Positions 1 to 64,000 of a DNA stretch of 64,000 bases are shown here, in pieces. The position numbers and the translations under genes are program-made. Below the pieces are notes generated by a model. That model had not been told where the DNA came from. It was given only the letters and a program-made list of their open reading frames with translations, and did not search any database. Numbering within the stretch: position 1 is the first letter of the stretch; the number at the start of each line of letters is the position of its first letter. The DNA is from Bacillota bacterium (GTDB lineage: Bacteria > Bacillota > Clostridia > Christensenellales > CAG-917), in NCBI GenBank assembly GCA_023665365.1, contig JAMPEA010000001.1, positions 83,914 through 147,913 on the forward strand. Direction: 5' to 3'.

Positions 1-421
1 AATTGAATAAGTCGCTTTCGATTTCGGGACCCTCGTCTACGCTGAACCCCATGCCGAGAAATATATCTATAAGCTCTCGCCTTATGAGAGTGAGCGGATG
101 AAGCGTGCCGAGTCGCTTTCCATAAGCTGGCAAAGTCACGTCGATTGCTTCCGCTTTGAGCTTTGCCTCTTCCTCCTGCTTTGCCAAAACAGCAGTTTTA
201 TCGTTGAGAAATCCCTCGACCGCCGAGCGAAGTTCGTTTACGAGTTTGCCCATAGCGGGTCTTTCCTCTTTTGGCACGTTTGCCATATCGCGCATGACAA
301 GGGAAATTTCCCCGTTTTTTCCGAGATACTTCACTCTGACGTCGTTAAGTTCCGAAGTTGTCGCAGCCTTATCGATCATGGCTATCGCGCTCAGTTTGAT
401 GCCGTCCAATTTTTCCTTCAT
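1..421 (-). CDS. pheS: Phenylalanine--tRNA ligase alpha subunit, N-terminal part (gene continues beyond the window edge)
   Basis: My own minus-strand translation from ATG 421..419 gives MKEKLDGIKLSAIAMIDKAATTSELNDVRVKYLGKNGEISLVMRDM...GTLHPLTLIRRELIDIFLGMGFSVDEGPEIESDLFN. The KYLGK, HPLT and GPEIE..D..N motifs are typical of PheS. GGAG lies 9 nt upstream. It is absent from the ORF track because the frame is open at the window edge. Confidence 0.85.
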   Translation of the reverse strand, partial: MKEKLDGIKLSAIAMIDKAATTSELNDVRVKYLGKNGEISLVMRDMANVPKEERPAMGKLVNELRSAVEGFLNDKTAVLAKQEEEAKLKAEAIDVTLPAYGKRLGTLHPLTLIRRELIDIFLGMGFSVDEGPEIESDLFN

Positions 422-434
422 TTTGTCTAACTCC

Positions 435-459
435 AAAACGCGCGCATATGCGTACGCGC
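435..459 (-). terminator. Possible intrinsic terminator after the 546..1931 gene
   Basis: Minus strand reads GCGCGTACGCATATGCGCGCG followed by TTTT. The GC-rich stem is about 7 bp and the U tract is short (4 nt). Confidence 0.35.
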
Positions 460-545
460 AAATATTAACTTAATTAAAATAACATTTATAAACGAATAAG
501 TCAATGAAAATACGCCGAGTATGTCGCCGTCGAATAAATATTTAA

Positions 546-1931
546 TCAGTCGTTCGGGATTTTAACGGTAATATCAAGCGGACTGTCTCCGAGTTTAATT
601 TGTTCCACTCCGCTAATCAAGGTGTTTCCGAGATACATTTGCTTTTCGTCGCCGCGCTCGATATGCAAGGTGTTTTTTACGCCGTTTACGTCGAAAATCA
701 CGTCGGCTTTATCTATCTGCTTTGGCAAAGCGGGCATTAAACGCAGTTTTCCTCCGACAGTAGATATGCCGAAATTTACAGTATGATACTTATATATTGG
801 CTCAAAAGTATTCTCAAATTCAAGCATTTTTGAAATACTTTTACCCAATTTTCGTTTTGATTTGATGTTTGGCGCAAAATATAAATCCATAAAGTGCTTT
901 GAGCCGAGCGCAGTTGCAAGCATAGTTATATCTCTTTTGTGATTGATAATGCAGACCATGCGCGAAAGTAAATTTGCTTTTTTGACGCGAATATGCCCTG
1001 CCGACGCGCTCTGCATATATTTTTCGAGTCTTACGGTATATAAAAACTCGTCGAGATTTTCCTTGTCGCTCGCCTCTTTAATGAGCGAAAGAAAATTGCT
1101 TTTGACTATCGGCGCGGCATTTGAAAACACCTCGAATCTATCGAGAATTTCAAGCGGAGTATAGTAACGCGAAAAATCGTATGCTTCCACTATCTTTATA
1201 GTCGCTACTATATTCTTTATCGCCTCGCATATTCTGTCGGTCACTTCGCCGTGAACGTTTGAAAAATATTCCATTTTATAGCCTGCGCACAGCGCGCATA
1301 TACTCAAAAACAGCTTCGATTTGGTTAATTTTTTATATTTTTCATCTAAAAGTATAGGATTATATACGTACTTTGCCGACAGTTTATAGATTTTTGCCAA
1401 CGTGTCGAGTTGCAGATATATATAGCACAGCTTTTCTATTAAAACGTAAATAAACGCCGATTTCATAACGACGATTTCCGAAAACGACAGAGTTTTACGC
1501 TTGTTATGCTCCTCTATTATGGTTTTTACCCTGCTTTCGTCAAACTCATATCCGGTGTGAGCAAGGCAAAATCTCGCTATCTTGACCGCTCGCGGCTCGC
1601 CGTTTATTGACGGCAATTCGTCAAGACAGGTTAAATCGGTTTTTAATAACGTCTTGATTTCCTCTTCGAGTTCGACAAATTTGTCAAAAAAGCCGCAATA
1701 TTTTTTCATCTTTATTTCAAACGCTATCAATTTGATTTTGCTCGCATACTTTTTGGCGTCGGTTTTTCCGCCCTCCTTTGGCAAAGGCAACGAATTTACA
1801 AACTCGGCGGATTTACTTTTGTATTCCTCATCGGTGTATTCGTCAAAATAAAGCGCCCTTATTTTAGGACGCGTAATGAGATATACGCATAAAAAAACTG
1901 CGACAACGGCTATGGATATTGCATATTCCAT
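546..1931 (-). CDS. Hypothetical membrane-anchored protein (one N-terminal TM helix, large soluble domain)
   Basis: 461 aa ORF with an N-terminal hydrophobic helix (ISIAVVAVFLCVYLI). The segment INGEPRAVKIARFCLAH...LSFSEIVVMKSAFIYVLIEKL resembles, from memory, the N-terminal region of cyclic beta-1,2-glucan synthase/GH94-type proteins. No catalytic motif was recognised. Confidence 0.5.
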   Translation of the reverse strand: MEYAISIAVVAVFLCVYLITRPKIRALYFDEYTDEEYKSKSAEFVNSLPLPKEGGKTDAKKYASKIKLIAFEIKMKKYCGFFDKFVELEEEIKTLLKTDLTCLDELPSINGEPRAVKIARFCLAHTGYEFDESRVKTIIEEHNKRKTLSFSEIVVMKSAFIYVLIEKLCYIYLQLDTLAKIYKLSAKYVYNPILLDEKYKKLTKSKLFLSICALCAGYKMEYFSNVHGEVTDRICEAIKNIVATIKIVEAYDFSRYYTPLEILDRFEVFSNAAPIVKSNFLSLIKEASDKENLDEFLYTVRLEKYMQSASAGHIRVKKANLLSRMVCIINHKRDITMLATALGSKHFMDLYFAPNIKSKRKLGKSISKMLEFENTFEPIYKYHTVNFGISTVGGKLRLMPALPKQIDKADVIFDVNGVKNTLHIERGDEKQMYLGNTLISGVEQIKLGDSPLDITVKIPND

Positions 1932-1987
1932 ACAGTTTTTATTGCCATAAACAATTAAATTTATATCAAAACGCCCCGATTGATTTC

Positions 1988-2019
1988 AAAAAGAAAAGAG
2001 GCGGCTCTTGCGCCGACCC
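1988..2019 (-). terminator. Intrinsic terminator downstream of rnpB
   Basis: Minus strand reads GGGUCGGC-GCAAGA-GCCGCCUC (imperfect stem) followed by UUUUCUUUUU. Confidence 0.5.
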
Positions 2020-2024
2020 TTTTC

Positions 2025-2348
2025 ATATGCGAGATTAGTCTGTAAGCCGAGTTCTGTCTTAGACGGTCATCTATCTAGATACCGCATCTCTGCGATATTC
2101 AAGCGATGTGCGGAGCGTGCGGGCAACACTTATGCTCCAATCTTGCATCGGGGTGGGGTTTACATCGCGCATTGTCGCCAAATTGCGGGTGAGCTTTTAC
2201 CTCGCCTTTCCATCCTTACCGCATACGCGGCGGTTTTTTTCTGTTGCACTGTCCTTAAAGTCGCCTTTACAGGGAGTTACCCTGCACCCTTGCCCTGTGA
2301 TGCTCGGACTTTCCTCGAATATTTCACGCGACCGTCCGGCTAACTCGC
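2025..2348 (-). ncRNA. rnpB: RNase P RNA, bacterial type A
   Basis: Minus strand contains GAGGAAAGUCCGAGC, CAGUGCAACAGAAA..ACCGCC, GGUAAGG..GAAAGG..GGUAAAAGC.CACC, GUAAACCCCACCC and ACAGAACUCGGCUUACAG in the order seen in E. coli M1 RNA. The P1 helix is GCGAGUUAG (2348..2340) paired with CUAAUCUCGC (2038..2029). Confidence 0.93.
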
Positions 2349-2354
2349 AAAATT

Positions 2355-2383
2355 GTTATAGCATATTTTTTATATGTATGCAA
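2355..2383 (-). promoter_or_regulatory. Sigma-A type promoter of rnpB (TTGCAT-17-TATAAC)
   Basis: -35 at 2383..2378 and -10 at 2360..2355. The predicted start is G2348, the first nucleotide of the P1 strand. Confidence 0.6.
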
Positions 2384-2423
2384 GCACATTGCTTGCAGAA
2401 TTTAGCTGCGGACAGTAATTAGA

Positions 2424-2457
2424 TAAAAAATACGAGTTAGTCCGTCCGGCTAACTCG
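2424..2457 (-). terminator. P1-like hairpin plus U tract at the repeat junction (copy 1)
   Basis: Minus strand reads CGAGUUAG-CCGGACGGA-CUAACUCG (perfect 8 bp stem) followed by UAUUUUUUAU. Confidence 0.55.
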
Positions 2458-2534
2458 CAAAATTGTTATATCATATTTTTTATATGTGTGCAAGCACATT
2501 GCTTGCAGATTTTTAACTGCGGATAGTAATTAGA

Positions 2535-2568
2535 TAAAAAATACGAGTTAGTCCGTCCGGCTAACTCG
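2535..2568 (-). terminator. P1-like hairpin plus U tract at the repeat junction (copy 2); first terminator met by recN transcription
   Basis: Same hairpin and U tract as at 2424..2457. It lies about 60 nt downstream of the recN stop. Confidence 0.55.
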
Positions 2569-2623
2569 CAAAATTGTTATATCATATTTTTTATATGTGT
2601 GCAAGCACATTGCTTGCAGATTT

Positions 2624-4315
2624 TTATTGCAAGCTATCCTTATATCTCTGCGCCCATGCTTTCATTTCTTCGGCGTGCGGTATGGCAAACCTACTGTAAT
2701 CGTTGCCGCCAATCAGACGCGCCACCTCGTCGGTATCGTCGTCGAGTAACGTCACGTGCGTAAGCGTCTTTCCGTTTTCGGTGGATTTACTTATCAAATA
2801 ATGGCTGTCCGCCATTGCCGCAAGGCTCGGCATATGCGTGACTGCGATGACTTGACGACCGCGGGATATATTGCAAAGTTTTTCAGATACCACAGCAGAG
2901 ATATTGCCCGAAATCCCCGTATCTATTTCGTCGAAAACCATAGTGCCGATGCCGTCAATACCCGCAACTATATTTTTGAGCGCAAGCATAAAACGCGACA
3001 TTTCACCGCCGGATATAATCTTTGCGAGCGGTTTAAGCGGCTCTCCGACGTTCGGCGAAATCAAAAATTCCACCGTATCCGCACCGTTTGAGGTTATATC
3101 GTCAATTTCTGTTGCGGTTTTAACGTCAACCTTAAAAGTCGAGCCGCCCATGCCGAGGTCTTTCAACTCTTTAATTATGGATTTCTCAAACTCGACTGCG
3201 ACCTTAATGCGCAAAGCGGTCAGTTTTTGCGCACATTCCAAAAGACGCTCGCCGCTCTTTTTGATTTCTCTTTCGAGTATTATAACGCGGTCGCCCGCAT
3301 TCGACAAAACGTCGGCTTCTTCCTTGGCTTTGACGTAAAAATTTTGCAAGGACTCGTAATTGCCGCCGTACTTTCTTAAAACTGCGCGGACTTCTTCAAG
3401 CCTGCTTTCGATTTTGTCTGCCGAGCGACTGTCGAAATCGAGCTTGTCAAGCATATCTGAAAGCGTTGCGCTGATATCCTCGATTTCGAGTTTTGCGCTG
3501 TCAAGCCTGTCGGTGAGCGCGGGAATATCCTCGTCGTACGACGCAATCGTATTGAGCACCGATGCCGCGCTTTTAAGCTCAGCGCCTACACCGCCATTAT
3601 CATAGCCGTCAAGCGCTGACTTTGCCGACTGCAATGCCGACAAAATCTTTTCCGTATTGCGTATACGTTTGCGTTGGGCAAGCAAAGTTTCCTCCTCGCC
3701 CTCTTCAACGTTTACGCGCTCGATTTCTTCGAGTTGATAATTCAGTATATCGAGCCGTCTTTCTCTCTCGGCGCTGTCGCCGTATCTCGATAGCTCGCGC
3801 TTGAAATCGCTATATATATTGTAGGCTTTTAGAGTATCTAATTGGGCGTTTTTGATTTTACTTTCGCCGATAGTGTCCAAAAGCGCGATGTGCGTAGAAC
3901 TTCTGAGCAATGATTGATGCTCGTGCTGTCCGTGTATATCGACAAGCAATTCCGTAAGCCCTTTGAGGATTGAAAGCGTCGTAACTCTGCCGTTTATTCT
4001 GCATTCGTTTTTGCCCTCGGCTGTCATCTTGCGGCGTAATATCAAAATATCTTCCGCTTCTATGCCGACGTCGTCGAGATAGGTTGAAATCTGCGGATTT
4101 AAATACTCCTCGAAAACAGCCTGCACAACCGCATAATCCGTTCCGTAGCGTATAAGAGTTTTGTCCGCCCTTTCGCCGAGAACGAAATTAAGCGAGTCTA
4201 TGATGATAGACTTGCCCGCGCCCGTTTCGCCGCTAAGAATATTCAGCCCGTTTTCAAGCGTAAGTTCAAGCTTGTCTATCAAAGCGACGTTTTCAATGCA
4301 CAACTGTCTCAGCAT
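2624..4315 (-). CDS. recN: DNA repair protein RecN
   Basis: 563 aa. N-terminus is MLRQLCIENVALIDKLELTLENGLNILSGETGAGKSIIIDSL (Walker A). It has an SMC-like coiled coil, a C-terminal GGEMSRFMLALK signature and a DEIDTG Walker B. Confidence 0.95.
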   Translation of the reverse strand: MLRQLCIENVALIDKLELTLENGLNILSGETGAGKSIIIDSLNFVLGERADKTLIRYGTDYAVVQAVFEEYLNPQISTYLDDVGIEAEDILILRRKMTAEGKNECRINGRVTTLSILKGLTELLVDIHGQHEHQSLLRSSTHIALLDTIGESKIKNAQLDTLKAYNIYSDFKRELSRYGDSAERERRLDILNYQLEEIERVNVEEGEEETLLAQRKRIRNTEKILSALQSAKSALDGYDNGGVGAELKSAASVLNTIASYDEDIPALTDRLDSAKLEIEDISATLSDMLDKLDFDSRSADKIESRLEEVRAVLRKYGGNYESLQNFYVKAKEEADVLSNAGDRVIILEREIKKSGERLLECAQKLTALRIKVAVEFEKSIIKELKDLGMGGSTFKVDVKTATEIDDITSNGADTVEFLISPNVGEPLKPLAKIISGGEMSRFMLALKNIVAGIDGIGTMVFDEIDTGISGNISAVVSEKLCNISRGRQVIAVTHMPSLAAMADSHYLISKSTENGKTLTHVTLLDDDTDEVARLIGGNDYSRFAIPHAEEMKAWAQRYKDSLQ

Positions 4316-4362
4316 AATTTCCTCTGTATCGAAACGAAAATAAAATAACCGTAAGACGACGG

Positions 4363-4821
4363 TTATTTATTGAGCAAAGTTTCAAGCCTTTCGCGCACGA
4401 TTTCTGTGTTGTCGAGGCTGTCGATAGCAACGAATATCGTATTGTCCCCTGCGATAACTCCAAGCACTTCCTCATAGCTCAGCTTATCGATAAATTCGGC
4501 GGCAGGACCTGCGCTTCCGACCTCGGTTTTGAGGACGACGAGATTTTGCGAACTGCGTATGGATATAACCGTATTTTTAAACATATTCAAAAATTTATCC
4601 GAAGCGTTCGTCTCTTTTGTGCGCTGAACGGCGTACTTATAATGACGACCGTCCGAAGAAAGAGTTTTGATTATGCCCATATCCTTAATATCGCGCGAGA
4701 TTGTAGCTTGCGTGATATTGAAGCCTTCGCATTTGAGTTTTTCGACAAGTTCTTCCTGAGTATCGATGTCGTACTTTGAAATAATTTCCAAAATTTTGAG
4801 TTGACGGTTTGCTCTTATCAT
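4363..4821 (-). CDS. argR: Arginine repressor ArgR/AhrC
   Basis: 152 aa with a winged-helix N-terminal domain (QEELVEKLKCEGFNITQATISRDIKDMG) and a C-terminal GVIAGDNTIFV motif. The argR-recN adjacency is conserved. Confidence 0.9.
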   Translation of the reverse strand: MIRANRQLKILEIISKYDIDTQEELVEKLKCEGFNITQATISRDIKDMGIIKTLSSDGRHYKYAVQRTKETNASDKFLNMFKNTVISIRSSQNLVVLKTEVGSAGPAAEFIDKLSYEEVLGVIAGDNTIFVAIDSLDNTEIVRERLETLLNK

Positions 4822-4880
4822 TTTATTCCCCTTGTTATATGTATTTTGAGAGGTCTAATCGCTTAAAATCAATCTGCCGA

Positions 4881-5684
4881 TTATTTAAACGTTGTGCCCC
4901 ATCTATTCATTTTAGTAAGCAGTTTCGAGTAAAAATTATCCTCTTTGCAGGATAAAAATGCAGCCTTTTTTTGCGAGCGCGACACGTTTACGACCCCGCC
5001 CTTTTTAAGCCCTCCGTTGTTTGCGCCGTCAATAGAAACTGTGGCGCAAAGCTCGCCTGATAACCTTACCTCTATCTCGGATTTCGAGCTTACGACAAGC
5101 GGACGCGAATGCAGCGAATGCGCGCATATCGGAATAATCAAGATAGCCTCCACGTTCGGAGCAAGCACGGGACCGCCCGCCGAAAGCGAGTATGCCGTTG
5201 ACCCCGTAGGAGACGCGACTATAAGCCCGTCGCTGTGGAACGTGTCGGCAAATTTTCCGTCCACGCTTACGTCAAGAGTTATCGGACGGTTGCCTGCGGT
5301 TTTGATGACCACTTCGTTTAACGCGTTAAATTGCGCCTCGCCGTTGATACCTACATCAAGCAGCATACGTGAAATCGGCTTACCTGCTTTTAAGCAATTC
5401 ACCACCTCGCCGCAATCGGCGTTCTGCTCATACTCTGTCAAAAAGCCCAAATTGCCGAGATTTACACCCAAAATAGGAATATTTTTTCCGTTCAAGGAGC
5501 GCACTGCGTCCAGCACCGTTCCGTCTCCGCCGAAAACCAGCACCCTGTCCGTATCCGAGGCAATTTCGCTTGAATTGGAATATTCACGCACAGTGCAATC
5601 GCTGTCGGCTCTCAACAAATCGAGCACTCCGACGCGCGTAAAATCTTCCGTCATATTGGGTTTTGTGATGACCGCTATATTCAT
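4881..5684 (-). CDS. nadK: NAD kinase
   Basis: 267 aa with GGDGT, NLGNLGFLTE and TGSTAYSLSAGGP motifs. Confidence 0.93.
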   Translation of the reverse strand: MNIAVITKPNMTEDFTRVGVLDLLRADSDCTVREYSNSSEIASDTDRVLVFGGDGTVLDAVRSLNGKNIPILGVNLGNLGFLTEYEQNADCGEVVNCLKAGKPISRMLLDVGINGEAQFNALNEVVIKTAGNRPITLDVSVDGKFADTFHSDGLIVASPTGSTAYSLSAGGPVLAPNVEAILIIPICAHSLHSRPLVVSSKSEIEVRLSGELCATVSIDGANNGGLKKGGVVNVSRSQKKAAFLSCKEDNFYSKLLTKMNRWGTTFK

Positions 5685-5809
5685 TTTAATACCTTTTGCG
5701 CTCCGTATTATACACTAATCGAAAATATAATTCAAGCTAAAATGCATAATTGGGCAAAAAATGTATAATTTTTATTCAAAACCAGATTATGCGAAAATCG
5801 TCCGAAAGG

Positions 5810-6523
5810 TTAAAGCGTTTTTTTAACGTACAAGAGATATTCGATATTTTTATTTTGATAGCGTATCGGCGACGTGGCTATACCTACGATTTGAAATCCG
5901 AGCGAGATTGCGCATGCCTTGATTCCGTCAAGCGCGCGGACGCGCAATTTTTCATTTGTGACAATCCCGCTTTTGCCGAGCGCGGATTTATCAAGTTCAA
6001 ACTGCGGTTTGACTAGTACGACCGCCTCGCCGCCACCGTTCAGTATGCGAAATATTTCCGGCAACACCAGCTTTAACGAGATAAAGCTAACGTCCGAACA
6101 TACGAAATCGACCTTGTGAAAATCGCTTAGAAGTTCCCTCGCGTTTGACCTTATAAATTTCACCTTGCCGCTTTCCAAAAGCGAAGGATTTAAAGCGCAC
6201 TCGGCTACGTCAACAGCGTATACGTATTTTGCGCCGCGCCTTAAAAGGCAATCTGTAAATCCGCCGTTAGAGCAACCGATATCGGCGCATACTTTGCCCG
6301 TCACGCTAAGCCCGAACTTCAAAAACGCCTCTTCGAGTTTATATGCCCCCTGCGAAGCGTATCCGTCGTCAAAAATTTCTACTACGTCGCCATCGTTTAC
6401 GCTATAAGAAGGTTTGACCACAACGTTGCCGTTGACAAAAACTCCGCCCGTTTTTATCAGGTTTTCTGCATAAGTGCGCGAACGCATATCATAGGTGATT
6501 TGTAAGTAACGGTCAAGTCGCAT
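5810..6523 (-). CDS. tlyA: TlyA-family rRNA 2'-O-methyltransferase (S4 domain plus FtsJ-like domain)
   Basis: 237 aa. MRLDRYL...N-terminal S4 domain and a DIGCSNGGFTD SAM-binding motif. Confidence 0.9.
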   Translation of the reverse strand: MRLDRYLQITYDMRSRTYAENLIKTGGVFVNGNVVVKPSYSVNDGDVVEIFDDGYASQGAYKLEEAFLKFGLSVTGKVCADIGCSNGGFTDCLLRRGAKYVYAVDVAECALNPSLLESGKVKFIRSNARELLSDFHKVDFVCSDVSFISLKLVLPEIFRILNGGGEAVVLVKPQFELDKSALGKSGIVTNEKLRVRALDGIKACAISLGFQIVGIATSPIRYQNKNIEYLLYVKKTL

Positions 6524-6603
6524 AAAAAATACTTTATTTCGATATTCTATTCATAAATTTTTGTATTTTGAAAGTAACACGCGATATTTGAGACAACAAA
6601 AAA

Positions 6604-7377
6604 TCAGTCGTTTTGTTCGTCGATATTCTTTTCGTCGGACGCGCGCTTCACTTCCTTATTGGATTTCTTTTGCAAACTATCCTTTTTGCGGATTTTGCGC
6701 TCGTCCCTATTGAATATCGACACTATGCGAGCTACGAACATAACGAAATCTTTGGAGTTGTTTATGGCGATATTTTTCATAAACGCCTTGCCGCCTATCG
6801 TGACTGCGGATACCACTGCCGAGATGATGATTGTAAGCCACCTTTGCCACTCATCGCCGAGCGAAATTGCGATTTTGACAACGACCGCGGCAGAGCACGC
6901 ACCCGATATGATGCCGAAAATATCGCCGATTACGTCGTTACAGATACTCGACACAGTGCCGCTGTTTCGCACAAGCCAAAGCGCGGTCTTTGCGCCGTGT
7001 ACCTTTCTCGACGCCATAGAAGCAATGGGCGCAATATCGCATGAAGTCACCGCCACGCCGATGGAGTCGAAAAGTATACTGGCGAGTATCAAAAACGCGA
7101 GCAGCAATATGATAATCACTATCTGCTCGGCAGAAGCCGTAAGCTCGCTTAAAAAACTGAAAAAGCCCGCCAATACGAACGAAATGACGGATGCTTTGAG
7201 CCACCAAATATTGCGTTTTTTCTTTACCTTTTTGCGCTTGCCGTCAGCCGACTCGGAAGTTTTGGCTATTTCCTTGTCAAGTGGTTGCGCAGACTGAGCC
7301 GACACGCGTTCCGGCACAGCGGGCGTGTTGTCTGAATCGTCTTGAACGCTTAAATCTTTATCGTTTAAAGTATCCAA
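6604..7377 (-). CDS. Four-TM membrane protein with basic N- and C-terminal tails; candidate OapA-like partner of the upstream large ncRNA
   Basis: 257 aa with a TTG start (AAGGAG 4 nt upstream). Four hydrophobic helices, a KRKKVKKKR patch before TM1, an NDVIGDIFG (DxxxD) motif in TM3 and a lysine/arginine-rich C-terminal tail. It lies directly upstream of tlyA-nadK-argR-recN. Confidence 0.6.
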   Translation of the reverse strand: MDTLNDKDLSVQDDSDNTPAVPERVSAQSAQPLDKEIAKTSESADGKRKKVKKKRNIWWLKASVISFVLAGFFSFLSELTASAEQIVIIILLLAFLILASILFDSIGVAVTSCDIAPIASMASRKVHGAKTALWLVRNSGTVSSICNDVIGDIFGIISGACSAAVVVKIAISLGDEWQRWLTIIISAVVSAVTIGGKAFMKNIAINNSKDFVMFVARIVSIFNRDERKIRKKDSLQKKSNKEVKRASDEKNIDEQND

Positions 7378-7442
7378 AATGCTCCTTGTAATCTATATTA
7401 TGTAGCCTAATGCTAACGTATGCTCCAATAAATATATCCGCC

Positions 7443-7787
7443 CAAGCAAAAGATTTTGCGAATGTTGCGGGAGTTGCTATGTCGGCAAAAGTGAACAGCA
7501 AAAATCTTTTGCGCAGTAGGACAAGGAAGCCTCACCCTACACTTGTTTTGATTTTCAAGCGCCGCAGGCGCGTCACCAAGCAAAAGATTTTGCGAACGCA
7601 GCGGGAGTTGCTACGTCAGTAAAAGTGAACAGCAAAAATCTTTTGCGCGGTAGGACAAGGAAGTCTCGCCCTACACTTGTTTTGATTTTCAAGCGCCGTA
7701 GGCGCGTCACCAAGCAAAAAATTTTGCGAACGTTGCGGGAGTTGCTATGTCAGCAAAAGTGAACAGCAAAAATCTTTTGCGCGGTAG
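7443..7787. repeat. Tandem 134 bp repeat, about 2.6 copies, rich in GCAAAA-N2/3-TTTTGC palindromes
   Basis: Units start at 7443, 7577 and 7711 (caagcaaaagattttgcgaa...). Copies differ at a few positions. No credible ORF is present. Confidence 0.95.
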
Positions 7788-7789
7788 AT

Positions 7790-8440
7790 GCAACAAAATC
7801 AAGTCACGGCTTTGGCAAAGCAAAATTTTTTTGCTTTGTCGTGCCGTTTACGCTGATTTTGTTGCGAGGTGGCAACAACTTGGGTAAACCTTGCGTCTTA
7901 GGTTCGGTAGGATTTCCCTGTGCGAAAACTTGCCGTCGCCGTGCAAGACGTTTCCGATTACTTCGCACATTCTTGCGAAAACCGAATCGCCACTTAGTAC
8001 ACACTATAATCCCCAAGTTGTTACGCGAACGAACAGTCTAGAAGATTTCCTTGGCAGATTCCCTCCGACCTTATCTTTTTTTGCAAAGCGGATTTCGATG
8101 AGCAATCGCCGATGCGTATTGGCCATACGGCAAGAGCGTGAATCTCAAATCCCTCCGCCTCACTCAAAGCAGGCTACACTGTACACAGCACGTAAGCACC
8201 GCATAAACAGGTTTCACCCCAGTCAGTAGAGGATTTGCGCCTCTACCGAGTTGGGTCTCCACGGCAGTTGGGTCGTGATTTGTATGCCATTACAAGTCGC
8301 CCAAAAACCTTAACTCCCAGCAACAGCCCCGATTTGGGCAAAAGAAGCCATCACCAGAAACTTCATCGATATGCCCTTCGACGATATTTTACCCCCGTCT
8401 CCGGCACGGCGGAATCTGACTAGAATACTGCGCCACCATT
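7790..8440 (-). ncRNA. Large (about 650 nt) structured non-coding RNA, OLE-like by size and gene context
   Basis: No long ORF in any frame. A consensus promoter sits just upstream. Long-range complementary segments: GGUGGC (8437..8432) with GCCACC (7873..7868), and an 11 bp pair at 8022..8012 with 7884..7874. Local hairpins include 8226..8246. A roughly 75 nt 3' rod spans 7790..7865 (12 bp outer stem plus 10 bp inner stem). The context (RNA, 4-TM protein, tlyA-nadK-argR-recN) matches what I recall for OLE RNA loci. Confidence 0.6.
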
Positions 8441-8446
8441 TATATT

Positions 8447-8474
8447 ATTATATCAATACTTTAAAATATGTCAA
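8447..8474 (-). promoter_or_regulatory. Consensus sigma-A promoter (TTGACA-16-TGaTATAAT) driving the large ncRNA
   Basis: -35 TTGACA at 8474..8469 and extended -10 TGATATAAT ending at 8447. It lies directly after the recG stop. The predicted start is near 8440. Confidence 0.7.
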
Positions 8475-8489
8475 CCGATAAGATTTTAA

Positions 8490-10520
8490 TCAACTGTTTA
8501 AAGTGACCTTTTTAAGCTCGCCTAAAAACGCATCCACGCGCGATTTTGAGCGTCGCGTCAATGCCGCAAGTTCTTCAAGAGTGAGATTTGAAAGCCTTTC
8601 GTCGGCATATTTTTTTGCGTCGGATAAAATTTCCGCCGACATTTTAAGCCCGAAAATCGGCGTAACGGAGCCGCCGCTTTGGCGCGTCCCCATAAAATCG
8701 CCCGCTCCTCGCATAGCAAAATCCGCCTCGGCAAGATACTGACCGTCGTTGTGCGCACAAAAGGTAGAAAGTCTGTCCTGCGCCTTATCGCTCGTCCCGT
8801 TTGAATGTACGTAGCAATGCGCCTCCGAGCCGTCCCTCCCTACGCGCCCGCGCAACTGATGCAGAGATGCCAACCCGAATCTGTCCGCTCCGAGTATAAA
8901 AATTTCGCTTGCAGAAGTATCTATGCCCACCTCTACGACCGTCGTTGCAACGAGCACTTGCGCTTTTCCGCTTGCAAACTCTCGCATAGCAAGCTCTTTT
9001 TCCGCATCGCTCATCTTTCCGTGCAGAATTCGTAAATCTAACCCATCGAATTTATTCTTATAATCTCGCATAAAGCTCTCAATGGACATTATGTCAAAAC
9101 CCTCTGCATCTACGATAGACGGACAAACTATAAAGGCTTGTTTGCCGCGTTTGCAAGCGGAGAGTATATGTTCTACGCCCTCGTCTATGCTATGCACTAT
9201 GCTTGTCTGCACGTTGGTCTTTGCATCCTCGCGCTTTTGTATGTATGAAATGCTTATGTCGTCGTAGAAAGTAAGCGCCATAGACCGAGGGATAGGCGTT
9301 GCGGTAAGCGAAAGCACGTCAACCGCGCCTTTACTTTCCAATAGACGACGTTCGTTCACTCCGAATTTATGCTGTTCATCGATGACGGCGAGCGAAAGAT
9401 TTTTGTAAGCCACGTCCTGCGAAATCAACGACTGCGTGCCGATTATACAGGATATTTTGCCCTCTTTGAGGTTTTGCAAAACGTCGCGGCGTTCGATTTC
9501 ACTGATAGACGAAGTAACCAATGCACAGTTTATGCCGAATTTATCCGCAATGCTCTTGAACTTTGAAAAGTGTTGCCTCGCAAGTATTTCCGTCGGCGCC
9601 ATAAGCGCGCACTGCTTTTTGCCAAGCGCGCTTGCAACCATAGCAAAGAAGGCAACCGCAGTCTTTCCGCTTCCGACGTCGCCGCTAACTATGCGCGACA
9701 TATAATTTTTTGAGCGCATATCGCTAAGGATTTCGTCAAATGCCTTAATTTGCGAGGGCGTAGGCACAAAATCAAGCGCATTTATAAACTCATCTATTCT
9801 AAAATTTGTCAAATTATATAATACTTTACGCGATTTTTCATCGGATTTACGAAGTTTTCGATACATTGAAAGCACGATAGCGAGGTCAAGCGACGCAAGC
9901 TCCGCCATAGCAAAAGACGCTTCATCTACACTTTTGGGATTATGTAAGCGCAAAAAGATATTCGTCATATCCTCGTTGACCGCCGCAAGTCTGCCCTCGT
10001 ATTTAGTCAACTTGATTTCATCAAGCGCATTCTGCATTATGTTTTTGAATGTGTTTTGCCCTATTATTCCCCTAAGCGGATAAACGGTATATATGTCTTT
10101 CAACTTTGAAATTTTGTTTAATCTTTCAAGTTGCGGGTTTACTACGTTAAACGCGCTGTCGTCTTTTGAAAGTCTGCCGAACAGTCTGTATTCGTCGCCG
10201 AGCTTAAACGTATCGTGAAGAAAAGGCATGTTATAAAACGTTGCCTTAAAATAAATGCGTTTATCCCCCGCAAGATTATCCGAAAAGCTCACGCTGAAAG
10301 AGCGTTTTCCTCTTGGCGACACGGCGGACACCTTTTGCACTTTGCCTTCAAACAGATTTAGCGTTCCGCGTTCGGCATCGATTACGCTTATCGGAGATTG
10401 CAAATCAATATATTTTGTCGGCAAAAAAGAAAAAAGCTCAAAAACCGATTTAATATCAAGTTCTTGCAACTTTTTTATTGTGGCATCGCCAACGCCTTTG
10501 ATTTGCGATAAAGTCAACAT
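8490..10520 (-). CDS. recG: ATP-dependent DNA helicase RecG
   Basis: 676 aa with GDVGSGKT, DEQHKFGV and QLRGRVGR motifs. Confidence 0.95.
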   Translation of the reverse strand: MLTLSQIKGVGDATIKKLQELDIKSVFELFSFLPTKYIDLQSPISVIDAERGTLNLFEGKVQKVSAVSPRGKRSFSVSFSDNLAGDKRIYFKATFYNMPFLHDTFKLGDEYRLFGRLSKDDSAFNVVNPQLERLNKISKLKDIYTVYPLRGIIGQNTFKNIMQNALDEIKLTKYEGRLAAVNEDMTNIFLRLHNPKSVDEASFAMAELASLDLAIVLSMYRKLRKSDEKSRKVLYNLTNFRIDEFINALDFVPTPSQIKAFDEILSDMRSKNYMSRIVSGDVGSGKTAVAFFAMVASALGKKQCALMAPTEILARQHFSKFKSIADKFGINCALVTSSISEIERRDVLQNLKEGKISCIIGTQSLISQDVAYKNLSLAVIDEQHKFGVNERRLLESKGAVDVLSLTATPIPRSMALTFYDDISISYIQKREDAKTNVQTSIVHSIDEGVEHILSACKRGKQAFIVCPSIVDAEGFDIMSIESFMRDYKNKFDGLDLRILHGKMSDAEKELAMREFASGKAQVLVATTVVEVGIDTSASEIFILGADRFGLASLHQLRGRVGRDGSEAHCYVHSNGTSDKAQDRLSTFCAHNDGQYLAEADFAMRGAGDFMGTRQSGGSVTPIFGLKMSAEILSDAKKYADERLSNLTLEELAALTRRSKSRVDAFLGELKKVTLNS

Positions 10521-10529
10521 ATCGGCAAT

Positions 10530-12188
10530 CTATTCGGCTGAAATAATATAGAAATAGTGCGGCTGACCGCCGAAGTAGCAAGCGACTTCTATGTCGGGAA
10601 GCTCGCTCGACACGCTTTGAACGAGCGCTTCGGCGTCCTCCTGCGACACGCCCTCACCATAGTATAGCGTGACCATATCCTTGTTTTGCGCAATCTTTTT
10701 GATAGTGCTGATTGCCGCCTGCGCAACCGATTGATTTTTTGCGACGATTTTTTTGTTGTTTATCCCTATTATGTCGCCCTCTTTCACGGAAAATCCGTTC
10801 ATTCGCGTATTGCGCACGGCATGAGTAATCTCTGCAACACACGTACTGCCGAGAGTCGCGCACATGTTGTCGTAGTTGGTTACACCGTCCGCTTCCAAAT
10901 CATATGCGAGCATTGCCGAAATTCCCTCGGGCATATTTGTCGTAGGTATTACGAATACGTTGGGCTTGGCAAGTTCCTTTGCCTGATTTGCGGCGAGAAT
11001 TATATTGCTATTGTTCGGCAGTATATACACGTTTTTCGCTTGCGCGTTAGTTATTGCGGTGAGAATTGCGTCCACGCTCGGATTCATAGTCTGCCCGCCC
11101 TCGACAACCACATCTACCATAAGGTCTTTGAAGATTGCCGCAAGTCCCTCGCCGCAGCACACTGATATAACTGCGTTTTCTTTGAGTTCCACCTCAGAAC
11201 CCGCCGCATCGCCCGCGTGGATTTTGCGATACTGTTCGAGCATATTTTCTATCTTTACGCCGTCGAGCTCGCCGAGATTGAGCGCCGATTTCAGCGCACG
11301 GTCGGGATTGTTGGTGTGTACGTGGGTTTTTACGAGGTCAGTATCCCCGATTACAAGAACGCAATCGCCGATTGTCATAAGATAGTTGCGGAATTTGTCA
11401 ATCGAAGCGTCGGTGACGTCGTTTTTCAAGTGAGTTATAAAAAATTCCGTACAATACTGGAAAGTGATATTTTCGTAGTCGTTTTCTAACGTATCGAATT
11501 CTTTATTAGATGACGTTTGCGCGTCGTCGAGTTTGTCGAATTTGACGCTCTCGCCGCTTATCAGCACCAAATCAAGCCCCGCAAGCGTGCGATACATGCC
11601 GTCGAACACGGTGAGTATTCCTCGTCCGCCGGCGTCTACCACACCCGCCTTTTTGAGTACGGGCAACATTTCGGGGGTTTTTTGGAGAATTTCCTCGCCT
11701 GCGTCGATGACTTTTTTCAGAAAGTCTACCATTTCGACTTTCTTTCCGCGCGACGCGGAAGCGGCGGTTTCTGCCATTTGGCGTATAACGGTGAGTATCG
11801 TGCCCTCTTTTGGTTTTGTGACTGCGCTATATGCAATCTCAGTGCCGCGCTTTAAGCACTCCGCAAAAGACTTGACGGTGATTTCCGTCTTTCCGTCGAG
11901 CGCGAGCGAAAAGCCCTTGAATATCTGCGACGTGATAACGCCGGAGTTTCCGCGAGCGCCTTTTAGCGCTCCGCGCGAAAAAGCGGTGGCGATTTCGCCT
12001 ACGTGAACGGAGTCGCAAGCGTTTGCTTCGCGCAAAGCCGACGCAACGGTGAGCGACATATTAGTGCCCGTATCTCCGTCCGGCACAGGAAATACGTTGA
12101 GCGCGTCAACCGTATCGCGGTTGAGTTCAAGCGCGCGAGCGCCTCCCGCCAACATTTCTTTGAATTTTGATCCGTCTATTTTTATCAT
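10530..12188 (-). CDS. yloV: DAK2 domain fusion protein YloV
   Basis: 552 aa with an N-terminal Dak2 motif (VFPVPDGDTGTNM). The conserved asp23-yloV-recG order is present. Confidence 0.9.
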   Translation of the reverse strand: MIKIDGSKFKEMLAGGARALELNRDTVDALNVFPVPDGDTGTNMSLTVASALREANACDSVHVGEIATAFSRGALKGARGNSGVITSQIFKGFSLALDGKTEITVKSFAECLKRGTEIAYSAVTKPKEGTILTVIRQMAETAASASRGKKVEMVDFLKKVIDAGEEILQKTPEMLPVLKKAGVVDAGGRGILTVFDGMYRTLAGLDLVLISGESVKFDKLDDAQTSSNKEFDTLENDYENITFQYCTEFFITHLKNDVTDASIDKFRNYLMTIGDCVLVIGDTDLVKTHVHTNNPDRALKSALNLGELDGVKIENMLEQYRKIHAGDAAGSEVELKENAVISVCCGEGLAAIFKDLMVDVVVEGGQTMNPSVDAILTAITNAQAKNVYILPNNSNIILAANQAKELAKPNVFVIPTTNMPEGISAMLAYDLEADGVTNYDNMCATLGSTCVAEITHAVRNTRMNGFSVKEGDIIGINNKKIVAKNQSVAQAAISTIKKIAQNKDMVTLYYGEGVSQEDAEALVQSVSSELPDIEVACYFGGQPHYFYIISAE

Positions 12189-12200
12189 ACGTTGTTCCTA

Positions 12201-12560
12201 TTAAATGCGGAGCCCTACGACGTTTACGTGGACGCGCTTGACGCACATACCCGTAAAAGTTTCAACAGAAAACTTCACTGCGTCGGATAACGATTTTTTC
12301 ACGGCTTCTTCGCTTTCGCTTACGCTGCGCTTCAACACCGCATAGACCTCTATATAGATATAGCTGTCAACCGTCTGAACTATGACTCCTTTTCCTTGCT
12401 GGGGATTTTTGCTGAATAGCTGTCCGAAATTATCGCTAAAACGGCGTGATACCAAATCAACCACGCCATAGCACTCCGAAGCGGCGTGCGAAGCTACCGC
12501 CTGCACCGCCTCATCGCTTATGGAAATCTTTCCGAACTTATTAGATGTTGTAAGCGACAT
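12201..12560 (-). CDS. Asp23/Gls24 family envelope stress protein (YloU-like)
   Basis: 119 aa (GKISISDEAVQAVASHAASECYGVVDL...). Located upstream of yloV as in Bacillus. Confidence 0.88.
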   Translation of the reverse strand: MSLTTSNKFGKISISDEAVQAVASHAASECYGVVDLVSRRFSDNFGQLFSKNPQQGKGVIVQTVDSYIYIEVYAVLKRSVSESEEAVKKSLSDAVKFSVETFTGMCVKRVHVNVVGLRI

Positions 12561-12634
12561 AATACACCTTGTTCAAAATTTTACTATATATTCATATTTT
12601 TTGCAACTAAATCACAAATTTTGCTCAAATTCAG

Positions 12635-12663
12635 TTGCAAAAGAAAGTTATATTTGTTATTAT
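12635..12663 (+). promoter_or_regulatory. Promoter of rpmB (TTGCAA-17-TATTAT, TG-extended)
   Basis: -35 at 12635..12640 and -10 at 12658..12663. Confidence 0.5.
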
Positions 12664-12691
12664 AACAACGTTCTATTTAGGAGGTGACATT

Positions 12692-12883
12692 ATGTCCAAA
12701 GTTTGCAGTGTATGCGGAAAAGGCAGGATGAGCGGAAACGCCGTCAGCCACAGTCATAGAAAAACAAGGCGCAGTTGGATTCCCAACGTGCAGAAAGTTA
12801 AAGTCAACACTCCCACGGGCGGCGTAAAAGAAGTGTACGTTTGCACGCGTTGCTTGCGCTCGGGCAAAGTAGACAGAGCCTAA
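12692..12883 (+). CDS. rpmB: 50S ribosomal protein L28
   Basis: MSKVCSVCGKGRMSGNAVSHSHRKTRRSWIPNVQKV... with AGGAGG 8 nt upstream of ATG 12692. The ORF-track start at 12635 is too early. Confidence 0.95.
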   Translation: MSKVCSVCGKGRMSGNAVSHSHRKTRRSWIPNVQKVKVNTPTGGVKEVYVCTRCLRSGKVDRA

Positions 12884-12906
12884 TCGGTCAAATTTGTTTT
12901 CAAACC

Positions 12907-12939
12907 AAAACCACCCCGTACTTTCTGCGAGGTGGTTTT
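12907..12939. terminator. Bidirectional terminator shared by rpmB (+) and the spoVM-like ORF (-)
   Basis: AAAACCACC-N15-GGTGGTTTT, with A/T runs on both sides. Confidence 0.55.
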
Positions 12940-12950
12940 ATGTATTATCT

Positions 12951-13037
12951 TTACTGCTCCTTAGCGCTTTTGCGAGTAAACAGTTTGAGTATTGCCTTCA
13001 CTATCCTTGGCGGATTGATACATATTATCTTGTTCAT
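12951..13037 (-). CDS. spoVM: SpoVM-like 28 aa sporulation micro-protein (not in the ORF track)
   Basis: My own translation gives MNKIICINPPRIVKAILKLFTRKSAKEQ, with GGAGGG 4 nt upstream. The pattern M-x4-I-x2-P-(K/R)-x4-IL-x2-F matches B. subtilis SpoVM (MKFYTIKLPKFLGGIVRAMLGSFRKD). The position between rpmB and rpe matches the B. subtilis locus. Confidence 0.6.
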   Translation of the reverse strand: MNKIICINPPRIVKAILKLFTRKSAKEQ

Positions 13038-13093
13038 GACGCCCTCCGTTTTTTATAGATTATGTTGCATAATCGCAAAGGGTGACACAAATT

Positions 13094-13738
13094 TTAAATC
13101 TGCATAGCCTCGATAGCTTTATGAGGGTCGCTCGCTTTAAACACCGCGCTTCCCGCCACGGCAATATCCGTTCCGACGCTTTTTACGAGCCTAATATTTT
13201 CGGGGCAGACTCCCCCGTCTATTTCTATCAAGAAATCCAGCCCGCGTTCTTTGCGGATTTCGTCGGCGCGGCGCGCCTTATCAAGGCAGTTTTCCTTGAA
13301 ACTCTGACCGCCGAAGCCCGCCTGCACCGTCATAATCACGAGCAAATCGATTTTATCGAGATACGGCACGGCAATATCGAGCGACTGATCGGCGTTGACT
13401 GCAACACCGCACTTTTTTCCGCACGACTTGATTGTTTCGAGCGCGCCGAGCACGTCGTCGGAAGCCTCGGGGTGAAAAGTCACAATATCCGCGCCCGCCT
13501 TGCAAAACTGCTCTACGTACTTCTCGGGTTTAGTTATCATAAGATGTGCGTCAAGCGGCAAATCCGTATACTTGCGAAGCGCGCTTATCATCGGCATGCC
13601 GAACGTGATATTAGGCACGTACACGCCGTCCATCACGTCGCAATGCACAAGGTCGGCGTGCCACTTTTTCAGATTGTCCATTGCCTCTGCCATTTTGCAA
13701 AAATCAGCCGAAAGTATAGACGGCGCTACTTTTATCAT
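13094..13738 (-). CDS. rpe: Ribulose-phosphate 3-epimerase
   Basis: MIKVAPSILSADF..., HCDVMDG, DGG. The start is moved to ATG 13738, which has AAGGAG upstream. The longer track ORF overlaps rsgA. Confidence 0.93.
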   Translation of the reverse strand: MIKVAPSILSADFCKMAEAMDNLKKWHADLVHCDVMDGVYVPNITFGMPMISALRKYTDLPLDAHLMITKPEKYVEQFCKAGADIVTFHPEASDDVLGALETIKSCGKKCGVAVNADQSLDIAVPYLDKIDLLVIMTVQAGFGGQSFKENCLDKARRADEIRKERGLDFLIEIDGGVCPENIRLVKSVGTDIAVAGSAVFKASDPHKAIEAMQI

Positions 13739-13799
13739 TTCGTACTCCTTTAATAGGCGCGATATGGTTATCGCGTTATTTAGTATAAAAATTACGTTA

Positions 13800-14654
13800 T
13801 TATTGATACCTGTTTTCTCTGCGCTGTTTAAGCTCGTTGAAGATGGCTTTGTATCTTTCATATCTGCCCTCGCCTATCTCGTATCCCACGTGCGCTTTGA
13901 CGGCGCAGTCGGGCTCGTCGATATGCGTACAGGTATTAAACCTGCATTGCGGGCGAAACTCCTCCAAATCGTCGAAGTAAATTCTGAGATTTTCAGGCTC
14001 CATATCCACCGCTTCGAGCATTGAAAATCCGCAGGTATCGACCAAATACGTGCCGTCGGCAAGAGGCAAAATTTCCGTGCGGCGAGTGGTATTTTTTCCG
14101 CGTTTAATCTTCTTTGCGAGTTCGCCTACTTCGAGCAAATCGCTTCCGAGGATTGCGTTGATTATCGAACTCTTGCCAACTGCGGACTGCCCCGCAAAGC
14201 AGACGGTTTTGCCGAGCGAGGCGTATACGATTTTATCTATGCCAAGCCCGCTTTGCGCACTGCATTCGATTATATCCAAAACGCTTTCGTACTCGCGCGT
14301 ATCTACGGGCGATATATCGCATTTATTGACGATAAGTATCGGGCGAATACCCTCGCTGTGGCAGTTTACGATTATCTTGTCTGCAAGCAGAAAATCCGAT
14401 TGCGGCTCGCAAGCGACGACGATAAAACATACGTCGATATTGCTTACGTAGGGGCGTATCAACGAGTTCTTTCGCGGCTTGACCTCCTCAATGACAAAGC
14501 TGTCGCGCTCGCGGGCAATGGACACGCAGTCGCCGACGAATATATTTCCGTCCTGTTTCAGCTTTTTACGAGCAAAGCAAACCTTTACGCCGTCCGCCGT
14601 ATCGACGAAAAACTTTGACGCAACCGCTTTTACGACCCTGCCGTCAGTTTTCAT
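13800..14654 (-). CDS. rsgA: Ribosome small-subunit-dependent GTPase A
   Basis: 284 aa with NKCD, GQSAVGKSS and a C-terminal zinc motif CRFNTCTHIDEPDCAV. Confidence 0.93.
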   Translation of the reverse strand: MKTDGRVVKAVASKFFVDTADGVKVCFARKKLKQDGNIFVGDCVSIARERDSFVIEEVKPRKNSLIRPYVSNIDVCFIVVACEPQSDFLLADKIIVNCHSEGIRPILIVNKCDISPVDTREYESVLDIIECSAQSGLGIDKIVYASLGKTVCFAGQSAVGKSSIINAILGSDLLEVGELAKKIKRGKNTTRRTEILPLADGTYLVDTCGFSMLEAVDMEPENLRIYFDDLEEFRPQCRFNTCTHIDEPDCAVKAHVGYEIGEGRYERYKAIFNELKQRRENRYQ

Positions 14655-15723
14655 CTGCCGTTTCCTCCAAATAGCGTCTGCGCAGTTGTCCGCAAGCGCC
14701 CTCTATATCGCCGCCCAAATTTCTGCGTATAGTCGCCGATACTCCGAGTTTTTCGAGCTTATGCAAAAACTCGGTTGCGGCATCGGCAGACGGCGCGCGA
14801 TAGTCGTTTTCTTTGACCTCGTTAAGCCTTATCAAATTGACGTGCGCGGGAAATCCCGCCGTAATTTTCGCAAGCTGTTTTGCGCAAGCATCCGAGTCGT
14901 TTTTGCCGCGTATGAGCGTATATTCGAATATCACGCGTCTGCCCGTCTTTTGAAAATAGTATTTTGCCGCGCGGACGATTTCGTCGATGCCATATGCCTT
15001 ATTTACGGGCATAAGCGCGCTTCGCATATCGTCGAACGGCGCGTGTAAGCTGATTGAAAGCGTGACCTTGTGTCCGCTGTCGGCAAATTTCATTATCTTG
15101 TCGCAAAGTCCGGACGTCGACAGAGAGATATTGCGCTCGCCTATGTTTAATCCGTTTTCATCGCCGACCGCCGTAAGAAACGCGAGCACGTTCTCGTAGT
15201 TGTCAAACGGTTCGCCGCTACCCATAAGCACGAGCTTTGCGACGGCGCGGTTTTTCGCGCTTCCGCCGTTATTGCGATTGACCGCTATCACTTGCCCGAG
15301 CATTTCGGCAACGGTCAGATTGCGAACGAGTCCGTCAAGTCCGCTCGCGCAGAAAGTACAGCCCATTCTGCACCCTATTTGTGTAGATAGACAAAGCGTA
15401 TTGCCGTAGTCGTGCGGCATATAAACGCCCTCGATGAGATTGCCGTCTTGCAGTTTGAAAAGATATTTTTTCGTACCGCCCTTGCCCTCATACACGCGCA
15501 AAATCTTGACTGGGTTCGCAATGAAATTTTCGGCGAGATAGGCGCGCAATTCCTTTTTTAAGGAAGTCATCTCGTCAAAGTCCTTGCCGTCCGCAAGAAA
15601 TCCGAAAATCTGCGTTCCGCAAAAAGATGGATAATTCGGAAGCAAATCCGCTATCTCTATTTTTTGCAGTCCGAGCAAGGTCGGTTTAATTTCGTTGCGT
15701 TTTTCGGTCATTTTATTTCTCAC
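14644..15723 (-). CDS. rlmN: 23S rRNA/tRNA (adenine-C2)-methyltransferase RlmN (radical SAM)
   Basis: 359 aa with CRMGCTFCASG, MGSGEP and a C-terminal GACGQL. Confidence 0.93.
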   Translation of the reverse strand: MRNKMTEKRNEIKPTLLGLQKIEIADLLPNYPSFCGTQIFGFLADGKDFDEMTSLKKELRAYLAENFIANPVKILRVYEGKGGTKKYLFKLQDGNLIEGVYMPHDYGNTLCLSTQIGCRMGCTFCASGLDGLVRNLTVAEMLGQVIAVNRNNGGSAKNRAVAKLVLMGSGEPFDNYENVLAFLTAVGDENGLNIGERNISLSTSGLCDKIMKFADSGHKVTLSISLHAPFDDMRSALMPVNKAYGIDEIVRAAKYYFQKTGRRVIFEYTLIRGKNDSDACAKQLAKITAGFPAHVNLIRLNEVKENDYRAPSADAATEFLHKLEKLGVSATIRRNLGGDIEGACGQLRRRYLEETADEN

Positions 15724-16994
15724 AGTTTACGCAGTTTAGCGATATAAAATCCATCATATTCGCCGTGCGGCAATATCTGCGCGCTTCCGCCGTTATCTAT
15801 ATATATTCCGCCCTCCAAGCCGTCCAAAGCGGAAATATGTACAGGCTCGAATTTGCCGCTTTTGAGCAAATCCGATACGACCGCGTCGTTTTCCTCCTCA
15901 AACAAGGTGCAAGTGGAATATATCAAAATCCCGCCCTTTTTGACGTATTCGCCCGCGTTTTTAAGTATGAGTTTTTGCGTCGCCGCAAGCGTTTCAATCT
16001 CCTTTTCTCCGCGCGACAGAAATACGTCGGGATGCTTTAAAAACGTGCCGAAGCAGGAACACGGAACGTCGGCAAGCACGCGGTCGAAGTTCTCTTTCCA
16101 TTCGGGCTTGTACACGGTCGCGTCGCATTGCACGGGCGTTACGTTATCGGCGCGCATGCGCTTTTTATATTTTTCTATAAGGTTAATTCTGTGCGGGTGG
16201 AGCTCGCAAGCGACTATCTCGCCATCCCTGCAAATTTCGCTTGCGTACACGGCTTTTCCGCCGGGTGCGGAGCATATATCGAGGATTCTGCCGCCGCTTT
16301 GAGGAGCGAGCGCCTGCACCGCAAGCATACTCGACGGCGATTGATACGTCACAAGTCCTTTGTCAAATAACCGTTTTATGATAGGCGTGCCGCGGGCAAT
16401 TATCCCTCCAACCTCGCTCAGCTTGCACTTTTCGCCCTTTGCGTTCAGTTCGTCTAAAATGCTTTGCGCGGTCGTCAATCGCAAATTGGGTCGAATATGT
16501 TCAAGATGCTCGGACTTAGCCGTTATTATTTCAAGCGTCTTTTCATAGCCGTACTGATTTTTCAGCTTATCGATAAACCACTGCGGCTTCGAGTAGGTCA
16601 CGGATAAATAATTGTCGTCATCTTTGCTCGGCAACGTATAATCGCCGTTTGCGACTTTTTTCAAAACGGCGTTGACAAAGCCGCTTGCTCCGCCCTTTCC
16701 GATTGCCTTTGCGCTTTCGACGCACTCGCTTACGATGGCAAACTTCGGCACGTCCGTCAAGTTTTCGAGCGCATATACGCCTATTTTTAAAAGCACGTTT
16801 ATGGCGCGTTGAGGTCTTTTATCCACCAGCTCGGATAGGATATAGTCTATGCGCAAAGCGTTTTCGAGCACTCCGTACACAAGCAGGGTCGCCATATCGC
16901 TAACGTCCTCGCTATAAAAAGCCATATTGCTGTAAGCGTTTTCGCCCTCGATACGCGTCAAAATGCGGTGCGCCTGCAAAATATGCCTTTTCAT
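15720..16994 (-). CDS. rsmB: 16S rRNA (cytosine967-C5)-methyltransferase
   Basis: 424 aa with a NusB-like N-terminal domain, DICSAPGGK, DVPCS and a YSTCT motif. Confidence 0.9.
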   Translation of the reverse strand: MKRHILQAHRILTRIEGENAYSNMAFYSEDVSDMATLLVYGVLENALRIDYILSELVDKRPQRAINVLLKIGVYALENLTDVPKFAIVSECVESAKAIGKGGASGFVNAVLKKVANGDYTLPSKDDDNYLSVTYSKPQWFIDKLKNQYGYEKTLEIITAKSEHLEHIRPNLRLTTAQSILDELNAKGEKCKLSEVGGIIARGTPIIKRLFDKGLVTYQSPSSMLAVQALAPQSGGRILDICSAPGGKAVYASEICRDGEIVACELHPHRINLIEKYKKRMRADNVTPVQCDATVYKPEWKENFDRVLADVPCSCFGTFLKHPDVFLSRGEKEIETLAATQKLILKNAGEYVKKGGILIYSTCTLFEEENDAVVSDLLKSGKFEPVHISALDGLEGGIYIDNGGSAQILPHGEYDGFYIAKLRKL

Positions 16995-17932
16995 CAGCCG
17001 AGCACCGTCCCTACTTCGATTTTTCTGCCACGCAGAAAATCCACGTCCGACATACGGCTTGCCCCTTCGAGTTGAATACTTTTCAACCTTATAAGCGCGC
17101 TATCTTTAACGGCTACGACGAGCCCGTTTTTTGCGTCCGCCGCTACTACAATTCCGCATTTTTGCGCGGTTTTTTCAGCGTTGTCTCCTATCGCTTCGAT
17201 TTCAAAAATTTTGAGTGTTTTTCCGTTCAACTTCGTATACGCCGACGGCCACGGCGACATTCCTCTGACAAAGCAATCGAGTTCTTTTGCGGTGCGGTTG
17301 AAATCTATCTTTCCGTCCGCCTTTGAAATCATACTGCAATGCGTAGCCGAATTTTCGTCCTGTTTGACAAATACGGCTTTCCCGCTTTCGAGGAGCTTCA
17401 CCGCCTCTATGATTGCCTCGCCGCCGAGTATCGCAAGCCTGTCGAATAGCTCTCCCGCGGTTTCCTTATCGCCTATCGAAGTGCGCGTTTGAAGCAGTAT
17501 ATCGCCCGCGTCTACGGCTTTGACGGTGCGCATAATGGTAATTCCCGTCTCGCTGTCGCCGTTTAGTATCGCGTGCTGTATCGGCGACGAGCCTCTGTAT
17601 TTTGGGAGCAACGACGCGTGTACGTTGAGCACTCCGTATTTGGGAATACTCAAAAACTCCTCGCTAAGTATCTGCCCGAACGCCGCAGTCACGATGAGGT
17701 CGGGCATAAGTTTTTTTATATCTTCAATGCCCTCTTTCGACACTTTTTCGTACTGCAAAACGGGGATATTAAGTTCCTCCGCCTTGACTTTCAGCGCGGA
17801 GGGTTTTAAAGCGTATCCCCTGCCTGTGGGCTTATCGGGCGCGGTGACGACCGCGCTCACGGGATATACGCTATTCAGCTTTTCAAGCACAACAGCCGAA
17901 AAATCGGGAGTGCCCATAAAAATTATTTTCAT
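16994..17932 (-). CDS. fmt: Methionyl-tRNA formyltransferase
   Basis: 312 aa. MKIIFMGTPDFS, NVHASLLPKYRG. Confidence 0.95.
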   Translation of the reverse strand: MKIIFMGTPDFSAVVLEKLNSVYPVSAVVTAPDKPTGRGYALKPSALKVKAEELNIPVLQYEKVSKEGIEDIKKLMPDLIVTAAFGQILSEEFLSIPKYGVLNVHASLLPKYRGSSPIQHAILNGDSETGITIMRTVKAVDAGDILLQTRTSIGDKETAGELFDRLAILGGEAIIEAVKLLESGKAVFVKQDENSATHCSMISKADGKIDFNRTAKELDCFVRGMSPWPSAYTKLNGKTLKIFEIEAIGDNAEKTAQKCGIVVAADAKNGLVVAVKDSALIRLKSIQLEGASRMSDVDFLRGRKIEVGTVLG

Positions 17933-17941
17933 CTGCTCTCC

Positions 17942-18397
17942 TCAGTCGCCGTCAACTATCTCGGTCGCTTTCGACGTGTAAACTATGCCGTCCAAGTGGT
18001 CGATTTCGTGCATAAACGCGCGCGCTGTAAATCCGCTTACCTTATACTTTACGTCAACGCCGTTGCGGTCCTTGGCGATGACGGTGATTTTCATAGGGCG
18101 AGTCACCTTTCCGTATTTTTTAGGCACGGACAAACACCCCTCCAAACCCGTTTGCAAACCGCTTTTGAATTTTACAATCGGGTTTATCAACTCAAAATAG
18201 CCGTCCTCAGTATCGACTACGCACACGCGCTTTAACACCGCTACTTGCGGAGCGGCAAGTCCCGCGCCGTTGGCGCTCTTAACGGTGTCTTTCAAGTCGT
18301 CGAGGAGCATCCAAAGCCTTTCGTCGAAGGTATCCACTTCTCTGCATTTTTTAGTGAGTATCGGGTCGGGTACTTTAACAATGATACGTTTTGCCAT
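17942..18397 (-). CDS. def: Peptide deformylase
   Basis: 151 aa with GAGLAAPQ, EGCLSVP and HEIDHL motifs. Confidence 0.95.
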   Translation of the reverse strand: MAKRIIVKVPDPILTKKCREVDTFDERLWMLLDDLKDTVKSANGAGLAAPQVAVLKRVCVVDTEDGYFELINPIVKFKSGLQTGLEGCLSVPKKYGKVTRPMKITVIAKDRNGVDVKYKVSGFTARAFMHEIDHLDGIVYTSKATEIVDGD

Positions 18398-18417
18398 AGT
18401 TCACCTGTCGTTTGATT

Positions 18418-20592
18418 TTATATGAGACTTTGCGGATTTATTTCCACAAAAATATTGCCTTTTTTAGGACGGTTTCCGTCCGCGAGCGCGTAGATTTTAG
18501 GAATGACTTCGCCGAATATATCCGGCTCTATGCGCATAAGCACTTGATAGCGGTTTAGCCCGTTCATGCGCGTGACCGGCGACTTCGCCGCGCCGAGATA
18601 TACGAACTTGCCGCACTCGCGTTCGATTTCGCGTATGCTCTTATAGACGTTTCGCGTAGAGTCCACAACGTCCTGCTCGTCGAGCGAGGTAAGCAATACG
18701 CGCACTATTTTGGTGTAAGGAGGAAATTTTGTGACGAGCCTCGTATTGATTTCCTTTTTCCAAAATCCAACGTAGTCGTAAGTTTTGCCGAACTGAAATA
18801 CGTAGTGCCGCGGCGCGTAGGTTTGTAGTATTACGCGCCCCTGCTTTTCGGCTCTGCCCGCTCTGCCCGCAACCTGTGTGATTAGCTGGAACGTGCGCTC
18901 AGACGAGCGATAATCGCTGAAATACAGCGCGGCGTCCGCTTCGAGTATTCCTACAAGCGTCACGTTTGAAAAATCGTGACCTTTTGCTATCATTTGCGTG
19001 CCAACGAGCACGTCCGCCTCGTGCGCTCCGAACGCCGAGAGTATTTTAAAATAGCTGTCTCTGCGCGTAGTGGTGTCGTTATCCATGCGCAGAGTGCGCA
19101 CGTTCGGGAAAAACTCTTTAAGCTCCTCAACGACCTTTTCAGTGCCGATGCGCCCCTGCTTTATCTCGTGACTTCCGCAATTTGGACATTTGGTAAGCGC
19201 GTGATAGCGCCGTCCGCAGTAGTGGCATTTCAGCTCGTTATCTTGCTTGTGATAAGTAAGCGACACGTCGCAATCCTCGCATTTTGCGATATATCCGCAC
19301 TCCTTGCACCTTATAAACGACGCAAAACCTCTGCGGTTTAAAAACAGCATAGCCTGCTCGCCGCGTTTCAAAGTTTCGCCTATCGCGTCGATAAGCGTCT
19401 TTGAAAAAATCGAGCGGTTTCCGCTTCTGAACTCCTGCGTCATATCCACGATTTCCATCTCCGGGAGTTTGTGCTTCGATATGCGCTCGGGCAAGGAAAT
19501 AAGGGTATATTCGCCGCGATTGGCTTCCATATACGTTTCCATATCGGGGGTCGCCGAGCCGAGCACGAGCGTCGCACCCGCAAGATGCGCTCTGAATTTT
19601 GCAACGCTTTTTGTGTCGTATCGCGGATTGGATTCGCTTTGATAGCTCGTATCGTGCTCCTCGTCGATGATAATCGTGCCGAGGTTTTCAAGCGGCGCGA
19701 ATATCGCCGAGCGCGCTCCGATTGCAATTTTTGCTTCGCCGTCTTTAAGGCGTTTCCACTCGTCGTATCTCTCACTTGCGTTCAGCCCGCTATGAAGTAT
19801 TGCAACTCCGTCGCCGAACCTTGCTCTAAAAAGCCCGAGCATCTGTGGAGTAAGCGAAATCTCCGGCACGAGCATTATAGCGGTCTTTCCCTCTGCGAGC
19901 ATATTTTCTATGACGCGCTCGTAGATTTCCGTCTTGCCCGACCCTGTGACTCCGTGGAGCAAAAATACGCCTTTGCCGTTCGTTATTTTATCGACGGCGT
20001 TCGCCTGCGCGGGCGTAAGCGTTATATCTTTATCCTTTTTGTCGAGCGTGCTCATAGGCGTACTGCGCTCGTGCACCGCGCTCATAACGACTACGTTTTT
20101 ATCGCGCAGACCGTTCACCGCCGACACGCCGAATTTTGCGGTCATAACGCTCAAAAACTGTCCGCCGTTCGCCGCGAGATATTTCAACGCTTCAAGCTGT
20201 TTCTTAGCGGCTTTTCCGACTGCTTCGCAAAGTTCGTCGAGATTTCGTTCGTCGTCTATGCGCATGTATGCGCGCGTAAACTCGGGGTCGCGCTCCTCGC
20301 GTAGCTTTGACGGCACAAACAGCCTTAGCGCGTCTATGTATCTAAGATGATACGCCTCTCGCATAAAGTATAAAAGTTCCAACTGCTCGGAACTTATGGG
20401 CGTATCGAGATATTTTGCTCTTTTGAGATTGGGAAAATCCGATTTCTCCTTTTTGCCGATTACAAATCCGATGAGTCGCTTACTGCCGAACTCCACCGCC
20501 ACGCGGCTGCCCAACGGCATATCGTCGCCCTCGTAGTCGAAAGTGCGGTCAACGTCGCTTGTGGATATATCGACAATCACCTGCAAAATCAT
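18418..20592 (-). CDS. priA: Primosomal protein N' (replication restart helicase PriA)
   Basis: 724 aa with GVTGSGKTE, DEEHD and a CxxC zinc-binding region (CKECGYIAKCEDCD...CHYCG...CPNCGS). Confidence 0.95.
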   Translation of the reverse strand: MILQVIVDISTSDVDRTFDYEGDDMPLGSRVAVEFGSKRLIGFVIGKKEKSDFPNLKRAKYLDTPISSEQLELLYFMREAYHLRYIDALRLFVPSKLREERDPEFTRAYMRIDDERNLDELCEAVGKAAKKQLEALKYLAANGGQFLSVMTAKFGVSAVNGLRDKNVVVMSAVHERSTPMSTLDKKDKDITLTPAQANAVDKITNGKGVFLLHGVTGSGKTEIYERVIENMLAEGKTAIMLVPEISLTPQMLGLFRARFGDGVAILHSGLNASERYDEWKRLKDGEAKIAIGARSAIFAPLENLGTIIIDEEHDTSYQSESNPRYDTKSVAKFRAHLAGATLVLGSATPDMETYMEANRGEYTLISLPERISKHKLPEMEIVDMTQEFRSGNRSIFSKTLIDAIGETLKRGEQAMLFLNRRGFASFIRCKECGYIAKCEDCDVSLTYHKQDNELKCHYCGRRYHALTKCPNCGSHEIKQGRIGTEKVVEELKEFFPNVRTLRMDNDTTTRRDSYFKILSAFGAHEADVLVGTQMIAKGHDFSNVTLVGILEADAALYFSDYRSSERTFQLITQVAGRAGRAEKQGRVILQTYAPRHYVFQFGKTYDYVGFWKKEINTRLVTKFPPYTKIVRVLLTSLDEQDVVDSTRNVYKSIREIERECGKFVYLGAAKSPVTRMNGLNRYQVLMRIEPDIFGEVIPKIYALADGNRPKKGNIFVEINPQSLI

Positions 20593-21770
20593 AGCGCAAG
20601 CACCTTATCGAGTATAATATCGGCAAGTTCGCGCTTGCTCACCTTACCGCTATCGGTACGGTTGCCCAAGTTGTCTATTATCGTAGCGATATTGGTATCC
20701 GTGTCAAAGCCCGCGTCCTTAGCCGTAACGTCGTTTGCGACGACCAAATCTGCGTGCTTTTTTGCAAGTTTATTCTTGGCATTTTCTATGATATTTTCCG
20801 TTTCCGCCGCAAAAATTACGAGTTTTTTACAACCCTTTTTCTCGCTCAAACTCCTTGCAATATCGGGATTTTTTACAAATTCGATAGTTAAATTTTCGCT
20901 TTTAATCTTATTTTCAGCAACGGATTTAGGACGATAATCGGCGGGAGCGCCTGCGAGTATCGCAATATCGCAACTCTCAAACACGCGATTGCAAGCCTCG
21001 TACATTTCCTCAGCAGTGCGCACCTTTATTGCCTCAACGCCCCTTGGAACGTCAACCGACACGTTGCCGTGCACGAATATTACTTTCGCGCCCCTGTCCA
21101 TAGCCGCCGTTGCGATTGCCGCGCCCATTTTTCCCGAGGAGCGATTTGTGATAAAACGCACCGCGTCGATATTCTCCTCAGTGCCGCCCGCCGTGACAAG
21201 CACCGTCTTTGCGTCTAAATCCTGCGACGGAGTAAGCATATTAGTGATAGCGTCAACAATATCGACAGGCTCCGCCAATCTGCCCTTGCCCACGTCGCCG
21301 CAGGCAAGCAAGCCGACGCTGGGCTCGCAGAACGCAACGCCGCGCTCCTTTAAAATCGCAATATTTTTCTTAGTCGCCGCGTCCTCGTACATATTTACGT
21401 TCATAGCGGGACAGATAAGTTTTTTTGCATTGCAAGCAAGATAGGTCGTTGACAGCATATCGTCCGCAATACCGCCCGCGAACTTTGCTATCACGTTTGC
21501 CGTTGCCGGCGCGACTACGAAAATATCCGCTTTCTTCGCAAGAGAAATATGCTTAACGTCATACTCTTTAACGGGAGCGAATTCGTCTGAAATCACAGTC
21601 GATTTCGCAAGTGTTTGAAACGTCAACGGCGTGACGAATTCGCGGGCGTGTTCCGTCATAATCACGTCCACGTCCGCTCCCGCCTTTTTTAGGCGCGAGA
21701 CGATTTCGCACGCTTTATAGCACGCAATCCCTCCGCTCACGCCGAGCACGACGTTCTTTCCGCAAAGCAT
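20589..21770 (-). CDS. coaBC: Bifunctional phosphopantothenoylcysteine decarboxylase / phosphopantothenate--cysteine ligase
   Basis: 393 aa with an N-terminal flavoprotein domain (VSGGIACYK) and a C-terminal DFP domain (ITNRSSGKMG). Confidence 0.93.
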   Translation of the reverse strand: MLCGKNVVLGVSGGIACYKACEIVSRLKKAGADVDVIMTEHAREFVTPLTFQTLAKSTVISDEFAPVKEYDVKHISLAKKADIFVVAPATANVIAKFAGGIADDMLSTTYLACNAKKLICPAMNVNMYEDAATKKNIAILKERGVAFCEPSVGLLACGDVGKGRLAEPVDIVDAITNMLTPSQDLDAKTVLVTAGGTEENIDAVRFITNRSSGKMGAAIATAAMDRGAKVIFVHGNVSVDVPRGVEAIKVRTAEEMYEACNRVFESCDIAILAGAPADYRPKSVAENKIKSENLTIEFVKNPDIARSLSEKKGCKKLVIFAAETENIIENAKNKLAKKHADLVVANDVTAKDAGFDTDTNIATIIDNLGNRTDSGKVSKRELADIILDKVLAL

Positions 21771-21772
21771 AC

Positions 21773-21985
21773 TTAACCGTGTATAATTTTGATTTTGCCC
21801 TCGTAAATCTCCTTGCAGGCAAGAGATATGGGCTTTTCACCGCTTTCTTCGAGATAAGAGCTTTCGCTTGTAACAAGCTCCCTCGTGCGCTTTGCGACCG
21901 CGCAGGTAAGCGCGTATCTGCATTCCGCTCTTTTGATAAGTTTGTCAATGGGTGGGTCAATCATCATAATCGTTACCTCATTCAT
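21773..21985 (-). CDS. rpoZ: DNA-directed RNA polymerase subunit omega
   Basis: 70 aa (IDKLIKRAECRYALTCAVAKRTRELV). The gmk-rpoZ pair is conserved. Confidence 0.88.
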   Translation of the reverse strand: MNEVTIMMIDPPIDKLIKRAECRYALTCAVAKRTRELVTSESSYLEESGEKPISLACKEIYEGKIKIIHG

Positions 21986-22583
21986 TAAAAAGATTTTTTA
22001 CGTTTTGACGGGACACTTTTAAGTGCTCGCTTCTTATAATATTCACAATCTCGTCCGCGCAGGTGCGAGCGATGTTGTTTGTGACGCAGTAGTCGTATTT
22101 TTCTATATCTTTACTCTCTGTCTCTATCTCTTTAAGACGGCGCTCTAAGCTGTCGGCAGTCTCCGACCCGCGCCCTATCAGTCTTGCCTTTAACGCGGCG
22201 ATGGACGGAGGCGTGATAAACACCGTAACGCTGTCGGGATACATTTCCTTTATGCGTCGCGCGCCCACGACGTTTAGTTCGAGCAAAACGTCCACGCCCT
22301 GCTTCAAGGGCTTGTCGATTTCGCTTTTGAGCGTCCCGTAGTAGTTTGTAAACGTCCTCGTATACTCCACAAACTCATCGTTTTTGATTTTTTCTTCGAA
22401 CTCCTCCTCGCTCAAAAAGAAGTAGTTTACGCCGTTTTCCTCGCCGTTTCGCGGCTTGCGCGTCGTGCACGAAATGGAAAATTGAAGATTAGGCAAACTC
22501 TCGAAAACGAGTTGCATAACCGTCCCTTTGCCGACGCCGCTAAACCCCGACACCACGATGAGCATACCTTGATTTTCTTCCAT
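21978..22583 (-). CDS. gmk: Guanylate kinase
   Basis: 201 aa. VVSGFSGVGKGT, TTRKPRNGEENGVNYFF. Confidence 0.95.
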   Translation of the reverse strand: MEENQGMLIVVSGFSGVGKGTVMQLVFESLPNLQFSISCTTRKPRNGEENGVNYFFLSEEEFEEKIKNDEFVEYTRTFTNYYGTLKSEIDKPLKQGVDVLLELNVVGARRIKEMYPDSVTVFITPPSIAALKARLIGRGSETADSLERRLKEIETESKDIEKYDYCVTNNIARTCADEIVNIIRSEHLKVSRQNVKNLFNE

Positions 22584-22598
22584 AGTACCTCGCTTCGG

Positions 22599-23474
22599 CT
22601 ATTCGATATTTGCCGCCTGTTCTCTGATTTTTTCGATTTCGTTTTTGATTTTGAGCACTTCGGAGGTTATCGCAAGGTCGTTCGCCTTAGAGCCTATCGT
22701 ATTCGTCTCGCGGTTGAACTCCTGCACAAGGAACTCCGTCTTTCTGCCGACGGGTTCGTCCGCCAAAAGCAATGCGCGAGCGTGTGCGATATGCGCGCCA
22801 AGCCTCGTAATCTCCTCGTCGATAGCGCAGTGGTCGGCATATAGCGCGACCTCGGTCGCAAGACGTTGCATATCGATTTTGTTTGCATCTACCACTTCGG
22901 CTATGCGAGCTTGAAGCCCCGCCCTGTAATTTTCAACGACTTTCGGAGCGTTCTGTTTGATTATCGCCAAAGATTTTTCAATGCAATCGAGTTTGCTCGA
23001 TATATCCGCCATAAGCGACGCGCCCTCGCGTTTGCGCATAACTTTCAAATTTTCAAGCGCGATGCTCAGCGCTTCCTCGGTCAGCTTTTTAAGCAGCTCC
23101 TCGTCCTCTGTCGGTTGCTCGCGCTTTATGACGTCTGCGACCTTCACGAGCGACGAAAGCGTAATATCGTTTTTTATGCCCGTTTGTTTTGCAAGGTCTT
23201 TTGCGACGGCGAGATAATTTTTTGCAAGTTCGACGTCGGCGGTATAAGCTCCGTCGGCGGACGTACTCTGTTCGTAGGTCAAAAACAAATCGACGTGTCC
23301 GCGGGAAATCGCCCCCGACACAGCCTTTTTTATAGCGTCCTCCAAAAATAGAAAGCTACGCGGAATTTTTATCCCGAAGTCGAGGTATCTATGGTTCACC
23401 GTCTTGATTTCTACGGTGATCGTCTTTCCGTCTGCCTTGGCAACGCCCTTGCCATAGCCGGTCATACTGTACAT
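22599..23474 (-). CDS. yicC: YicC family protein (stress-induced, endoribonuclease family)
   Basis: 291 aa. MYSMTGYG..., NHRYLD, C-terminal REQAANIE. Confidence 0.9.
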   Translation of the reverse strand: MYSMTGYGKGVAKADGKTITVEIKTVNHRYLDFGIKIPRSFLFLEDAIKKAVSGAISRGHVDLFLTYEQSTSADGAYTADVELAKNYLAVAKDLAKQTGIKNDITLSSLVKVADVIKREQPTEDEELLKKLTEEALSIALENLKVMRKREGASLMADISSKLDCIEKSLAIIKQNAPKVVENYRAGLQARIAEVVDANKIDMQRLATEVALYADHCAIDEEITRLGAHIAHARALLLADEPVGRKTEFLVQEFNRETNTIGSKANDLAITSEVLKIKNEIEKIREQAANIE

Positions 23475-23502
23475 ACGCGCACCCGCCTGATAAATTTTAG
23501 AT

Positions 23503-23531
23503 ATTATAACATTTTTTATTTATAATGACAA
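23503..23531 (-). promoter_or_regulatory. Promoter of the yicC-gmk-rpoZ-coaBC-priA... operon (TTGTCA-17-TATAAT, TG-extended)
   Basis: -35 at 23531..23526 and -10 at 23508..23503. Confidence 0.55.
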
Positions 23532-23566
23532 CCGTTTGGACTATATTTTATGCCGATAGTCGGTTA

Positions 23567-23605
23567 CAAAAAAATATATCCCGCAAAACGTCGGCGTTTT
23601 GTGGG
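23567..23605 (-). terminator. Intrinsic terminator after ligA
   Basis: Minus strand reads CCCACAAAACG-CCGA-CGUUUUGCGGG followed by AUAUAUUUUUUU. Confidence 0.75.
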
Positions 23606-23695
23606 ATTATGACGAGCAAAAATCAATTTTTACAATAATGTTTTATTTAGCGATAATTTATTTTATGCGGTTAGATTATCGAAAACAGCAGCATT

Positions 23696-27879
<4,184 letters not shown>

Positions 27880-28069
27880 ATTGCTACGATTATATCACAC
27901 GTTCGGAGGTTTTTCAATTTTTTTAATTAGCATATGGAAAAAATATCCATAAAAAAATACGCTTTCTCTGTTGATTTATGTCTTTTAATATGCTAAAATA
28001 TATCATATAATTGCAAATTATGCTCTAAGATGGCATATAATATAGCTTGTAATACTCTCGGAGGTGCCA

Positions 28070-29152
28070 ATGGACGACGAATATATCTTTTATGAGGAAG
28101 AGGAGGAAGACTACGTTATATACGACAGCGAGGTCCTCGACGACGACGATAACGCCCCCGTTGCCACCCTTGTACATCAGGGTGGAAGTTCCACTAACAG
28201 ACGTAAGACGTCCACATTGATTGAAGAACCAAAAAAGACTCCCGCATATTATAATAATGCGGACTACTCCTCGTACACTCCCCCTGCGTATGCTCCGCAG
28301 GAACCGTCGCCCAAAAAGACAACGACAAAGACGACTGCCGCGCAACCCTCAAAAACAACCGCGCCGAAGTCCGCTCCGTCAAAGACGACTGCCGCGACCG
28401 CGCCGAAAGCTCCCGTTGGCAGACCTCCGAAGGCTACGGCAACTGCTTCTACTGCGACTGCGACAAGCGCAACTAAGTCCACTGCCACTACTGCGAGAAC
28501 GACGACTGCGAGGTCAACTGCCACTACTGCGAGAGCTACCGCAACGAAACCCACGACAGCTACGACGACAAGGACGACTGCAAGGGTCGCTCCATCTGCC
28601 GTCGCTACGCCCGAAAAGAAACCCGTCGGCAGACCTCCTAAGGCTGTCGAACCTGTAAAAGCAACTGCAACAAAGGCTACGCCGGCTAAACCTGCGACAA
28701 CCGCAAAACCTGCCGTTACGCCCAAGGCGACCTCAACCGCGAAGTCCGCTCCTGTCAAAGCTACTGCCGCAAAACCCGTCGCACCCGTAAAGACAGCGAC
28801 TAAGCCTACGCCGACAAAAGCGGCTCCCGACGCTGTGGAAAAGAAGCCCGTCGGCAGACCGCCAAAGGCTGTCGAACCCGTAAAGGCGACCGCGCCTAAG
28901 GCAACTGCGACAAAACCCGCAACTGCCCCGAAAGCTACCGCGACAAAGACAGCGCCGAAAGCAACAGCTGCGAAATCAGCACCTGCTAAACCCGCAGCGA
29001 CAGCTAAAACCGCTCCTGCGGCAAAAGCCCCTGTCGCTAAGACGACGGCAAATACAGCCGCGACTCCTGCCGCAAAGAAACTCCCCGTCGCCGCCGCGAA
29101 ACTGCCTAAAAATCAACAAGCCTCCCCAAAGGCTCAACTGAAAAAGAAATAA
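28070..29152 (+). CDS. Low-complexity Ala/Thr/Lys/Pro-rich protein with an acidic N-terminus and three PVGRPPK AT-hook-like motifs (histone H1-like)
   Basis: GGAGG lies 5 nt upstream of ATG 28070. N-terminus is MDDEYIFYEEEEEDYVIYDSEVLDDDD. PVGRPPK is encoded at 28412, 28622 and 28847, and the last two lie in a 225 nt internal repeat. The rest is A/T/K/P repeats ending in KKK. Confidence 0.7.
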   Translation: MDDEYIFYEEEEEDYVIYDSEVLDDDDNAPVATLVHQGGSSTNRRKTSTLIEEPKKTPAYYNNADYSSYTPPAYAPQEPSPKKTTTKTTAAQPSKTTAPKSAPSKTTAATAPKAPVGRPPKATATASTATATSATKSTATTARTTTARSTATTARATATKPTTATTTRTTARVAPSAVATPEKKPVGRPPKAVEPVKATATKATPAKPATTAKPAVTPKATSTAKSAPVKATAAKPVAPVKTATKPTPTKAAPDAVEKKPVGRPPKAVEPVKATAPKATATKPATAPKATATKTAPKATAAKSAPAKPAATAKTAPAAKAPVAKTTANTAATPAAKKLPVAAAKLPKNQQASPKAQLKKK

Positions 29153-29217
29153 CTTAAACTAAGGTCATAATAGCAGAGTAATCTGCGGAAAATAAATTAT
29201 AATTTGGAGATGATGAT

Positions 29218-29763
29218 ATGGCAAAAGAGAAAACTCCCGTCAAAGCAACCCCCGCACCCAAAGCGACTGCTAAGCCCGCACCCGCGCCCAAAGCGGCTGC
29301 CGCTAAGCCCGCTCCCGCTCCTGCACCCGCATCGGCAGAAACCGTTATCGTTGAAGGCACGCCGGGCGTACCTCACGGCAAGTTTGTAATCAAGCGCACA
29401 GACAATGCAAACTTCGTTTTCAGACTCTTCGCCGCAAACAAGAAGGTTCTCGCCGTCACTGCCGGTTTCTATGCGAGCCTGTCTGCTTGCAAGAGCGGTA
29501 TCCAAAGCGTAATCAATAACGCCGCAAGCGCTCCTATCGAGGACCAGACGCTCAAAAACGTCAAAGAGCAGAAATGCCCGAAGTGGGTCATCTACACCGA
29601 TAAGAGCGGCGATTCGCGTCTCAGACTCATTGCTTCAAACGGCAATATGGTAGCCATTTCCAACGACGGTTACAAGTCCAAGGACGCCGCAAAGAAAGGC
29701 ATCGACGCTATCGCACGTGCCGCGCAAGGCGCTGACATCGTAAGAAACGACGACCTTTGGTAA
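29218..29763 (+). CDS. Tandem DUF1508 (YegP-like) domain protein with an AKP-rich N-terminal tail
   Basis: 181 aa. Two YegP-like modules (FVFRLFAANKKVLAVTAGFYASLSACKSGIQSV and RLRLIASNGNMVAISNDGYKSKDAAKKGIDAI) are preceded by KATPAPKATAKPAPAPKAAAAKPAPAPAPA. Confidence 0.75.
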   Translation: MAKEKTPVKATPAPKATAKPAPAPKAAAAKPAPAPAPASAETVIVEGTPGVPHGKFVIKRTDNANFVFRLFAANKKVLAVTAGFYASLSACKSGIQSVINNAASAPIEDQTLKNVKEQKCPKWVIYTDKSGDSRLRLIASNGNMVAISNDGYKSKDAAKKGIDAIARAAQGADIVRNDDLW

Positions 29764-29784
29764 TTGATTATCCATAGACAACTT

Positions 29785-29813
29785 AAAAGAGCGGTTGTCA
29801 GCCGCTCTTTTTT
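29785..29813. terminator. Bidirectional terminator between the DUF1508 gene (+) and the amidase gene (-)
   Basis: AAAAGAGCGG-TTGTCA-GCCGCTCTTTTTT. Confidence 0.75.
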
Positions 29814-29825
29814 AGGTTGTATCTT

Positions 29826-30884
29826 TTAGGACCTACCACCGCCTATCGGAGTTATCCTCGCCCAAGTAAGCGGGCCTACTATGCCGTCGGCGACGAGTCC
29901 GTTATCCTGCTGGAACTGCCTTACGGCGTTTGCCGTGCCCGACCCGAAAATTCCGTCTACGCTCCCAGCGTTATATAACTTTGAAAGCAGCTTTTGCTGT
30001 AAATAGCGCACGTATACTCCCCTACTGCCTTGCCTCAATATCGGCAAAGTCGCGTCCTGCATCAAAAGCGTGCGCCAAGTGTTTCTTCCTACTATTCCGT
30101 CCGTAACGAGTCCGTTATCTCTTTGAAACTGAACGACAGCCGTTTGCGTCCCCGACCCGAACTGCCCGTCCACGCTCAGCGCATTTCCGTACAAATTTAA
30201 GTAACATTGCAAAAATTTTACTCCGTTCCCCGTATTGCCGCGCCGCAGAGTGGGCATTTCGGCATAATCCACGTCCGGTTCGTAGTTGACGTCGAGATTA
30301 TTGCAAACGCCTATGCACCCGCCATTGCCGCAGTTGCGTTGAAAGTCTGGGTCAATCATGAGTTTGGCTTCGGTGAGGTTTGTCATAAAGCCGCATTCGC
30401 ATATTACAGCGGGACAGTTGACCGAGCGCAACATTCCTATTTCCGTCAAAGTCCCCACGCCGAGGTTATTCGTATCGAGTTCTTCCGTCAATCCTTCCGA
30501 GACGTCGAAAGCAAGCAGTCTGCTTGAATTTGCAAATCTGTTTTCCCTCGAATAGTAAACTCTGTGTCCGTTTGCGGACGAAAACTGCGACGAGTTTGCC
30601 GCCGCATTATAAGCATAGGTTACGACGAGCGTAAGCCCCTGTCTGTTTACTCGCGTGACGCGTTGACTGATGGACGTATCGGTAAATTCGGGTTTTACGT
30701 CGTACACGTTAAAGCCGCTTCGCAAGCAGGCTATCAAAAAATAATATTTTGCGGGTCTGTTGAATTCGTTCTCGTAAAAACTTCTGTTGAGATAAGGCAT
30801 CACGGGTGTACGTTTGCCCGCGGTCGGCGGATTTATGCCGTGTTCGTCGTTTCCGCCTATGTAAAAAGATTGTGGATTTGCCAT
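29826..30884 (-). CDS. Amidase_3-like N-acetylmuramoyl-L-alanine amidase with two C-terminal PG_binding_1 repeats and no signal peptide
   Basis: ECGFMTN motif and two LRxG..G..V..LQ..L...DG.FG..T..AV..FQ..NGL..DGIVG..TW repeats. I prefer the start at ATG 30884 (GGAGGGG 5 nt upstream) over the track GTG at 30890. Confidence 0.75.
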   Translation of the reverse strand: MANPQSFYIGGNDEHGINPPTAGKRTPVMPYLNRSFYENEFNRPAKYYFLIACLRSGFNVYDVKPEFTDTSISQRVTRVNRQGLTLVVTYAYNAAANSSQFSSANGHRVYYSRENRFANSSRLLAFDVSEGLTEELDTNNLGVGTLTEIGMLRSVNCPAVICECGFMTNLTEAKLMIDPDFQRNCGNGGCIGVCNNLDVNYEPDVDYAEMPTLRRGNTGNGVKFLQCYLNLYGNALSVDGQFGSGTQTAVVQFQRDNGLVTDGIVGRNTWRTLLMQDATLPILRQGSRGVYVRYLQQKLLSKLYNAGSVDGIFGSGTANAVRQFQQDNGLVADGIVGPLTWARITPIGGGRS

Positions 30885-30889
30885 CTGCA

Positions 30890-30924
30890 CCCCTCCGATT
30901 TTTTTACATTATATTTCGGAGGGG
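30890..30924 (-). promoter_or_regulatory. Hairpin that sequesters the amidase Shine-Dalgarno sequence
   Basis: Minus strand reads CCCCUCCGA-(17 nt A/U loop)-UCGGAGGGG, a perfect 9 bp stem. The 3' arm is the SD of the amidase gene. Confidence 0.55.
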
Positions 30925-30945
30925 CGAGATAGGTGATTTCAAAAC

Positions 30946-32814
30946 TTACTTGGACTTCCTTTGAATATACTCTTCCGTGATTTGCTCCGCCCTTTCGAGA
31001 GTGGGTCCCATTCCCTCTGAAAGCAGAGCGGCATTAAACTCGACCTCGTCGTACTTATCGCCGAGCGCGTCCTTTGCCAGGTCGTGCAGACTAAGCATAT
31101 AGTATGCGCCGTAGCCATAAGACACGTACACGGCGGGCATCTCCATAAGCGCTTCAATAAGGTGTTGCGCGCGATCCAATTCAATCCCGAAAACGGTGCT
31201 CAGCTCCTGCGCGGTAGCTCCGTTGTAGTTTATCTCTATGTCGTAAAGTATCGGCGAAATATATCCAGCAACCGTGTCGTAATAGAGATAATCGCAATAG
31301 AGCGAAAGCGCGTCGTTTTCGCAGGTTTCCGATATGATATTCAAAATTTTAAGTTGCGTGTACACTGCCCAGCCCTCTACGAACGCGCTGACCGTGTTAA
31401 GCCCCGTAAGCAGACTCACGCCCTGCTCCTTTGCGTTGACCGAAGCGTACAGATGCCCCGGATAGCCCTCGTGCGCGATAGTCGGAAGCAACGGGTCGCT
31501 CGGCGAGTTTTCTATATAATACGGATTGAGCGTTATATGCTCGGTCGAACCGACCTCGTCAAGCGGCGAGCGCAAGTAGTAGGCAAGCGTCATCGACCTT
31601 TTTGCAACCGTGTCGTCCATATATTTAAAGTCAATAGCGGGCTCGTGTTTTAACTCGGGCACTATATCTTTCGCCGCGCCCTTGACATAGGTCAATATAT
31701 CTTCGGGGTCGGTCAAGTCGAGGATTTGTTTTTCGCCGTTGACGTAAGCGTAAAAATCTTCGTACAACTGCGGATTGGTATCCTTGACCGCTTCCACTTG
31801 TTCGATTATAGCGTTGGCGTGACCTGCGTACTCGTTGTTGAATACTGCAAGTCTTTGAAACACCTCGTCCATATCGACGTTTTTAAGTCCCGTCTTATTT
31901 TCAAAGCTCCACTTATAGTAGGCGGCTCCCGCATTTCCGAACGCGCCGAGATAGCTTTTGTTGATAGTCGTCTCTGCGCCCTTGTAGTTTTCCAAGCCCA
32001 AGCTAAGCTCCTCTACGCCTTTCATAAAATTGTATTTCAGCGCGCTGTTAAACTGTTGCTTATAGCTGGCTTTTTGCTCGTTATTCAAAAATTCCGCCGC
32101 ATCTATCTTATTATCTATAAAACCGTAGAGATAGTAGTCGTCGCCCTGCTCCAAAATCTCGTCCAAATAATCCTGCATTTCGACGATTGTATAGTCGTAA
32201 AGCGGATTGCCTTCATATGCGCGGTCTCTTGCAAAGTCGAGATAGCTTTTAAACGCGTCGTCCGTCGATTGCACGATTGAAAGAAGATTGTCAATATCTG
32301 CGGTATTTCTAAACGCATAGTTTTCAACCGCACTCGTAAAATCCGCCACGTATCCGCCCTGCGAGCTGATATAGTCTCCGCCAATCAGCGAAAATTTCGA
32401 CGAGTAATAATTGCCGTAATAACTCAAATACGTGTCGATGGTGTGCCTAAGCGTATAGTAAGTGGCAATATCCTGCCCTTTCAATTTATCCAGCTTAATT
32501 CTACCGAGCTGGAAGTCGAAATAATTGAACAGAGAGTAAAGCTCTTCACAGTCTTCATCGGATACGGGGCTATACGAGTACCAAGTAGCCACGTTGTACT
32601 GCTCGTATCCGTAGGAGTTTTTGGGGTCAACCGAAAATACGTTCCAAGTATAAGCGTCGTTACCGAGCATCAAGTACGCCATTTGGTCGGCGAGCGTATT
32701 TAACTGCTTTGAAAACGCCTTATCGAAATTGCAAGCGGAAAGCCCGAAAGTTGCGCAAACCGCTATCATAATCACTGCTACAACGCAAACGAGTCGCTTC
32801 GAGTATCTTTTCAC
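30946..32814 (-). CDS. DUF885 family lipoprotein
   Basis: 622 aa with a signal peptide and lipobox (FGLSAC) and the HEGYPGHLY motif typical of DUF885. Confidence 0.8.
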   Translation of the reverse strand: MKRYSKRLVCVVAVIMIAVCATFGLSACNFDKAFSKQLNTLADQMAYLMLGNDAYTWNVFSVDPKNSYGYEQYNVATWYSYSPVSDEDCEELYSLFNYFDFQLGRIKLDKLKGQDIATYYTLRHTIDTYLSYYGNYYSSKFSLIGGDYISSQGGYVADFTSAVENYAFRNTADIDNLLSIVQSTDDAFKSYLDFARDRAYEGNPLYDYTIVEMQDYLDEILEQGDDYYLYGFIDNKIDAAEFLNNEQKASYKQQFNSALKYNFMKGVEELSLGLENYKGAETTINKSYLGAFGNAGAAYYKWSFENKTGLKNVDMDEVFQRLAVFNNEYAGHANAIIEQVEAVKDTNPQLYEDFYAYVNGEKQILDLTDPEDILTYVKGAAKDIVPELKHEPAIDFKYMDDTVAKRSMTLAYYLRSPLDEVGSTEHITLNPYYIENSPSDPLLPTIAHEGYPGHLYASVNAKEQGVSLLTGLNTVSAFVEGWAVYTQLKILNIISETCENDALSLYCDYLYYDTVAGYISPILYDIEINYNGATAQELSTVFGIELDRAQHLIEALMEMPAVYVSYGYGAYYMLSLHDLAKDALGDKYDEVEFNAALLSEGMGPTLERAEQITEEYIQRKSK

Positions 32815-33632
32815 GATAATCCTCCGTCTGTTTGAATATTTTTATCCTTATTAAAAATTTTGATTTCGTTAAGCTCGGCTATTCGAGCAGTAAACGACAC
32901 TTTGTCGCGGCGCTTCAAGTTTTCCGTAAAGCGCGAAGTGATAAGCGCGTAAATGCAATATATAGGCACTATGCCCAAATTTGTTTCGAGAAGAGAATTT
33001 ACGACAAGCGTAGACAGCTTCTGCCATACGTCGAACTCCGCAGAACGTATGCCGCCGATAAGCAGACTCGCCTCCCAACCGAGCTGAACGCTTACGCCTA
33101 TCAACAGCATCCAAAGCAGAGGGAAACGCTTTGATTTATCTTTTTGGAACAGATTGTAAATTATCGCGGCAAAATATCCGATTACAAGTATCAGCGCCAT
33201 CACCCAGTGATAAGACCCTGTGGTGCGTTGTATCTTTATCGGTTGAAGCCCCGTTGCGGCGTTTGCAAGCATGGGTGCGACAAACCACCATACGAGTATG
33301 AAAAACGTCCAAGTGAACTTGTGCTCGTCGCGGGAAATCCAAAGCCATATCCAAACGAAGTTGGTTATGCCATAGCTCATCGACATCCAAAACAGCACGC
33401 CCGCCATATCTCCGCCCTCAATCGAGCGCGTATGAAGTGCCGCGTGGAATATCCCGAAGTCTACGATGAAATACAGTATTCCGCCGAACAAGCCGAATAT
33501 TGCGGTCATATACTTGCGCTTGATTATCAAGAGCGCCATAAGCGCGACAAGAAATATCGAGTCGAGATAAATGTACAGCGGATTGAAAACTCGTTGCGCG
33601 ACTATTTCCGCGCTAATCAGATTCGTAAACAT
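32811..33632 (-). CDS. Multi-pass integral membrane protein of unknown function, translationally coupled to the DUF885 gene
   Basis: 273 aa with about 7-8 hydrophobic helices. The stop overlaps the DUF885 start by 4 nt. No family was recognised. Confidence 0.6.
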   Translation of the reverse strand: MFTNLISAEIVAQRVFNPLYIYLDSIFLVALMALLIIKRKYMTAIFGLFGGILYFIVDFGIFHAALHTRSIEGGDMAGVLFWMSMSYGITNFVWIWLWISRDEHKFTWTFFILVWWFVAPMLANAATGLQPIKIQRTTGSYHWVMALILVIGYFAAIIYNLFQKDKSKRFPLLWMLLIGVSVQLGWEASLLIGGIRSAEFDVWQKLSTLVVNSLLETNLGIVPIYCIYALITSRFTENLKRRDKVSFTARIAELNEIKIFNKDKNIQTDGGLS

Positions 33633-33638
33633 ATGTAT

Positions 33639-33667
33639 ATTATATCACGCGCCTAATTCGATGGCAA
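33639..33667 (-). promoter_or_regulatory. Promoter TTGCCA-17-TGaTATAAT placed 6 nt from the ATG (leaderless transcript predicted)
   Basis: -35 at 33667..33662, -10 at 33644..33639, ATG at 33632. There is no SD in the 6 nt gap. Confidence 0.55.
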
Positions 33668-33681
33668 GATTTAAAGGTATT

Positions 33682-34230
33682 TCAAATGGATTTTTGCTTT
33701 GCAATTTGCGTGTATTTCTTCACAAAATCGCCTTTTGCCTCTGTGTATGCGTCGCGGTTGCGCTCGTACTCCTTTGCAAGTTTCAACTTCAACTTCTCGT
33801 ATTCGCGCGCCGCGTCGGGATGAGCGTTTAGAAAATCTTTGAAATACACCTCGTCCGCGTCGCCGCTAAGTCTGAGATGCAAATGGAACACCCTTTCTGC
33901 AAAGCCCGCCGAGGTATAGCCCTTGTTAAGCGAAATCCGCCCGTTCGTCGTCGCCATAACGATATATCCCGCATTTTCAAGGATATTTGCCACACTGCTT
34001 AATTCCTCAACCGAATTAAACTCAATCAAAATGTCGATTATAGGCTTTGCCATTATGTCTTTGACGGCAGTACTGCCAACATGATGACATACGCAATCAA
34101 ACGGCAATATGTTTTTTAATAAAGCCGCTTCATCGGCATACCAATCCGCCCAACACGATTTATGTTCGCTAAGCGAAATCGGAAACAAATCCCAAAGTTC
34201 TTGAAGGGTCATCTCAGAAAGCGGTTTCAT
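33682..34230 (-). CDS. GrpB family (UPF0157, nucleotidyltransferase-fold) protein
   Basis: 182 aa. HVGSTAVKDIMAKPIIDILIE, HLHL, C-terminal Y..LK..LA. Confidence 0.8.
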   Translation of the reverse strand: MKPLSEMTLQELWDLFPISLSEHKSCWADWYADEAALLKNILPFDCVCHHVGSTAVKDIMAKPIIDILIEFNSVEELSSVANILENAGYIVMATTNGRISLNKGYTSAGFAERVFHLHLRLSGDADEVYFKDFLNAHPDAAREYEKLKLKLAKEYERNRDAYTEAKGDFVKKYTQIAKQKSI

Positions 34231-34239
34231 TTTTGAGTT

Positions 34240-34674
34240 TCACCTCGCATTTTTATAGCTTATCAAAATGTGATTGACCGCAAACAAAACAGAAAACACA
34301 ATCAGCGGAATATTTGCAAGCGCTATGCCGCTAAACAAAAATACACACGACGGCAATATTGACAGCGATAAGGCTTTAAATTTGCCGTTTTTATTCCAAC
34401 AAACAATCCAAATTATTATATACGCAAGACACAACCCGCCGTTGACGGACAGATACGCTATAAGCGCGTGGTCAAACCAAAAATCAAAGAAGGTGTACGG
34501 GATATTGAATATCATAAAAACAAAACAGCCGTATCTGCCGATTTGCTCCATTATGACAACCGCCCTATTGCCGAAAGCCTCGGTCTCATCGTCTTTATGC
34601 TTTATGGCGTAAACGATATTGGGTATCATAATAATCGCCATAATCGCAAGCCCGTAATAGTTAAACCAACTCAT
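34240..34674 (-). CDS. Small four-TM membrane protein, unknown function
   Basis: 144 aa, hydrophobic throughout. No family was recognised. Confidence 0.5.
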   Translation of the reverse strand: MSWFNYYGLAIMAIIMIPNIVYAIKHKDDETEAFGNRAVVIMEQIGRYGCFVFMIFNIPYTFFDFWFDHALIAYLSVNGGLCLAYIIIWIVCWNKNGKFKALSLSILPSCVFLFSGIALANIPLIVFSVLFAVNHILISYKNAR

Positions 34675-34675
34675 A

Positions 34676-34987
34676 TCAACGTCTCTTTTTAGGCAAAGGC
34701 GTAACGCTTTCTAAAATTTTCAAAACTTTTTCGGTCAGCTCTGCGTTTTCTATATCCAAAACGTAATGCTCTTTTGAGCCGTCGTAAGGAATTCCGCACT
34801 CAGCGTCCCTCATCAACTCGGACAGTTCTGCGAGCTTCTTAACGTATACAGTGTTGTCGCAAACGAGCAATACGGGTTTATCGTTAAGGTAAACCATATA
34901 TTCTCCGAACATTTTCTTATAGCGCACCGCAAAATCGCCGTGTATTTGCTCGCATACGAATTCAATGTAATCCACGCTTGTTGCCAT
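34676..34987 (-). CDS. TfoX N-terminal domain protein
   Basis: MATSVDYIEFVCEQIHGDFAVRYKKMFGEYMVYLNDKPVLLVCDNTVYVKK matches the TfoX_N pattern. The start is set to ATG 34987 because of the promoter geometry. The 152 aa track ORF overlaps the upstream gene. Confidence 0.7.
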   Translation of the reverse strand: MATSVDYIEFVCEQIHGDFAVRYKKMFGEYMVYLNDKPVLLVCDNTVYVKKLAELSELMRDAECGIPYDGSKEHYVLDIENAELTEKVLKILESVTPLPKKRR

Positions 34988-34993
34988 GTCCAT

Positions 34994-35022
34994 ATTGTAG
35001 CACGCAATAGATACTTTTTCAA
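34994..35022 (-). promoter_or_regulatory. Promoter TTGAAA-17-TGcTACAAT, 6 nt from ATG 34987 (leaderless transcript predicted)
   Basis: -35 at 35022..35017 and -10 at 34999..34994. Confidence 0.5.
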
Positions 35023-35105
35023 CAATTATCTTACTATAAAAACAATCCTGCATATTTGAGGAATTGCTTCGCGCGAAAGAAATTGGTAACCTGCAACAGA
35101 TATTT

Positions 35106-35654
35106 TCATTGCATTTTAGGAATATCCGCTTCAACGTTCTTTTTATTTTTGTTTTTAAAAGGGACGTAAAAGTATAAAAGATACAATGTTAAAAGCAAAA
35201 ACAAGATACCCAACAAAGAAGCGAAAACTATTCCAAACGCCAATGCGTCCCACGCTTTTACGTCTTTGCCATAACTTACCGCCCAACATACGCCTTTTCC
35301 GCGATATACGTTTCCTTTGTAAATTTCCACCTTTTCGCCAATACGCTGTTTGTCTTTTTCATACTGCTCGTAGTTCTTCAATGAGCCTCGCGCACAATCG
35401 CATTCATAAACGATTCCGTTTTCGTCAACGTAACGACACATTATTGAATAGTTGCTTTTTCTATACGTATGCAAATAAGTAATTTCCGCCTCGACGATAA
35501 TCCCATTGTCGACGGCTTCTTGAATTTTCAAATTTTCGGCATAAGCGTTAAATGAAATTGCCGTACCTATTATAAATACCGCACTAACAACTGTTAATAT
35601 TATAATCGCTTTTATGCCGAGAGGAGAAACTTTTTTGTTTGCCGAGTTTTTCAT
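35106..35654 (-). CDS. Membrane protein with N- and C-terminal TM helices flanking a beta-rich domain (DUF3592-like)
   Basis: 182 aa with topology TM, about 100 aa domain, TM. The pattern GIIVEAEITY...Y..M.RYVDENGIVYE resembles DUF3592. This is a weak call. Confidence 0.45.
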   Translation of the reverse strand: MKNSANKKVSPLGIKAIIILTVVSAVFIIGTAISFNAYAENLKIQEAVDNGIIVEAEITYLHTYRKSNYSIMCRYVDENGIVYECDCARGSLKNYEQYEKDKQRIGEKVEIYKGNVYRGKGVCWAVSYGKDVKAWDALAFGIVFASLLGILFLLLTLYLLYFYVPFKNKNKKNVEADIPKMQ

Positions 35655-35660
35655 AGCATC

Positions 35661-35689
35661 ATTATATCAAAGACCGAAAGAGTATTCAA
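35661..35689 (-). promoter_or_regulatory. Promoter TTGAAT-17-TGaTATAAT, 6 nt from ATG 35654 (leaderless transcript predicted)
   Basis: -35 at 35689..35684 and -10 at 35666..35661. No SD is present. Confidence 0.55.
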
Positions 35690-35858
35690 CCATATAGCTC
35701 GTCAAAAAATAAATAGACGTTATAGCGAGTGCTTGATTTTACGAACGCACGGCATAGCCGTGACAAGGCAGTAAGTCTGACTTGTAATATATACCACTAA
35801 ACAGAGGCTTTTTTGGCGAAGAAGTAGTAACCTAAAACGAATAATAAAAAACAGATTT

Positions 35859-36227
35859 TTATAAATTTGACAATTCATTATTAAAGCCTTGAAACCGCAA
35901 AAGAATATTATGCAGTTCGGCTATTTTGTTTTTTAAAAAGTTCATATTATTTTTATGCTTTACAATATCGTTTTTCTTAAAAAAATGATGGGCTAAATAA
36001 TTACGTTTGTCCAAAATGTATTCTAATTCTTCAATATCTTGCTTATCAAATAAATTTGTTCGTTCAGCATATCCTTTAATTTGTCCCATTGTCATAGATT
36101 GCATATCTTCAAAAAGATTATCAGCATTTGTATTTTGTGCTCTACATACTATTAGGGCTAAATTCCATTCTATGTATTGAGCATTTTCCAATATTTCGCC
36201 TACCAAATTATAAATTGTGTTAATCAT
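35859..36227 (-). CDS. Small all-helical HEPN-like protein (Rx4H motif RNYLAHHFF), HepT/DUF86-like
   Basis: 122 aa from ATG 36227 (AAGGCGG 8 nt upstream). The motif is LEYILDKRNYLAHHFF. The gene is AT-rich and lies 13 nt downstream of the 2-TM gene. Confidence 0.5.
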   Translation of the reverse strand: MINTIYNLVGEILENAQYIEWNLALIVCRAQNTNADNLFEDMQSMTMGQIKGYAERTNLFDKQDIEELEYILDKRNYLAHHFFKKNDIVKHKNNMNFLKNKIAELHNILLRFQGFNNELSNL

Positions 36228-36240
36228 TATAAATACCGCC

Positions 36241-36717
36241 TTAATGTAAAATTTTATTTCCAACACGCAATGTATAATTATTAAGCGTTAACGTACCTAC
36301 TTTCAAATTAACTCTTTCACCATTCAAATCGCATTCTAATGGGCGAGCACCAAAGAAAGAGCCTGTATGCTTATCAACTACCGCATCATCAAGCAACAAA
36401 TATGCACAACTCCACCCCAAATAAACACTGATTTCGTGCCCTTGATATGAATATGAATGGAACTTTACTCCGACAAGGGAACACAGCCAAAACACTATAC
36501 AAAAAATATCCCAAGTACCGAACAAATATAGAGGCACGATATACTTATCTTTTGTATAATACCCATATTCTTCTAAATATTCATAATATATGACTTCTTT
36601 ATCATTTATTGCAAGACTAACAAGAATTATAGTTATTATTGCAGAAATTAGGAACAACACGTTCCATACTATTTTAACAGTATTTTTCCTTTTTTGAAAG
36701 CGTTCTTTTTCCGACAT
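36241..36717 (-). CDS. Two-TM membrane protein with a roughly 70 aa C-terminal soluble domain, unknown family
   Basis: 158 aa from ATG 36717 (GAGGTG 8 nt upstream). TM helices are IVWNVLFLISAIITIILVSLAI and LYLFGTWDIFCIVFWLCSLVGV. The gene is AT-rich. Confidence 0.55.
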   Translation of the reverse strand: MSEKERFQKRKNTVKIVWNVLFLISAIITIILVSLAINDKEVIYYEYLEEYGYYTKDKYIVPLYLFGTWDIFCIVFWLCSLVGVKFHSYSYQGHEISVYLGWSCAYLLLDDAVVDKHTGSFFGARPLECDLNGERVNLKVGTLTLNNYTLRVGNKILH

Positions 36718-36744
36718 AACTAAGCACCTCACATATGTATAGTA

Positions 36745-36777
36745 ATATAAAAAGCGTGTTCCACTGAGAAACACGCT
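36745..36777 (-). terminator. Intrinsic terminator inside the 5' leader of the 2-TM/HEPN cassette
   Basis: Minus strand reads AGCGUGUU-UCUCAGUGG-AACACGCU followed by UUUUUAUAUU. It ends about 20 nt before the SD of the 2-TM gene. Confidence 0.6.
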
Positions 36778-36798
36778 GAAAAACGCACCTCTCAATGT

Positions 36799-36884
36799 TG
36801 CGACACATTTCCCAATTTTAAGGCGAGAGTGTACATTTTTACCTATAACACTCCTTAAAACTGGGGATATTCAAATGTGTCGCA
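36799..36884 (-). promoter_or_regulatory. Long imperfect hairpin of about 86 nt in the leader (candidate cis-regulatory or small RNA)
   Basis: A 12 bp perfect outer stem (tgcgacacattt / aaatgtgtcgca) is followed by cccaattttaagg / ccttaaaactgggg and agtgt / acact inner pairings. A possible promoter TTGTCA-17-TTTAAT lies about 25-50 nt upstream on the minus strand. Confidence 0.5.
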
Positions 36885-36939
36885 TATTTACTATGCCACA
36901 AAACTCAATTAAAATCAATCAATTTGATAGTGACAAATG

Positions 36940-36971
36940 AAAAAATAAAAAGCCACTATTTAGTGGCTTTT
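36940..36971 (-). terminator. Intrinsic terminator of tRNA-Ser
   Basis: Minus strand reads AAAAGCCACUAAAUAGUGGCUUUU followed by UAUUUUUU. It lies 6 nt after the tRNA CCA end. Confidence 0.75.
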
Positions 36972-36977
36972 ACATGA

Positions 36978-37070
36978 TGGCGGAGAAGAAGAGATTCGAA
37001 CTCTTGAACCGCTTGTGACGGTTACGCGATTTCCAGTCGCGCGCCCTCGACCAAACTAGGCGACTTCTCC
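36978..37070 (-). tRNA. tRNA-Ser (anticodon GGA), class II with a long variable arm and encoded CCA
   Basis: Minus strand reads GGAGAAG-TC-GCC-TAGTTTGGTCGA-GGGC-G-CGCGA-CTGGAAA-TCGCG-TAACCGTCACAAGCGGTTC-AAGAG-TTCGAAT-CTCTT-CTTCTCC-G-CCA, which folds as a cloverleaf. Confidence 0.93.
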
Positions 37071-37200
37071 AAAAGATTTGTGGAGAAGGCGTCCAAAGGT
37101 TTCACGACTTCTCCAAAGATTTATTGGGAAGTCGTCCAAACGTCCAGCGACTTCTCCAAAGATTTGTGGGAAGTCGTCCAAAGGTCTTCACGACTTCTCC
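37061..37200. repeat. Tandem 43/44 bp repeat (3 units plus the tRNA 5' end); each unit starts with the first 10 nt of tRNA-Ser
   Basis: cgacttctcc recurs at 37061 (the tRNA itself), 37105, 37148 and 37191. The spacers are about 85-90% identical. Confidence 0.95.
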
Positions 37201-37385
37201 AAAGATTGTTTAAAAAAAATGGGTTGCAGTTGAAGGAAGAATGGACAACAAAACCATTTCCCTCAACTGTACATCATTTTGAGGATTTGAACCCTCTATA
37301 ACCCAACGAAAAGATTATATCTTAACGGCGGCGTTTTGACAAGTAATTACGACGATTATTTTGTCGAATTTTGTAAAATTTCGTA

Positions 37386-39026
37386 TTACTCGCTACGCTT
37401 CAAACTTCTGAAAGTATAACCCTCTTTCTGTCCTATGCGGATTTGCAAATTGAGTTGGTCGATAAACTCCTTATTAGACGAAGTTTTGACAATCATATTG
37501 ATGAGGTTTTCGGTAGCTTCGGCGTTGTCGGTGTTTGAAAGCATCTTTCTTATGCCCCAAGCCGCTTCGAGTTCGCTTGACGTAAGCAGGAGTTCCTCCT
37601 TGCGCGTACTGCTCTTTGCGAGGTCGATTGCAGGGAAGATGCGCTTTTCGGACAGTTTTCTATCAAGGTGGATTTCCATATTGCCTGTGCCCTTGAACTC
37701 CTCGAAGATAACGTCGTCCATACGACTGCCCGTCTCTACGAGCGCGGTTGCGATGATGGTAAGCGACCCGCCCTTATAATTTTTTTCGGGATTGGCTTCG
37801 AGATTTCGCGCCGAACCGAAGAAGCGCTTTGGGCTGTGGAGCGCGCCGGGGTCTATACCGCCCGACAGCGTTCTGCCAGTCGGCGGAATGGTGAGGTTGT
37901 ACGCGCGCGCGAGCCTTGTAAGACTGTCGAGCAAGATAACTACGTCCTTGCCGTTTTCCACAAGCCGCTTTGACCTTTCAAGCAACATTTCCGCGGTTTT
38001 GGTGTGGTGCTCGGGAAGCTCGTCGAAAGTGGAATATACCACCTCGCCTTTTATCGAGCGTTGCATATCCGTGACTTCTTCCGGACGCTCGTCGATGAGC
38101 AAAACTTTGAGCACAACGTCGGGATAGTTTTTTGAAATCGAGCCCGCAATCATTTTGAGGAGCGTAGTTTTACCTGCTTTTGGCGGAGACACTATTATAG
38201 CGCGCTGACCTTTGCCGACGGGAGATACGAGGTCGATACAGCGCATCGCGTACTCGCGCGGTTGATTGGATACTTCGAGGCGCAAGCGCGTTTGCGGATA
38301 CACGGGGGTTAGCGTATCGAAATTAGGACGGGCTTTGGCGTTTTCGACGGTATCGCCGTTTACGGAAATCACGTCGTAAAGCGGCGCAGGTTTGTTTTCG
38401 TCCTGACCTTTTCTGCAAAGCGCGACAACGTAGTCCCCCCTGCGCAAGCCGAACTGCCTTATCTTTGAGGAGCTGACGTATGCGTCGAGCTCGCAACACT
38501 CCCCGCTTTTGACTCTCAAAAAGCCGTAGTTATCGGGGTTGATTTCAAGATAGCCCTCGCGCGTAAACTCTCTGTCCTCTCTGAAAGCCGAGGTCGAACC
38601 GAACTCGTTGAGGTCCTGCACCTCGTCGGTGATGACGGATTTAAACTCAAAGTTGAAATCCGTCCTTTGGCGGGTATCTCTGCGCTCTCTGACGTTGCCG
38701 TCGTAAGGCTTGCGGACATAGGGCTTGCGCGGAGCGCTCGGGTCGAAGCTCGGCTTATACTCCTGCTTCTTTTCGGCGACATTGCCCGTCTTAGGCTCGA
38801 CATTTTTAGGCTCGCTATTTGAGCTGTCAGCACCCGTAAATTTTTTCGGACGTCCGACGCGCGGCGGGGTCGGCGGAGCCATCAGTCCGTTGGAAATTTT
38901 ATAAATCAAATCCATAAGTTCCGCCTTATTCAGCTTAGTAGGCGCAGACACTCCCACCTCTTTCGCAATGTGACGAACGTCGAAAATGCTCATTCTGTCA
39001 AGTTCTTGTTTTGTGTATTTATGCAT
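37386..39026 (-). CDS. rho: Transcription termination factor Rho with a roughly 115 aa N-terminal insertion domain
   Basis: 546 aa. [15 protein letters not shown] (Walker A), [25 protein letters not shown]. Confidence 0.95.
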
Positions 39027-39147
39027 AAAAGTCTCCTTTATATTTGATAGATTTAGTTAGCAAGTGTTTTTGAAAGTGCCTAAACGGCGAATTGCGGTAA
39101 TTTTCCCGCTTGCCCGAAACCGAGCAAACGGGTTTTAAAAAGTGAAA

Positions 39148-39801
39148 TTATTTATTGAGTTTTTCAAGGACGAGGACTTTTGTTTCCTCTCCGTCGAAAT
39201 CCGTCCTGTCGAACTCAACGGTTGCGCCGTCAGCGTATACGATATTTTCGTCATCGAACAGATTTAAAAACTCGCTCACCTTGTCAACGTCGAAATCGCA
39301 GTCCTTGGTTTTGTAGTGCATAGGGATAACGATGTCAGGCATGATGCGATCGACGTACTCCTTTGCCTGTTCTGCATCAATCGTATAGTTTCCGCCGACG
39401 GGTATCATAAGCACGTTGACAGGCATAAGCGTCTCCACCAAGAATGCATTGCACTCCTCGCCTATATCGCCTAAGTGGCATAGATCTACGCCGTCCATGC
39501 GATAGGTAAAGACAATATTGTCGCCGCGAAGCGCTCCCTTTTTATCGTCGTGAAAGGTGTGCCCTCCGAGTATATGCACGCCGCCTATTTCATATGCGCC
39601 CGCGCGGTTGAGCACCGTAGGATGCCCCAGCACGTTTTCGACATTATTGTGATCCGCGTGCGAATGACTTACGGTCACAATGTCGGCTTCGACCGTCGGC
39701 ATATCGTAACCTACGTTTGAGTGATAAGGGTCAGTCACAACAGTCGTACCTGTGCTTTCTTCAAGTTTGAACGATGAGTGGCCAAGCCAAGTGAGTTTCA
39801 C
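39148..39801 (-). CDS. MBL-fold metallo-hydrolase (UPF0173 family)
   Basis: 217 aa. MKLTWLGHSSFKLE, VSHSHADH. Confidence 0.85.
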   Translation of the reverse strand: MKLTWLGHSSFKLEESTGTTVVTDPYHSNVGYDMPTVEADIVTVSHSHADHNNVENVLGHPTVLNRAGAYEIGGVHILGGHTFHDDKKGALRGDNIVFTYRMDGVDLCHLGDIGEECNAFLVETLMPVNVLMIPVGGNYTIDAEQAKEYVDRIMPDIVIPMHYKTKDCDFDVDKVSEFLNLFDDENIVYADGATVEFDRTDFDGEETKVLVLEKLNK

Positions 39802-39825
39802 TGTAATCCTCCTTATTATCGCAAA

Positions 39826-40974
39826 TTATTTATTGAAATTAGCGACCAATTCTCTTATCTTCTGCGACGGGTCGAGCAGATTTGACACTGTCTCGTTGAA
39901 GTTTGCCGCCGCTATAATATAAGCGATATATTTTGATATGTCCGCCTCTACGAACCAGGGGCACTTACTGAGCTCGGGGATACGGTACGCGAGATTTGTT
40001 GACAGCACCGCGTCGAAAATCCCCTCCTCGTACGCCTTATTGAACTTGTCCACGCCCTCGGTGAACAGCGAGAACGTCGCCGCAAGGAATACGCGCTGAG
40101 CGCCCTTTTCCTTGATTTCCTTTGCGAGCTTCAAAATCGAATCTCCCGTGGCAATCATATCGTCGGCGACGAAAACGTCCATCCCGAGTACGGAACTTCC
40201 GATATACTCGTGCGCGACTATCGGATTTCTGCCGTTTACTATCGTGGAGTAATCGCGGCGCTTGTAGAACATTCCGAGGTCAAGCCCGAGCACGGAGGCG
40301 TAGAACACGTTTCTCGTCATTGCGCCCTCGTCGGGAGAGATGACCATCAAGTTGTTTTTGTCGAGTTTTATGTTCGGGAATTTTTTGACAAGCGATTTGA
40401 GTATCTGATAGTGCGCGAAGTAGTTGTCAAATCCCATACGCGGCACGGCGTTTTGCACTCTGGGGTCGTGCGCGTCGAAAGTGATAATGTCGCTTACGCC
40501 CATCATTTCGAGCTCTTGCAGCATCATGGCGCAATCGAGGGACTCTCTTGCGTTTCTGCGATGCTGACGACCGCCGTAAAGCATAGGCATTATGACTGTC
40601 ATACGCGCGGCTTTGCCCGTACAAGCGCAAATAAGACGCTTTAAGTTGGCAAAATGCTCGTCGGGAGTAAGCGGCACTTCTATGCCCATCATAGTGTATT
40701 TAACGCCGTGATTGGCGGGGTCGCAGATGAAATACAAGTCCTTTCCGCGAACTGTCTCGTATATCAAGCCCTTTGCGTCGCCGTTTGTAAAGCGGGGACA
40801 GTCCGACTTGATGATAAACGTATCCTTTTGAAGTTTTTTGCCCAGATGCGATTCGCTGAAAAGTTTTATGAGGCGATTGTCTATAAGTGTTGCGAGTTCC
40901 TCAGCGCCCGGCGTGGCGATAAGTGCGATAGGAGCGCTTGGTGTCTCTCCAAAAACAGAAAAATCCGGTGTCAT
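39826..40974 (-). CDS. prs: Ribose-phosphate pyrophosphokinase family protein (long form)
   Basis: 382 aa. The motifs DAHDPRVQN, VSPDEGA and VADDMIATGDSI (PRPP-binding loop) are present. Confidence 0.75.
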   Translation of the reverse strand: MTPDFSVFGETPSAPIALIATPGAEELATLIDNRLIKLFSESHLGKKLQKDTFIIKSDCPRFTNGDAKGLIYETVRGKDLYFICDPANHGVKYTMMGIEVPLTPDEHFANLKRLICACTGKAARMTVIMPMLYGGRQHRRNARESLDCAMMLQELEMMGVSDIITFDAHDPRVQNAVPRMGFDNYFAHYQILKSLVKKFPNIKLDKNNLMVISPDEGAMTRNVFYASVLGLDLGMFYKRRDYSTIVNGRNPIVAHEYIGSSVLGMDVFVADDMIATGDSILKLAKEIKEKGAQRVFLAATFSLFTEGVDKFNKAYEEGIFDAVLSTNLAYRIPELSKCPWFVEADISKYIAYIIAAANFNETVSNLLDPSQKIRELVANFNK

Positions 40975-41068
40975 TGGTTTCCTCCGAAAGTATGTATTGA
41001 GTATATCAAATAAACCAAATTAAAGCAATCATATTTTGCACGTTTGCGACGATTTTATATTATTAGAC

Positions 41069-42223
41069 TTAAAATTCCATTATTCGCACGAGTATGCTAT
41101 TCATCACAGCCATGCCCGCGCGGGTGAGCGAGGTATATCCATCGCGCGTAATAAAGTAGCCTTTGAGCTCGTCGGGAATTCTGCCGTCGAGATACGAGCT
41201 TTCCACCCCTCGCACGGTACGCAGACCGAGCATTATGCGCTCGTTGAAAACGTCCTTTTCGCTCAGCACGTTCATTTCGGCGCGAGGAATACCCATAAAA
41301 GCGCCCGCGCAGTTTATGCCCGCGATATAGGCGTTTATGTCCTTTGGATGCGCAAAGCGGATATGCGCGTTAAGCGGCTTTTGACCGTCGGAAGTCTTTA
41401 TATACGAGTGCGCTCCCGCTCCGAAACCGAGATACTCCTCGCCCGACCAATATCCGAAGTTATGCAAACTTTCTCTGCCCTCTCTTGCGAAGTTGGACAC
41501 CTCGTATTTGTCAAGCCCCGATGAGGAAAGCGCGCTTTCGACGATTTCGAGCATATCGGCGACCTCGTCGTCGCTCGGCAGAAGCACTCTGCCCTCGTCA
41601 ACTCTCTCGGCGAGCGGCGTGCCCTTTTCGAGGGTGAGCGCGTAGACGGACATATGCCGTACAAGCGGAGCGAGCGTAAGCGCCTCGTCTTTGACAATCT
41701 CCTCCGTATCGTAAGGCAAGCCGACTATAATATCGCAGGACACGTTGTCGAAATATTCGTTTGCGAGCTTGATTTTTTCAATCGCTTGCGCGCTGTCGTG
41801 CAAGCGTCCGACGGATTTCAAATTTCTGTCGTTGAGGCTTTGTACGCCTATACTTATGCGGTTAATCCCGACTTCTCTGTAAGCCGCGAGTTTGTCGGCG
41901 TCTATGCTTTCGGGATTGCACTCAATCGTAAACTCGCGCACGGTTGACAAATCGAAACTCTCGTCAAGCGCGCGACGGATACTTGCAATTCGCTTCGCGT
42001 CGAGCATACTCGGCGTGCCACCGCCTATATAGACCGTATCTATTTTCGCCTTGGAGTACGCCTCGCCTGCAAAGCGTATCTCACGGTTGAGAGCGGCGAG
42101 ATAGCTGAAAACAGTCCCCTCGTCCGCGCCCGCTAAGGAGTTGAAGTCGCAATATCGACACTTTGATTTGCAAAACGGAAGATGAATATATATCTGCATA
42201 GCCCTATTTTCTAATACGCGCAA
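41069..42223 (-). CDS. hemW: Radical SAM heme chaperone HemW (coproporphyrinogen III oxidase-like)
   Basis: 384 aa with IYIHLPFCKSKCRYCDF. The lepA-hemW adjacency is conserved. Confidence 0.9.
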   Translation of the reverse strand: MRVLENRAMQIYIHLPFCKSKCRYCDFNSLAGADEGTVFSYLAALNREIRFAGEAYSKAKIDTVYIGGGTPSMLDAKRIASIRRALDESFDLSTVREFTIECNPESIDADKLAAYREVGINRISIGVQSLNDRNLKSVGRLHDSAQAIEKIKLANEYFDNVSCDIIVGLPYDTEEIVKDEALTLAPLVRHMSVYALTLEKGTPLAERVDEGRVLLPSDDEVADMLEIVESALSSSGLDKYEVSNFAREGRESLHNFGYWSGEEYLGFGAGAHSYIKTSDGQKPLNAHIRFAHPKDINAYIAGINCAGAFMGIPRAEMNVLSEKDVFNERIMLGLRTVRGVESSYLDGRIPDELKGYFITRDGYTSLTRAGMAVMNSILVRIMEF

Positions 42224-42240
42224 AATTCGCCGATACAGCG

Positions 42241-44037
42241 TCAGTTGTCTATTTTAAGTATAGATATAAACGCCTCGCTCGGCACCTCGACCGAGCCGAC
42301 CTTGCGCATACGTTTTTTGCCCTCTTTTTGTTTTTCGAGGAGTTTTTTCTTTCTCGTAATATCGCCGCCGTAGCACTTTGCAAGCACGTCTTTTCTCATA
42401 GCCTTGACGGTCTCGCGCGCTATGATTTTGCCGCCGACTGTCGCCTGAATGGGAATTTCAAACAGTTGACGAGGGATAACGTCTTTGAGCTTTTCCGCGA
42501 TGCCGCGCCCGCGCGAATAGGCGTTATCTCTGTGCACAATTATCGAAAGCGCGTCGCAAACGTCGCCGTTTATCATCATATCGAGGCGCACGAGGTCGCT
42601 TTTGTCGTAGCCGTCGGGTTCGTAATCGAGCGACGCGTACCCTCGCGTGCGCGATTTGAGGCTGTCGAAAAAGTCGTACACTATCTCGTTGAGGGGCATT
42701 CTGTATATAAGTTGTACGCGCGTGGGGTCGATATAGGACATATCCACGAAAATCCCGCGCTTGCCCTGGCAAAGTTCCATAATCGCGCCGACGTATTCGG
42801 GCGGCGTAAACAGCTTTGCCGCGACCATAGGTTCTTCGATATAGTCGATTTCAGAGGTGTTGGGCAAAGCGGTCGGATTTGCGATAACCAGTTTTTCGCC
42901 GTTTGTCTTATAGACGTTGTACGACACGCTCGGAGCGGTCGTAATGAGGTCGAGGTCAAATTCTCTTTCAAGCCTTTCCTCTATAATTTCCATATGCAGA
43001 AGTCCGAGAAATCCGCAACGGAAGCCGAAGCCGAGCGCACTCGACACCTCGGGCTCGAAGCTGAGCGACGCGTCGTTGAGTTGCAATTTTAAAAGCGCTT
43101 CCTTTAAATCGTCGTATCTTGCGCCGTCGGCGGGAAATACGCCTGTAAATACCATCGACGTAGCCTTTTTATAACCGGGGAGCGGCTCTGCCGCGGGATT
43201 GTCCGCATTTGTTATAGTATCGCCTACTGCGGTGTCGCTCACGTTTTTGATACTGCCGGCGATATATCCGACTTCGCCCGCGCTCAAACCCGCGCAAGCT
43301 ATCATATGCGGCGAAAAGTACCCGACTTCGACCACTTCAAACACCTTGCCCGAGGACATCATCTTGATTTTGTCCCCCTCTTTGACCTTGCCGTCCACGA
43401 TGCGCACCATCGAAATCGCGCCGCGATAGTTGTCGTAAAAGCTGTCGAATATGAGCGCTTTAAGCGGAGCGTCGTCATCGCCCGACGGAGGCGGCAATTT
43501 GTCGATAATCTGACCTATGAGGTCGTCTACGCCTAAGCCGACCTTTGCCGATACAAGAGGGCAACCGTCGGTATCGAGACCTATAATATCCTCTATTTCG
43601 AGCTTTACGTTGTCAACGTCGGCGGAGGGCAAATCTATCTTGTTTATGACAGGCAAGATTTCAAGGTTGTTTTCAAGCGCGAGATATACGTTTGAAAGCG
43701 TTTGCGCCTCTACACCCTGCGACGCGTCTACGACGAGTAGCGCTCCCTCGCACGCGGCGAGCGAACGCGATACTTCGTAGGTGAAGTCCACGTGCCCCGG
43801 CGTATCTATGAGGTTGAGGACGTACTCCTCGTCATTGTGCTTATAATAGAGTCTGCAAGTTTGAAGTTTGATTGTGATGCCGCGCTCGCGCTCGATGTCC
43901 ATATTATCGAGCAACTGGTTTTCCATTTCGCGCTCGCTGACAGTGCCCGTCTTTTCGATCAGTCTGTCGGCAAGCGTACTCTTGCCGTGGTCGATATGGG
44001 CTATTATAGAAAAATTTCTGATATGTTTTTTGTCCAA
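42241..44037 (-). CDS. lepA: Translation elongation factor 4 (LepA)
   Basis: 598 aa. [34 protein letters not shown]-terminal LepA domain. Confidence 0.96.
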
Positions 44038-44173
44038 AAGGCACCTCTTTATAAAAGGTCACGGATAAATTTCCGCGCGAATATAATTGATTAGTTAAAA
44101 AAACTATTGACTTTATTATAATGTAAGAATAAAATTTTATCAACAGAATGAAATAAATTATGGGGGTAAAGTT

Positions 44174-44959
44174 ATGAATTTTCAATGGCTTTTCGACAGA
44201 CCTATATCCCACCGCGGTTTGCACGACGCCGAGTATCCCGAAAACAGCCTGCCCGCGTTTGCAAAGGCGGTTGAACACGGTTTTAATATCGAAATCGACG
44301 TGCATCTCACAAAGGATAAGCATCTTGTCATCTTTCACGACACAAATCTGAAACGCGTATGCGGAGTAAAAAAGGCGTTGAAGAAATGCACTCTCGCGGA
44401 GCTTAAAACGTATAGGCTTTGCGGCACGGAATACACTATTCCGACCTTGGAGGAGTTTTTGCAACTCGTAGACGGAAAAGTCGGCATACTGTGCGAAATC
44501 AAAGGCGTAAATCCCTGTGACCACTCGATTGTGAAAGCCACTATCAAGGCGCTCGAAAATTACAAAGGCAATATTGCCCTGCAATCTTTCAACTTCGGCG
44601 CAGTCAAGTATGCTCGCAAACATTGCGACCTTCCTGTCGGAGGTTTGTACACTTGGTGCTCGCCGAGTACGAAAAATCCGAGATGGTGCCTGTCGGCTTG
44701 GATGGGCAAACTTTGGCTCGTGCGTTCGACAAAGGCGCAATTCATCTCCTACGACGTTCGCGCTTGCGCTTCCAACCTCTCTGAAAACAAGTGGTTGAAA
44801 AAATGGTCGAAAAAGCTCCCCGTCATAAATTGGACGGTTGACACAAAAGAACGCGTTGCGGACGCTCAAAAGTATGCCAACAACATGATTTTCGAGTATC
44901 TCGATCCCGCTTACGTCGAGGAGTGCGTCGGGACTTTCAGACCGCTCGACGTTGAATAA
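44174..44959 (+). CDS. Glycerophosphodiester phosphodiesterase family protein
   Basis: 261 aa. HRGLHD..ENSLPAF, IEIDVHLTKDKHLVIFHD. Confidence 0.8.
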   Translation: MNFQWLFDRPISHRGLHDAEYPENSLPAFAKAVEHGFNIEIDVHLTKDKHLVIFHDTNLKRVCGVKKALKKCTLAELKTYRLCGTEYTIPTLEEFLQLVDGKVGILCEIKGVNPCDHSIVKATIKALENYKGNIALQSFNFGAVKYARKHCDLPVGGLYTWCSPSTKNPRWCLSAWMGKLWLVRSTKAQFISYDVRACASNLSENKWLKKWSKKLPVINWTVDTKERVADAQKYANNMIFEYLDPAYVEECVGTFRPLDVE

Positions 44960-45014
44960 CGAATAAGTTGAATAAAATTATTTAGATTATTTATACATAT
45001 ATATAATTCTAATA

Positions 45015-45039
45015 TAAAAGCGCGCCATCGGCGCGCTTT
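45015..45039. terminator. Bidirectional terminator (GDPD gene on +, large membrane protein gene on -)
   Basis: AAAAGCGCGCC-ATC-GGCGCGCTTTT. Confidence 0.75.
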
Positions 45040-45085
45040 TATATTAGGAGACACTTCAAAATGAAATAGTAAATGTTTTTGTCAG

Positions 45086-47272
45086 TTAGTCGTTTGAGGC
45101 GACCTTTTTGGATTTCAGCTTTGCAAGGAGCGATTTTACGCTCTTTTTGACTGTGGCGACAAACGGCTCGTTCATAGCCCTGATGTCTACGATTTTCGAG
45201 TTGTTTGTAATCGAATACGTCACGTACACGTAGTAGCCGGTAAGCAAAACGGTAAATACGCAGAACGTGATATAGAACGCGTTCGTAGTCTCGTAGTTGA
45301 GCACCGCAGTAGTCGAAGCCCCCGGAATGAGATTGCTTTGGCTGAGCAACTGCGCTATATCGAGGAAGCCGAGCGCGGAGTATCCGCCGATGATGCCGTA
45401 CATTCTTCTGTCGCCGCTTATCATCGTGTAGATTATCGCAAACGCGAGCGAGAGGAAGAGATAGGTATAATCCACTTTGAGCGTAAACACCGCGATGACC
45501 GCAAGCGCAAACGATGCGAGCAAAATCAACTCCTGCTTATTGCGGTTTTTGAAATACAGCGAGATGACGTACGCTTCGAGCACAAGCAAGAATATGAGAT
45601 TGAGTATATTCACGCCCACCTGCGCTATTGCCTTGCCGTTCATAGCGACCATGCCGTAGAGGTTGAACGCATTCTTGACGAAGTAGGTCGTCTTTGTAAT
45701 TTGATTGACAATCGTCTTGAAGTTGTAAAACGCGTCCCCCGCCGCGATTTGGTGAATGCCGACCGGCAAAGTCAAAAGATACGCGAGCACAAACGAACCT
45801 ACAAGCCCAAATACAATCATCGCCCTGTTTGCCGTGAATTTGCGAATATCGCCGTTGTCCTTGATATATCTGTACACAAAGTACGCGACAACGATAGGCG
45901 CAAGCGCAAGCGCTCTGACGTCGAGCACGCTCGCAAGCGTCATCAAAAGATAGGTCGGCAGATACTTCTTTTCGACCATAAGAATTATCGCGGCAAGCAA
46001 CAGCGCAACGAGCAAAGCGTCAAACGTGCCGTTAATTCCGCTCATCGTAAACACGAACGGGAGCGCCGCATACAGCGCGGCATAGACAGTCGAAAGTTTA
46101 TTTCCCACGTACTTCCTGCCGTAGAAATATATCATCAGCACGACCGCCATATCCGCGAGCACGTTGATAAATCTGATGAGTATCGACATCGAGTTGACGT
46201 CGAGATTTGCGCCCATCGCGCCCAATATCGTAAGGATATATAGACTGCCCGCCGACATCGTAGACGCGCCGAGACTCGATTGCGCGGTATAGTTTTCAAA
46301 GAAGCCCATAACCCCGTGCGAGCCGAGCCATTTAGAAGCGGTGACGATATTTGCCATATCGCCGCCCATTCCGAACGTGGTAAGCAACAGTATAAGTCTG
46401 ATAAGGAACGCGCCTATCGCAAGCGCCGCGGCTATCAACAAGCAATTTTGATACCACTTTTTAGCGGAAACAATCTGTCTCTTCGGCGAGACGTAGGTAT
46501 CGGCTACGCAACCGAAATCCGCAAAAGCGTCGCGTCTTGCGTAAATGCGTCTGACGATGACGTAAACTGCGATTATAATAGCGACGGTGGCAAGCGTGAG
46601 CAGCACCACAAAGCAGATGCCGCTTACCGTCGAAGTCGAAACGACCGTCCTTGCCTTGCGGAAGTCGTATACTTTCTTGCCGTCGGGAATAGAACTCTTT
46701 TCTACCCTCGTGACGGATACGTTGTCAAATCTCGCCGTGCCCGAGCAACCCTCTTCCTCAGTGCCGAGGCAAAGCGCGACGGTAAGGTAGTCCGTATTTT
46801 TCGGACGCACGTAGAACGTGTAGGTTTGAAAGCCGTCCGTCTTTTCGGTTTGATACTGGAATTTATTTTCGGTATTCTCCAAAAACGAAATGTACGCGCC
46901 GTAGTTGCTTCCGCTCAAACTGTCGTTCAAGCGCAAGTCGAAGCTGACCTTGTAGTAGCAGTTTCTGTCAACGGCTATCGTCTGTTTGAGGTAGGAATAC
47001 GTCCTCGACGAGTTTACTATATACATATAGAAGTCTTCGTTCTCGCCCGTATCGCTCCTCGTGCCCTTATAATAGGTGACGGAACTTGAAGACAGCGACC
47101 AATCGTCAAAATGGATTTTGTTGTCGGAAAGTTCCGTATATTGGGAAAAATCGCCGTTTTTAATAAGTTCCTCGCCGATTTCGGTTGACGCATTGTTGCA
47201 CGCAGTGAATGCGAAAAGTGCCAGCACGAGAGCCAGCACCAACGCACTTATCAAAATGAGTCTTTTTTTCAT
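45086..47272 (-). CDS. Lipoprotein-signal protein with an N-terminal CBM-like jelly-roll domain fused to a multi-pass (about 12+ TM) domain; possible GT-C-type glycosyltransferase
   Basis: 728 aa with a lipobox FAFTAC. ELIKNGDFS...ARFDNVSV resembles CBM4/9-type modules. About 500 aa of TM helices follow. The family assignment is tentative. Confidence 0.55.
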   Translation of the reverse strand: MKKRLILISALVLALVLALFAFTACNNASTEIGEELIKNGDFSQYTELSDNKIHFDDWSLSSSSVTYYKGTRSDTGENEDFYMYIVNSSRTYSYLKQTIAVDRNCYYKVSFDLRLNDSLSGSNYGAYISFLENTENKFQYQTEKTDGFQTYTFYVRPKNTDYLTVALCLGTEEEGCSGTARFDNVSVTRVEKSSIPDGKKVYDFRKARTVVSTSTVSGICFVVLLTLATVAIIIAVYVIVRRIYARRDAFADFGCVADTYVSPKRQIVSAKKWYQNCLLIAAALAIGAFLIRLILLLTTFGMGGDMANIVTASKWLGSHGVMGFFENYTAQSSLGASTMSAGSLYILTILGAMGANLDVNSMSILIRFINVLADMAVVLMIYFYGRKYVGNKLSTVYAALYAALPFVFTMSGINGTFDALLVALLLAAIILMVEKKYLPTYLLMTLASVLDVRALALAPIVVAYFVYRYIKDNGDIRKFTANRAMIVFGLVGSFVLAYLLTLPVGIHQIAAGDAFYNFKTIVNQITKTTYFVKNAFNLYGMVAMNGKAIAQVGVNILNLIFLLVLEAYVISLYFKNRNKQELILLASFALAVIAVFTLKVDYTYLFLSLAFAIIYTMISGDRRMYGIIGGYSALGFLDIAQLLSQSNLIPGASTTAVLNYETTNAFYITFCVFTVLLTGYYVYVTYSITNNSKIVDIRAMNEPFVATVKKSVKSLLAKLKSKKVASND

Positions 47273-47297
47273 CTGACAGTCCTTTGAAAACCCAAAC

Positions 47298-47639
47298 TCA
47301 GTTGGTTTCTTTGAGCTTTGCCGCCTTGCCCGTTCTGCTTCTCAAATAATAGAGTTTGGAGCGACGCACTTTGCCATGACGGACGACTTGAATACTATCT
47401 ATTTTCGGCGAATGAAGCGGGAACGTTCTCTCAACGCCTACGCCGAACGTGACGCGGCGCACGACGATTGTTTCGCGGATACCGCCGTTCTTCCTTGCGA
47501 TGACGATGCCCTCGTAGGTTTGAATACGTTCTTTTTCGCCTTCTTTGACTTTTACGTTGACCTTAACTTGGTCGCCGATAGCGATTTGGGGCAAATCCTT
47601 TTTCATACCCTCTTGTTCGATTTGGTCGATAATGTTCAT
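47298..47639 (-). CDS. rplS: 50S ribosomal protein L19
   Basis: [34 protein letters not shown]..., with AGGAGG upstream of ATG 47639. The track start at 47666 is too early. Confidence 0.95.
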
Positions 47640-47743
47640 TTGACTACCTCCTGATTTACGCAACATTCTTACACAAGTATCTCTTGCCAGCGGAATATCC
47701 GAGTCATGCGTGTTATATTACCACAAATTATCGCGCAAGACAA
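47640..47743 (-). promoter_or_regulatory. rplS promoter (TTGTCT-17-TGgTAATAT) and a roughly 65 nt structured leader (possible L19 autoregulatory leader)
   Basis: -35 at 47743..47738 and -10 at 47720..47715. The leader has ACGCA...UGCGU and CAAG-AGAUA-CUUG pairings just before the SD. Confidence 0.35.
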
Positions 47744-47827
47744 CTAAATATTGCCTATTTTATAAGAAATATCTTTATTTTAATATAAAAATATACAAAA
47801 TTTTAAAAATCAATGGTCATTTACAAT

Positions 47828-48214
47828 TCAAAATCTCTTTCGCGGATACTTGGCGTCGCCCTCGTCAAACGCGTTTTCTATGTGATTTATCCCGCTTTCG
47901 CCGACCTCGATAACGTCGAAGCGCAGGTTTTTATTGACATTTGCAAGCCGCGCAAGATACGCCTTTGCCGCCCTCACGTAGCGCCCGATTTTATAAGGAG
48001 TGACCGCCTCCGCCGCGCTTCCGTAAGCGCTGTCGTAGCGCGTCTTGACTTCGCAAAAAACAATTGTGCGGCATTTGTCCTTGGCTTCGCAAATTATATC
48101 GATTTCCGTGCCGCAAATCTTGACATTGCGCTCCAAAATGCGGTAGCCTTTCTTCTTTAATAAATTCACCGCAATATCTTCGCCTATGTTTCCTACAAAA
48201 GTCGTGTTTTTCAT
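47828..48214 (-). CDS. yraN: YraN family endonuclease (UPF0102)
   Basis: 128 aa. GEDIAVNLLKKKGYRILERN...EIDIIC...VFCEVKTR. Confidence 0.88.
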   Translation of the reverse strand: MKNTTFVGNIGEDIAVNLLKKKGYRILERNVKICGTEIDIICEAKDKCRTIVFCEVKTRYDSAYGSAAEAVTPYKIGRYVRAAKAYLARLANVNKNLRFDVIEVGESGINHIENAFDEGDAKYPRKRF

Positions 48215-48240
48215 AATTTCGGTTATCTAATCGACTAAAT

Positions 48241-48855
48241 TTATTTTTTGCCGAGTATTCCGCCTATAAAACTGTCGCGGTGTATGGGACATTTTCCTAT
48301 TTCTTTAAGCGCCGCGATATGCTTTGCCGTGCCGTAGCCCATATTGTGCTCGAAGTCGTACTGCGGATATTCGATTGCCATTTCGGTCATATATCTGTCG
48401 CGCGTTACTTTTGCCACTATTGATGCGCTCGCTATCGAATAAGAAAGCGCGTCGCCGTGTATAATGCCGACCGTCTCGTAAGGTATATCGAGTTTCAGTG
48501 CGTCCACCAAAACGACGTCGGGCTTCACGTCAAGCGACAGAATTGCCTCCGTCATACACGCCTTGGTCGCGCAAAGTATGTTCATCTCGTCTATTTTTCT
48601 ATGGTCGTATGAAACGGTAGATACCGCAATAGCCTTTTTTAAAATCTCGCCGCAGAGCTTTTCACGCTTGCCTTTGCTCACTTTTTTGCTGTCGTTGACG
48701 CCTTGAATGAGGTCGTCAAGCGGCATTATGATTGCCGTGCAGGTCACGGGACCCGCAAGCGGACCGCGTCCCACTTCGTCTACTCCGCAGATATATTTAT
48801 AGCCTTTTTCAAGCAGTTGATTTTCATAAGCCATTAACTCCTCTGCGCGCACCAT
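48241..48855 (-). CDS. rnhB: Ribonuclease HII
   Basis: 204 aa. GVDEVGRGPLAGPV, DSKK. Confidence 0.93.
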   Translation of the reverse strand: MVRAEELMAYENQLLEKGYKYICGVDEVGRGPLAGPVTCTAIIMPLDDLIQGVNDSKKVSKGKREKLCGEILKKAIAVSTVSYDHRKIDEMNILCATKACMTEAILSLDVKPDVVLVDALKLDIPYETVGIIHGDALSYSIASASIVAKVTRDRYMTEMAIEYPQYDFEHNMGYGTAKHIAALKEIGKCPIHRDSFIGGILGKK

Positions 48856-48889
48856 ATTATCTTTCGTCCTCTATTTATTTCTAAAATTT

Positions 48890-49723
48890 TCAACGGCGTT
48901 CGAGCATAATTTTGCCGAGTCTGCCCTTTCTGAAATCGTCGATGACCGTTTTGCTTGCCCTATCTACGTCGAGATTGTCTGCGCGGAGTTTAAATCCTCT
49001 GCGAGCGGCAATCTCCTCGATGATTTCATACGCCGAGCCGTCCACGCCTTTAAGCCCGTATCGCGCGGTCAAACCCTCGGGTGCGATTGTCTTTATCTCG
49101 TCTACGAAGTCGCAAGCGAGTTCAAGCGAATCTAAAATATCATCCTTAATAGACCCGATATATGCAAGGTGGTGAGCAACCTTTTGGTCCTCGAATTTTC
49201 CCCACAGCGTGCCAGGTGTATCCAAAAAGTCAACGCCGTCGATTGACAGCCACTGCTTGCCCCTCGTCACTCCGGGACGGTCGCCCGTCACCGCTTTTGC
49301 GCGTTTAATCATAGAGTTTATGATTGTGGATTTTCCGCTGTTTGGAACCCCCACAACCATGGCGCGCACGCTTATATTCGCGCCCTTTTTAGCGTACTTG
49401 TCGAGCTTTTCGGACATTACGGCTTTTAGCCCTGCGACAATCTGTGAGCAGTCCCCGCTTGTTCCAACGGCTTTAACGAAATTTTTACCCTGCCGTTTGA
49501 ACTCGTCACACCACTCGGACAAATCGCGAGGCTCTACGAGGTCGCATTTGTTAAATACGTAAAGCACCTTTTTTCCGTTTAGAAGCCTTGTAAACAGCGG
49601 ATTTATGCAAGAGGACACCGCGCGCGCGTCGATAACGTATATGAGCGCGTCAACAAGACGGAGGTTGTCCTCCATCATGCGGATTGCCTTAGTCATATGT
49701 CCGGGGAACCACTGTATATTCAC
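48890..49723 (-). CDS. rbgA: Ribosome biogenesis GTPase A (YlqF/RbgA)
   Basis: 277 aa. MNIQWFPGHMTKA, circularly permuted GTPase (NKCDL ... GVPNSGKST). Confidence 0.93.
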   Translation of the reverse strand: MNIQWFPGHMTKAIRMMEDNLRLVDALIYVIDARAVSSCINPLFTRLLNGKKVLYVFNKCDLVEPRDLSEWCDEFKRQGKNFVKAVGTSGDCSQIVAGLKAVMSEKLDKYAKKGANISVRAMVVGVPNSGKSTIINSMIKRAKAVTGDRPGVTRGKQWLSIDGVDFLDTPGTLWGKFEDQKVAHHLAYIGSIKDDILDSLELACDFVDEIKTIAPEGLTARYGLKGVDGSAYEIIEEIAARRGFKLRADNLDVDRASKTVIDDFRKGRLGKIMLERR

Positions 49724-49734
49724 AAAAACCTCAT

Positions 49735-50454
49735 TTACTTGCGGCGCTTTTTCGGCTTCTTTGGCATGAGCGGCGAAATATCGACGTTTGCCATAAGGTC
49801 GGGACGGCGACGCATCGTTATCTCAACGGATTTTTCCTTTCTCCAACGCTCTATGTCGTTATGATTGCCGCCGAGCAAAACGTCGGGGACTTTTAACCCC
49901 CTGTACTCTTCCGGTCGGGTGTACTGCGGATATTCGAGCAAGCCGTCCGAAAAGCTCTCGCTTGACGTAGATTCGCTGCTGCCGAGCACTCCGTCGATAT
50001 AACGCGCCACGCTGTTGATAAGCACAAGCGACGGCAGTTCTCCGCCCGTAAGCACGTAATCGCCGATTGAAACTTCTTCGTCAATGCACAGGTCGATTAC
50101 TCTTTCGTCGATACCCTCGTAATCGCCGCAAAGCAAAAGTATTCTGTCCTTTTTTGCAAGGCTTTCGACTTTACTTTGATTTAGAGTCTTTCCTCTCGGC
50201 GACATATAAATTCTATGCGCTTCGTGATTTGGGTCGACGGACTCTATCGCTCGCACAATCGGGTCGGGAGTCATCACCATTCCCGCGCCGCCTCCGTATG
50301 GAGTATCGTCCGTCTTTTTATGCTTATCCAAGGAGTAGTCTCTGATATTTACGACGTTAGCGGAAAATTTGCCCTCGCCGATAGCCTTGCCAAGCAAGCT
50401 GTATTTGAGGACGTCGAAATATTCCGTGAAAATCGTTAGTATGTCGAATTGCAT
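49735..50454 (-). CDS. trmD: tRNA (guanine37-N1)-methyltransferase
   Basis: MQFDILTIFTEYF..., PYGGGAGMVM, GDYVLTGGELP. I prefer the start at ATG 50454. Confidence 0.93.
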   Translation of the reverse strand: MQFDILTIFTEYFDVLKYSLLGKAIGEGKFSANVVNIRDYSLDKHKKTDDTPYGGGAGMVMTPDPIVRAIESVDPNHEAHRIYMSPRGKTLNQSKVESLAKKDRILLLCGDYEGIDERVIDLCIDEEVSIGDYVLTGGELPSLVLINSVARYIDGVLGSSESTSSESFSDGLLEYPQYTRPEEYRGLKVPDVLLGGNHNDIERWRKEKSVEITMRRRPDLMANVDISPLMPKKPKKRRK

Positions 50455-50503
50455 AAATACCCCGATAGATAGCCGAAAACGGCACAATTGTTTGATATAA
50501 ACG

Positions 50504-51007
50504 TCAGTTGTAGACGACTACTCTCGCAAACGTAACCTCGTCGAGAATGATTTTGCCGCCCTCTAAGTCTACCTCTTTGATAAGCTGTTTAAGCGCGGGG
50601 AAACTGAGCGAGCCGTCCGCGCTTTTGACAACGTAAACGTCGGCAGAACCGTATTGCAAAACGTCGGTGAGTTTGCCTATATAGTCGCCGCCAGCGTAAA
50701 CCGCAAGCCCAATCATATCCGCTATATAGTGCTTATCGTCGCCGAGTTTCGGGAGATCCTCGCGCAACGCGCAGATCATCTTTCCTCTCATCGCTTCCGC
50801 CTGTTCTACGGAATTTACGTCGTCAAGAGTGACGTAGCCGTACTCGCCATCGGCGACGATTTTCACCGCCTCATGCTTGACGCCCGATACGTACACCTCT
50901 TTCAGATGAGAAAACCGTGCGACGTCGGAGGAATAAAACTGCACTTTCATTTCTCCTTTCAGTCCGCGCGGTTTGATAATCTTTGCGATTTCAAATTCAG
51001 ATTTCAT
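50504..51007 (-). CDS. rimM: 16S rRNA processing protein RimM
   Basis: 167 aa (IAKIIKPRGLKGEMKV). Conserved rpsP-KH-rimM-trmD-rplS order. Confidence 0.9.
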   Translation of the reverse strand: MKSEFEIAKIIKPRGLKGEMKVQFYSSDVARFSHLKEVYVSGVKHEAVKIVADGEYGYVTLDDVNSVEQAEAMRGKMICALREDLPKLGDDKHYIADMIGLAVYAGGDYIGKLTDVLQYGSADVYVVKSADGSLSFPALKQLIKEVDLEGGKIILDEVTFARVVVYN

Positions 51008-51245
51008 TCTTCTCTTCGATTACGACGTTGTACTTGACGGCATTTTTTCCGTTAGCAGATTTTACAAGCGTGCGAATTGCCTTTGCAATCCTGCCCTGCT
51101 TGCCGATAATCTTGCCAATGTCGTTTTTGGATATTGTGACTACGATGTCGGTTGCTCCGTTGCCGTCTCTTTGCTCGACGGTATAGTCGCCGTCCGGCAC
51201 GAGCGCGGATACAAGATATTCCACAAGTTCAATCATTGCCGTCAC
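50997..51245 (-). CDS. KH domain RNA-binding protein (YlqC-like)
   Basis: 82 aa. KIIGKQGRIAKAIRTLV. Confidence 0.88.
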   Translation of the reverse strand: MTAMIELVEYLVSALVPDGDYTVEQRDGNGATDIVVTISKNDIGKIIGKQGRIAKAIRTLVKSANGKNAVKYNVVIEEKNEI

Positions 51246-51248
51246 CGA

Positions 51249-51500
51249 TTATTTCGTCTTTTCGACAATGCCTTGACTGATGAGCAAGCCCAAAACCGTC
51301 TCGGTAGGTTGCGCGCCCTTAGCAAGCCAATCTTTTGCCTTGTCGGCGTCGATGACTATCTGCTTGGGATTGCTGACGGGATTATAGTAGCCGAGTTGGT
51401 CGATATACTTGCCGTCTCTTGCTTTGCGCGAATCCATTGCGACGATGCGGTAGAAAGGAGCTTTCTTTGCGCCCATTCTTGTGAGTCTGAGTTTAACCAT
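51249..51500 (-). CDS. rpsP: 30S ribosomal protein S16
   Basis: [41 protein letters not shown]. Confidence 0.96.
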
Positions 51501-51569
51501 TGTTCTTATCCTCCGATGTGATAAATTGTTTTTTTATTTTGTGCGGTTATCCGCAATTTGACTATTTAC

Positions 51570-52904
51570 TTAAAACGGCAAGCCTTTAAAGCCTTTCAGC
51601 CCGCGCATTCCGCCTTTTTGCATCCTTGTCATCATATCTTTCGTAAGCTCGAACTGCTTCAAAAGCGCGTTGACTTCCTGTATAGTAGTTCCGCTTCCGT
51701 TCGCTATGCGCTTACGCCTCGACGCCTTTATAATGTCGGGATTTCTGCGCTCCTTTGGAGTCATCGACTGGATTATGGCTTTATTTTTATAAATCTGCTT
51801 TTCGTCAATCTGCGCGCCCGACTTCATCTTGCCCGAAAGCCCCGGGATCATGGACACCATATCGCTTAGGCTTCCCATCTTCTTGACGCTTTCGATTTGA
51901 GCAAGGTAATCTTCGAGAGTTAAGGAATTTTCCTTCAACTTCCTTTGCAAGTTCAGCGCCTCTTCCTGCGAGATAGCGTCCTGCGCTTTCTCTATAAGCG
52001 TAAGCACGTCGCCCATTCCGAGTATGCGAGACGCCATGCGCTCGGGGTGGAAAGGCTCCAAGTCATCCATCTTTTCGCCCGTGCCGCTGAACTTAATCGG
52101 CTTGCCCGTGACCGCGCGGATTGAAAGCGCCGCGCCGCCCCTCGTATCGCCGTCGAGCTTAGTCATTATCACGCCCGTTATATCGAGCGTCTTGTTAAAC
52201 GTATCGGCGACAGTCACCGCGTCTTGCCCCGTCATACTGTCAACTACGAGCAAAATTTCCGTCGGCGCAACCGTCTTTTTGACGCGCACAAGCTCATCCA
52301 TAAGCGTCTCGTCGATATGCAAACGCCCGGCAGTATCCACTATCATAGTGTCGTATCCGTTTTTAAGCGCGTACTCGATGCCTGCTTTTGCGATTTTCGC
52401 AGGGTCGATTTGACCCATAGAAAAACATTCCGTCCCCGCCTTTTTCGCAACTATCTTCAACTGGTCGATTGCGGCGGGTCTGTATATATCGCCTGCGACA
52501 AGCAACACCTTTTTATTCTGCTTTTTCAGATACGTCGCAAGTTTTCCGCACATAGTAGTCTTGCCCGCGCCCTGCAAGCCGCACATCATATATATAGTGG
52601 GCTGTCTGTCGGAGACGGCAAGTTTTTGATGAGTCGAACCCATCAACGAAACGAGTTCGTCATTTACGATTTTGACAATCTGTTGCGCGGGAGTGAGCGA
52701 CTTCAAAATCTCCTCGCCGAGCGCTTTTTCGCTGACTTTGGATACGAAATCCTTCACGACGGCATAGTTGACGTCGGCTTCCAAAAGAGCTACGCGGATT
52801 TCACGCATAGCTTGCTTGATTTCAAGCTCCGTCAACCTGCCTTTGTTGCGCAGCTTTGAAAATATATGGTTCATTCTGTCGGACAAATTTTCAAACAGAG
52901 CCAT
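51570..52904 (-). CDS. ffh: Signal recognition particle protein Ffh
   Basis: 444 aa. GLQGAGKTT, DTAGRL, methionine-rich C-terminal M domain. Confidence 0.96.
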   Translation of the reverse strand: MALFENLSDRMNHIFSKLRNKGRLTELEIKQAMREIRVALLEADVNYAVVKDFVSKVSEKALGEEILKSLTPAQQIVKIVNDELVSLMGSTHQKLAVSDRQPTIYMMCGLQGAGKTTMCGKLATYLKKQNKKVLLVAGDIYRPAAIDQLKIVAKKAGTECFSMGQIDPAKIAKAGIEYALKNGYDTMIVDTAGRLHIDETLMDELVRVKKTVAPTEILLVVDSMTGQDAVTVADTFNKTLDITGVIMTKLDGDTRGGAALSIRAVTGKPIKFSGTGEKMDDLEPFHPERMASRILGMGDVLTLIEKAQDAISQEEALNLQRKLKENSLTLEDYLAQIESVKKMGSLSDMVSMIPGLSGKMKSGAQIDEKQIYKNKAIIQSMTPKERRNPDIIKASRRKRIANGSGTTIQEVNALLKQFELTKDMMTRMQKGGMRGLKGFKGLPF

Positions 52905-53255
52905 CTATTCCTCCAAAATACTTTTGATTTCGGCGACCTTTTCGCGCACCGAAACTGCGTTTGTATCGTCTTTTTCCATCTCGTCGAGCACAGCGAGGAT
53001 GCGCCTTTGTCTGTCCAAACATTTGAGCTTTTCCTCATACTCGACAAGGTGCTTTTCGCCTTTGTTGAGGCTGTCCAAAACCGCTTGCCTGCTTACGCCC
53101 AAAATCTCGGCAATCTCCCCGAACGACAAATCGTCGTCATAGCGCAACCTAAGCATCTCGTCCTGCTTTTCAGTCAAAAGCGAGCCGTAAAAATCGCGCA
53201 ATATGGAAATTTCAAACCTATCTGCTATCACTTTTATTTCAATCCCGCAAAGCAT
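52905..53255 (-). CDS. ylxM: YlxM (UPF0122) putative helix-turn-helix protein
   Basis: 116 aa (LRDFYGSLLTEKQDEMLRLRYDDDLSFGEIAEILGVSRQAV). The exact start is uncertain because there is no clear SD at ATG 53255. Confidence 0.85.
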   Translation of the reverse strand: MLCGIEIKVIADRFEISILRDFYGSLLTEKQDEMLRLRYDDDLSFGEIAEILGVSRQAVLDSLNKGEKHLVEYEEKLKCLDRQRRILAVLDEMEKDDTNAVSVREKVAEIKSILEE

Positions 53256-53289
53256 GTCAAGCTAATTTGCTATACACCACTATACAACT

Positions 53290-53326
53290 AAAAAATACGG
53301 GTGTCAAGCATTTTTGCTCGACACCC
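53290..53326 (-). terminator. Intrinsic terminator after ftsY
   Basis: Minus strand reads GGGUGUCGAGCA-AAAA-UGCUUGACACCC followed by GUAUUUUUU. Confidence 0.75.
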
Positions 53327-53369
53327 TAAAATTATTTACTTATACTCTATATCCTTTCTAATATCCGTT

Positions 53370-54263
53370 TTACAGCAACGCGTTTATAAAATCGGTTGCG
53401 TCAAACGGAATGAGGTCGTCAATCTTTTCGCCAACGCCGACGTAGACGACGGGCAAGCCTATCTCGTCGGAGATTGCAAGCACCACGCCGCCCTTGGCAG
53501 TTCCGTCGAGCTTGTTTAAGATTATTCCGTCGGTATCTATATCCTCGCCGAATATCTTTGCTTGCGCGACCGCGTTTTGCCCCGTCGTAGCATCGAGCAC
53601 GAGATACTTTCTGAAATCCGCATTAGGCAGTTCCCTATCGACTACGCGGCATATCTTTTGCAGTTCCGCCATAAGGTTTTTCTTATTATGCAAGCGTCCT
53701 GCTGTATCTACGAGTATCACGTCGTTTCCCTTAGCCTTTGCCGACGCGATAGCGTCGTACACGACCGCCGCGGGGTCTGCGCCCTCGTTATGACGGATAA
53801 CTCGCACGCCCGCACGCTGTCCCCAAACTTCGAGTTGCTCGCTTGCGGCGGCGCGGAAAGTGTCCGCCGCGGCGACGACGACGCTCTTGCCCTGTTCCTT
53901 AAACTGATGCGCGAGCTTGCCTATCGCCGTGGTTTTGCCCACTCCGTTTACGCCCGACAGCAGAATGACAAGCGGATATTCGTATGCGGGAATATCGTAA
54001 TCGATATCATCTATCATGATACTTCTCAGCAGATTTTTCGCGTCCTCGGGCTTTTTTATTTTTTCTTCGAAAATCCTGTCTTTCAGCTCGTCGATGAGGT
54101 TTTCTGTGGCGGTTATGCCGACGTCCGCGGTGAGGAGCGCTTCTTCCAAATTCTCGTAAAATTCATCGTCGAACTCCCTTGCGGAAAACGCAAAGTACAG
54201 CTTTTTTGAAAAAGCGTCTTTCGTCTTTTTTATGCCTTCGGCTATTTTCTGAAAAAATCCCAC
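53370..54263 (-). CDS. ftsY: Signal recognition particle receptor FtsY
   Basis: 297 aa. GVNGVGKTT, DTAGRLHNK, NKLDGTAKGG. Confidence 0.95.
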   Translation of the reverse strand: MGFFQKIAEGIKKTKDAFSKKLYFAFSAREFDDEFYENLEEALLTADVGITATENLIDELKDRIFEEKIKKPEDAKNLLRSIMIDDIDYDIPAYEYPLVILLSGVNGVGKTTAIGKLAHQFKEQGKSVVVAAADTFRAAASEQLEVWGQRAGVRVIRHNEGADPAAVVYDAIASAKAKGNDVILVDTAGRLHNKKNLMAELQKICRVVDRELPNADFRKYLVLDATTGQNAVAQAKIFGEDIDTDGIILNKLDGTAKGGVVLAISDEIGLPVVYVGVGEKIDDLIPFDATDFINALL

Positions 54264-54280
54264 CGTATCACCTCGATATA

Positions 54281-57200
54281 TCAGTTTGTGGTCGCGTGCT
54301 TGACAGCCTCTTCAAACTCGATTGAAACAATCTTCGTAACGCCCTTTTCCTCCATCGTAACGCCGAAAATCGTATCCGCGTGGCGCATGGTAGGCTTTCT
54401 GTGCGTGATGACGATAAACTGTGTGAAGTCCGAAAACTTTTTGAGAAACTCGGCAAACAGGTTTACGTTTGCGTCGTCGAGCGCCGCTTCGATTTCGTCG
54501 AGCACGCAGAAAGGCATAGGCTTCAAGCGAAGTATCGCAAACAAAATCGCAATAGCGGTCAAGGCGCGCTCGCCGCCGCTTAGCAATCCGATATTTTGCA
54601 GTTTCTTTCCGGGAGGTTGCGCAAATATCTCGATGCCCGCTTCGAGTACGTCGTCGGTCTCCTTGGTGTCGAGACGAAGCTCGCCCTTGCCTCCGCCGAA
54701 CAACTGCGAGAACACTCCCTTAAAGTTTTCGCTTATCTTTTCAAACGCCTCCATAAACTGGTCGCGCATACGCTCGGTGAGCGAAGCGATAATAGTCTTG
54801 ACGTCCTCGCATGCCTTTTCTATGTCGTCGCGCTGTTTAATCTGTTCGGAAAGTCTTTCCTCTGTTTCTCCGAGCGTCTTTTCGGCAAGCGAGTTGATGT
54901 CGCCGAGTCTCTGCATAGCCTTTTTCAAATCGGATATGACCGTAAGCGCTCCGTAGGACTTGAACTCGGGGTCTTTGAACTCCACCGCGCCTGCGTACGT
55001 GAGGTTGTACTCTTCGAGGATATGCGTTTGTTGCGCGTTCATCTCGATGTCAACGTTTTCCATCATGCCCTCGTCGCGGGTTTTCTTTTCGATAAGCTCG
55101 TTGCGCTGATTGAATATCTCAGTTTTTTGCGCGTCGAGCGCGGTGATTTCGTCAGTAATGCTGTGTTTGCGCTTAGAAAGCTCGCTTATCTCGTTTTCGA
55201 GGGCTTTTATGCGTTCCTCGTCCTCTCTCGACACAGAGGCGCGTTCGGGCGCGCTCATAATGCTTTCGAGCTTGGTCTGCTCGATTTTAAGTTGAGCTAT
55301 CGCGTCGAGCTTTTCCTCTTCGAGTGATTCTTTTTCGCGCGTTATGCGGAATAAGTCGCTGTCATATCCTGCGAGCGTATTCTGTTGATTTGCCTTTTGG
55401 ATATTCATCTCCATAAGACGGCGCGAAACCTCTTGGCTTTCGTCCTTGCTCTTTGTGCTCTCCGTTTTGGAGCTTGCGAGCAGTTCGGTATATTCCGCCT
55501 TTTTCTCGGACGTAAGTTTTTCGAGCTCGTCGATGGAGTCGAGCTTATTTTCTATATCGCCGATTGCGATTTTGACAATTTCATACTCGTGCGCGCCCTC
55601 GCTGATTTCCGTCTGCAAATTTTCGGCAATCTTAGCGGATTGCGAGGCTTTTTCCTCGTTGACGCTTATCTCAATGCTGACGGCTGAGATTTCGGAGTTG
55701 AGTTCTTCGAGTCTGCTCTCTGCGTCGCGCACTTCCTGTTCGCACTCGTTTTTGCGATTGACAAGCGCGGACAGTCCCTTCTTTGCTCTTTCGAGATTGG
55801 CGCGAGTTTCCTCGATTTTCTTCTCCTGCGAAAGCAGACCTTGCGTCTGATTTCTGCGCGAGCCGCCTGTGATTTCGCCTCCTCGTGAGAAAATTTCGCC
55901 GTCCAGAGTTACGATTTTAAACGCTTGGTTGTATTTCTTATAAATTCTGATTGCGTTGCCGATATTGTTGACGACGACGGTCGTCCCAAGCAGAGTTTTG
56001 ACAAGTCCGTCGTATTTATAATCGTATTTTAGCAGTTCGCTTGCAAGTCCGTAGCAGCCGGGTTCTCTAAGCGCGTCGAGGCTCGACCCCGTAAGCGTGT
56101 GCGGACGGCATGACGAAAGCGGTCTAAACGTAACGCGACCGTAGTTCTTTTGTTTAAGATAGGTGATGAGGTCGCTTGCGTCCTGCTCGTTTTCCACGAG
56201 TACGTTTTGCATAGCTCCGCCGAGCGCGTATTCGATTGCGGTTTCGTACTCCGCGGGGACGCTGACGACTTCTGCCAGCACGCCGAGTATCTTATGCGCA
56301 ATCTCGGGATTTTCCTTTGCGTCGCGCATGAGGTTTCCAACGGCGTTTTGATAGGACGAATATTTTTCCTTTTCGTCGATTGCAATCCTCAGTCTTTCCT
56401 CCGAGGCGGAAATCTTTTTGTTTTCGAGCGCGATTTCTTCAAGCAACGAATTTGCGCCCTCTTGCGACTCCATTTTTGCGGAAACGCATTCGTTGTATTC
56501 GTTGATGAGCTCGCGCTTATGCTCTTTGCCGTTTTTAACCTTGGCGTCGAATATGGCGAGATTGGTAAGTTCCTCGTCGAGCGTGGCTTTTTTCTGGGAC
56601 AACAGTTCGTTTATGGTACGCGCTCTCTCTTGGTGAATAGCCTTTTCCGCCTGCAAGCTCGACATATTGGATTTCAATGCGCCAAGCTCCTCGATAGCGC
56701 GCACGTAAGCGTCGTTGCTGTCGGCGAGCGCGGTCTCCCTGCCTTGCAAGGTTGCGCGGAGTTTAGAGGATTTCGCGCTTAGCTCGTCAACCTCCTTGCA
56801 TGTCTGCATATACTGGGAAAGCGTTTCGGATTTTTTCGTATTCAAATCCTCAATCATCTTTTCGGATACGATGAGTTGATTGTCAACCGAATTTATGTCG
56901 TCGTTTAGGCGCGCGATTTGCGACTGAATATCCTCGATGCGTCCCTTCAAAGCGGCTGCCGCGCCCTCGGACTTAGCCATGCCGACCTTTAAAACCATAA
57001 GTTCGGCGTTGCGCTCGTCGTATTTGCGGTCTATCCCGCTCGATTCGCGTATGCAATCGTCGTATCTGAGCACGCACTCGTTGTATTCTATATCCTTTTC
57101 TTTCAAGGCGTTGACGCTTGCGTCGATGCGCGTCTTAATTCTGTCCTTTATGGCTTGGTTGTTTTCGTAGTTGTAGATATAAAGATTGATTTCGTTATGC

Positions 57201-57877
57201 TTCAACTGCTCGCGTAGTTCGGCGTACTTTCTTGCCGTCTCCGCCTGTCTGCGCAGAGGACCTATCTGCTTTTCGATTTCGGCAATGACCTCGTTCGTAG
57301 TCTGCAAGTTGAGCGCCGTCTGTTCAAGACGTTTTTCCGCTTTGACGCGCTCGGCGCGGAATTTGGAAATTCCCGCAGCTTCTTCGAAAATTCTGCGGCG
57401 CTCGTCGGGCTTTGCGGACATAATCTCGTCAACTCTGCCCTGTCCGATAATCGAGTAGCCCTCTTTGCCTATGCCGGTATCGCGGAACAGGTCGATTATA
57501 TCGCTCAAAAGCGTGCGGCTGTTGTTGATATAATATTCGCTGTCGCCGCTTCTGTCGAGTTTTCTCGTCACGACAACCTTGTCGAAAGGCAGGTTTGAAA
57601 AGATATGTTGGTTCTCGTTATTAAACGTCAACGAAACTTCGCAATAGGATAAACTCTTGCGCTTCTCTGTGCCCGCAAAAATTACGTCCTGCATGCTCTT
57701 GCCGCGCAGTTGTTTGGCGCTTCTTTCGCCAAGCGTCCAACGTATTGCGTCCGACACGTTCGACTTTCCGCAACCGTTCGGTCCGATAATGGCGGTGACG
57801 CCTTCTTTGAAAGGAATTTCAACCTTATCGGCAAACGACTTGAAGCCTCTCAATTCGATTTTCTCTAAGTTTAACAA
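54281..57877 (-). CDS. smc: Chromosome partition protein Smc
   Basis: 1198 aa with a TTG start and GGAAGG upstream. GPNGCGKSN, long coiled coils, a hinge, LSGGERALTAIAILFA and DEIEAALD. Confidence 0.96.
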   Translation of the reverse strand: MLNLEKIELRGFKSFADKVEIPFKEGVTAIIGPNGCGKSNVSDAIRWTLGERSAKQLRGKSMQDVIFAGTEKRKSLSYCEVSLTFNNENQHIFSNLPFDKVVVTRKLDRSGDSEYYINNSRTLLSDIIDLFRDTGIGKEGYSIIGQGRVDEIMSAKPDERRRIFEEAAGISKFRAERVKAEKRLEQTALNLQTTNEVIAEIEKQIGPLRRQAETARKYAELREQLKHNEINLYIYNYENNQAIKDRIKTRIDASVNALKEKDIEYNECVLRYDDCIRESSGIDRKYDERNAELMVLKVGMAKSEGAAAALKGRIEDIQSQIARLNDDINSVDNQLIVSEKMIEDLNTKKSETLSQYMQTCKEVDELSAKSSKLRATLQGRETALADSNDAYVRAIEELGALKSNMSSLQAEKAIHQERARTINELLSQKKATLDEELTNLAIFDAKVKNGKEHKRELINEYNECVSAKMESQEGANSLLEEIALENKKISASEERLRIAIDEKEKYSSYQNAVGNLMRDAKENPEIAHKILGVLAEVVSVPAEYETAIEYALGGAMQNVLVENEQDASDLITYLKQKNYGRVTFRPLSSCRPHTLTGSSLDALREPGCYGLASELLKYDYKYDGLVKTLLGTTVVVNNIGNAIRIYKKYNQAFKIVTLDGEIFSRGGEITGGSRRNQTQGLLSQEKKIEETRANLERAKKGLSALVNRKNECEQEVRDAESRLEELNSEISAVSIEISVNEEKASQSAKIAENLQTEISEGAHEYEIVKIAIGDIENKLDSIDELEKLTSEKKAEYTELLASSKTESTKSKDESQEVSRRLMEMNIQKANQQNTLAGYDSDLFRITREKESLEEEKLDAIAQLKIEQTKLESIMSAPERASVSREDEERIKALENEISELSKRKHSITDEITALDAQKTEIFNQRNELIEKKTRDEGMMENVDIEMNAQQTHILEEYNLTYAGAVEFKDPEFKSYGALTVISDLKKAMQRLGDINSLAEKTLGETEERLSEQIKQRDDIEKACEDVKTIIASLTERMRDQFMEAFEKISENFKGVFSQLFGGGKGELRLDTKETDDVLEAGIEIFAQPPGKKLQNIGLLSGGERALTAIAILFAILRLKPMPFCVLDEIEAALDDANVNLFAEFLKKFSDFTQFIVITHRKPTMRHADTIFGVTMEEKGVTKIVSIEFEEAVKHATTN

Positions 57878-58042
57878 AATTTTACCTTCCGTGCTTTTAT
57901 TTCGAGGTCCCCGCCGATGTTCCTATAACGTCCTATCAAGGGAGAGATATAGGCTTATTTGCAGGGTGACATATTAGTATTTATAGTAGCATAAAAACAA
58001 ATTATAATCAAGGATTGGCGTGCAAAAGTTTTAAGATAAAAT

Positions 58043-58067
58043 CAAAAAAGCGCGTCGAACGCGCGAC
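58043..58067 (-). terminator. Intrinsic terminator after rnc
   Basis: Minus strand reads GCGCG-UUCGA-CGCGC followed by UUUUUUGAUUUU. Confidence 0.55.
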
Positions 58068-58167
58068 GGCTTCGATTGTCAAACTTTCCGCCAAACAGTG
58101 AGATTTTAAACGTAAAGTTTTACAAATTATCGGCTATTTTAGAATACTTATATGCAATTTTGAGCTT

Positions 58168-58854
58168 TTATTTGCCGCCGATATGCTTTAAAGCGATTTG
58201 CGCCGCGCTTTGCTCGGCGATTTTTTTGCTCTTTCCCTTTCCTCTTCCCGCGCCGATGCCGTCTATAAACACGTCCACTACAAATGTAGGTTCGTGCGGA
58301 GCGCCGCTTTTATCCACAACGCTGTATTTCACTTCGAGCTTGTTGCGGGTTGCAAATTCGTTTAGTTCGCTCTTATAATCGTGCTCGTCGGAGTGTTTCG
58401 CGCTTCCGTCGAAATGCGATTTGAGCGCCTTCAAGATAAATCTTTCCGCGCAATCTATGTTGCCCGAATCGAGATATATCGCCCCTACTATCGCTTCGAG
58501 CAAATTGGATTTAACCTTTGTATGATTTATTATATTCGCAACTTTTTCGCCCTTGCCTACAACCATATATTTTGCAATATCCAATTTTTCAATCGCCTTT
58601 TCAAGCGGCTCTTGCGATACTATTTCCGAGCGGCGTTGAGTAAGCGCGCCCTCGTGCGCATTCGGGTTTTCAGTCATAAGACGTTTTGCAACGATGAAAT
58701 CCAAAATACTGTCGCCCAAAAATTCGAGCGATTCATAGTTCTGCGTCGCAATCTTGCTTGCCGAACTATGGGTAAACGCCCTCTTTAAAAGCGATTTATC
58801 TTTAAAAGTGTAATCTATTTTACTTTCGATAGCCTGTATATCATCGTTGTTCAT
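58168..58854 (-). CDS. rnc: Ribonuclease III
   Basis: 228 aa with the signature ESLEFLGDSILD and a C-terminal dsRBD. Confidence 0.95.
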   Translation of the reverse strand: MNNDDIQAIESKIDYTFKDKSLLKRAFTHSSASKIATQNYESLEFLGDSILDFIVAKRLMTENPNAHEGALTQRRSEIVSQEPLEKAIEKLDIAKYMVVGKGEKVANIINHTKVKSNLLEAIVGAIYLDSGNIDCAERFILKALKSHFDGSAKHSDEHDYKSELNEFATRNKLEVKYSVVDKSGAPHEPTFVVDVFIDGIGAGRGKGKSKKIAEQSAAQIALKHIGGK

Positions 58855-58881
58855 AGCCGTATTATGCGCAATATATCCCGT

Positions 58882-59904
58882 TTATTGCTCCGATGCAATG
58901 ACGGACGCGTCTATGCCCGCCTTGATTTTTTCGCAGATATTCTTTTCGGCAAGACCTTTCGCTTGCAGAATACTTGCGCCGATTGCTCCCCTCTCGGAAG
59001 CTCCGTGCGCCTTGACGACAACCTTGTTTACTCCAAGGAAGCATGCGCCTCCCCTCGCGTTGAAGTCGAGCGTGGCTTTGACCTCTTTAAACACGGGTTT
59101 GAGCATAGCTCCGCCGAGTTTGGATTTGAGTCCGCCGTCGTATACGCCTTTCTTTATTAGTTTAAGCAAAAGATTTGCCGTGCCCTCGGCGGTTTTAAGC
59201 GCGATATTTCCATCGAAGCCGTCGGCAACCACTACGTCGAAATTTCCGCTAAGCATATCGCGCGCTTCACAGTTGCCTGCAAAATTTATATCCTTGTTTT
59301 CGCTAAGCAATTCGTAAGCCTGCTTTGTGAGCTCATTGCCCTTATGCGCCTCTACTCCGTTATTGAGAAGCCCAACTCGCGGATTTTCCACCCCGAGCAT
59401 AGCTTGCGCATAGGACGACGCCATGATTGCAAAATGCAGTAAGTTGAGCGGCTTAGAATCCACGTTAGCGCCGCAATCGCAAAGCACCATGCCCTTTCCG
59501 TCAAGCGTCGGAAGTACGGGTGCAAGCGCGGGACGGGATACCCCCTTAATTCTTCCGACTTTCATAAATGCGCCGACAAGCACCGCGCCCGTTGACCCTG
59601 CCGACACAAACGCTTTACAATTTTCGTCGGACATAAGCCTCTCATATGCCACTACGAGCGAGCTGTCTTTTTTGAGTTTGATTGCCATCGTCGGGCTTTC
59701 GTCGTTTGAAATCACGTCGCTTGCGTCAACGATTTCTATACGGGACTTATCGTACTTACATTCGGCAAGCGTAGCGTTGATTTCGTCCTTTTTGCCTACG
59801 AGTACGACTTCCACGTTCTTATCCTTATTTATTGCGTCAATCGCGCCGAGCACGCACGCTTGGGGCGCATAGTCGCCGCCCATAGCGTCTAAAATGATTT
59901 TCAT
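58882..59904 (-). CDS. plsX: Phosphate acyltransferase PlsX
   Basis: MKIILDAMGGDYAP.... I prefer ATG 59904 over the track start at 59922. Confidence 0.93.
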   Translation of the reverse strand: MKIILDAMGGDYAPQACVLGAIDAINKDKNVEVVLVGKKDEINATLAECKYDKSRIEIVDASDVISNDESPTMAIKLKKDSSLVVAYERLMSDENCKAFVSAGSTGAVLVGAFMKVGRIKGVSRPALAPVLPTLDGKGMVLCDCGANVDSKPLNLLHFAIMASSYAQAMLGVENPRVGLLNNGVEAHKGNELTKQAYELLSENKDINFAGNCEARDMLSGNFDVVVADGFDGNIALKTAEGTANLLLKLIKKGVYDGGLKSKLGGAMLKPVFKEVKATLDFNARGGACFLGVNKVVVKAHGASERGAIGASILQAKGLAEKNICEKIKAGIDASVIASEQ

Positions 59905-59971
59905 ACACACTCCTTGACCCATAAAGTTTTGGGAAACCTCGATTTTATTACGAGTCTGCTATCGCGTTATA

Positions 59972-59999
59972 TAAAAAAAGAGTGTCAAAAACACTCTTT
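59972..59999 (-). terminator. Intrinsic terminator after rpmF
   Basis: Minus strand reads AAGAGUGU-UUUUG-ACACUCUU followed by UUUUUUAUAU. Confidence 0.7.
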
Positions 60000-60009
60000 T
60001 TATTTGCTT

Positions 60010-60195
60010 TTAGTTTTCAGACTTTTTGCTGATAACTTGCTCGCCCTTGTAGTATCCGCACTTGGGGCAAGCCTGATGGCTTTTTTTAAGCTCGTGGCAC
60101 TGAGGACATTCCACAAGTCCGGGTGTAGTGAGCTTCCAGTTTGCGTAACGGGAATTTGTTTTTGATTTGGAAATTTTATTTTTCGGTACTGCCAT
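60010..60195 (-). CDS. rpmF: 50S ribosomal protein L32
   Basis: MAVPKNKISKSKTNSRYANWKL...CPQCHELKKSHQACPKCGYY. Confidence 0.95.
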   Translation of the reverse strand: MAVPKNKISKSKTNSRYANWKLTTPGLVECPQCHELKKSHQACPKCGYYKGEQVISKKSEN

Positions 60196-60247
60196 TTATC
60201 TTTCCTCCGAACATATGACTTACTTTGCGCTTTCAAACAGCCTATTT

Positions 60248-60276
60248 AGTATATAAAATAAACGTGGCATTGTCAA
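60248..60276 (-). promoter_or_regulatory. Promoter of rpmF-plsX (TTGACA-17-TATACT)
   Basis: -35 at 60276..60271 and -10 at 60253..60248. Confidence 0.55.
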
Positions 60277-60348
60277 ACGCTTTTTTAAAGTTGCGGATTT
60301 TTGCCGAATATTTTAGCTATTTCCGCCTCTATTTGATTTGAAACCCGC

Positions 60349-61545
60349 TTAGGATAGTGCGATTGCCTTGGTTTCGCGGGCAATCGACAGCTCCTCATTG
60401 GTGGGCAACACGAGCACCTTGACCTTGCTTGCGGGCTTGGACAGCTCCTGCACGCCGTCGCCGAGCTTGCTCTCGTTCTTCTCGAAGTCGAAATCGACGC
60501 CGAGATATTCCATATCGCTCATGACGAGCTTGCGCATATATCCGCTATGCTCGCCGATTCCGCCCGTAAAGACGATTGCATCCACGCCGTTGAGCACCGC
60601 CGCGTACGAACCGATGTACTTCTTTATGCGATAAGCCGCCACGTCAACCGCGAGCTTTGCCTTTTCGTCGCCGTCCTTGATTGCGGCTTCGAGGTAGCGC
60701 ATATCCGAATCGTATTCGCTTACGCCTTTCATGCCGCACTTTTTGTTGAGGTAATCCACCATTTCTTCCGAGCTGAGCCCGAGCTTCTTTCTCATAAACT
60801 CGACTGCGGCAGGGTCTATATCGCCGCTGCGCGTGCCCATGACAAGCCCTTCAAGAGGCGTAAAGCCCATGGACGTATCCATACATTTGCCGTCCTTGAC
60901 CGCCGAAATCGACGAGCCGTTTCCGAGATGGCAAACAATTATGCGGCTATGCTCCTTGCCGAGCAATTTGACCGTCTCCTCGCTTACGAACTTATGCGAA
61001 GTGCCGTGGAAGCCGTACTTCCTCACCTTATGCTCGCTATAAACGGAGTACGGAATTCCGTACAAATACGCCTTTGCGGGCATCGTGCTATGGAACGTAG
61101 TATCGAACACCGCCACCATAGGGACGTTAGGCATAACCTGCGCACAGCTCTTTATGCACGCGATATTGCCGGGCATATGCAGAGGCCCAAGTTCCACGTT
61201 CTTTTCGCATATGCGGACGACCTCGTCGTCGATGAGCACCGACGAGTGGAAATCCTCCGCGCTATGAAGCACGCGATGACCTACGGCGGAAATTTCGGAA
61301 ATCGAGGAGATTGCGCCGTACTCCTTGTCAACCATAGCTTTTAAAACGAGCTCGATTGCCTCGGTGTGGTTTTTCATATTCTGCTCGATTTTAAGCTCTT
61401 TCTTTTGGGCGTTCTTTTGAGTGAGCGTGCCGCCGTCGAGACCGATACGCTCGCAAACGCCCTTCAAAAGCGCCTCCTCAGTCTGCATATCTATAAGCTG
61501 ATATTTGAGTGATGAACTGCCTGCATTGATTACGAGTATTTTCAT
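60349..61545 (-). CDS. ackA: Acetate kinase
   Basis: 398 aa. MKILVINAGSSSLKYQL, HRVLH, FHGTSH, FTGGIGE. Confidence 0.96.
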   Translation of the reverse strand: MKILVINAGSSSLKYQLIDMQTEEALLKGVCERIGLDGGTLTQKNAQKKELKIEQNMKNHTEAIELVLKAMVDKEYGAISSISEISAVGHRVLHSAEDFHSSVLIDDEVVRICEKNVELGPLHMPGNIACIKSCAQVMPNVPMVAVFDTTFHSTMPAKAYLYGIPYSVYSEHKVRKYGFHGTSHKFVSEETVKLLGKEHSRIIVCHLGNGSSISAVKDGKCMDTSMGFTPLEGLVMGTRSGDIDPAAVEFMRKKLGLSSEEMVDYLNKKCGMKGVSEYDSDMRYLEAAIKDGDEKAKLAVDVAAYRIKKYIGSYAAVLNGVDAIVFTGGIGEHSGYMRKLVMSDMEYLGVDFDFEKNESKLGDGVQELSKPASKVKVLVLPTNEELSIARETKAIALS

Positions 61546-61562
61546 AAATTCACCTATTTAGA

Positions 61563-62564
61563 TTACTCCTTAACGGATTGTAGTGCCGTGATAGCCGCAA
61601 CCGCCGCGATGTCCTCTGCGACGCAACCGCGGCTGAGGTCGTTGACGGGAAGCGCCAAGCCTTGCATAATAGGACCTATCGCCATACAGTTGCCGAACCT
61701 CTGCGCGAGTTTGTAACCGATATTGCCCGCATCAAGGTTGGGGAAAACGAGCACGTTTGCCTGACCTGCGACAGGACTGTCCCCCGCCTTTTGCTTTGCG
61801 ACGCTATCGACAATCGACGCGTCGAGTTGGAGCTCGCCGTCTACGAGCATATCGGGATACTCCGCCTTGACCATATTATACGCGGACTGGACTTTGTCGA
61901 TAGACTCGTGCTTCGCACTGCCTTTCGTGGAGAAAGAAAGCATTGCGACCTTCGGCTCTACGTGGCAGATTTTCTTTGCGCTGTCCGCCGCCGCGACGAC
62001 TATATCCTTTAACTGCGCGTCCGTCGGATAAGGGATAACCGCGCAATCGGAGAATATGTACGCGGGATACTTTTTATACTTGAAGTCCTCGGGAGGAACC
62101 ATGACGAAACAGCTTGAAACCGAGCTTATGCCGGGCGCCGCCTTGATAACTTGAAACGCCGCGCGGGATACGTCCGCCGAGCTGAACACCGCGCCTCCGA
62201 CTACGCCGTCCACGTCGCCGCGCTTTAACGCCACGCACGCGAAGAACATATTGTTATTCGTGACGATGCTAAGCGCTTGCTCGCGCGTCATTCCCTTAGC
62301 CTTGCGAAGCTCGTAAAGAGTGTCGGCGTATTCCTCCAAATGCTTTGAAGTCTTTGGGTCGTCGAATTTCACGCCGTCGAGATTCACGTCGGGAAATTGC
62401 TTTTTAATCTCCTGCTCGTTTCCGATAAGCACGACCTTACAAACGCCGTTTTGGGTCAGTATCTCAGCCGCCTTTGCGGCGCGCACGTCAAATCCCTCGG
62501 CAAGGGCGATGGTTTTATCGAGTTTTTTGGCTCGTTCCATCAGTTCTTCAACAAATTGTACCAT
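61563..62564 (-). CDS. pta: Phosphate acetyltransferase
   Basis: MVQFVEELMERAKKLDKTIALAEG..., GGAVFSSADV, GPIMQGL. ATG 62564 has GGGAG 6 nt upstream. Confidence 0.93.
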   Translation of the reverse strand: MVQFVEELMERAKKLDKTIALAEGFDVRAAKAAEILTQNGVCKVVLIGNEQEIKKQFPDVNLDGVKFDDPKTSKHLEEYADTLYELRKAKGMTREQALSIVTNNNMFFACVALKRGDVDGVVGGAVFSSADVSRAAFQVIKAAPGISSVSSCFVMVPPEDFKYKKYPAYIFSDCAVIPYPTDAQLKDIVVAAADSAKKICHVEPKVAMLSFSTKGSAKHESIDKVQSAYNMVKAEYPDMLVDGELQLDASIVDSVAKQKAGDSPVAGQANVLVFPNLDAGNIGYKLAQRFGNCMAIGPIMQGLALPVNDLSRGCVAEDIAAVAAITALQSVKE

Positions 62565-62672
62565 ATTCATCTCCCATATTGAGCAAGCGCGTGAAAGCGA
62601 TTGCATTTTATTTAAAAATATATATAATTATAATTAACTTAATAATAAAAATCAACAAAATGAGGACGTATT

Positions 62673-63767
62673 TTGAAAATTACGGCAGTTATAGCTGAAT
62701 ACAATCCCTTTCACAACGGGCATCTGAAACAGTTGCGCCTCGCAAAGCGCGAGACGGAAGCGGATATTTTGGTCGTGCTTATGAGCGGCTCGTTCACTCA
62801 ACGCGGCGACCTGTGCGTCGCCGACCGCTTTACCCGCGCGAACTGGGCGATACAGGCGGGCGCGGACGCCGTTTTGGAACTGCCCGCCGTTTACACGCTA
62901 TCCCCCGCGCAAGGCTTTGCCGAGGGCGCGCTTAAAACGCTTAGTATGCTCGGCGAATACACCCTGTCGTTCGGCACTGAAAGCGACGAGCTTCAAAGCC
63001 TCGCTATGGCGGCTGAGTTTATGAGGAGCGAGACAAACGATATGTCGGGACTTTTAAAAGGCTATCTCGGACAGGGATATTCCGTTGCCAAATCGCGCAC
63101 GCTCGCGCTGAACGGCATACGCCCCGACATTGCGAATATGCTCGAATCCCCAAACAATATTCTTGCCGTCGAATATATCAAAGCCTCAAAGTTATATGGC
63201 GACCGCGTAAAGCTACACTCGGTTGAAAGAAAGCCCGACGACGGCAAAAAGTATCTTTCGTCCACAAAAATACGCGAGCTTTTAAAATCTGGTTCGGACA
63301 TTGCGCCTTTCGTACCGCAGTTCGTAAAAATAGAAAATTGCGCTTCCGTTGAAAAATACGGCACGATTTCCACGTATGCAATGAAAGCGATGACCGCAAA
63401 ACAGCTCAGCACGATTTACAACGTCGGCGAAGGGCTTGAAAACCGCATAACTCAGGCGGATTTCAACGATATGCGCGGGTTTTTGGAGCTTACGAGCAAA
63501 AGATATACGCGCTCCACAATCAAACGTATAGCCGCTTGCGCCACCCTCGGTCTCGACAAAAGTCTCGCCGCACTCGCAAAAGCGTCGAAGCCCTATTGCA
63601 CTCTGCTTGCAATCAAGCCGTCCAAAAAGAAAATACTGCTTCCTCTGCTCGCAGATAGCGGCGGATATTTCTTCTTTAAACACTCCGACTGCGAAAAGGA
63701 CAATCCTGTCCGCCCTCTTATCGACCTCGACGAAAAGGCAAGCCGAATTCAAAAAATCTGTTTGTAA
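62673..63767 (+). CDS. tmcAL: tRNA(Met) cytidine acetate ligase TmcAL (YlbM/UPF0348 nucleotidyltransferase)
   Basis: 364 aa with a TTG start. AVIAEYNPFHNGHLKQL, SGSFTQRGD. Confidence 0.88.
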   Translation: MKITAVIAEYNPFHNGHLKQLRLAKRETEADILVVLMSGSFTQRGDLCVADRFTRANWAIQAGADAVLELPAVYTLSPAQGFAEGALKTLSMLGEYTLSFGTESDELQSLAMAAEFMRSETNDMSGLLKGYLGQGYSVAKSRTLALNGIRPDIANMLESPNNILAVEYIKASKLYGDRVKLHSVERKPDDGKKYLSSTKIRELLKSGSDIAPFVPQFVKIENCASVEKYGTISTYAMKAMTAKQLSTIYNVGEGLENRITQADFNDMRGFLELTSKRYTRSTIKRIAACATLGLDKSLAALAKASKPYCTLLAIKPSKKKILLPLLADSGGYFFFKHSDCEKDNPVRPLIDLDEKASRIQKICL

Positions 63768-63869
63768 ATACTCGCTTTAAGCAGATTTTGATTTTTATTA
63801 CACCGCTGAAATACAGGCTATCGCGCCCTCTTTTCTCATAATATCAAAACGACAGACATATTTTCTATT

Positions 63870-64000
63870 ATGGAAGTCGTCACAAGCGCGCATACGAATA
63901 AGGCGGATGAACGCAGGTCTTTACCCTTCGGCAAAATCATCGCTTGCGTAGCGATAATTGCGTTTATGGTGATGATGCTCGTAAAGCCCGACTACTATCT
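63870..64000 (+). CDS. 5' part of a membrane protein gene (possibly YlbJ-like), truncated by the window edge
   Basis: My own translation gives MEVVTSAHTNKADERRSLPFGKIIACVAIIAFMVMMLVKPDYY.... No clear SD is present. The call rests only on the open frame, the hydrophobic helix and the ylbM neighbourhood. Confidence 0.3.
   Translation, partial: MEVVTSAHTNKADERRSLPFGKIIACVAIIAFMVMMLVKPDYY

Follow-up and report, generated by a model that had tools for sequence, protein, structure and literature searches.

A small membrane protein gene and a weakly HEPN-like gene, encoded one after the other on the minus strand of the 64,000-nt stretch of DNA analyzed here (the window), were preceded by a long structured leader that ended in an intrinsic terminator just before the first start codon, which raised the question of what the leader does there. 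The preliminary description of the locus likened its order of promoter, structured RNA, terminator and toxin-like operon to type III toxin-antitoxin loci and also to attenuator or riboswitch leaders. On the strength of the sequence comparisons below, we consider it probable that positions 36918-36745 of the minus strand are a complete promoter-leader-terminator module, one member of a family of cis-acting transcription attenuators of Clostridia that would terminate by default.

Layout, fold and promoter of the leader

On the minus strand, the window read in order rho (37386-39026), three 43-nt repeats, a tRNA-Ser(GGA) gene (36978-37070) with its own terminator, the leader, the 158-aa two-transmembrane (2-TM) gene beginning at ATG 36717, and the 122-aa Rx4H gene, with a G+C content of ~30% across ~35600-36950 compared to ~50% in the surrounding DNA. 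The three tandem 43-nt units upstream of the tRNA gene (37072-37200, in the minus-strand sense) each duplicated the initial bases of that tRNA (GGAGAAGTCG) and were self-folding. A repeat search recovered the outer stem of the leader, P1, as a perfect 12-nt inverted repeat (36873-36884 with 36799-36810), and the 211-nt leader folded at -70.1 kcal/mol compared to -45.7 +/- 3.9 kcal/mol for shuffles (z = -6.2; 0 of 200 shuffles equally good). The 86 nt hairpin with a perfect 12 bp outer stem proposed in the preliminary description was therefore present at its proposed place, and a terminator scan recovered the intrinsic terminator that had been placed at 36777..36745. The SD and ATG of the first gene do follow this terminator, the ATG lying 27 nt past the U tract instead of the ~20 nt originally given. 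In addition, in the minimum-energy fold of the leader, the stretch immediately preceding the terminator was paired with the terminator 5' arm and loop to form an antiterminator. Coordinates of all features are given in Table 1.

Upstream of P1, 82 homologous leaders shared a promoter with TTG at -35 to -33, TRTG at -17 to -14 and TAtAaT at -12 to -7, counted from the G that opens P1, which in the window corresponded to TTGATT-17-TGTGgCATAGT. The letters of the promoter first suggested for this locus, TTGTCA-17-TTTAAT, are present in the window, but they are not those of the conserved promoter. Judging from the position of the conserved elements, the RNA should start on the first base of P1. 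A search of sequencing runs for this DNA recovered three runs of unstated type, likely to be the metagenomes it came from, and no RNA run. The -35 element was likewise kept upstream of 2-TM gene homologues without the hairpin.

Table 1. Features of the leader module and of the two genes behind it, in positions of the window
Feature	Positions	Strand	Basis
-35 hexamer, TTGATT	36913..36918	-	T/T/G in 79/76/67 of 82 aligned homologues, at a fixed distance from P1
Extended -10: TGTG (36900-36897), g, CATAGT (36895-36890)	36890..36900	-	TRTG and TAtAaT positions kept in 64-81 of 82
Predicted transcription start, G opening P1	~36883	-	7-nt distance to the -10 hexamer
P1 5' arm, UGCGACACAUUU	36873..36884	-	Perfect 12-bp repeat; covariation; independent RNAalifold prediction
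Conserved 5' bulge, GAAUAUC (family consensus uAAUAu, 6-7 nt)	36866..36872	-	Family alignments
P2 5' arm	36853..36865	-	94% paired; 12 of 13 pairs compensatory
Apical region: weak local stem P3, loop UAGGUAAAAAU, CUCUCG	36824..36852	-	Local fold versus long-range duplex energies
5' strand of the long-range helix (3' half of the apical region), AAAAAUGUACACUCUCG	36840-36824	-	
P2 3' arm	36811..36823	-	Pair counts
P1 3' arm, AAAUGUGUCGCA	36799..36810	-	12-bp repeat; pair counts
3' strand of the long-range (pseudoknot) helix, UGAGAGGUGCGUUUUU	36779..36794	-	Permutation test; fixed-column pair counts
Antiterminator hairpin, 36797-36782 with 36777-36762 (terminator 5' arm and loop)	36762..36797	-	Minimum-energy fold; permutation test; slide test
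Intrinsic terminator, AGCGTGTT-TCTCAGTGG-AACACGCT and T tract; stem 36777-36770 with 36760-36753	36745..36777	-	Terminator scan
SD GAGG (36730-36727) and ATG (36717-36715) of gene 1	36715..36730	-	
Gene 1: 158-aa membrane protein, two TM helices and a beta-rich C-terminal domain (bacterial PH / DUF304-like fold)	36241..36717	-	
Gene 2: 122-aa helical protein, RNYLAH (Rx4H) motif, weakly HEPN-like	35859..36227	-	Motif and weak PADLOC HEPN matches

Covariation among homologous leaders, which the preliminary description had proposed to look for, was found in P1, P2 and the terminator. Across 36 sequences, P1 was paired in 97% of cells with compensatory changes in nine of 12 pairs, P2 in 94% (12 of 13 pairs) and the terminator stem in 99% (five of eight pairs), although these counts come from alignments made with a covariance model and biased towards the model's own P1, P2 and terminator structure. 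An independent prediction by RNAalifold, in which 27 of 31 pairs showed compensatory changes, covered the same three helices, and mutual information in the alignment likewise backed them. The local apical stem P3 was paired in only 59-78% of cells and was not predicted by RNAalifold, so we rejected it as a conserved helix and kept it as a transient competitor only. Within P1, the ACACA/UGUGU segment and the closing G-C and C-G pairs were near-invariant and the upper three pairs varied freely, as did one pair lying within the near-invariant part (UA in 20 sequences, GC in 11, AU in four and CG in one), an unusual, sequence-specific pattern of conservation for a helix.

Distribution of the leader and the genes behind it

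We evaluated the frequency of the leader with a covariance model built from four leaders and rebuilt from 25, whose E-values are rough because of a shortened calibration. The genome to which the window belongs encoded seven copies, diverged to 42-61% identity. Matches were found in 46 of 108 genomes of the same family, in 29 of 151 genomes (19 of 95 genera) of the order sample and in 37 of 151 genomes (27 of 108 genera) of the class sample, with up to 12 copies per genome. A pattern scan of IMG/VR identified five viral contigs with leader copies; no match was obtained when the leader was compared by blastn to collections of cultured phages and plasmids. A cmscan of positions 35500-38500 against Rfam 15, with E-values up to 10, returned only the tRNA and chance miRNA-type matches, and our literature search found no account of a motif in front of BspA, LRR or Listeria-Bacteroides-repeat genes. 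The leader appears to be a widespread, uncatalogued RNA of gut Clostridia without an Rfam 15 match. Some genomes carried tandem pairs of complete modules ~200-290 nt apart (L043 1503-1862; L053 1209-1647; G308:C5:90003-90382; G342:C20:8304-8707; G284:C14:12058-12425; G261:C39:30164-30537), and in the L043 pair the second leader copy had its own promoter. A box, ATCAAGCACCCGCCACAGTGCCA, was shared by the upstream regions of several otherwise unrelated leader or 2-TM loci (L019 ~520-560, L022 ~160-200, L023 1-45 and L033 upstream of 1501) and might mark where a mobile or repeat element has its edge.

A same-strand SD and ORF followed 75 of 84 sense-strand copies of the leader, and as the start lay at a median of 23 nt past the U tract, the downstream gene has no room for a promoter of its own. 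Among 66 downstream proteins, Pfam identified 17 BspA-type LRR proteins, nine with the Listeria-Bacteroides repeat and five zinc-ribbon membrane proteins, together with scattered matches that included EcoRI methylase, HNH, GIY-YIG, APH, subtilase and acyltransferase. Overall, the genes behind the leader were unrelated and encoded mainly proteins of the surface or membrane, BspA-type LRR proteins among them. In two genomes of the class sample with 12 copies each, BspA-type LRR proteins made up nine of 20 downstream proteins. The other copies in the window's own genome preceded genes for two LRR proteins, a zinc-ribbon membrane protein and two unknown proteins, and viral copies preceded small membrane proteins. 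Within a recombinase-flanked element, a near-identical leader (129.5 bits) was situated before a 306-aa lipoprotein gene and, next, a HEPN-like gene; the HEPN-like gene thus recurs in second place while the gene in first place differs. This element (L148-L155, with the HEPN homologue P0115), in which leader, lipoprotein gene and HEPN-like gene lie between serine recombinase genes, was widespread, being listed in 148 blocks of the genome collection, and a HicAB pair adjoined it in one variant.

For gene 1, a predicted structure (pLDDT 86) best matched a DUF304, bacterial PH-type cluster (TM 0.70/0.78), whereas no solved structure matched at E <= 0.001 (best E = 0.099) and neither Pfam nor PADLOC gave a match. 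The HEPN likeness of gene 2 is weak, being drawn from its Rx4H motif and weak PADLOC matches; its family comprises over 200 proteins at >=65% identity, is not covered by any Pfam model and is mostly found without the 2-TM gene, and its members are named only "hypothetical protein" where a source names them. The 2-TM family comprised 26 proteins, for which 17 distinct encoding loci were read, and a protein scan of JGI metagenome contigs for this family returned nothing. The preliminary description had let its reading depend on the hairpin recurring in homologous cassettes: it was absent from most readable 2-TM loci and present in five of the 17 (the window, L019, L020/21, L024 and L006/07), the remainder having kept a promoter in front of a short, unstructured leader. 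Since only some 2-TM loci carry it, the leader is an independent module and not part of the cassette. The gene after the 2-TM gene was HEPN-like in the window and L017/18 and PIN7 in L019-21, with none elsewhere. An in-frame upstream TTG extension of gene 1 was considered as a leader peptide and rejected, as the frame was not kept in L019. In different genomes, 2-TM genes very often came next to a tRNA gene (for Ser, Leu or another amino acid), directly behind its terminator and with no integrase nearby (L010, L013-L015, L018, L022, L024, L025 and the window at 36948-37070), which suggests tRNA-proximal insertion of tiny 2-TM cassettes by an unknown route.

Competing helices and a model of attenuation

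We evaluated further pairing within the leader by a permutation test, in which each sequence's segment was paired with its own partner or with every other sequence's partner, making the test independent of the structure in the covariance model. P1, as a positive control, gave -16.4 kcal/mol for native against -8.8 kcal/mol for cross-paired partners (z = -25.5; 0 of 2000 permutations), and |z| was <= 1.7 in four of five unrelated segment pairs; the CUCUCG bulge alone with the linker between P1 and the terminator was weak (z = -2.1). The apical region paired with the pre-terminator segment (native -8.1, cross-paired -5.1 kcal/mol; z = -14; 0 of 2000 permutations), and the linker paired with the terminator 5' arm and loop (native -10.2, cross-paired -5.6 kcal/mol; z = -17; 0 of 2000 permutations). 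Statistics from shuffling are inflated where sequences are related. A weaker signal between the linker and the P1 3' strand (z = -7.7 in the permutation test; columns 77-90 by mutual information) suggests that the linker may be able to pair there as well. No alternative partner was found in these tests for the 5' bulge (uAAUAu), nor any pairing signal between the terminator loop and the apical loop.

The long-range helix between the apical region and the pre-terminator segment comprised 10-16 bp, and its sequence varied between copies, differing in all seven copies of this genome. Examples are GGUAAAAAUGCAAAUUCC with GAGUUUGCGUUUUUCG, GGCAAUUCUUGCC with GGCAAGGUUGC and GCCAAUUAGUAC with GUACUGUUGG; in the window, 16 bp are formed by AAAAAUGUAC(A)CUCUCG (36840-36824) with UGAGAGGUGCGUUUUU (36794-36779). 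In fixed columns it was 73-85% paired, with compensatory pairs. The conserved A-rich loop, the CUCUC bulge, the GAGAG box and the GCGUUUUU box are all explained by this helix. The antiterminator was 83% paired in fixed columns compared to 32-51% when slid, contained G-U pairs on the sense strand and was nearly iso-energetic with the terminator (family means -14.6 versus -15.1 kcal/mol). The long-range duplex beat the local apical stem in 52 of 53 compact copies (-15.1 versus -3.4 kcal/mol) and in the window itself (-18.0 versus -3.8 kcal/mol), in duplex energies that omit loop and topology costs.

These helices draw on the same nucleotides: the 3' strand of the long-range helix (36794-36779) is almost identical to the 5' arm of the antiterminator (36797-36782), and the 3' arm of the antiterminator consists of the terminator 5' arm and the terminator loop. 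Because the strands are shared, the long-range helix would turn the antiterminator off and leave the terminator on, and since its duplex is far more stable than the apical stem that it displaces, termination would be the default state and read-through would need a trigger. P1 (12 bp) and P2 (~13 bp) are equally long, with the conserved bulge between them. As the 5-nt linker cannot reach the apical loop past stacked P1 and P2 (25 bp), the long-range helix would need a sharp bend at the bulge or a partial opening of P1; we conjecture that a fold-back at the conserved bulge would let the linker reach the apical loop.

Building on what was observed (covarying helices, a promoter at a fixed distance, the way in which the genes are arranged and the spread of the family), we propose that transcription would begin at the first base of P1, driven by a strong sigma-A promoter, and that the RNA would fold first into a P1-bulge-P2 rod. 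The linker could then either join the apical stem on its 3' side together with the A-rich apical loop, forming the long-range helix, or join the terminator 5' arm and loop, forming the antiterminator, each excluding the other. If the long-range helix formed, the terminator would be free, transcription would stop at ~36747 and an RNA of ~137 nt would be released; if it were prevented, the antiterminator would form and the polymerase would continue into the 2-TM and HEPN-like genes. The putative trigger of read-through would act by blocking the long-range helix and might be a ligand, a protein or folding kinetics. The leader family thus combined a terminator immediately before an ORF (stem 99% paired, ORF at a median of 23 nt), a mutually exclusive antiterminator that is under selection (z = -17; 83% versus 32-51% paired) and an upstream structure that competes for the antiterminator strand (the long-range helix, z = -14). 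This covarying antiterminator, the long-range helix able to block it and the short distance to the downstream gene support the attenuator or riboswitch-like option raised in the preliminary description.

A bolder and decidedly tentative idea is that the leader family is a new riboswitch or ribo-regulator class that responds to one global signal, either a small molecule or an RNA-binding protein not yet described, and that in small-genome gut Clostridia and in their phages much of the accessory surface proteome is gated in this way. The gated set might then comprise BspA-type LRR proteins, lipoproteins and small membrane proteins. BspA-type LRR relatives act as adhesins in other bacteria. If the attenuation model holds, many uncultured gut Clostridia would control variable surface and membrane proteins by one portable RNA module, present in up to a dozen copies per genome, and the trigger, once identified, would amount to a new signal in the regulation of host-facing proteins, in a section of the microbiome that has received little study. 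An RNA read from +1 in which so long a pseudoknot helix competes with an antiterminator would also suit studies of co-transcriptional strand displacement, and might be reused as an expression switch.

Alternative explanations, related systems and candidate triggers

An RNA antitoxin of the type III kind, or an RNA that partners a toxic 2-TM/HEPN cassette in some other way, would fit the order of promoter, structured RNA, terminator and protein gene, which resembles that of ToxIN and AbiQ/antiQ, and the near-identical leader before another pair ending in a HEPN-like gene could be read in the same way. We nevertheless regard this as extremely improbable: there was no tandem repeat in 36745-36925 by the repeat search, the sole tandem array being the 43-nt units before the tRNA-Ser gene; gene 1 encodes a bPH-like membrane protein and not an endoribonuclease of the ToxN/AbiQ type; the HEPN-bearing relatives L017 and L018 had no leader; and the same leader was found before more than 60 unrelated genes (LRR surface proteins, lipoproteins, methylases and others), without co-inheritance. 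The absence of tandem repeats, the non-ToxN first gene and the dozens of unrelated downstream genes leave the type III reading of the preliminary description unsupported, and for the window a toxin-antitoxin reading of the cassette is removed. It is also very unlikely that the module is a repeat at the DNA level, such as a MITE/REP-like element or a recombination site, instead of an RNA element. Such a repeat would likewise be multi-copy and hairpin-shaped, in low-GC accessory DNA beside tRNA genes and on viral contigs, but the divergence of same-genome copies (42-61% identity) with pairs kept by compensatory changes, an orientation fixed relative to promoter and gene, the sense-strand G-U pairs of the antiterminator and the conserved, non-palindromic long-range pairing all speak for RNA.

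Two further alternatives accept the leader as a transcript and differ in what it does. It could be an independent small RNA gene of ~137 nt that acts in trans, with gene proximity incidental or the terminated leader holding a second job; the module is self-contained from promoter to terminator, termination seems to be the default, and there are tandem pairs whose upstream copy is not followed by a gene before the next copy (L043, L053 and further pairs). We think this unlikely, given that 75 of 84 copies precede a same-strand SD and ORF at a median of 23 nt, that a covarying antiterminator would be purposeless in such an RNA, and that the sequence of the long-range helix differs per copy within a genome, which points to intramolecular pairing and not to a common target. 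A stem-loop at the 5' end of an mRNA is a classic stabilizer, established for Bacillota mRNAs, and the leader might correspondingly be a constitutive element, with a stabilizing 5'-terminal hairpin and a leaky terminator that dampens a strong promoter while nothing is sensed. P1 beginning at the predicted +1 is in keeping with this, as is the lack of an effector, with Hfq, CsrA, cold-shock, BglG-type and extra NusG proteins not detected in the genome. It seems improbable all the same, because three exclusive helices kept by compensatory change and balanced antiterminator and terminator energies exceed what a damper needs, and because conserved nucleotides of bulge and loop are not accounted for by any pairing.

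The attenuation model has partial counterparts among known regulators. The Bacillus subtilis queC preQ1-I riboswitch is an OFF switch in which a pseudoknot captures the antiterminator strand. As in that riboswitch, a 3' segment here joins either a pseudoknot with an upstream loop or an antiterminator, and the pseudoknot would free a terminator just before the SD. Unlike preQ1-I, to which the leader has no sequence or Rfam relation, the helix is 10-16 bp, far longer than the ligand-dependent preQ1 P2, the candidate sensor is a 25-bp bulged rod from +1, and the regulon consists of accessory surface proteins and not of a pathway. The pyr attenuators of B. subtilis (PyrR) share the three-level competition, termination resulting when the antiterminator strand is sequestered by an upstream structure, but the leader has neither a PyrR binding loop consensus nor a link to pyrimidine genes, and its anti-antiterminator is a long-range helix to the apical loop. 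Processive antitermination leaders, such as the LoaP-dependent dfn leader, EAR and conAn2 of pLS20 (PMC8191782), similarly place a conserved hairpin and then a terminator before accessory or mobile genes; in contrast, this genome has one NusG-family gene, the targets of the leader are mostly single genes and not long operons, and the leader carries its own antiterminator. With only that one gene, a LoaP-type NusG paralogue was rejected as the effector.

Class I and II c-di-GMP riboswitches of Clostridioides difficile resemble the family as multi-copy, terminator-based leaders before surface-protein genes in Clostridia. They differ in that the leader had no match to RF01051, either in the Rfam scan or in a further search whose control was silent, and in that no GGDEF domain was found in the 99.5% complete genome by a search whose positive control worked; c-di-GMP therefore cannot be the signal in this genome. 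Searches of the genome for Hfq, CsrA, a BglG-type CAT_RBD and a cold-shock domain detected none, and a search for ANTAR gave no match, its control being equally silent. A c-di-AMP cyclase was present and a ydaO riboswitch was not found, so c-di-AMP is formally open as a candidate trigger, although no other observation points to it. The downstream genes are too diverse to indicate a metabolite, and the viral copies favor either a host-wide factor or a mechanism based purely on RNA. The genome itself (G000; 1.59 Mb) combined a very reduced set of known RNA regulators with at least seven copies of this complex leader.

Follow-up and report, generated by a model that had tools for sequence, protein, structure and literature searches.

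Partial tandem duplication of the ends of stable-RNA genes has been known for decades from Escherichia coli, where it affects tyrT and rnpB. At tyrT, which we checked here, a 178-bp tandem repeat starts inside the 3' end of tRNA-Tyr; its units carry a 19-nt copy of the terminal segment of the tRNA (AATCCTTCCCCCACCACCA), are transcribed along with it, and bear the annotation 'RtT sRNA, processed from tyrT transcript'. At rnpB, inspection of the sequence by eye indicates that a terminal segment of the RNase P RNA and the terminator are repeated beside the gene, and a partial duplication in this 3' flank was reportedly described by Reed and Altman in 1983. Bacterial RNase P accepts acceptor-stem mini-helices and model hairpins as substrates. 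Template switching can make perfect RNA hairpins in a single event (PMC8794818).

We identified an array of hairpin-forming repeats in front of a tRNA-Ser(GGA) gene in the window, that is, the whole 64-kb stretch of DNA that was analysed. The literature searched yielded no earlier description of fold-back tRNA repeats in a 5' leader. We conclude with high confidence that the array consists of fold-back pseudo-5'-ends of the neighbouring tRNA-Ser(GGA) gene, tandemly repeated in variable copy number, and that it lies in the transcribed spacer of a co-transcript comprising a structured RNA and tRNA-Ser.

Fold-back units upstream of tRNA-Ser(GGA)

The array contains three units (Table 1). Each opens with a copy of tRNA nt 1-10 (GGAGAAGTCG), continues with a few variable nucleotides and the D-loop-derived TTTGGAC, closes with the reverse complement of nt 1-10, and ends in a copy of about 10 nt of the native leader. 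This anatomy, read directly from the sequence, agrees with that given in the initial annotation, namely a 5' acceptor-strand copy, a D-loop-like segment, the complement and a leader copy. The spacer found after the hairpins, ACAAATCTTT(T), with the version AATAAATCTTT in unit 2, repeats the last ~10 nt of the native leader region. Tandem Repeats Finder (TRF) delimits the array at 37061-37207 (period 43, 3.4 copies, score 207); its fourth, partial copy is the 5' end of the tRNA itself, the reported array overlapping tRNA nt 1-10. The segment GGAGAAGTCG occurs exactly four times in the 64-kb window, always at the array, against an expectation of 0.10, and none of 100 shuffles reached four copies. 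The tRNA-Ser(GGA) gene is the source of the copied 5' segment. The array locus is the same in two independent MAG assemblies (L001 and L002) and is therefore no assembly artefact.

Table 1. Features of the tRNA-Ser(GGA) transcription unit and of the RNase P RNA repeat in the window
Feature	Position	Strand	Sequence, layout or basis
Sigma-A-type promoter	37314..37342	(-)	TTGTCA-17 nt-TATAAT; 11/12 consensus positions
Conserved structured RNA, 88 nt	37220..37307	(-)	GTTGGGTT...CAACCCA; comparative alignment, RNAalifold
T8 run and first native tRNA leader copy	37201..37219	(-)	AAACAATCTTT; sequence reading
Three tandem hairpin units, 43-44 nt each	37200-37071	(-)	Directly 5' of tRNA-Ser(GGA); sequence reading
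Unit 1	37158..37200	(-)	GGAGAAGTCG + TGAAGACC + TTTGGA + CGACTTCCC + ACAAATCTTT
Unit 2	37115..37157	(-)	GGAGAAGTCG + CTGGACG + TTTGGA + CGACTTCCC + AATAAATCTTT
Unit 3	37071..37114	(-)	GGAGAAGTCG + TGAAACC + TTTGGA + CGCCTTCTCC + ACAAATCTTTT
tRNA-Ser(GGA), CCA encoded	36978..37070	(-)	ARAGORN; Rfam RF00005 at 54.2 bits
Intrinsic-terminator-like hairpin, then T-run	36948..36971	(-)	Site scan; closes transcription unit
RNase P RNA tandem repeat, 111 bp x 2.7	2332..2626	(-)	TRF score 548; Rfam RF00010; gene about 2026-2348

All three window units are predicted to fold with the tRNA-5' copy paired from nt 1, with z-scores of -2.4 to -2.6 against dinucleotide shuffles (unit 1, -13.9 kcal/mol, z -2.39; unit 2, -13.7 kcal/mol, z -2.60; unit 3, -13.9 kcal/mol, z -2.46). 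The predicted stems comprise 2+8 bp with a bulged A in units 1 and 2, and 7+3 bp with a U8.C mismatch in unit 3, where the outer 7 bp are those of the tRNA acceptor stem and are followed by an unpaired A. The acceptor-stem copy previously proposed for unit 3 is thus retained, whereas the proposed loops of 13-14 nt measure 11-12 nt in the predicted folds. Every one of the 38 distinct units collected from this and related loci folds, 31 of them paired from nt 1. Among these units the 5' arm is invariant and the mismatches sit in the 3' arm. A half-swap (chimera) test gave -17.3 kcal/mol for native halves and -16.7 kcal/mol for swapped ones, with 181 of 2000 permutations as good, and hence no significant compensatory co-adaptation of the unit halves; a MAFFT alignment of the longer, B-type units described below misaligns the 3' arms, and pair counts were therefore not taken from it. 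The invariant 5' arm, the position of the mismatches and the non-significant half-swap result together provide no evidence for selection on pairing.

Searches against Rfam, at gathering thresholds and by E-value, gave the tRNA alone, and we rejected a known RNA family as the identity of the array. Some microRNA-like matches, far under threshold, represent hairpin noise.

A conserved leader RNA and variation among relatives

The genome region is predicted to contain a transcription unit around the array. The promoter lies at a position conserved in all relatives that have the leader RNA, and would direct transcription of the tRNA together with the units and the leader RNA. The 88-nt structured RNA downstream of it is closed by helix P1 and contains two hairpins, P2, which is variable, and P3, which is long and conserved; it is represented by 22 distinct versions among 47 loci. 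RNAalifold recovered P1 as well as P3, in which G-C pairs are exchanged for A-U, and the sequence of P2 differs across lineages while its hairpin is retained (from the alignment and by eye). Rfam E-value searches assigned no family to this RNA. The promoter and the conserved structured RNA upstream indicate that the array is leader RNA within a co-transcript ordered promoter, structured RNA, units, tRNA-Ser and terminator. Neither the strong promoter nor the structured RNA was part of the initial annotation. That annotation had reported no convincing promoter within the units, and the site scan of 37071-37200 confirmed this, detecting neither a sigma-70-like promoter nor a terminator-like site. 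By eye, the A/T-rich spacers contain weak -10-like hexamers only and no -35. With no terminator-like site in the units, an intrinsic terminator or attenuator was rejected; the RNase P RNA units described below do have a T6 run.

In the loci examined, the unit family is exclusive to the upstream side of this tRNA-Ser in Christensenella-like gut Clostridia, with 0-4 copies per locus. Units number one to four in 30 of the 38 distinct leader-bearing upstream regions and zero in the other eight, while among regions lacking the leader RNA one in about 44 has something comparable, of a different type. Loss and primary absence look alike in the zero-unit relatives (L009, L013, L015, L041, L055, L064, L082 and L085), and Rho-linked relatives have 0, 1, 2 or 3 units. 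Copy number differs even between near-identical loci: the L020 group has 4, 2 or 1 copies despite upstream flanks that are 97.8-99.3% identical, and L086 has three copies where L088, 99% identical in both flanks, has one. These copy numbers derive from short-read assemblies and are possibly underestimates. Several contigs end near arrays, suggesting that the arrays may break such assemblies. The initial annotation had named, as signs against its view of the array, units absent or highly variable in close relatives and a stem complementarity that is not maintained; the units do vary as described, yet complementarity is kept in all 38 distinct units. A scan of genome contigs with a leader pattern one base off that of the window's species (GATGTACAG vs GTTGTACAG) returned three relevant loci; one further match, in a Methylocystis MAG, occurred by chance. 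At 12 other tRNAs in the fetched DNA, a sample too small to generalise from, we detected no upstream 5' copies.

Two unit types were recognised, the A-type of the window and a widespread B-type of ~60 nt, which may be the ancestral form. The B-type core, TGGTAC-N3-4-GTACCAA, has no occurrence outside arrays among the 102 loci fetched, and its 19 invariant columns in 27 distinct units amount to a conservation equal to that of the neighbouring structured RNA, whereas around it the spacers, like some of the 5' side, are freely variable. In A-type loops TTTGGAC is conserved and the 5' half of the loop varies even inside one array; the window units lack an equivalent of the conserved inner hairpin. 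Neither the B-type core nor the 10-mer occurs outside arrays, and a dispersed mobile element (MITE/REP) was therefore rejected.

The window has three ncRNA genes, and its three top-scoring tandem repeats each lie directly against one of them (TRF and Rfam). In each unit of the RNase P RNA repeat, a promoter-like TTGCAC-17-TGnTATAAC is accompanied by nt 1-17 of RNase P RNA, by sequence complementary to nt 1-9 and by the T6 run, and the hairpin is predicted at -14.9 kcal/mol (z -4.44). The promoter scan passed over these sites because their -10 hexamer ends in C. The 134-bp repeat adjacent to OLE, considered as a possible copy of the OLE 3' end, aligns only weakly with that end. In relatives, the RNase P RNA gene has a single 34-nt fold-back unit (L103), none (L106-L109) or tandem 3'-end copies instead of 5' units (L105). 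Relatives also have tandem units of 126-189 bp downstream of tRNA-Ser, most of which have the tRNA 3' end, copied in full or in part, as their last segment; in L059 the units are 164 bp long, and the last segment of each is a 21-nt sequence identical to the tRNA 3' end, with a terminator after it.

Origin and function of the units

Overall, we lean slightly towards reading the array as a fold-back end duplication that is tolerated as a processed-away by-product. We propose, with moderate confidence, that the units arose by a snap-back template switch followed by unequal recombination. A nascent replicating strand would copy the leader and tRNA nt 1-25 (...TTTGGTCGA) and then snap back on itself, pairing at the microhomology between TCG (nt 8-10) and CGA (nt 23-25). 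Backward copying of nt 7-1 would give CTTCTCC, after which the strand would rejoin the template upstream of the leader, a single event thus yielding one hairpin-plus-leader unit. Unequal recombination or slippage at the direct repeats (leader plus GGAGAAGTCG) may then expand or contract the array, and the same process may be at work on other stable-RNA gene ends of these genomes. Save for 5-8 variable loop nucleotides, A-type units equal the predicted tRNA nt 1-25 joined to the reverse complement of nt 1-7. By inspection, CGACTTCTCC is the reverse complement of nt 1-10, with TCG and CGA at the junction, and in B-type units the entire 3' half mirrors the 5' half over about 25 nt.

Alternatively, the units could be decayed whole copies of tRNA-Ser, derived from tandem duplication, that lost about nt 26-65 by internal deletion and kept a genuine 3' acceptor strand. 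In keeping with this, the 3' arm has, in its outer 7 nt (CTTCTCC), the sequence of the 3' acceptor strand of the tRNA, with one unpaired purine after it, and one B-type group reads CTCTTCCCCGCAA past the mid helix where the tRNA has CTCTTCTTCTCCGCCA. However, complementarity also includes nt 8-10 (CGAC), at which point the tRNA reads CTT in its 3' end, the mirrored half of the B-type units bears no likeness to a T-arm, variable arm or CCA, and the RNase P RNA units follow the same fold-back logic with nt 1-9 only. ARAGORN, which reports one tRNA only, and Rfam E-value searches found no tRNA in the units, and no T-arm or CCA remnant is visible. We regard decayed copies as quite improbable: a reverse-complement copy of the 5' arm fits the 3' arm better than a tRNA 3' remnant does. 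The earlier suggestion that the units are duplication remnants therefore holds in its broad sense but not for internally deleted whole-tRNA copies, given the CGAC complementarity, the mirrored ~60-nt form and the missing T-arm and CCA. A purely DNA-level accident, on the other hand, does not predict where the inverted copy stops, namely at the mature +1 in the A-type and B-type tRNA units and at nt 1-2 of the copied 5' segment in the RNase P RNA units. An inverted copy that stops at the mature 5' end in three independent unit families (in most tRNA units at nt 1), together with the extra unpaired A after the stem in 31 of 38 tRNA units, is what run-off copying by a reverse transcriptase, with addition of an untemplated A, would give. 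The hairpins would then have been templated by RNA: the enzyme would have snapped back while copying a 5' piece of the mature RNA, and the product would have recombined into the leader of the gene. We consider this very improbable; if true, it would constitute retro-duplication of stable-RNA ends in bacteria.

We also considered other identities. The repeats might act at the DNA level, as an operator or iteron array or as recombination-site remnants of a tRNA-targeting integrative element. The B-type motif TGGTAC-N3-4-GTACCA is a perfect 6-bp palindrome conserved in its sequence as well as in its pairing, and the DNA downstream of tRNA-Ser is variable, and of low GC content in the window. The spacing of the palindrome nevertheless shifts between 3 and 4 nt, the window units lack it, and the repeats lie within a transcribed leader. 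Integrases known to target tRNA genes duplicate the 3' portion and not the 5' portion, and att sites accordingly repeat the 3' portion, whereas this array copies the 5' one; in addition, nine neighbouring ORFs contain no integrase domain. Such a DNA-level role appears extremely improbable. The ToxI-like repeats of type III toxin-antitoxin systems are tandem repeats of ~36 nt directly upstream of a gene for a ToxN-type endoribonuclease. This identity was rejected, as the array precedes a tRNA and a terminator instead of such a gene. No Pfam family was found in the next ORFs (36241-36795 and 35859-36266).

Returning to the tolerated by-product, we suggest with low to moderate confidence that the units are leader RNA thrown away once RNase P cuts at the tRNA +1. 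The enzyme may likewise cleave at every pseudo +1, because in nearly all units U stands at -1, the closing pair is G+1:C and an unpaired purine follows the stem: the nucleotide at -1 is T in 36 of 38 units, and the one after the stem is A in 31 and G in five. Folding during transcription, each hairpin would sequester its extra acceptor 5' strand before the real tRNA emerges, and this local folding is probably what allows such duplications to be tolerated. The range of 0-4 copies, together with copy-number polymorphism at 98-99% identical upstream flanks, points to dispensability and rapid turnover, and we tentatively assign no essential function to the array (low to moderate confidence). Against a mere by-product speak the conserved B-type core beside free spacers, which resembles purifying selection, and the persistence of units in most lineages although they are easily lost and hardly regainable. 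The conservation of the core looks like the result of such selection unless arrays spread across species by recombination through the conserved flanks.

The units may instead be selected processing elements, acceptor-stem mimics that RNase P cuts so as to punctuate the co-transcript, set the 3' end of the upstream structured RNA and clear the leader, and that perhaps serve in trans as a mini-helix decoy or sponge for a factor that binds tRNA. We find this doubtful while taking it seriously, as all units fold and most would present the features named above, the core sequence is invariant over deeply diverged lineages, arrays are nearly confined to loci in which the structured RNA precedes the tRNA in the same transcript, and the tyrT units annotated as RtT sRNA provide a precedent. 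Zero-copy loci are common, however, and copy number is polymorphic at near-identical flanks. The initial annotation had also raised decoys, CCA addition and aminoacylation as possibilities; no unit contains CCA. With neither RCCA nor a T-stem or T-loop mimic, a D-loop-like loop and a stem of only 10 bp in the window units, the resemblance to a substrate is incomplete. The lack of significant co-adaptation between unit halves and of the inner hairpin in the A-type units of the window further weakens this proposal, as does the same kind of unit at the 5' end of RNase P RNA, which a role as RNase P substrate leaves unexplained.

The extra acceptor strands could also be regulatory. In an equilibrium model of the unprocessed window precursor, the acceptor stem forms with a probability of 0.02, compared with 0.99 without the units, and the leader pairs with the tRNA 5' strand (0.85) and 3' strand (0.94). 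The model thereby supports the alternative pairing raised in the initial annotation, in which the last unit binds the 5' end of the genuine tRNA through its 3' arm. These values would suit a register-shift anti-acceptor switch in which that arm holds the tRNA 5' strand, an upstream 5' copy takes the 3' strand, and tRNA-Ser stays unprocessable until a signal or processing step, tuning the output of mature tRNA-Ser(GGA). Similar competition is predicted for several relatives, and the global MFE structure also has the shifted pairings. Yet the effect is uneven among lineages (P 0.01 to 0.96), zero-unit alleles exist, and we identified no ligand- or protein-binding element. Moreover, each unit hairpin is transcribed before its competing partner, so that the local fold should win kinetically, the energy model omits tRNA tertiary structure, and for long RNAs the global MFE is routinely several kcal/mol lower than the energy of a modular fold. 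We therefore judge the switch improbable. The idea that the hairpins neutralise the extra strand at equilibrium was rejected, given that shuffled 3' arms gave an acceptor-stem probability of 0.10 compared with 0.02 for the native ones. If the equilibrium values hold, the tolerance assumed for a by-product must rest on co-transcriptional folding or fast processing.

Significance and comparison with described systems

In this lineage of gut Clostridia, end duplication is recurrent and ongoing and affects both ends of tRNA-Ser and RNase P RNA, its 5'-side form consisting of self-pairing fold-back hairpins. The arrays lead to a previously undescribed conserved structured RNA co-transcribed with tRNA-Ser, and represent hypervariable markers. 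They provide a natural test bed for the effect of extra acceptor-strand copies on tRNA folding and RNase P site choice, and for template-switch mutation as a maker of new RNA hairpins. Interest would be considerably greater if the units were functional mini-helix RNAs.

Like the model hairpins accepted by RNase P, the units start at a G+1:C pair, with U-1 before it and an unpaired purine after the stem. They differ in lacking a 3' RCCA and a T-stem/loop mimic and in having a 10-bp stem with a bulge or mismatch, compared with about 12 stacked bp. The array shares with described template-switch mutations (PMC8794818) a 3' arm that is the reverse complement of adjacent sequence, microhomology (here TCG/CGA) and hairpin-free relatives, but here the inversion goes together with a direct duplication of the leader, and tandem amplification followed.

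The 3'-side duplication of E. coli rnpB recurs at the RNase P RNA of relative L105, and the window RNase P RNA has the 5'-side counterpart. In contrast to the E. coli repeat, which TRF leaves unscored, the window repeat copies the 5' end and a promoter and is closed by an inverted copy and a T-run. The tyrT-rtT repeat resembles the window array in that both are tandem repeats reaching into one end of a tRNA gene, with a copy of the terminal segment in every unit. It lies on the 3' side, however, whereas the window array lies on the 5' side and copies the 5' strand, in units of 43-44 nt instead of 178 nt that self-pair with an inverted copy; the RtT unit has no such closure and is not unusually stable (z -0.33). 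Its direct equivalent lies 3' of tRNA-Ser in relatives, not in the window. On these sequence comparisons, we consider the window array to be the 5'-side, hairpin-forming form of the repeats known at tyrT and rnpB.

The unit array and its probable transcript

Three tandem units directly precede tRNA-Ser(GGA) on the minus strand, where TRF reports a repeat with a period of 43, 3.4 copies and a score of 207. The window of 64 kb contains four copies of the 10-mer GGAGAAGTCG (tRNA nt 1-10; 0.10 expected), all of them at the array. In the predicted fold of each unit, CGACTTCCC or CGCCTTCTCC pairs with the tRNA 5' copy, starting at nt 1 of the latter, and forms hairpins of -13.7 to -13.9 kcal/mol (z of -2.4 to -2.6), and the outer 7 bp of the last unit are those of the tRNA acceptor stem, followed by an unpaired A. 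The anatomy described in the initial annotation (three units, each a copy of tRNA nt 1-10 with its complement, folding from nt 1) thus holds. That annotation also reported no promoter in the units, and our scan of the array likewise found neither promoter-like nor terminator-like sites inside them. The locus is identical in two independent MAG assemblies, GCA_023666605.1 and GCA_023666095.1.

Features of the window discussed in the text
Feature	Position	Strand	Details
RNase P RNA	~2026-2348		
Repeat 5' of RNase P RNA	2332-2626	minus	111-bp unit, 2.7 copies
CNNM-domain membrane protein gene	6604-7377		
Repeat between CNNM gene and OLE RNA	7442-7787		134-bp unit, 2.6 copies
OLE RNA	7853-8452	minus	
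Low-GC segment	34001-38000		GC 0.38-0.40
Terminator-like hairpin after tRNA	36971-36948	minus	scan
tRNA-Ser(GGA)	37070-36978	minus	ARAGORN; Rfam tRNA, 54.2 bits
Three-unit array	37200-37071	minus	units of 43, 43 and 44 nt
Array as called by TRF	37061-37207		
Structured element (leader RNA)	37307-37220	minus	88 nt; closing helix, variable hairpin, long conserved hairpin
Promoter TTGTCA-17-TATAAT	37342-37314	minus	near-consensus; promoter scan
rho gene, upstream of array	37386-39026		Pfam

The order on the minus strand is promoter, 88-nt element, T-run, first copy of the tRNA leader, three units, tRNA and terminator-like hairpin. This arrangement leads us to infer that the units belong to the leader of an RNA on which the structured RNA and tRNA-Ser are co-transcribed. 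The structured RNA measures 71-88 nt across relatives, between promoter and array, and was found in 22 distinct versions at 47 loci, each time upstream of tRNA-Ser(GGA). The sequence of its variable hairpin, P2, changes among lineages with pairing kept. It has no match in Rfam and is a candidate new RNA family. At one locus (L029) P2 reads GGAGAAGTTGTTCTCC, which is tRNA nt 1-8 and their complement, so that P2 too folds back the tRNA 5' end, in miniature.

The low-GC segment (~0.49 elsewhere) extends downstream of the tRNA and contains small ORFs without Pfam families, as well as TfoX_N and GrpB genes. Strains with 98-99% identity in their upstream flanks can be aligned over only ~70-75% of the DNA 3' of the tRNA, so that the region resembles a variable-island hot spot.

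Variation among relatives

Syntenic loci were reached via rho homologues (79-90% identity). The tRNA is essentially unchanged across them and unit number differs: three units at L004-L006 and at L007 and L008 (annotated as uncultured Christensenella sp.), two at L003, one at L010-L012 and none at L009, L013 and L015. A metagenome scan with tRNA nt 1-30 as query returned 86 loci with 83 distinct upstream regions. Units are carried by 30 of the 38 distinct regions bearing the leader RNA, and are essentially absent from ~44 regions of other Firmicutes in which the same tRNA 5' end stands behind an ordinary promoter. The sole exception, L073, lacks the leader RNA; there, ~90-180 nt ahead of tRNA-Ser, a partial 5' copy of another kind spans 88 nt and joins tRNA nt 1-23 to a GC hairpin and an A-run, and a second, older and degenerate copy lies farther upstream.

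Copy number also varies between close relatives, with four, two or one units in the L020 group (upstream flanks 97.8-99.3% identical) and three in L086 vs one in L088 (both flanks ~99% identical); these counts come from short-read assemblies, several of whose contigs stop at or shortly past arrays, and may therefore be collapsed. Some contigs from independent assemblies break off near the array region (rho loci L002, L003 and L005) or near the RNase P 5' region (RecN/RNase P loci L103, L104, L106 and L107), a few hundred bases away at most. The repeats may disrupt assembly from short reads, and the true copy numbers may exceed those reported.

The common unit, the B type of ~60 nt, reads GGAGAAG TC GCGT TTAC TTGGTAC TGC GTACCAA AC ACGC T CTTC(C/T)CC, followed by a purine and a spacer of 8-16 nt similar to the native leader. 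The 43-nt A type of the window has nothing that corresponds to the inner hairpin's 3' half; L003 and L004 hold both types. All 38 distinct units are predicted to fold with the 5' copy paired, beginning at nt 1 in 31 of them. The stem is followed by A in 31 units and by G in five, and T precedes the unit in 36. The 5' arm is almost invariant, and bulges and mismatches sit in the 3' arm. Compensatory pairs are few (GCGT/ACGC vs GCAT/ATGC in L020; TGGTAC/GTACCA vs TGGTAT/ATACCA in L029). Swapping halves between lineages caused no significant destabilisation (native -17.3 vs chimeric -16.7 kcal/mol; 181 of 2000 permutations as good), which indicates that the hairpins are kept mainly through sequence conservation. 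Among 27 distinct B units 19 columns are invariant, whereas spacers vary freely. This conservation could reflect selection, or recombinational spread via conserved flanks. Leader RNA and spacer are identical in L062 and L064, yet their upstream 1.2 kb are only 81% identical.

Probable origin and role of the units

Except for 5-8 variable loop nucleotides and one T-to-A change, the first part of the A-type unit corresponds to tRNA nt 1-25 (...TTTGGTCGA); the reverse complement of nt 1-7 follows it. At the junction CGA (23-25) pairs with TCG (8-10), and the 3' arm complements nt 8-10 besides nt 1-7. In the 3' half of B units, ~25 nt form a mirror image of the 5' half. A snap-back template switch at the TCG/CGA microhomology would yield the A-type unit as its expected product, and we infer such an origin from these junctions; template switches are known to create perfect RNA hairpins in a single step (PMC8794818). 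Later expansion and loss may have proceeded by recombination between the leader and 10-mer direct repeats. The suggestion that the units are remnants of whole tRNA gene duplications was not borne out, as they show no resemblance to the T-arm, variable arm or CCA and their complementarity reaches nt 8-10. Whole-gene duplication with internal deletion did not fit when tested; nor did DNA-level sites or ToxI-like repeats as the identity of the units.

The array is best explained as a by-product, tolerated and subject to rapid turnover, of partial duplications of the fold-back kind at the tRNA 5' end. During transcription each hairpin would form and sequester the surplus acceptor strand, and RNase P would remove the units as leader RNA. 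In the main rival reading, the hairpins would serve as processing signals under selection or be released as mini-helix RNAs; in its favour are the core conservation, a start precisely at +1, and U-1 with the trailing purine. However, zero-copy loci are common, copy number is polymorphic within species, the units lack RCCA and T-loop features, and the same design occurs at the 5' end of RNase P RNA itself.

Equilibrium folding of whole precursors, which ignores co-transcriptional order, tertiary structure and processing, gives the true acceptor stem a probability of 0.02 in the window and 0.99 once the units are removed; among relatives' precursors it ranges from 0.01 to 0.96. In the competing fold both strands of the acceptor stem are captured, the tRNA 5' strand by the 3' arm of the last unit and the tRNA 3' strand by an upstream 5' copy. 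The modular fold lies only 2-14 kcal/mol above the global MFE. The pairing of the last 3' arm with the real tRNA 5' end, raised in the initial annotation, is thus thermodynamically plausible. A register-shift 'anti-acceptor' switch would be compatible with these folding predictions, which are its only support.

Repeats at other stable-RNA gene ends

The window has the ncRNA genes OLE, RNase P and tRNA-Ser, and each of them adjoins one of its three strongest tandem repeats (TRF scores 615, 548 and 207, respectively). In each 111-bp unit upstream of RNase P RNA, a promoter-like site (TTGCAC-17-TGnTATAAC) is accompanied by RNase P nt 1-17, a sequence complementary to nt 1-9 and a run of six T; the fold-back hairpin is predicted at -14.9 kcal/mol (z of -4.4). 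Judged by these motifs, each would in effect be a promoter-hairpin-terminator mini-gene ahead of the real gene. Among RecN-linked relatives, L103 and L104 have one 34-nt fold-back unit between promoter and RNase P RNA, and L106-L109 have none. L105 has the RNase P gene in inverted orientation, with tandem repeats of the last ~50 nt of the gene and the terminator in place of 5' units. The 134-bp repeat downstream of OLE RNA, with the top TRF score, has a weak and doubtful similarity to the OLE 3' end, with a common CTACCG...AAGA motif.

Many relatives carry tandem units of 126-189 bp 3' of tRNA-Ser, most of which close with the tRNA 3' end, copied in full or in part (L059, 6832-7213; L102, L028, L100, L085, L055, L015 and L003); the window has no such units. 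The copy in L059 is perfect, CGAATCTCTTCTTCTCCGCCA, and is followed by a terminator hairpin.

Tandem repeats holding terminal segments of stable-RNA genes are old knowledge. The 5'-side self-pairing form, its family-wide spread among Christensenella-like bacteria, and the structured leader RNA that occurs with it appear undescribed in Rfam and in the literature searched. The direct counterpart of the 3'-side units is the E. coli tyrT-rtT repeat, in which a 178-bp repeat begins in the tRNA-Tyr 3' end and each unit closes with a 19-nt 3' copy; these units are annotated as the RtT sRNA, processed from the tyrT transcript. In E. coli rnpB, the last ~50 nt and the terminator occur once more after the gene, and both E. 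coli loci share with the Christensenella-like loci duplicated ends of stable-RNA genes.
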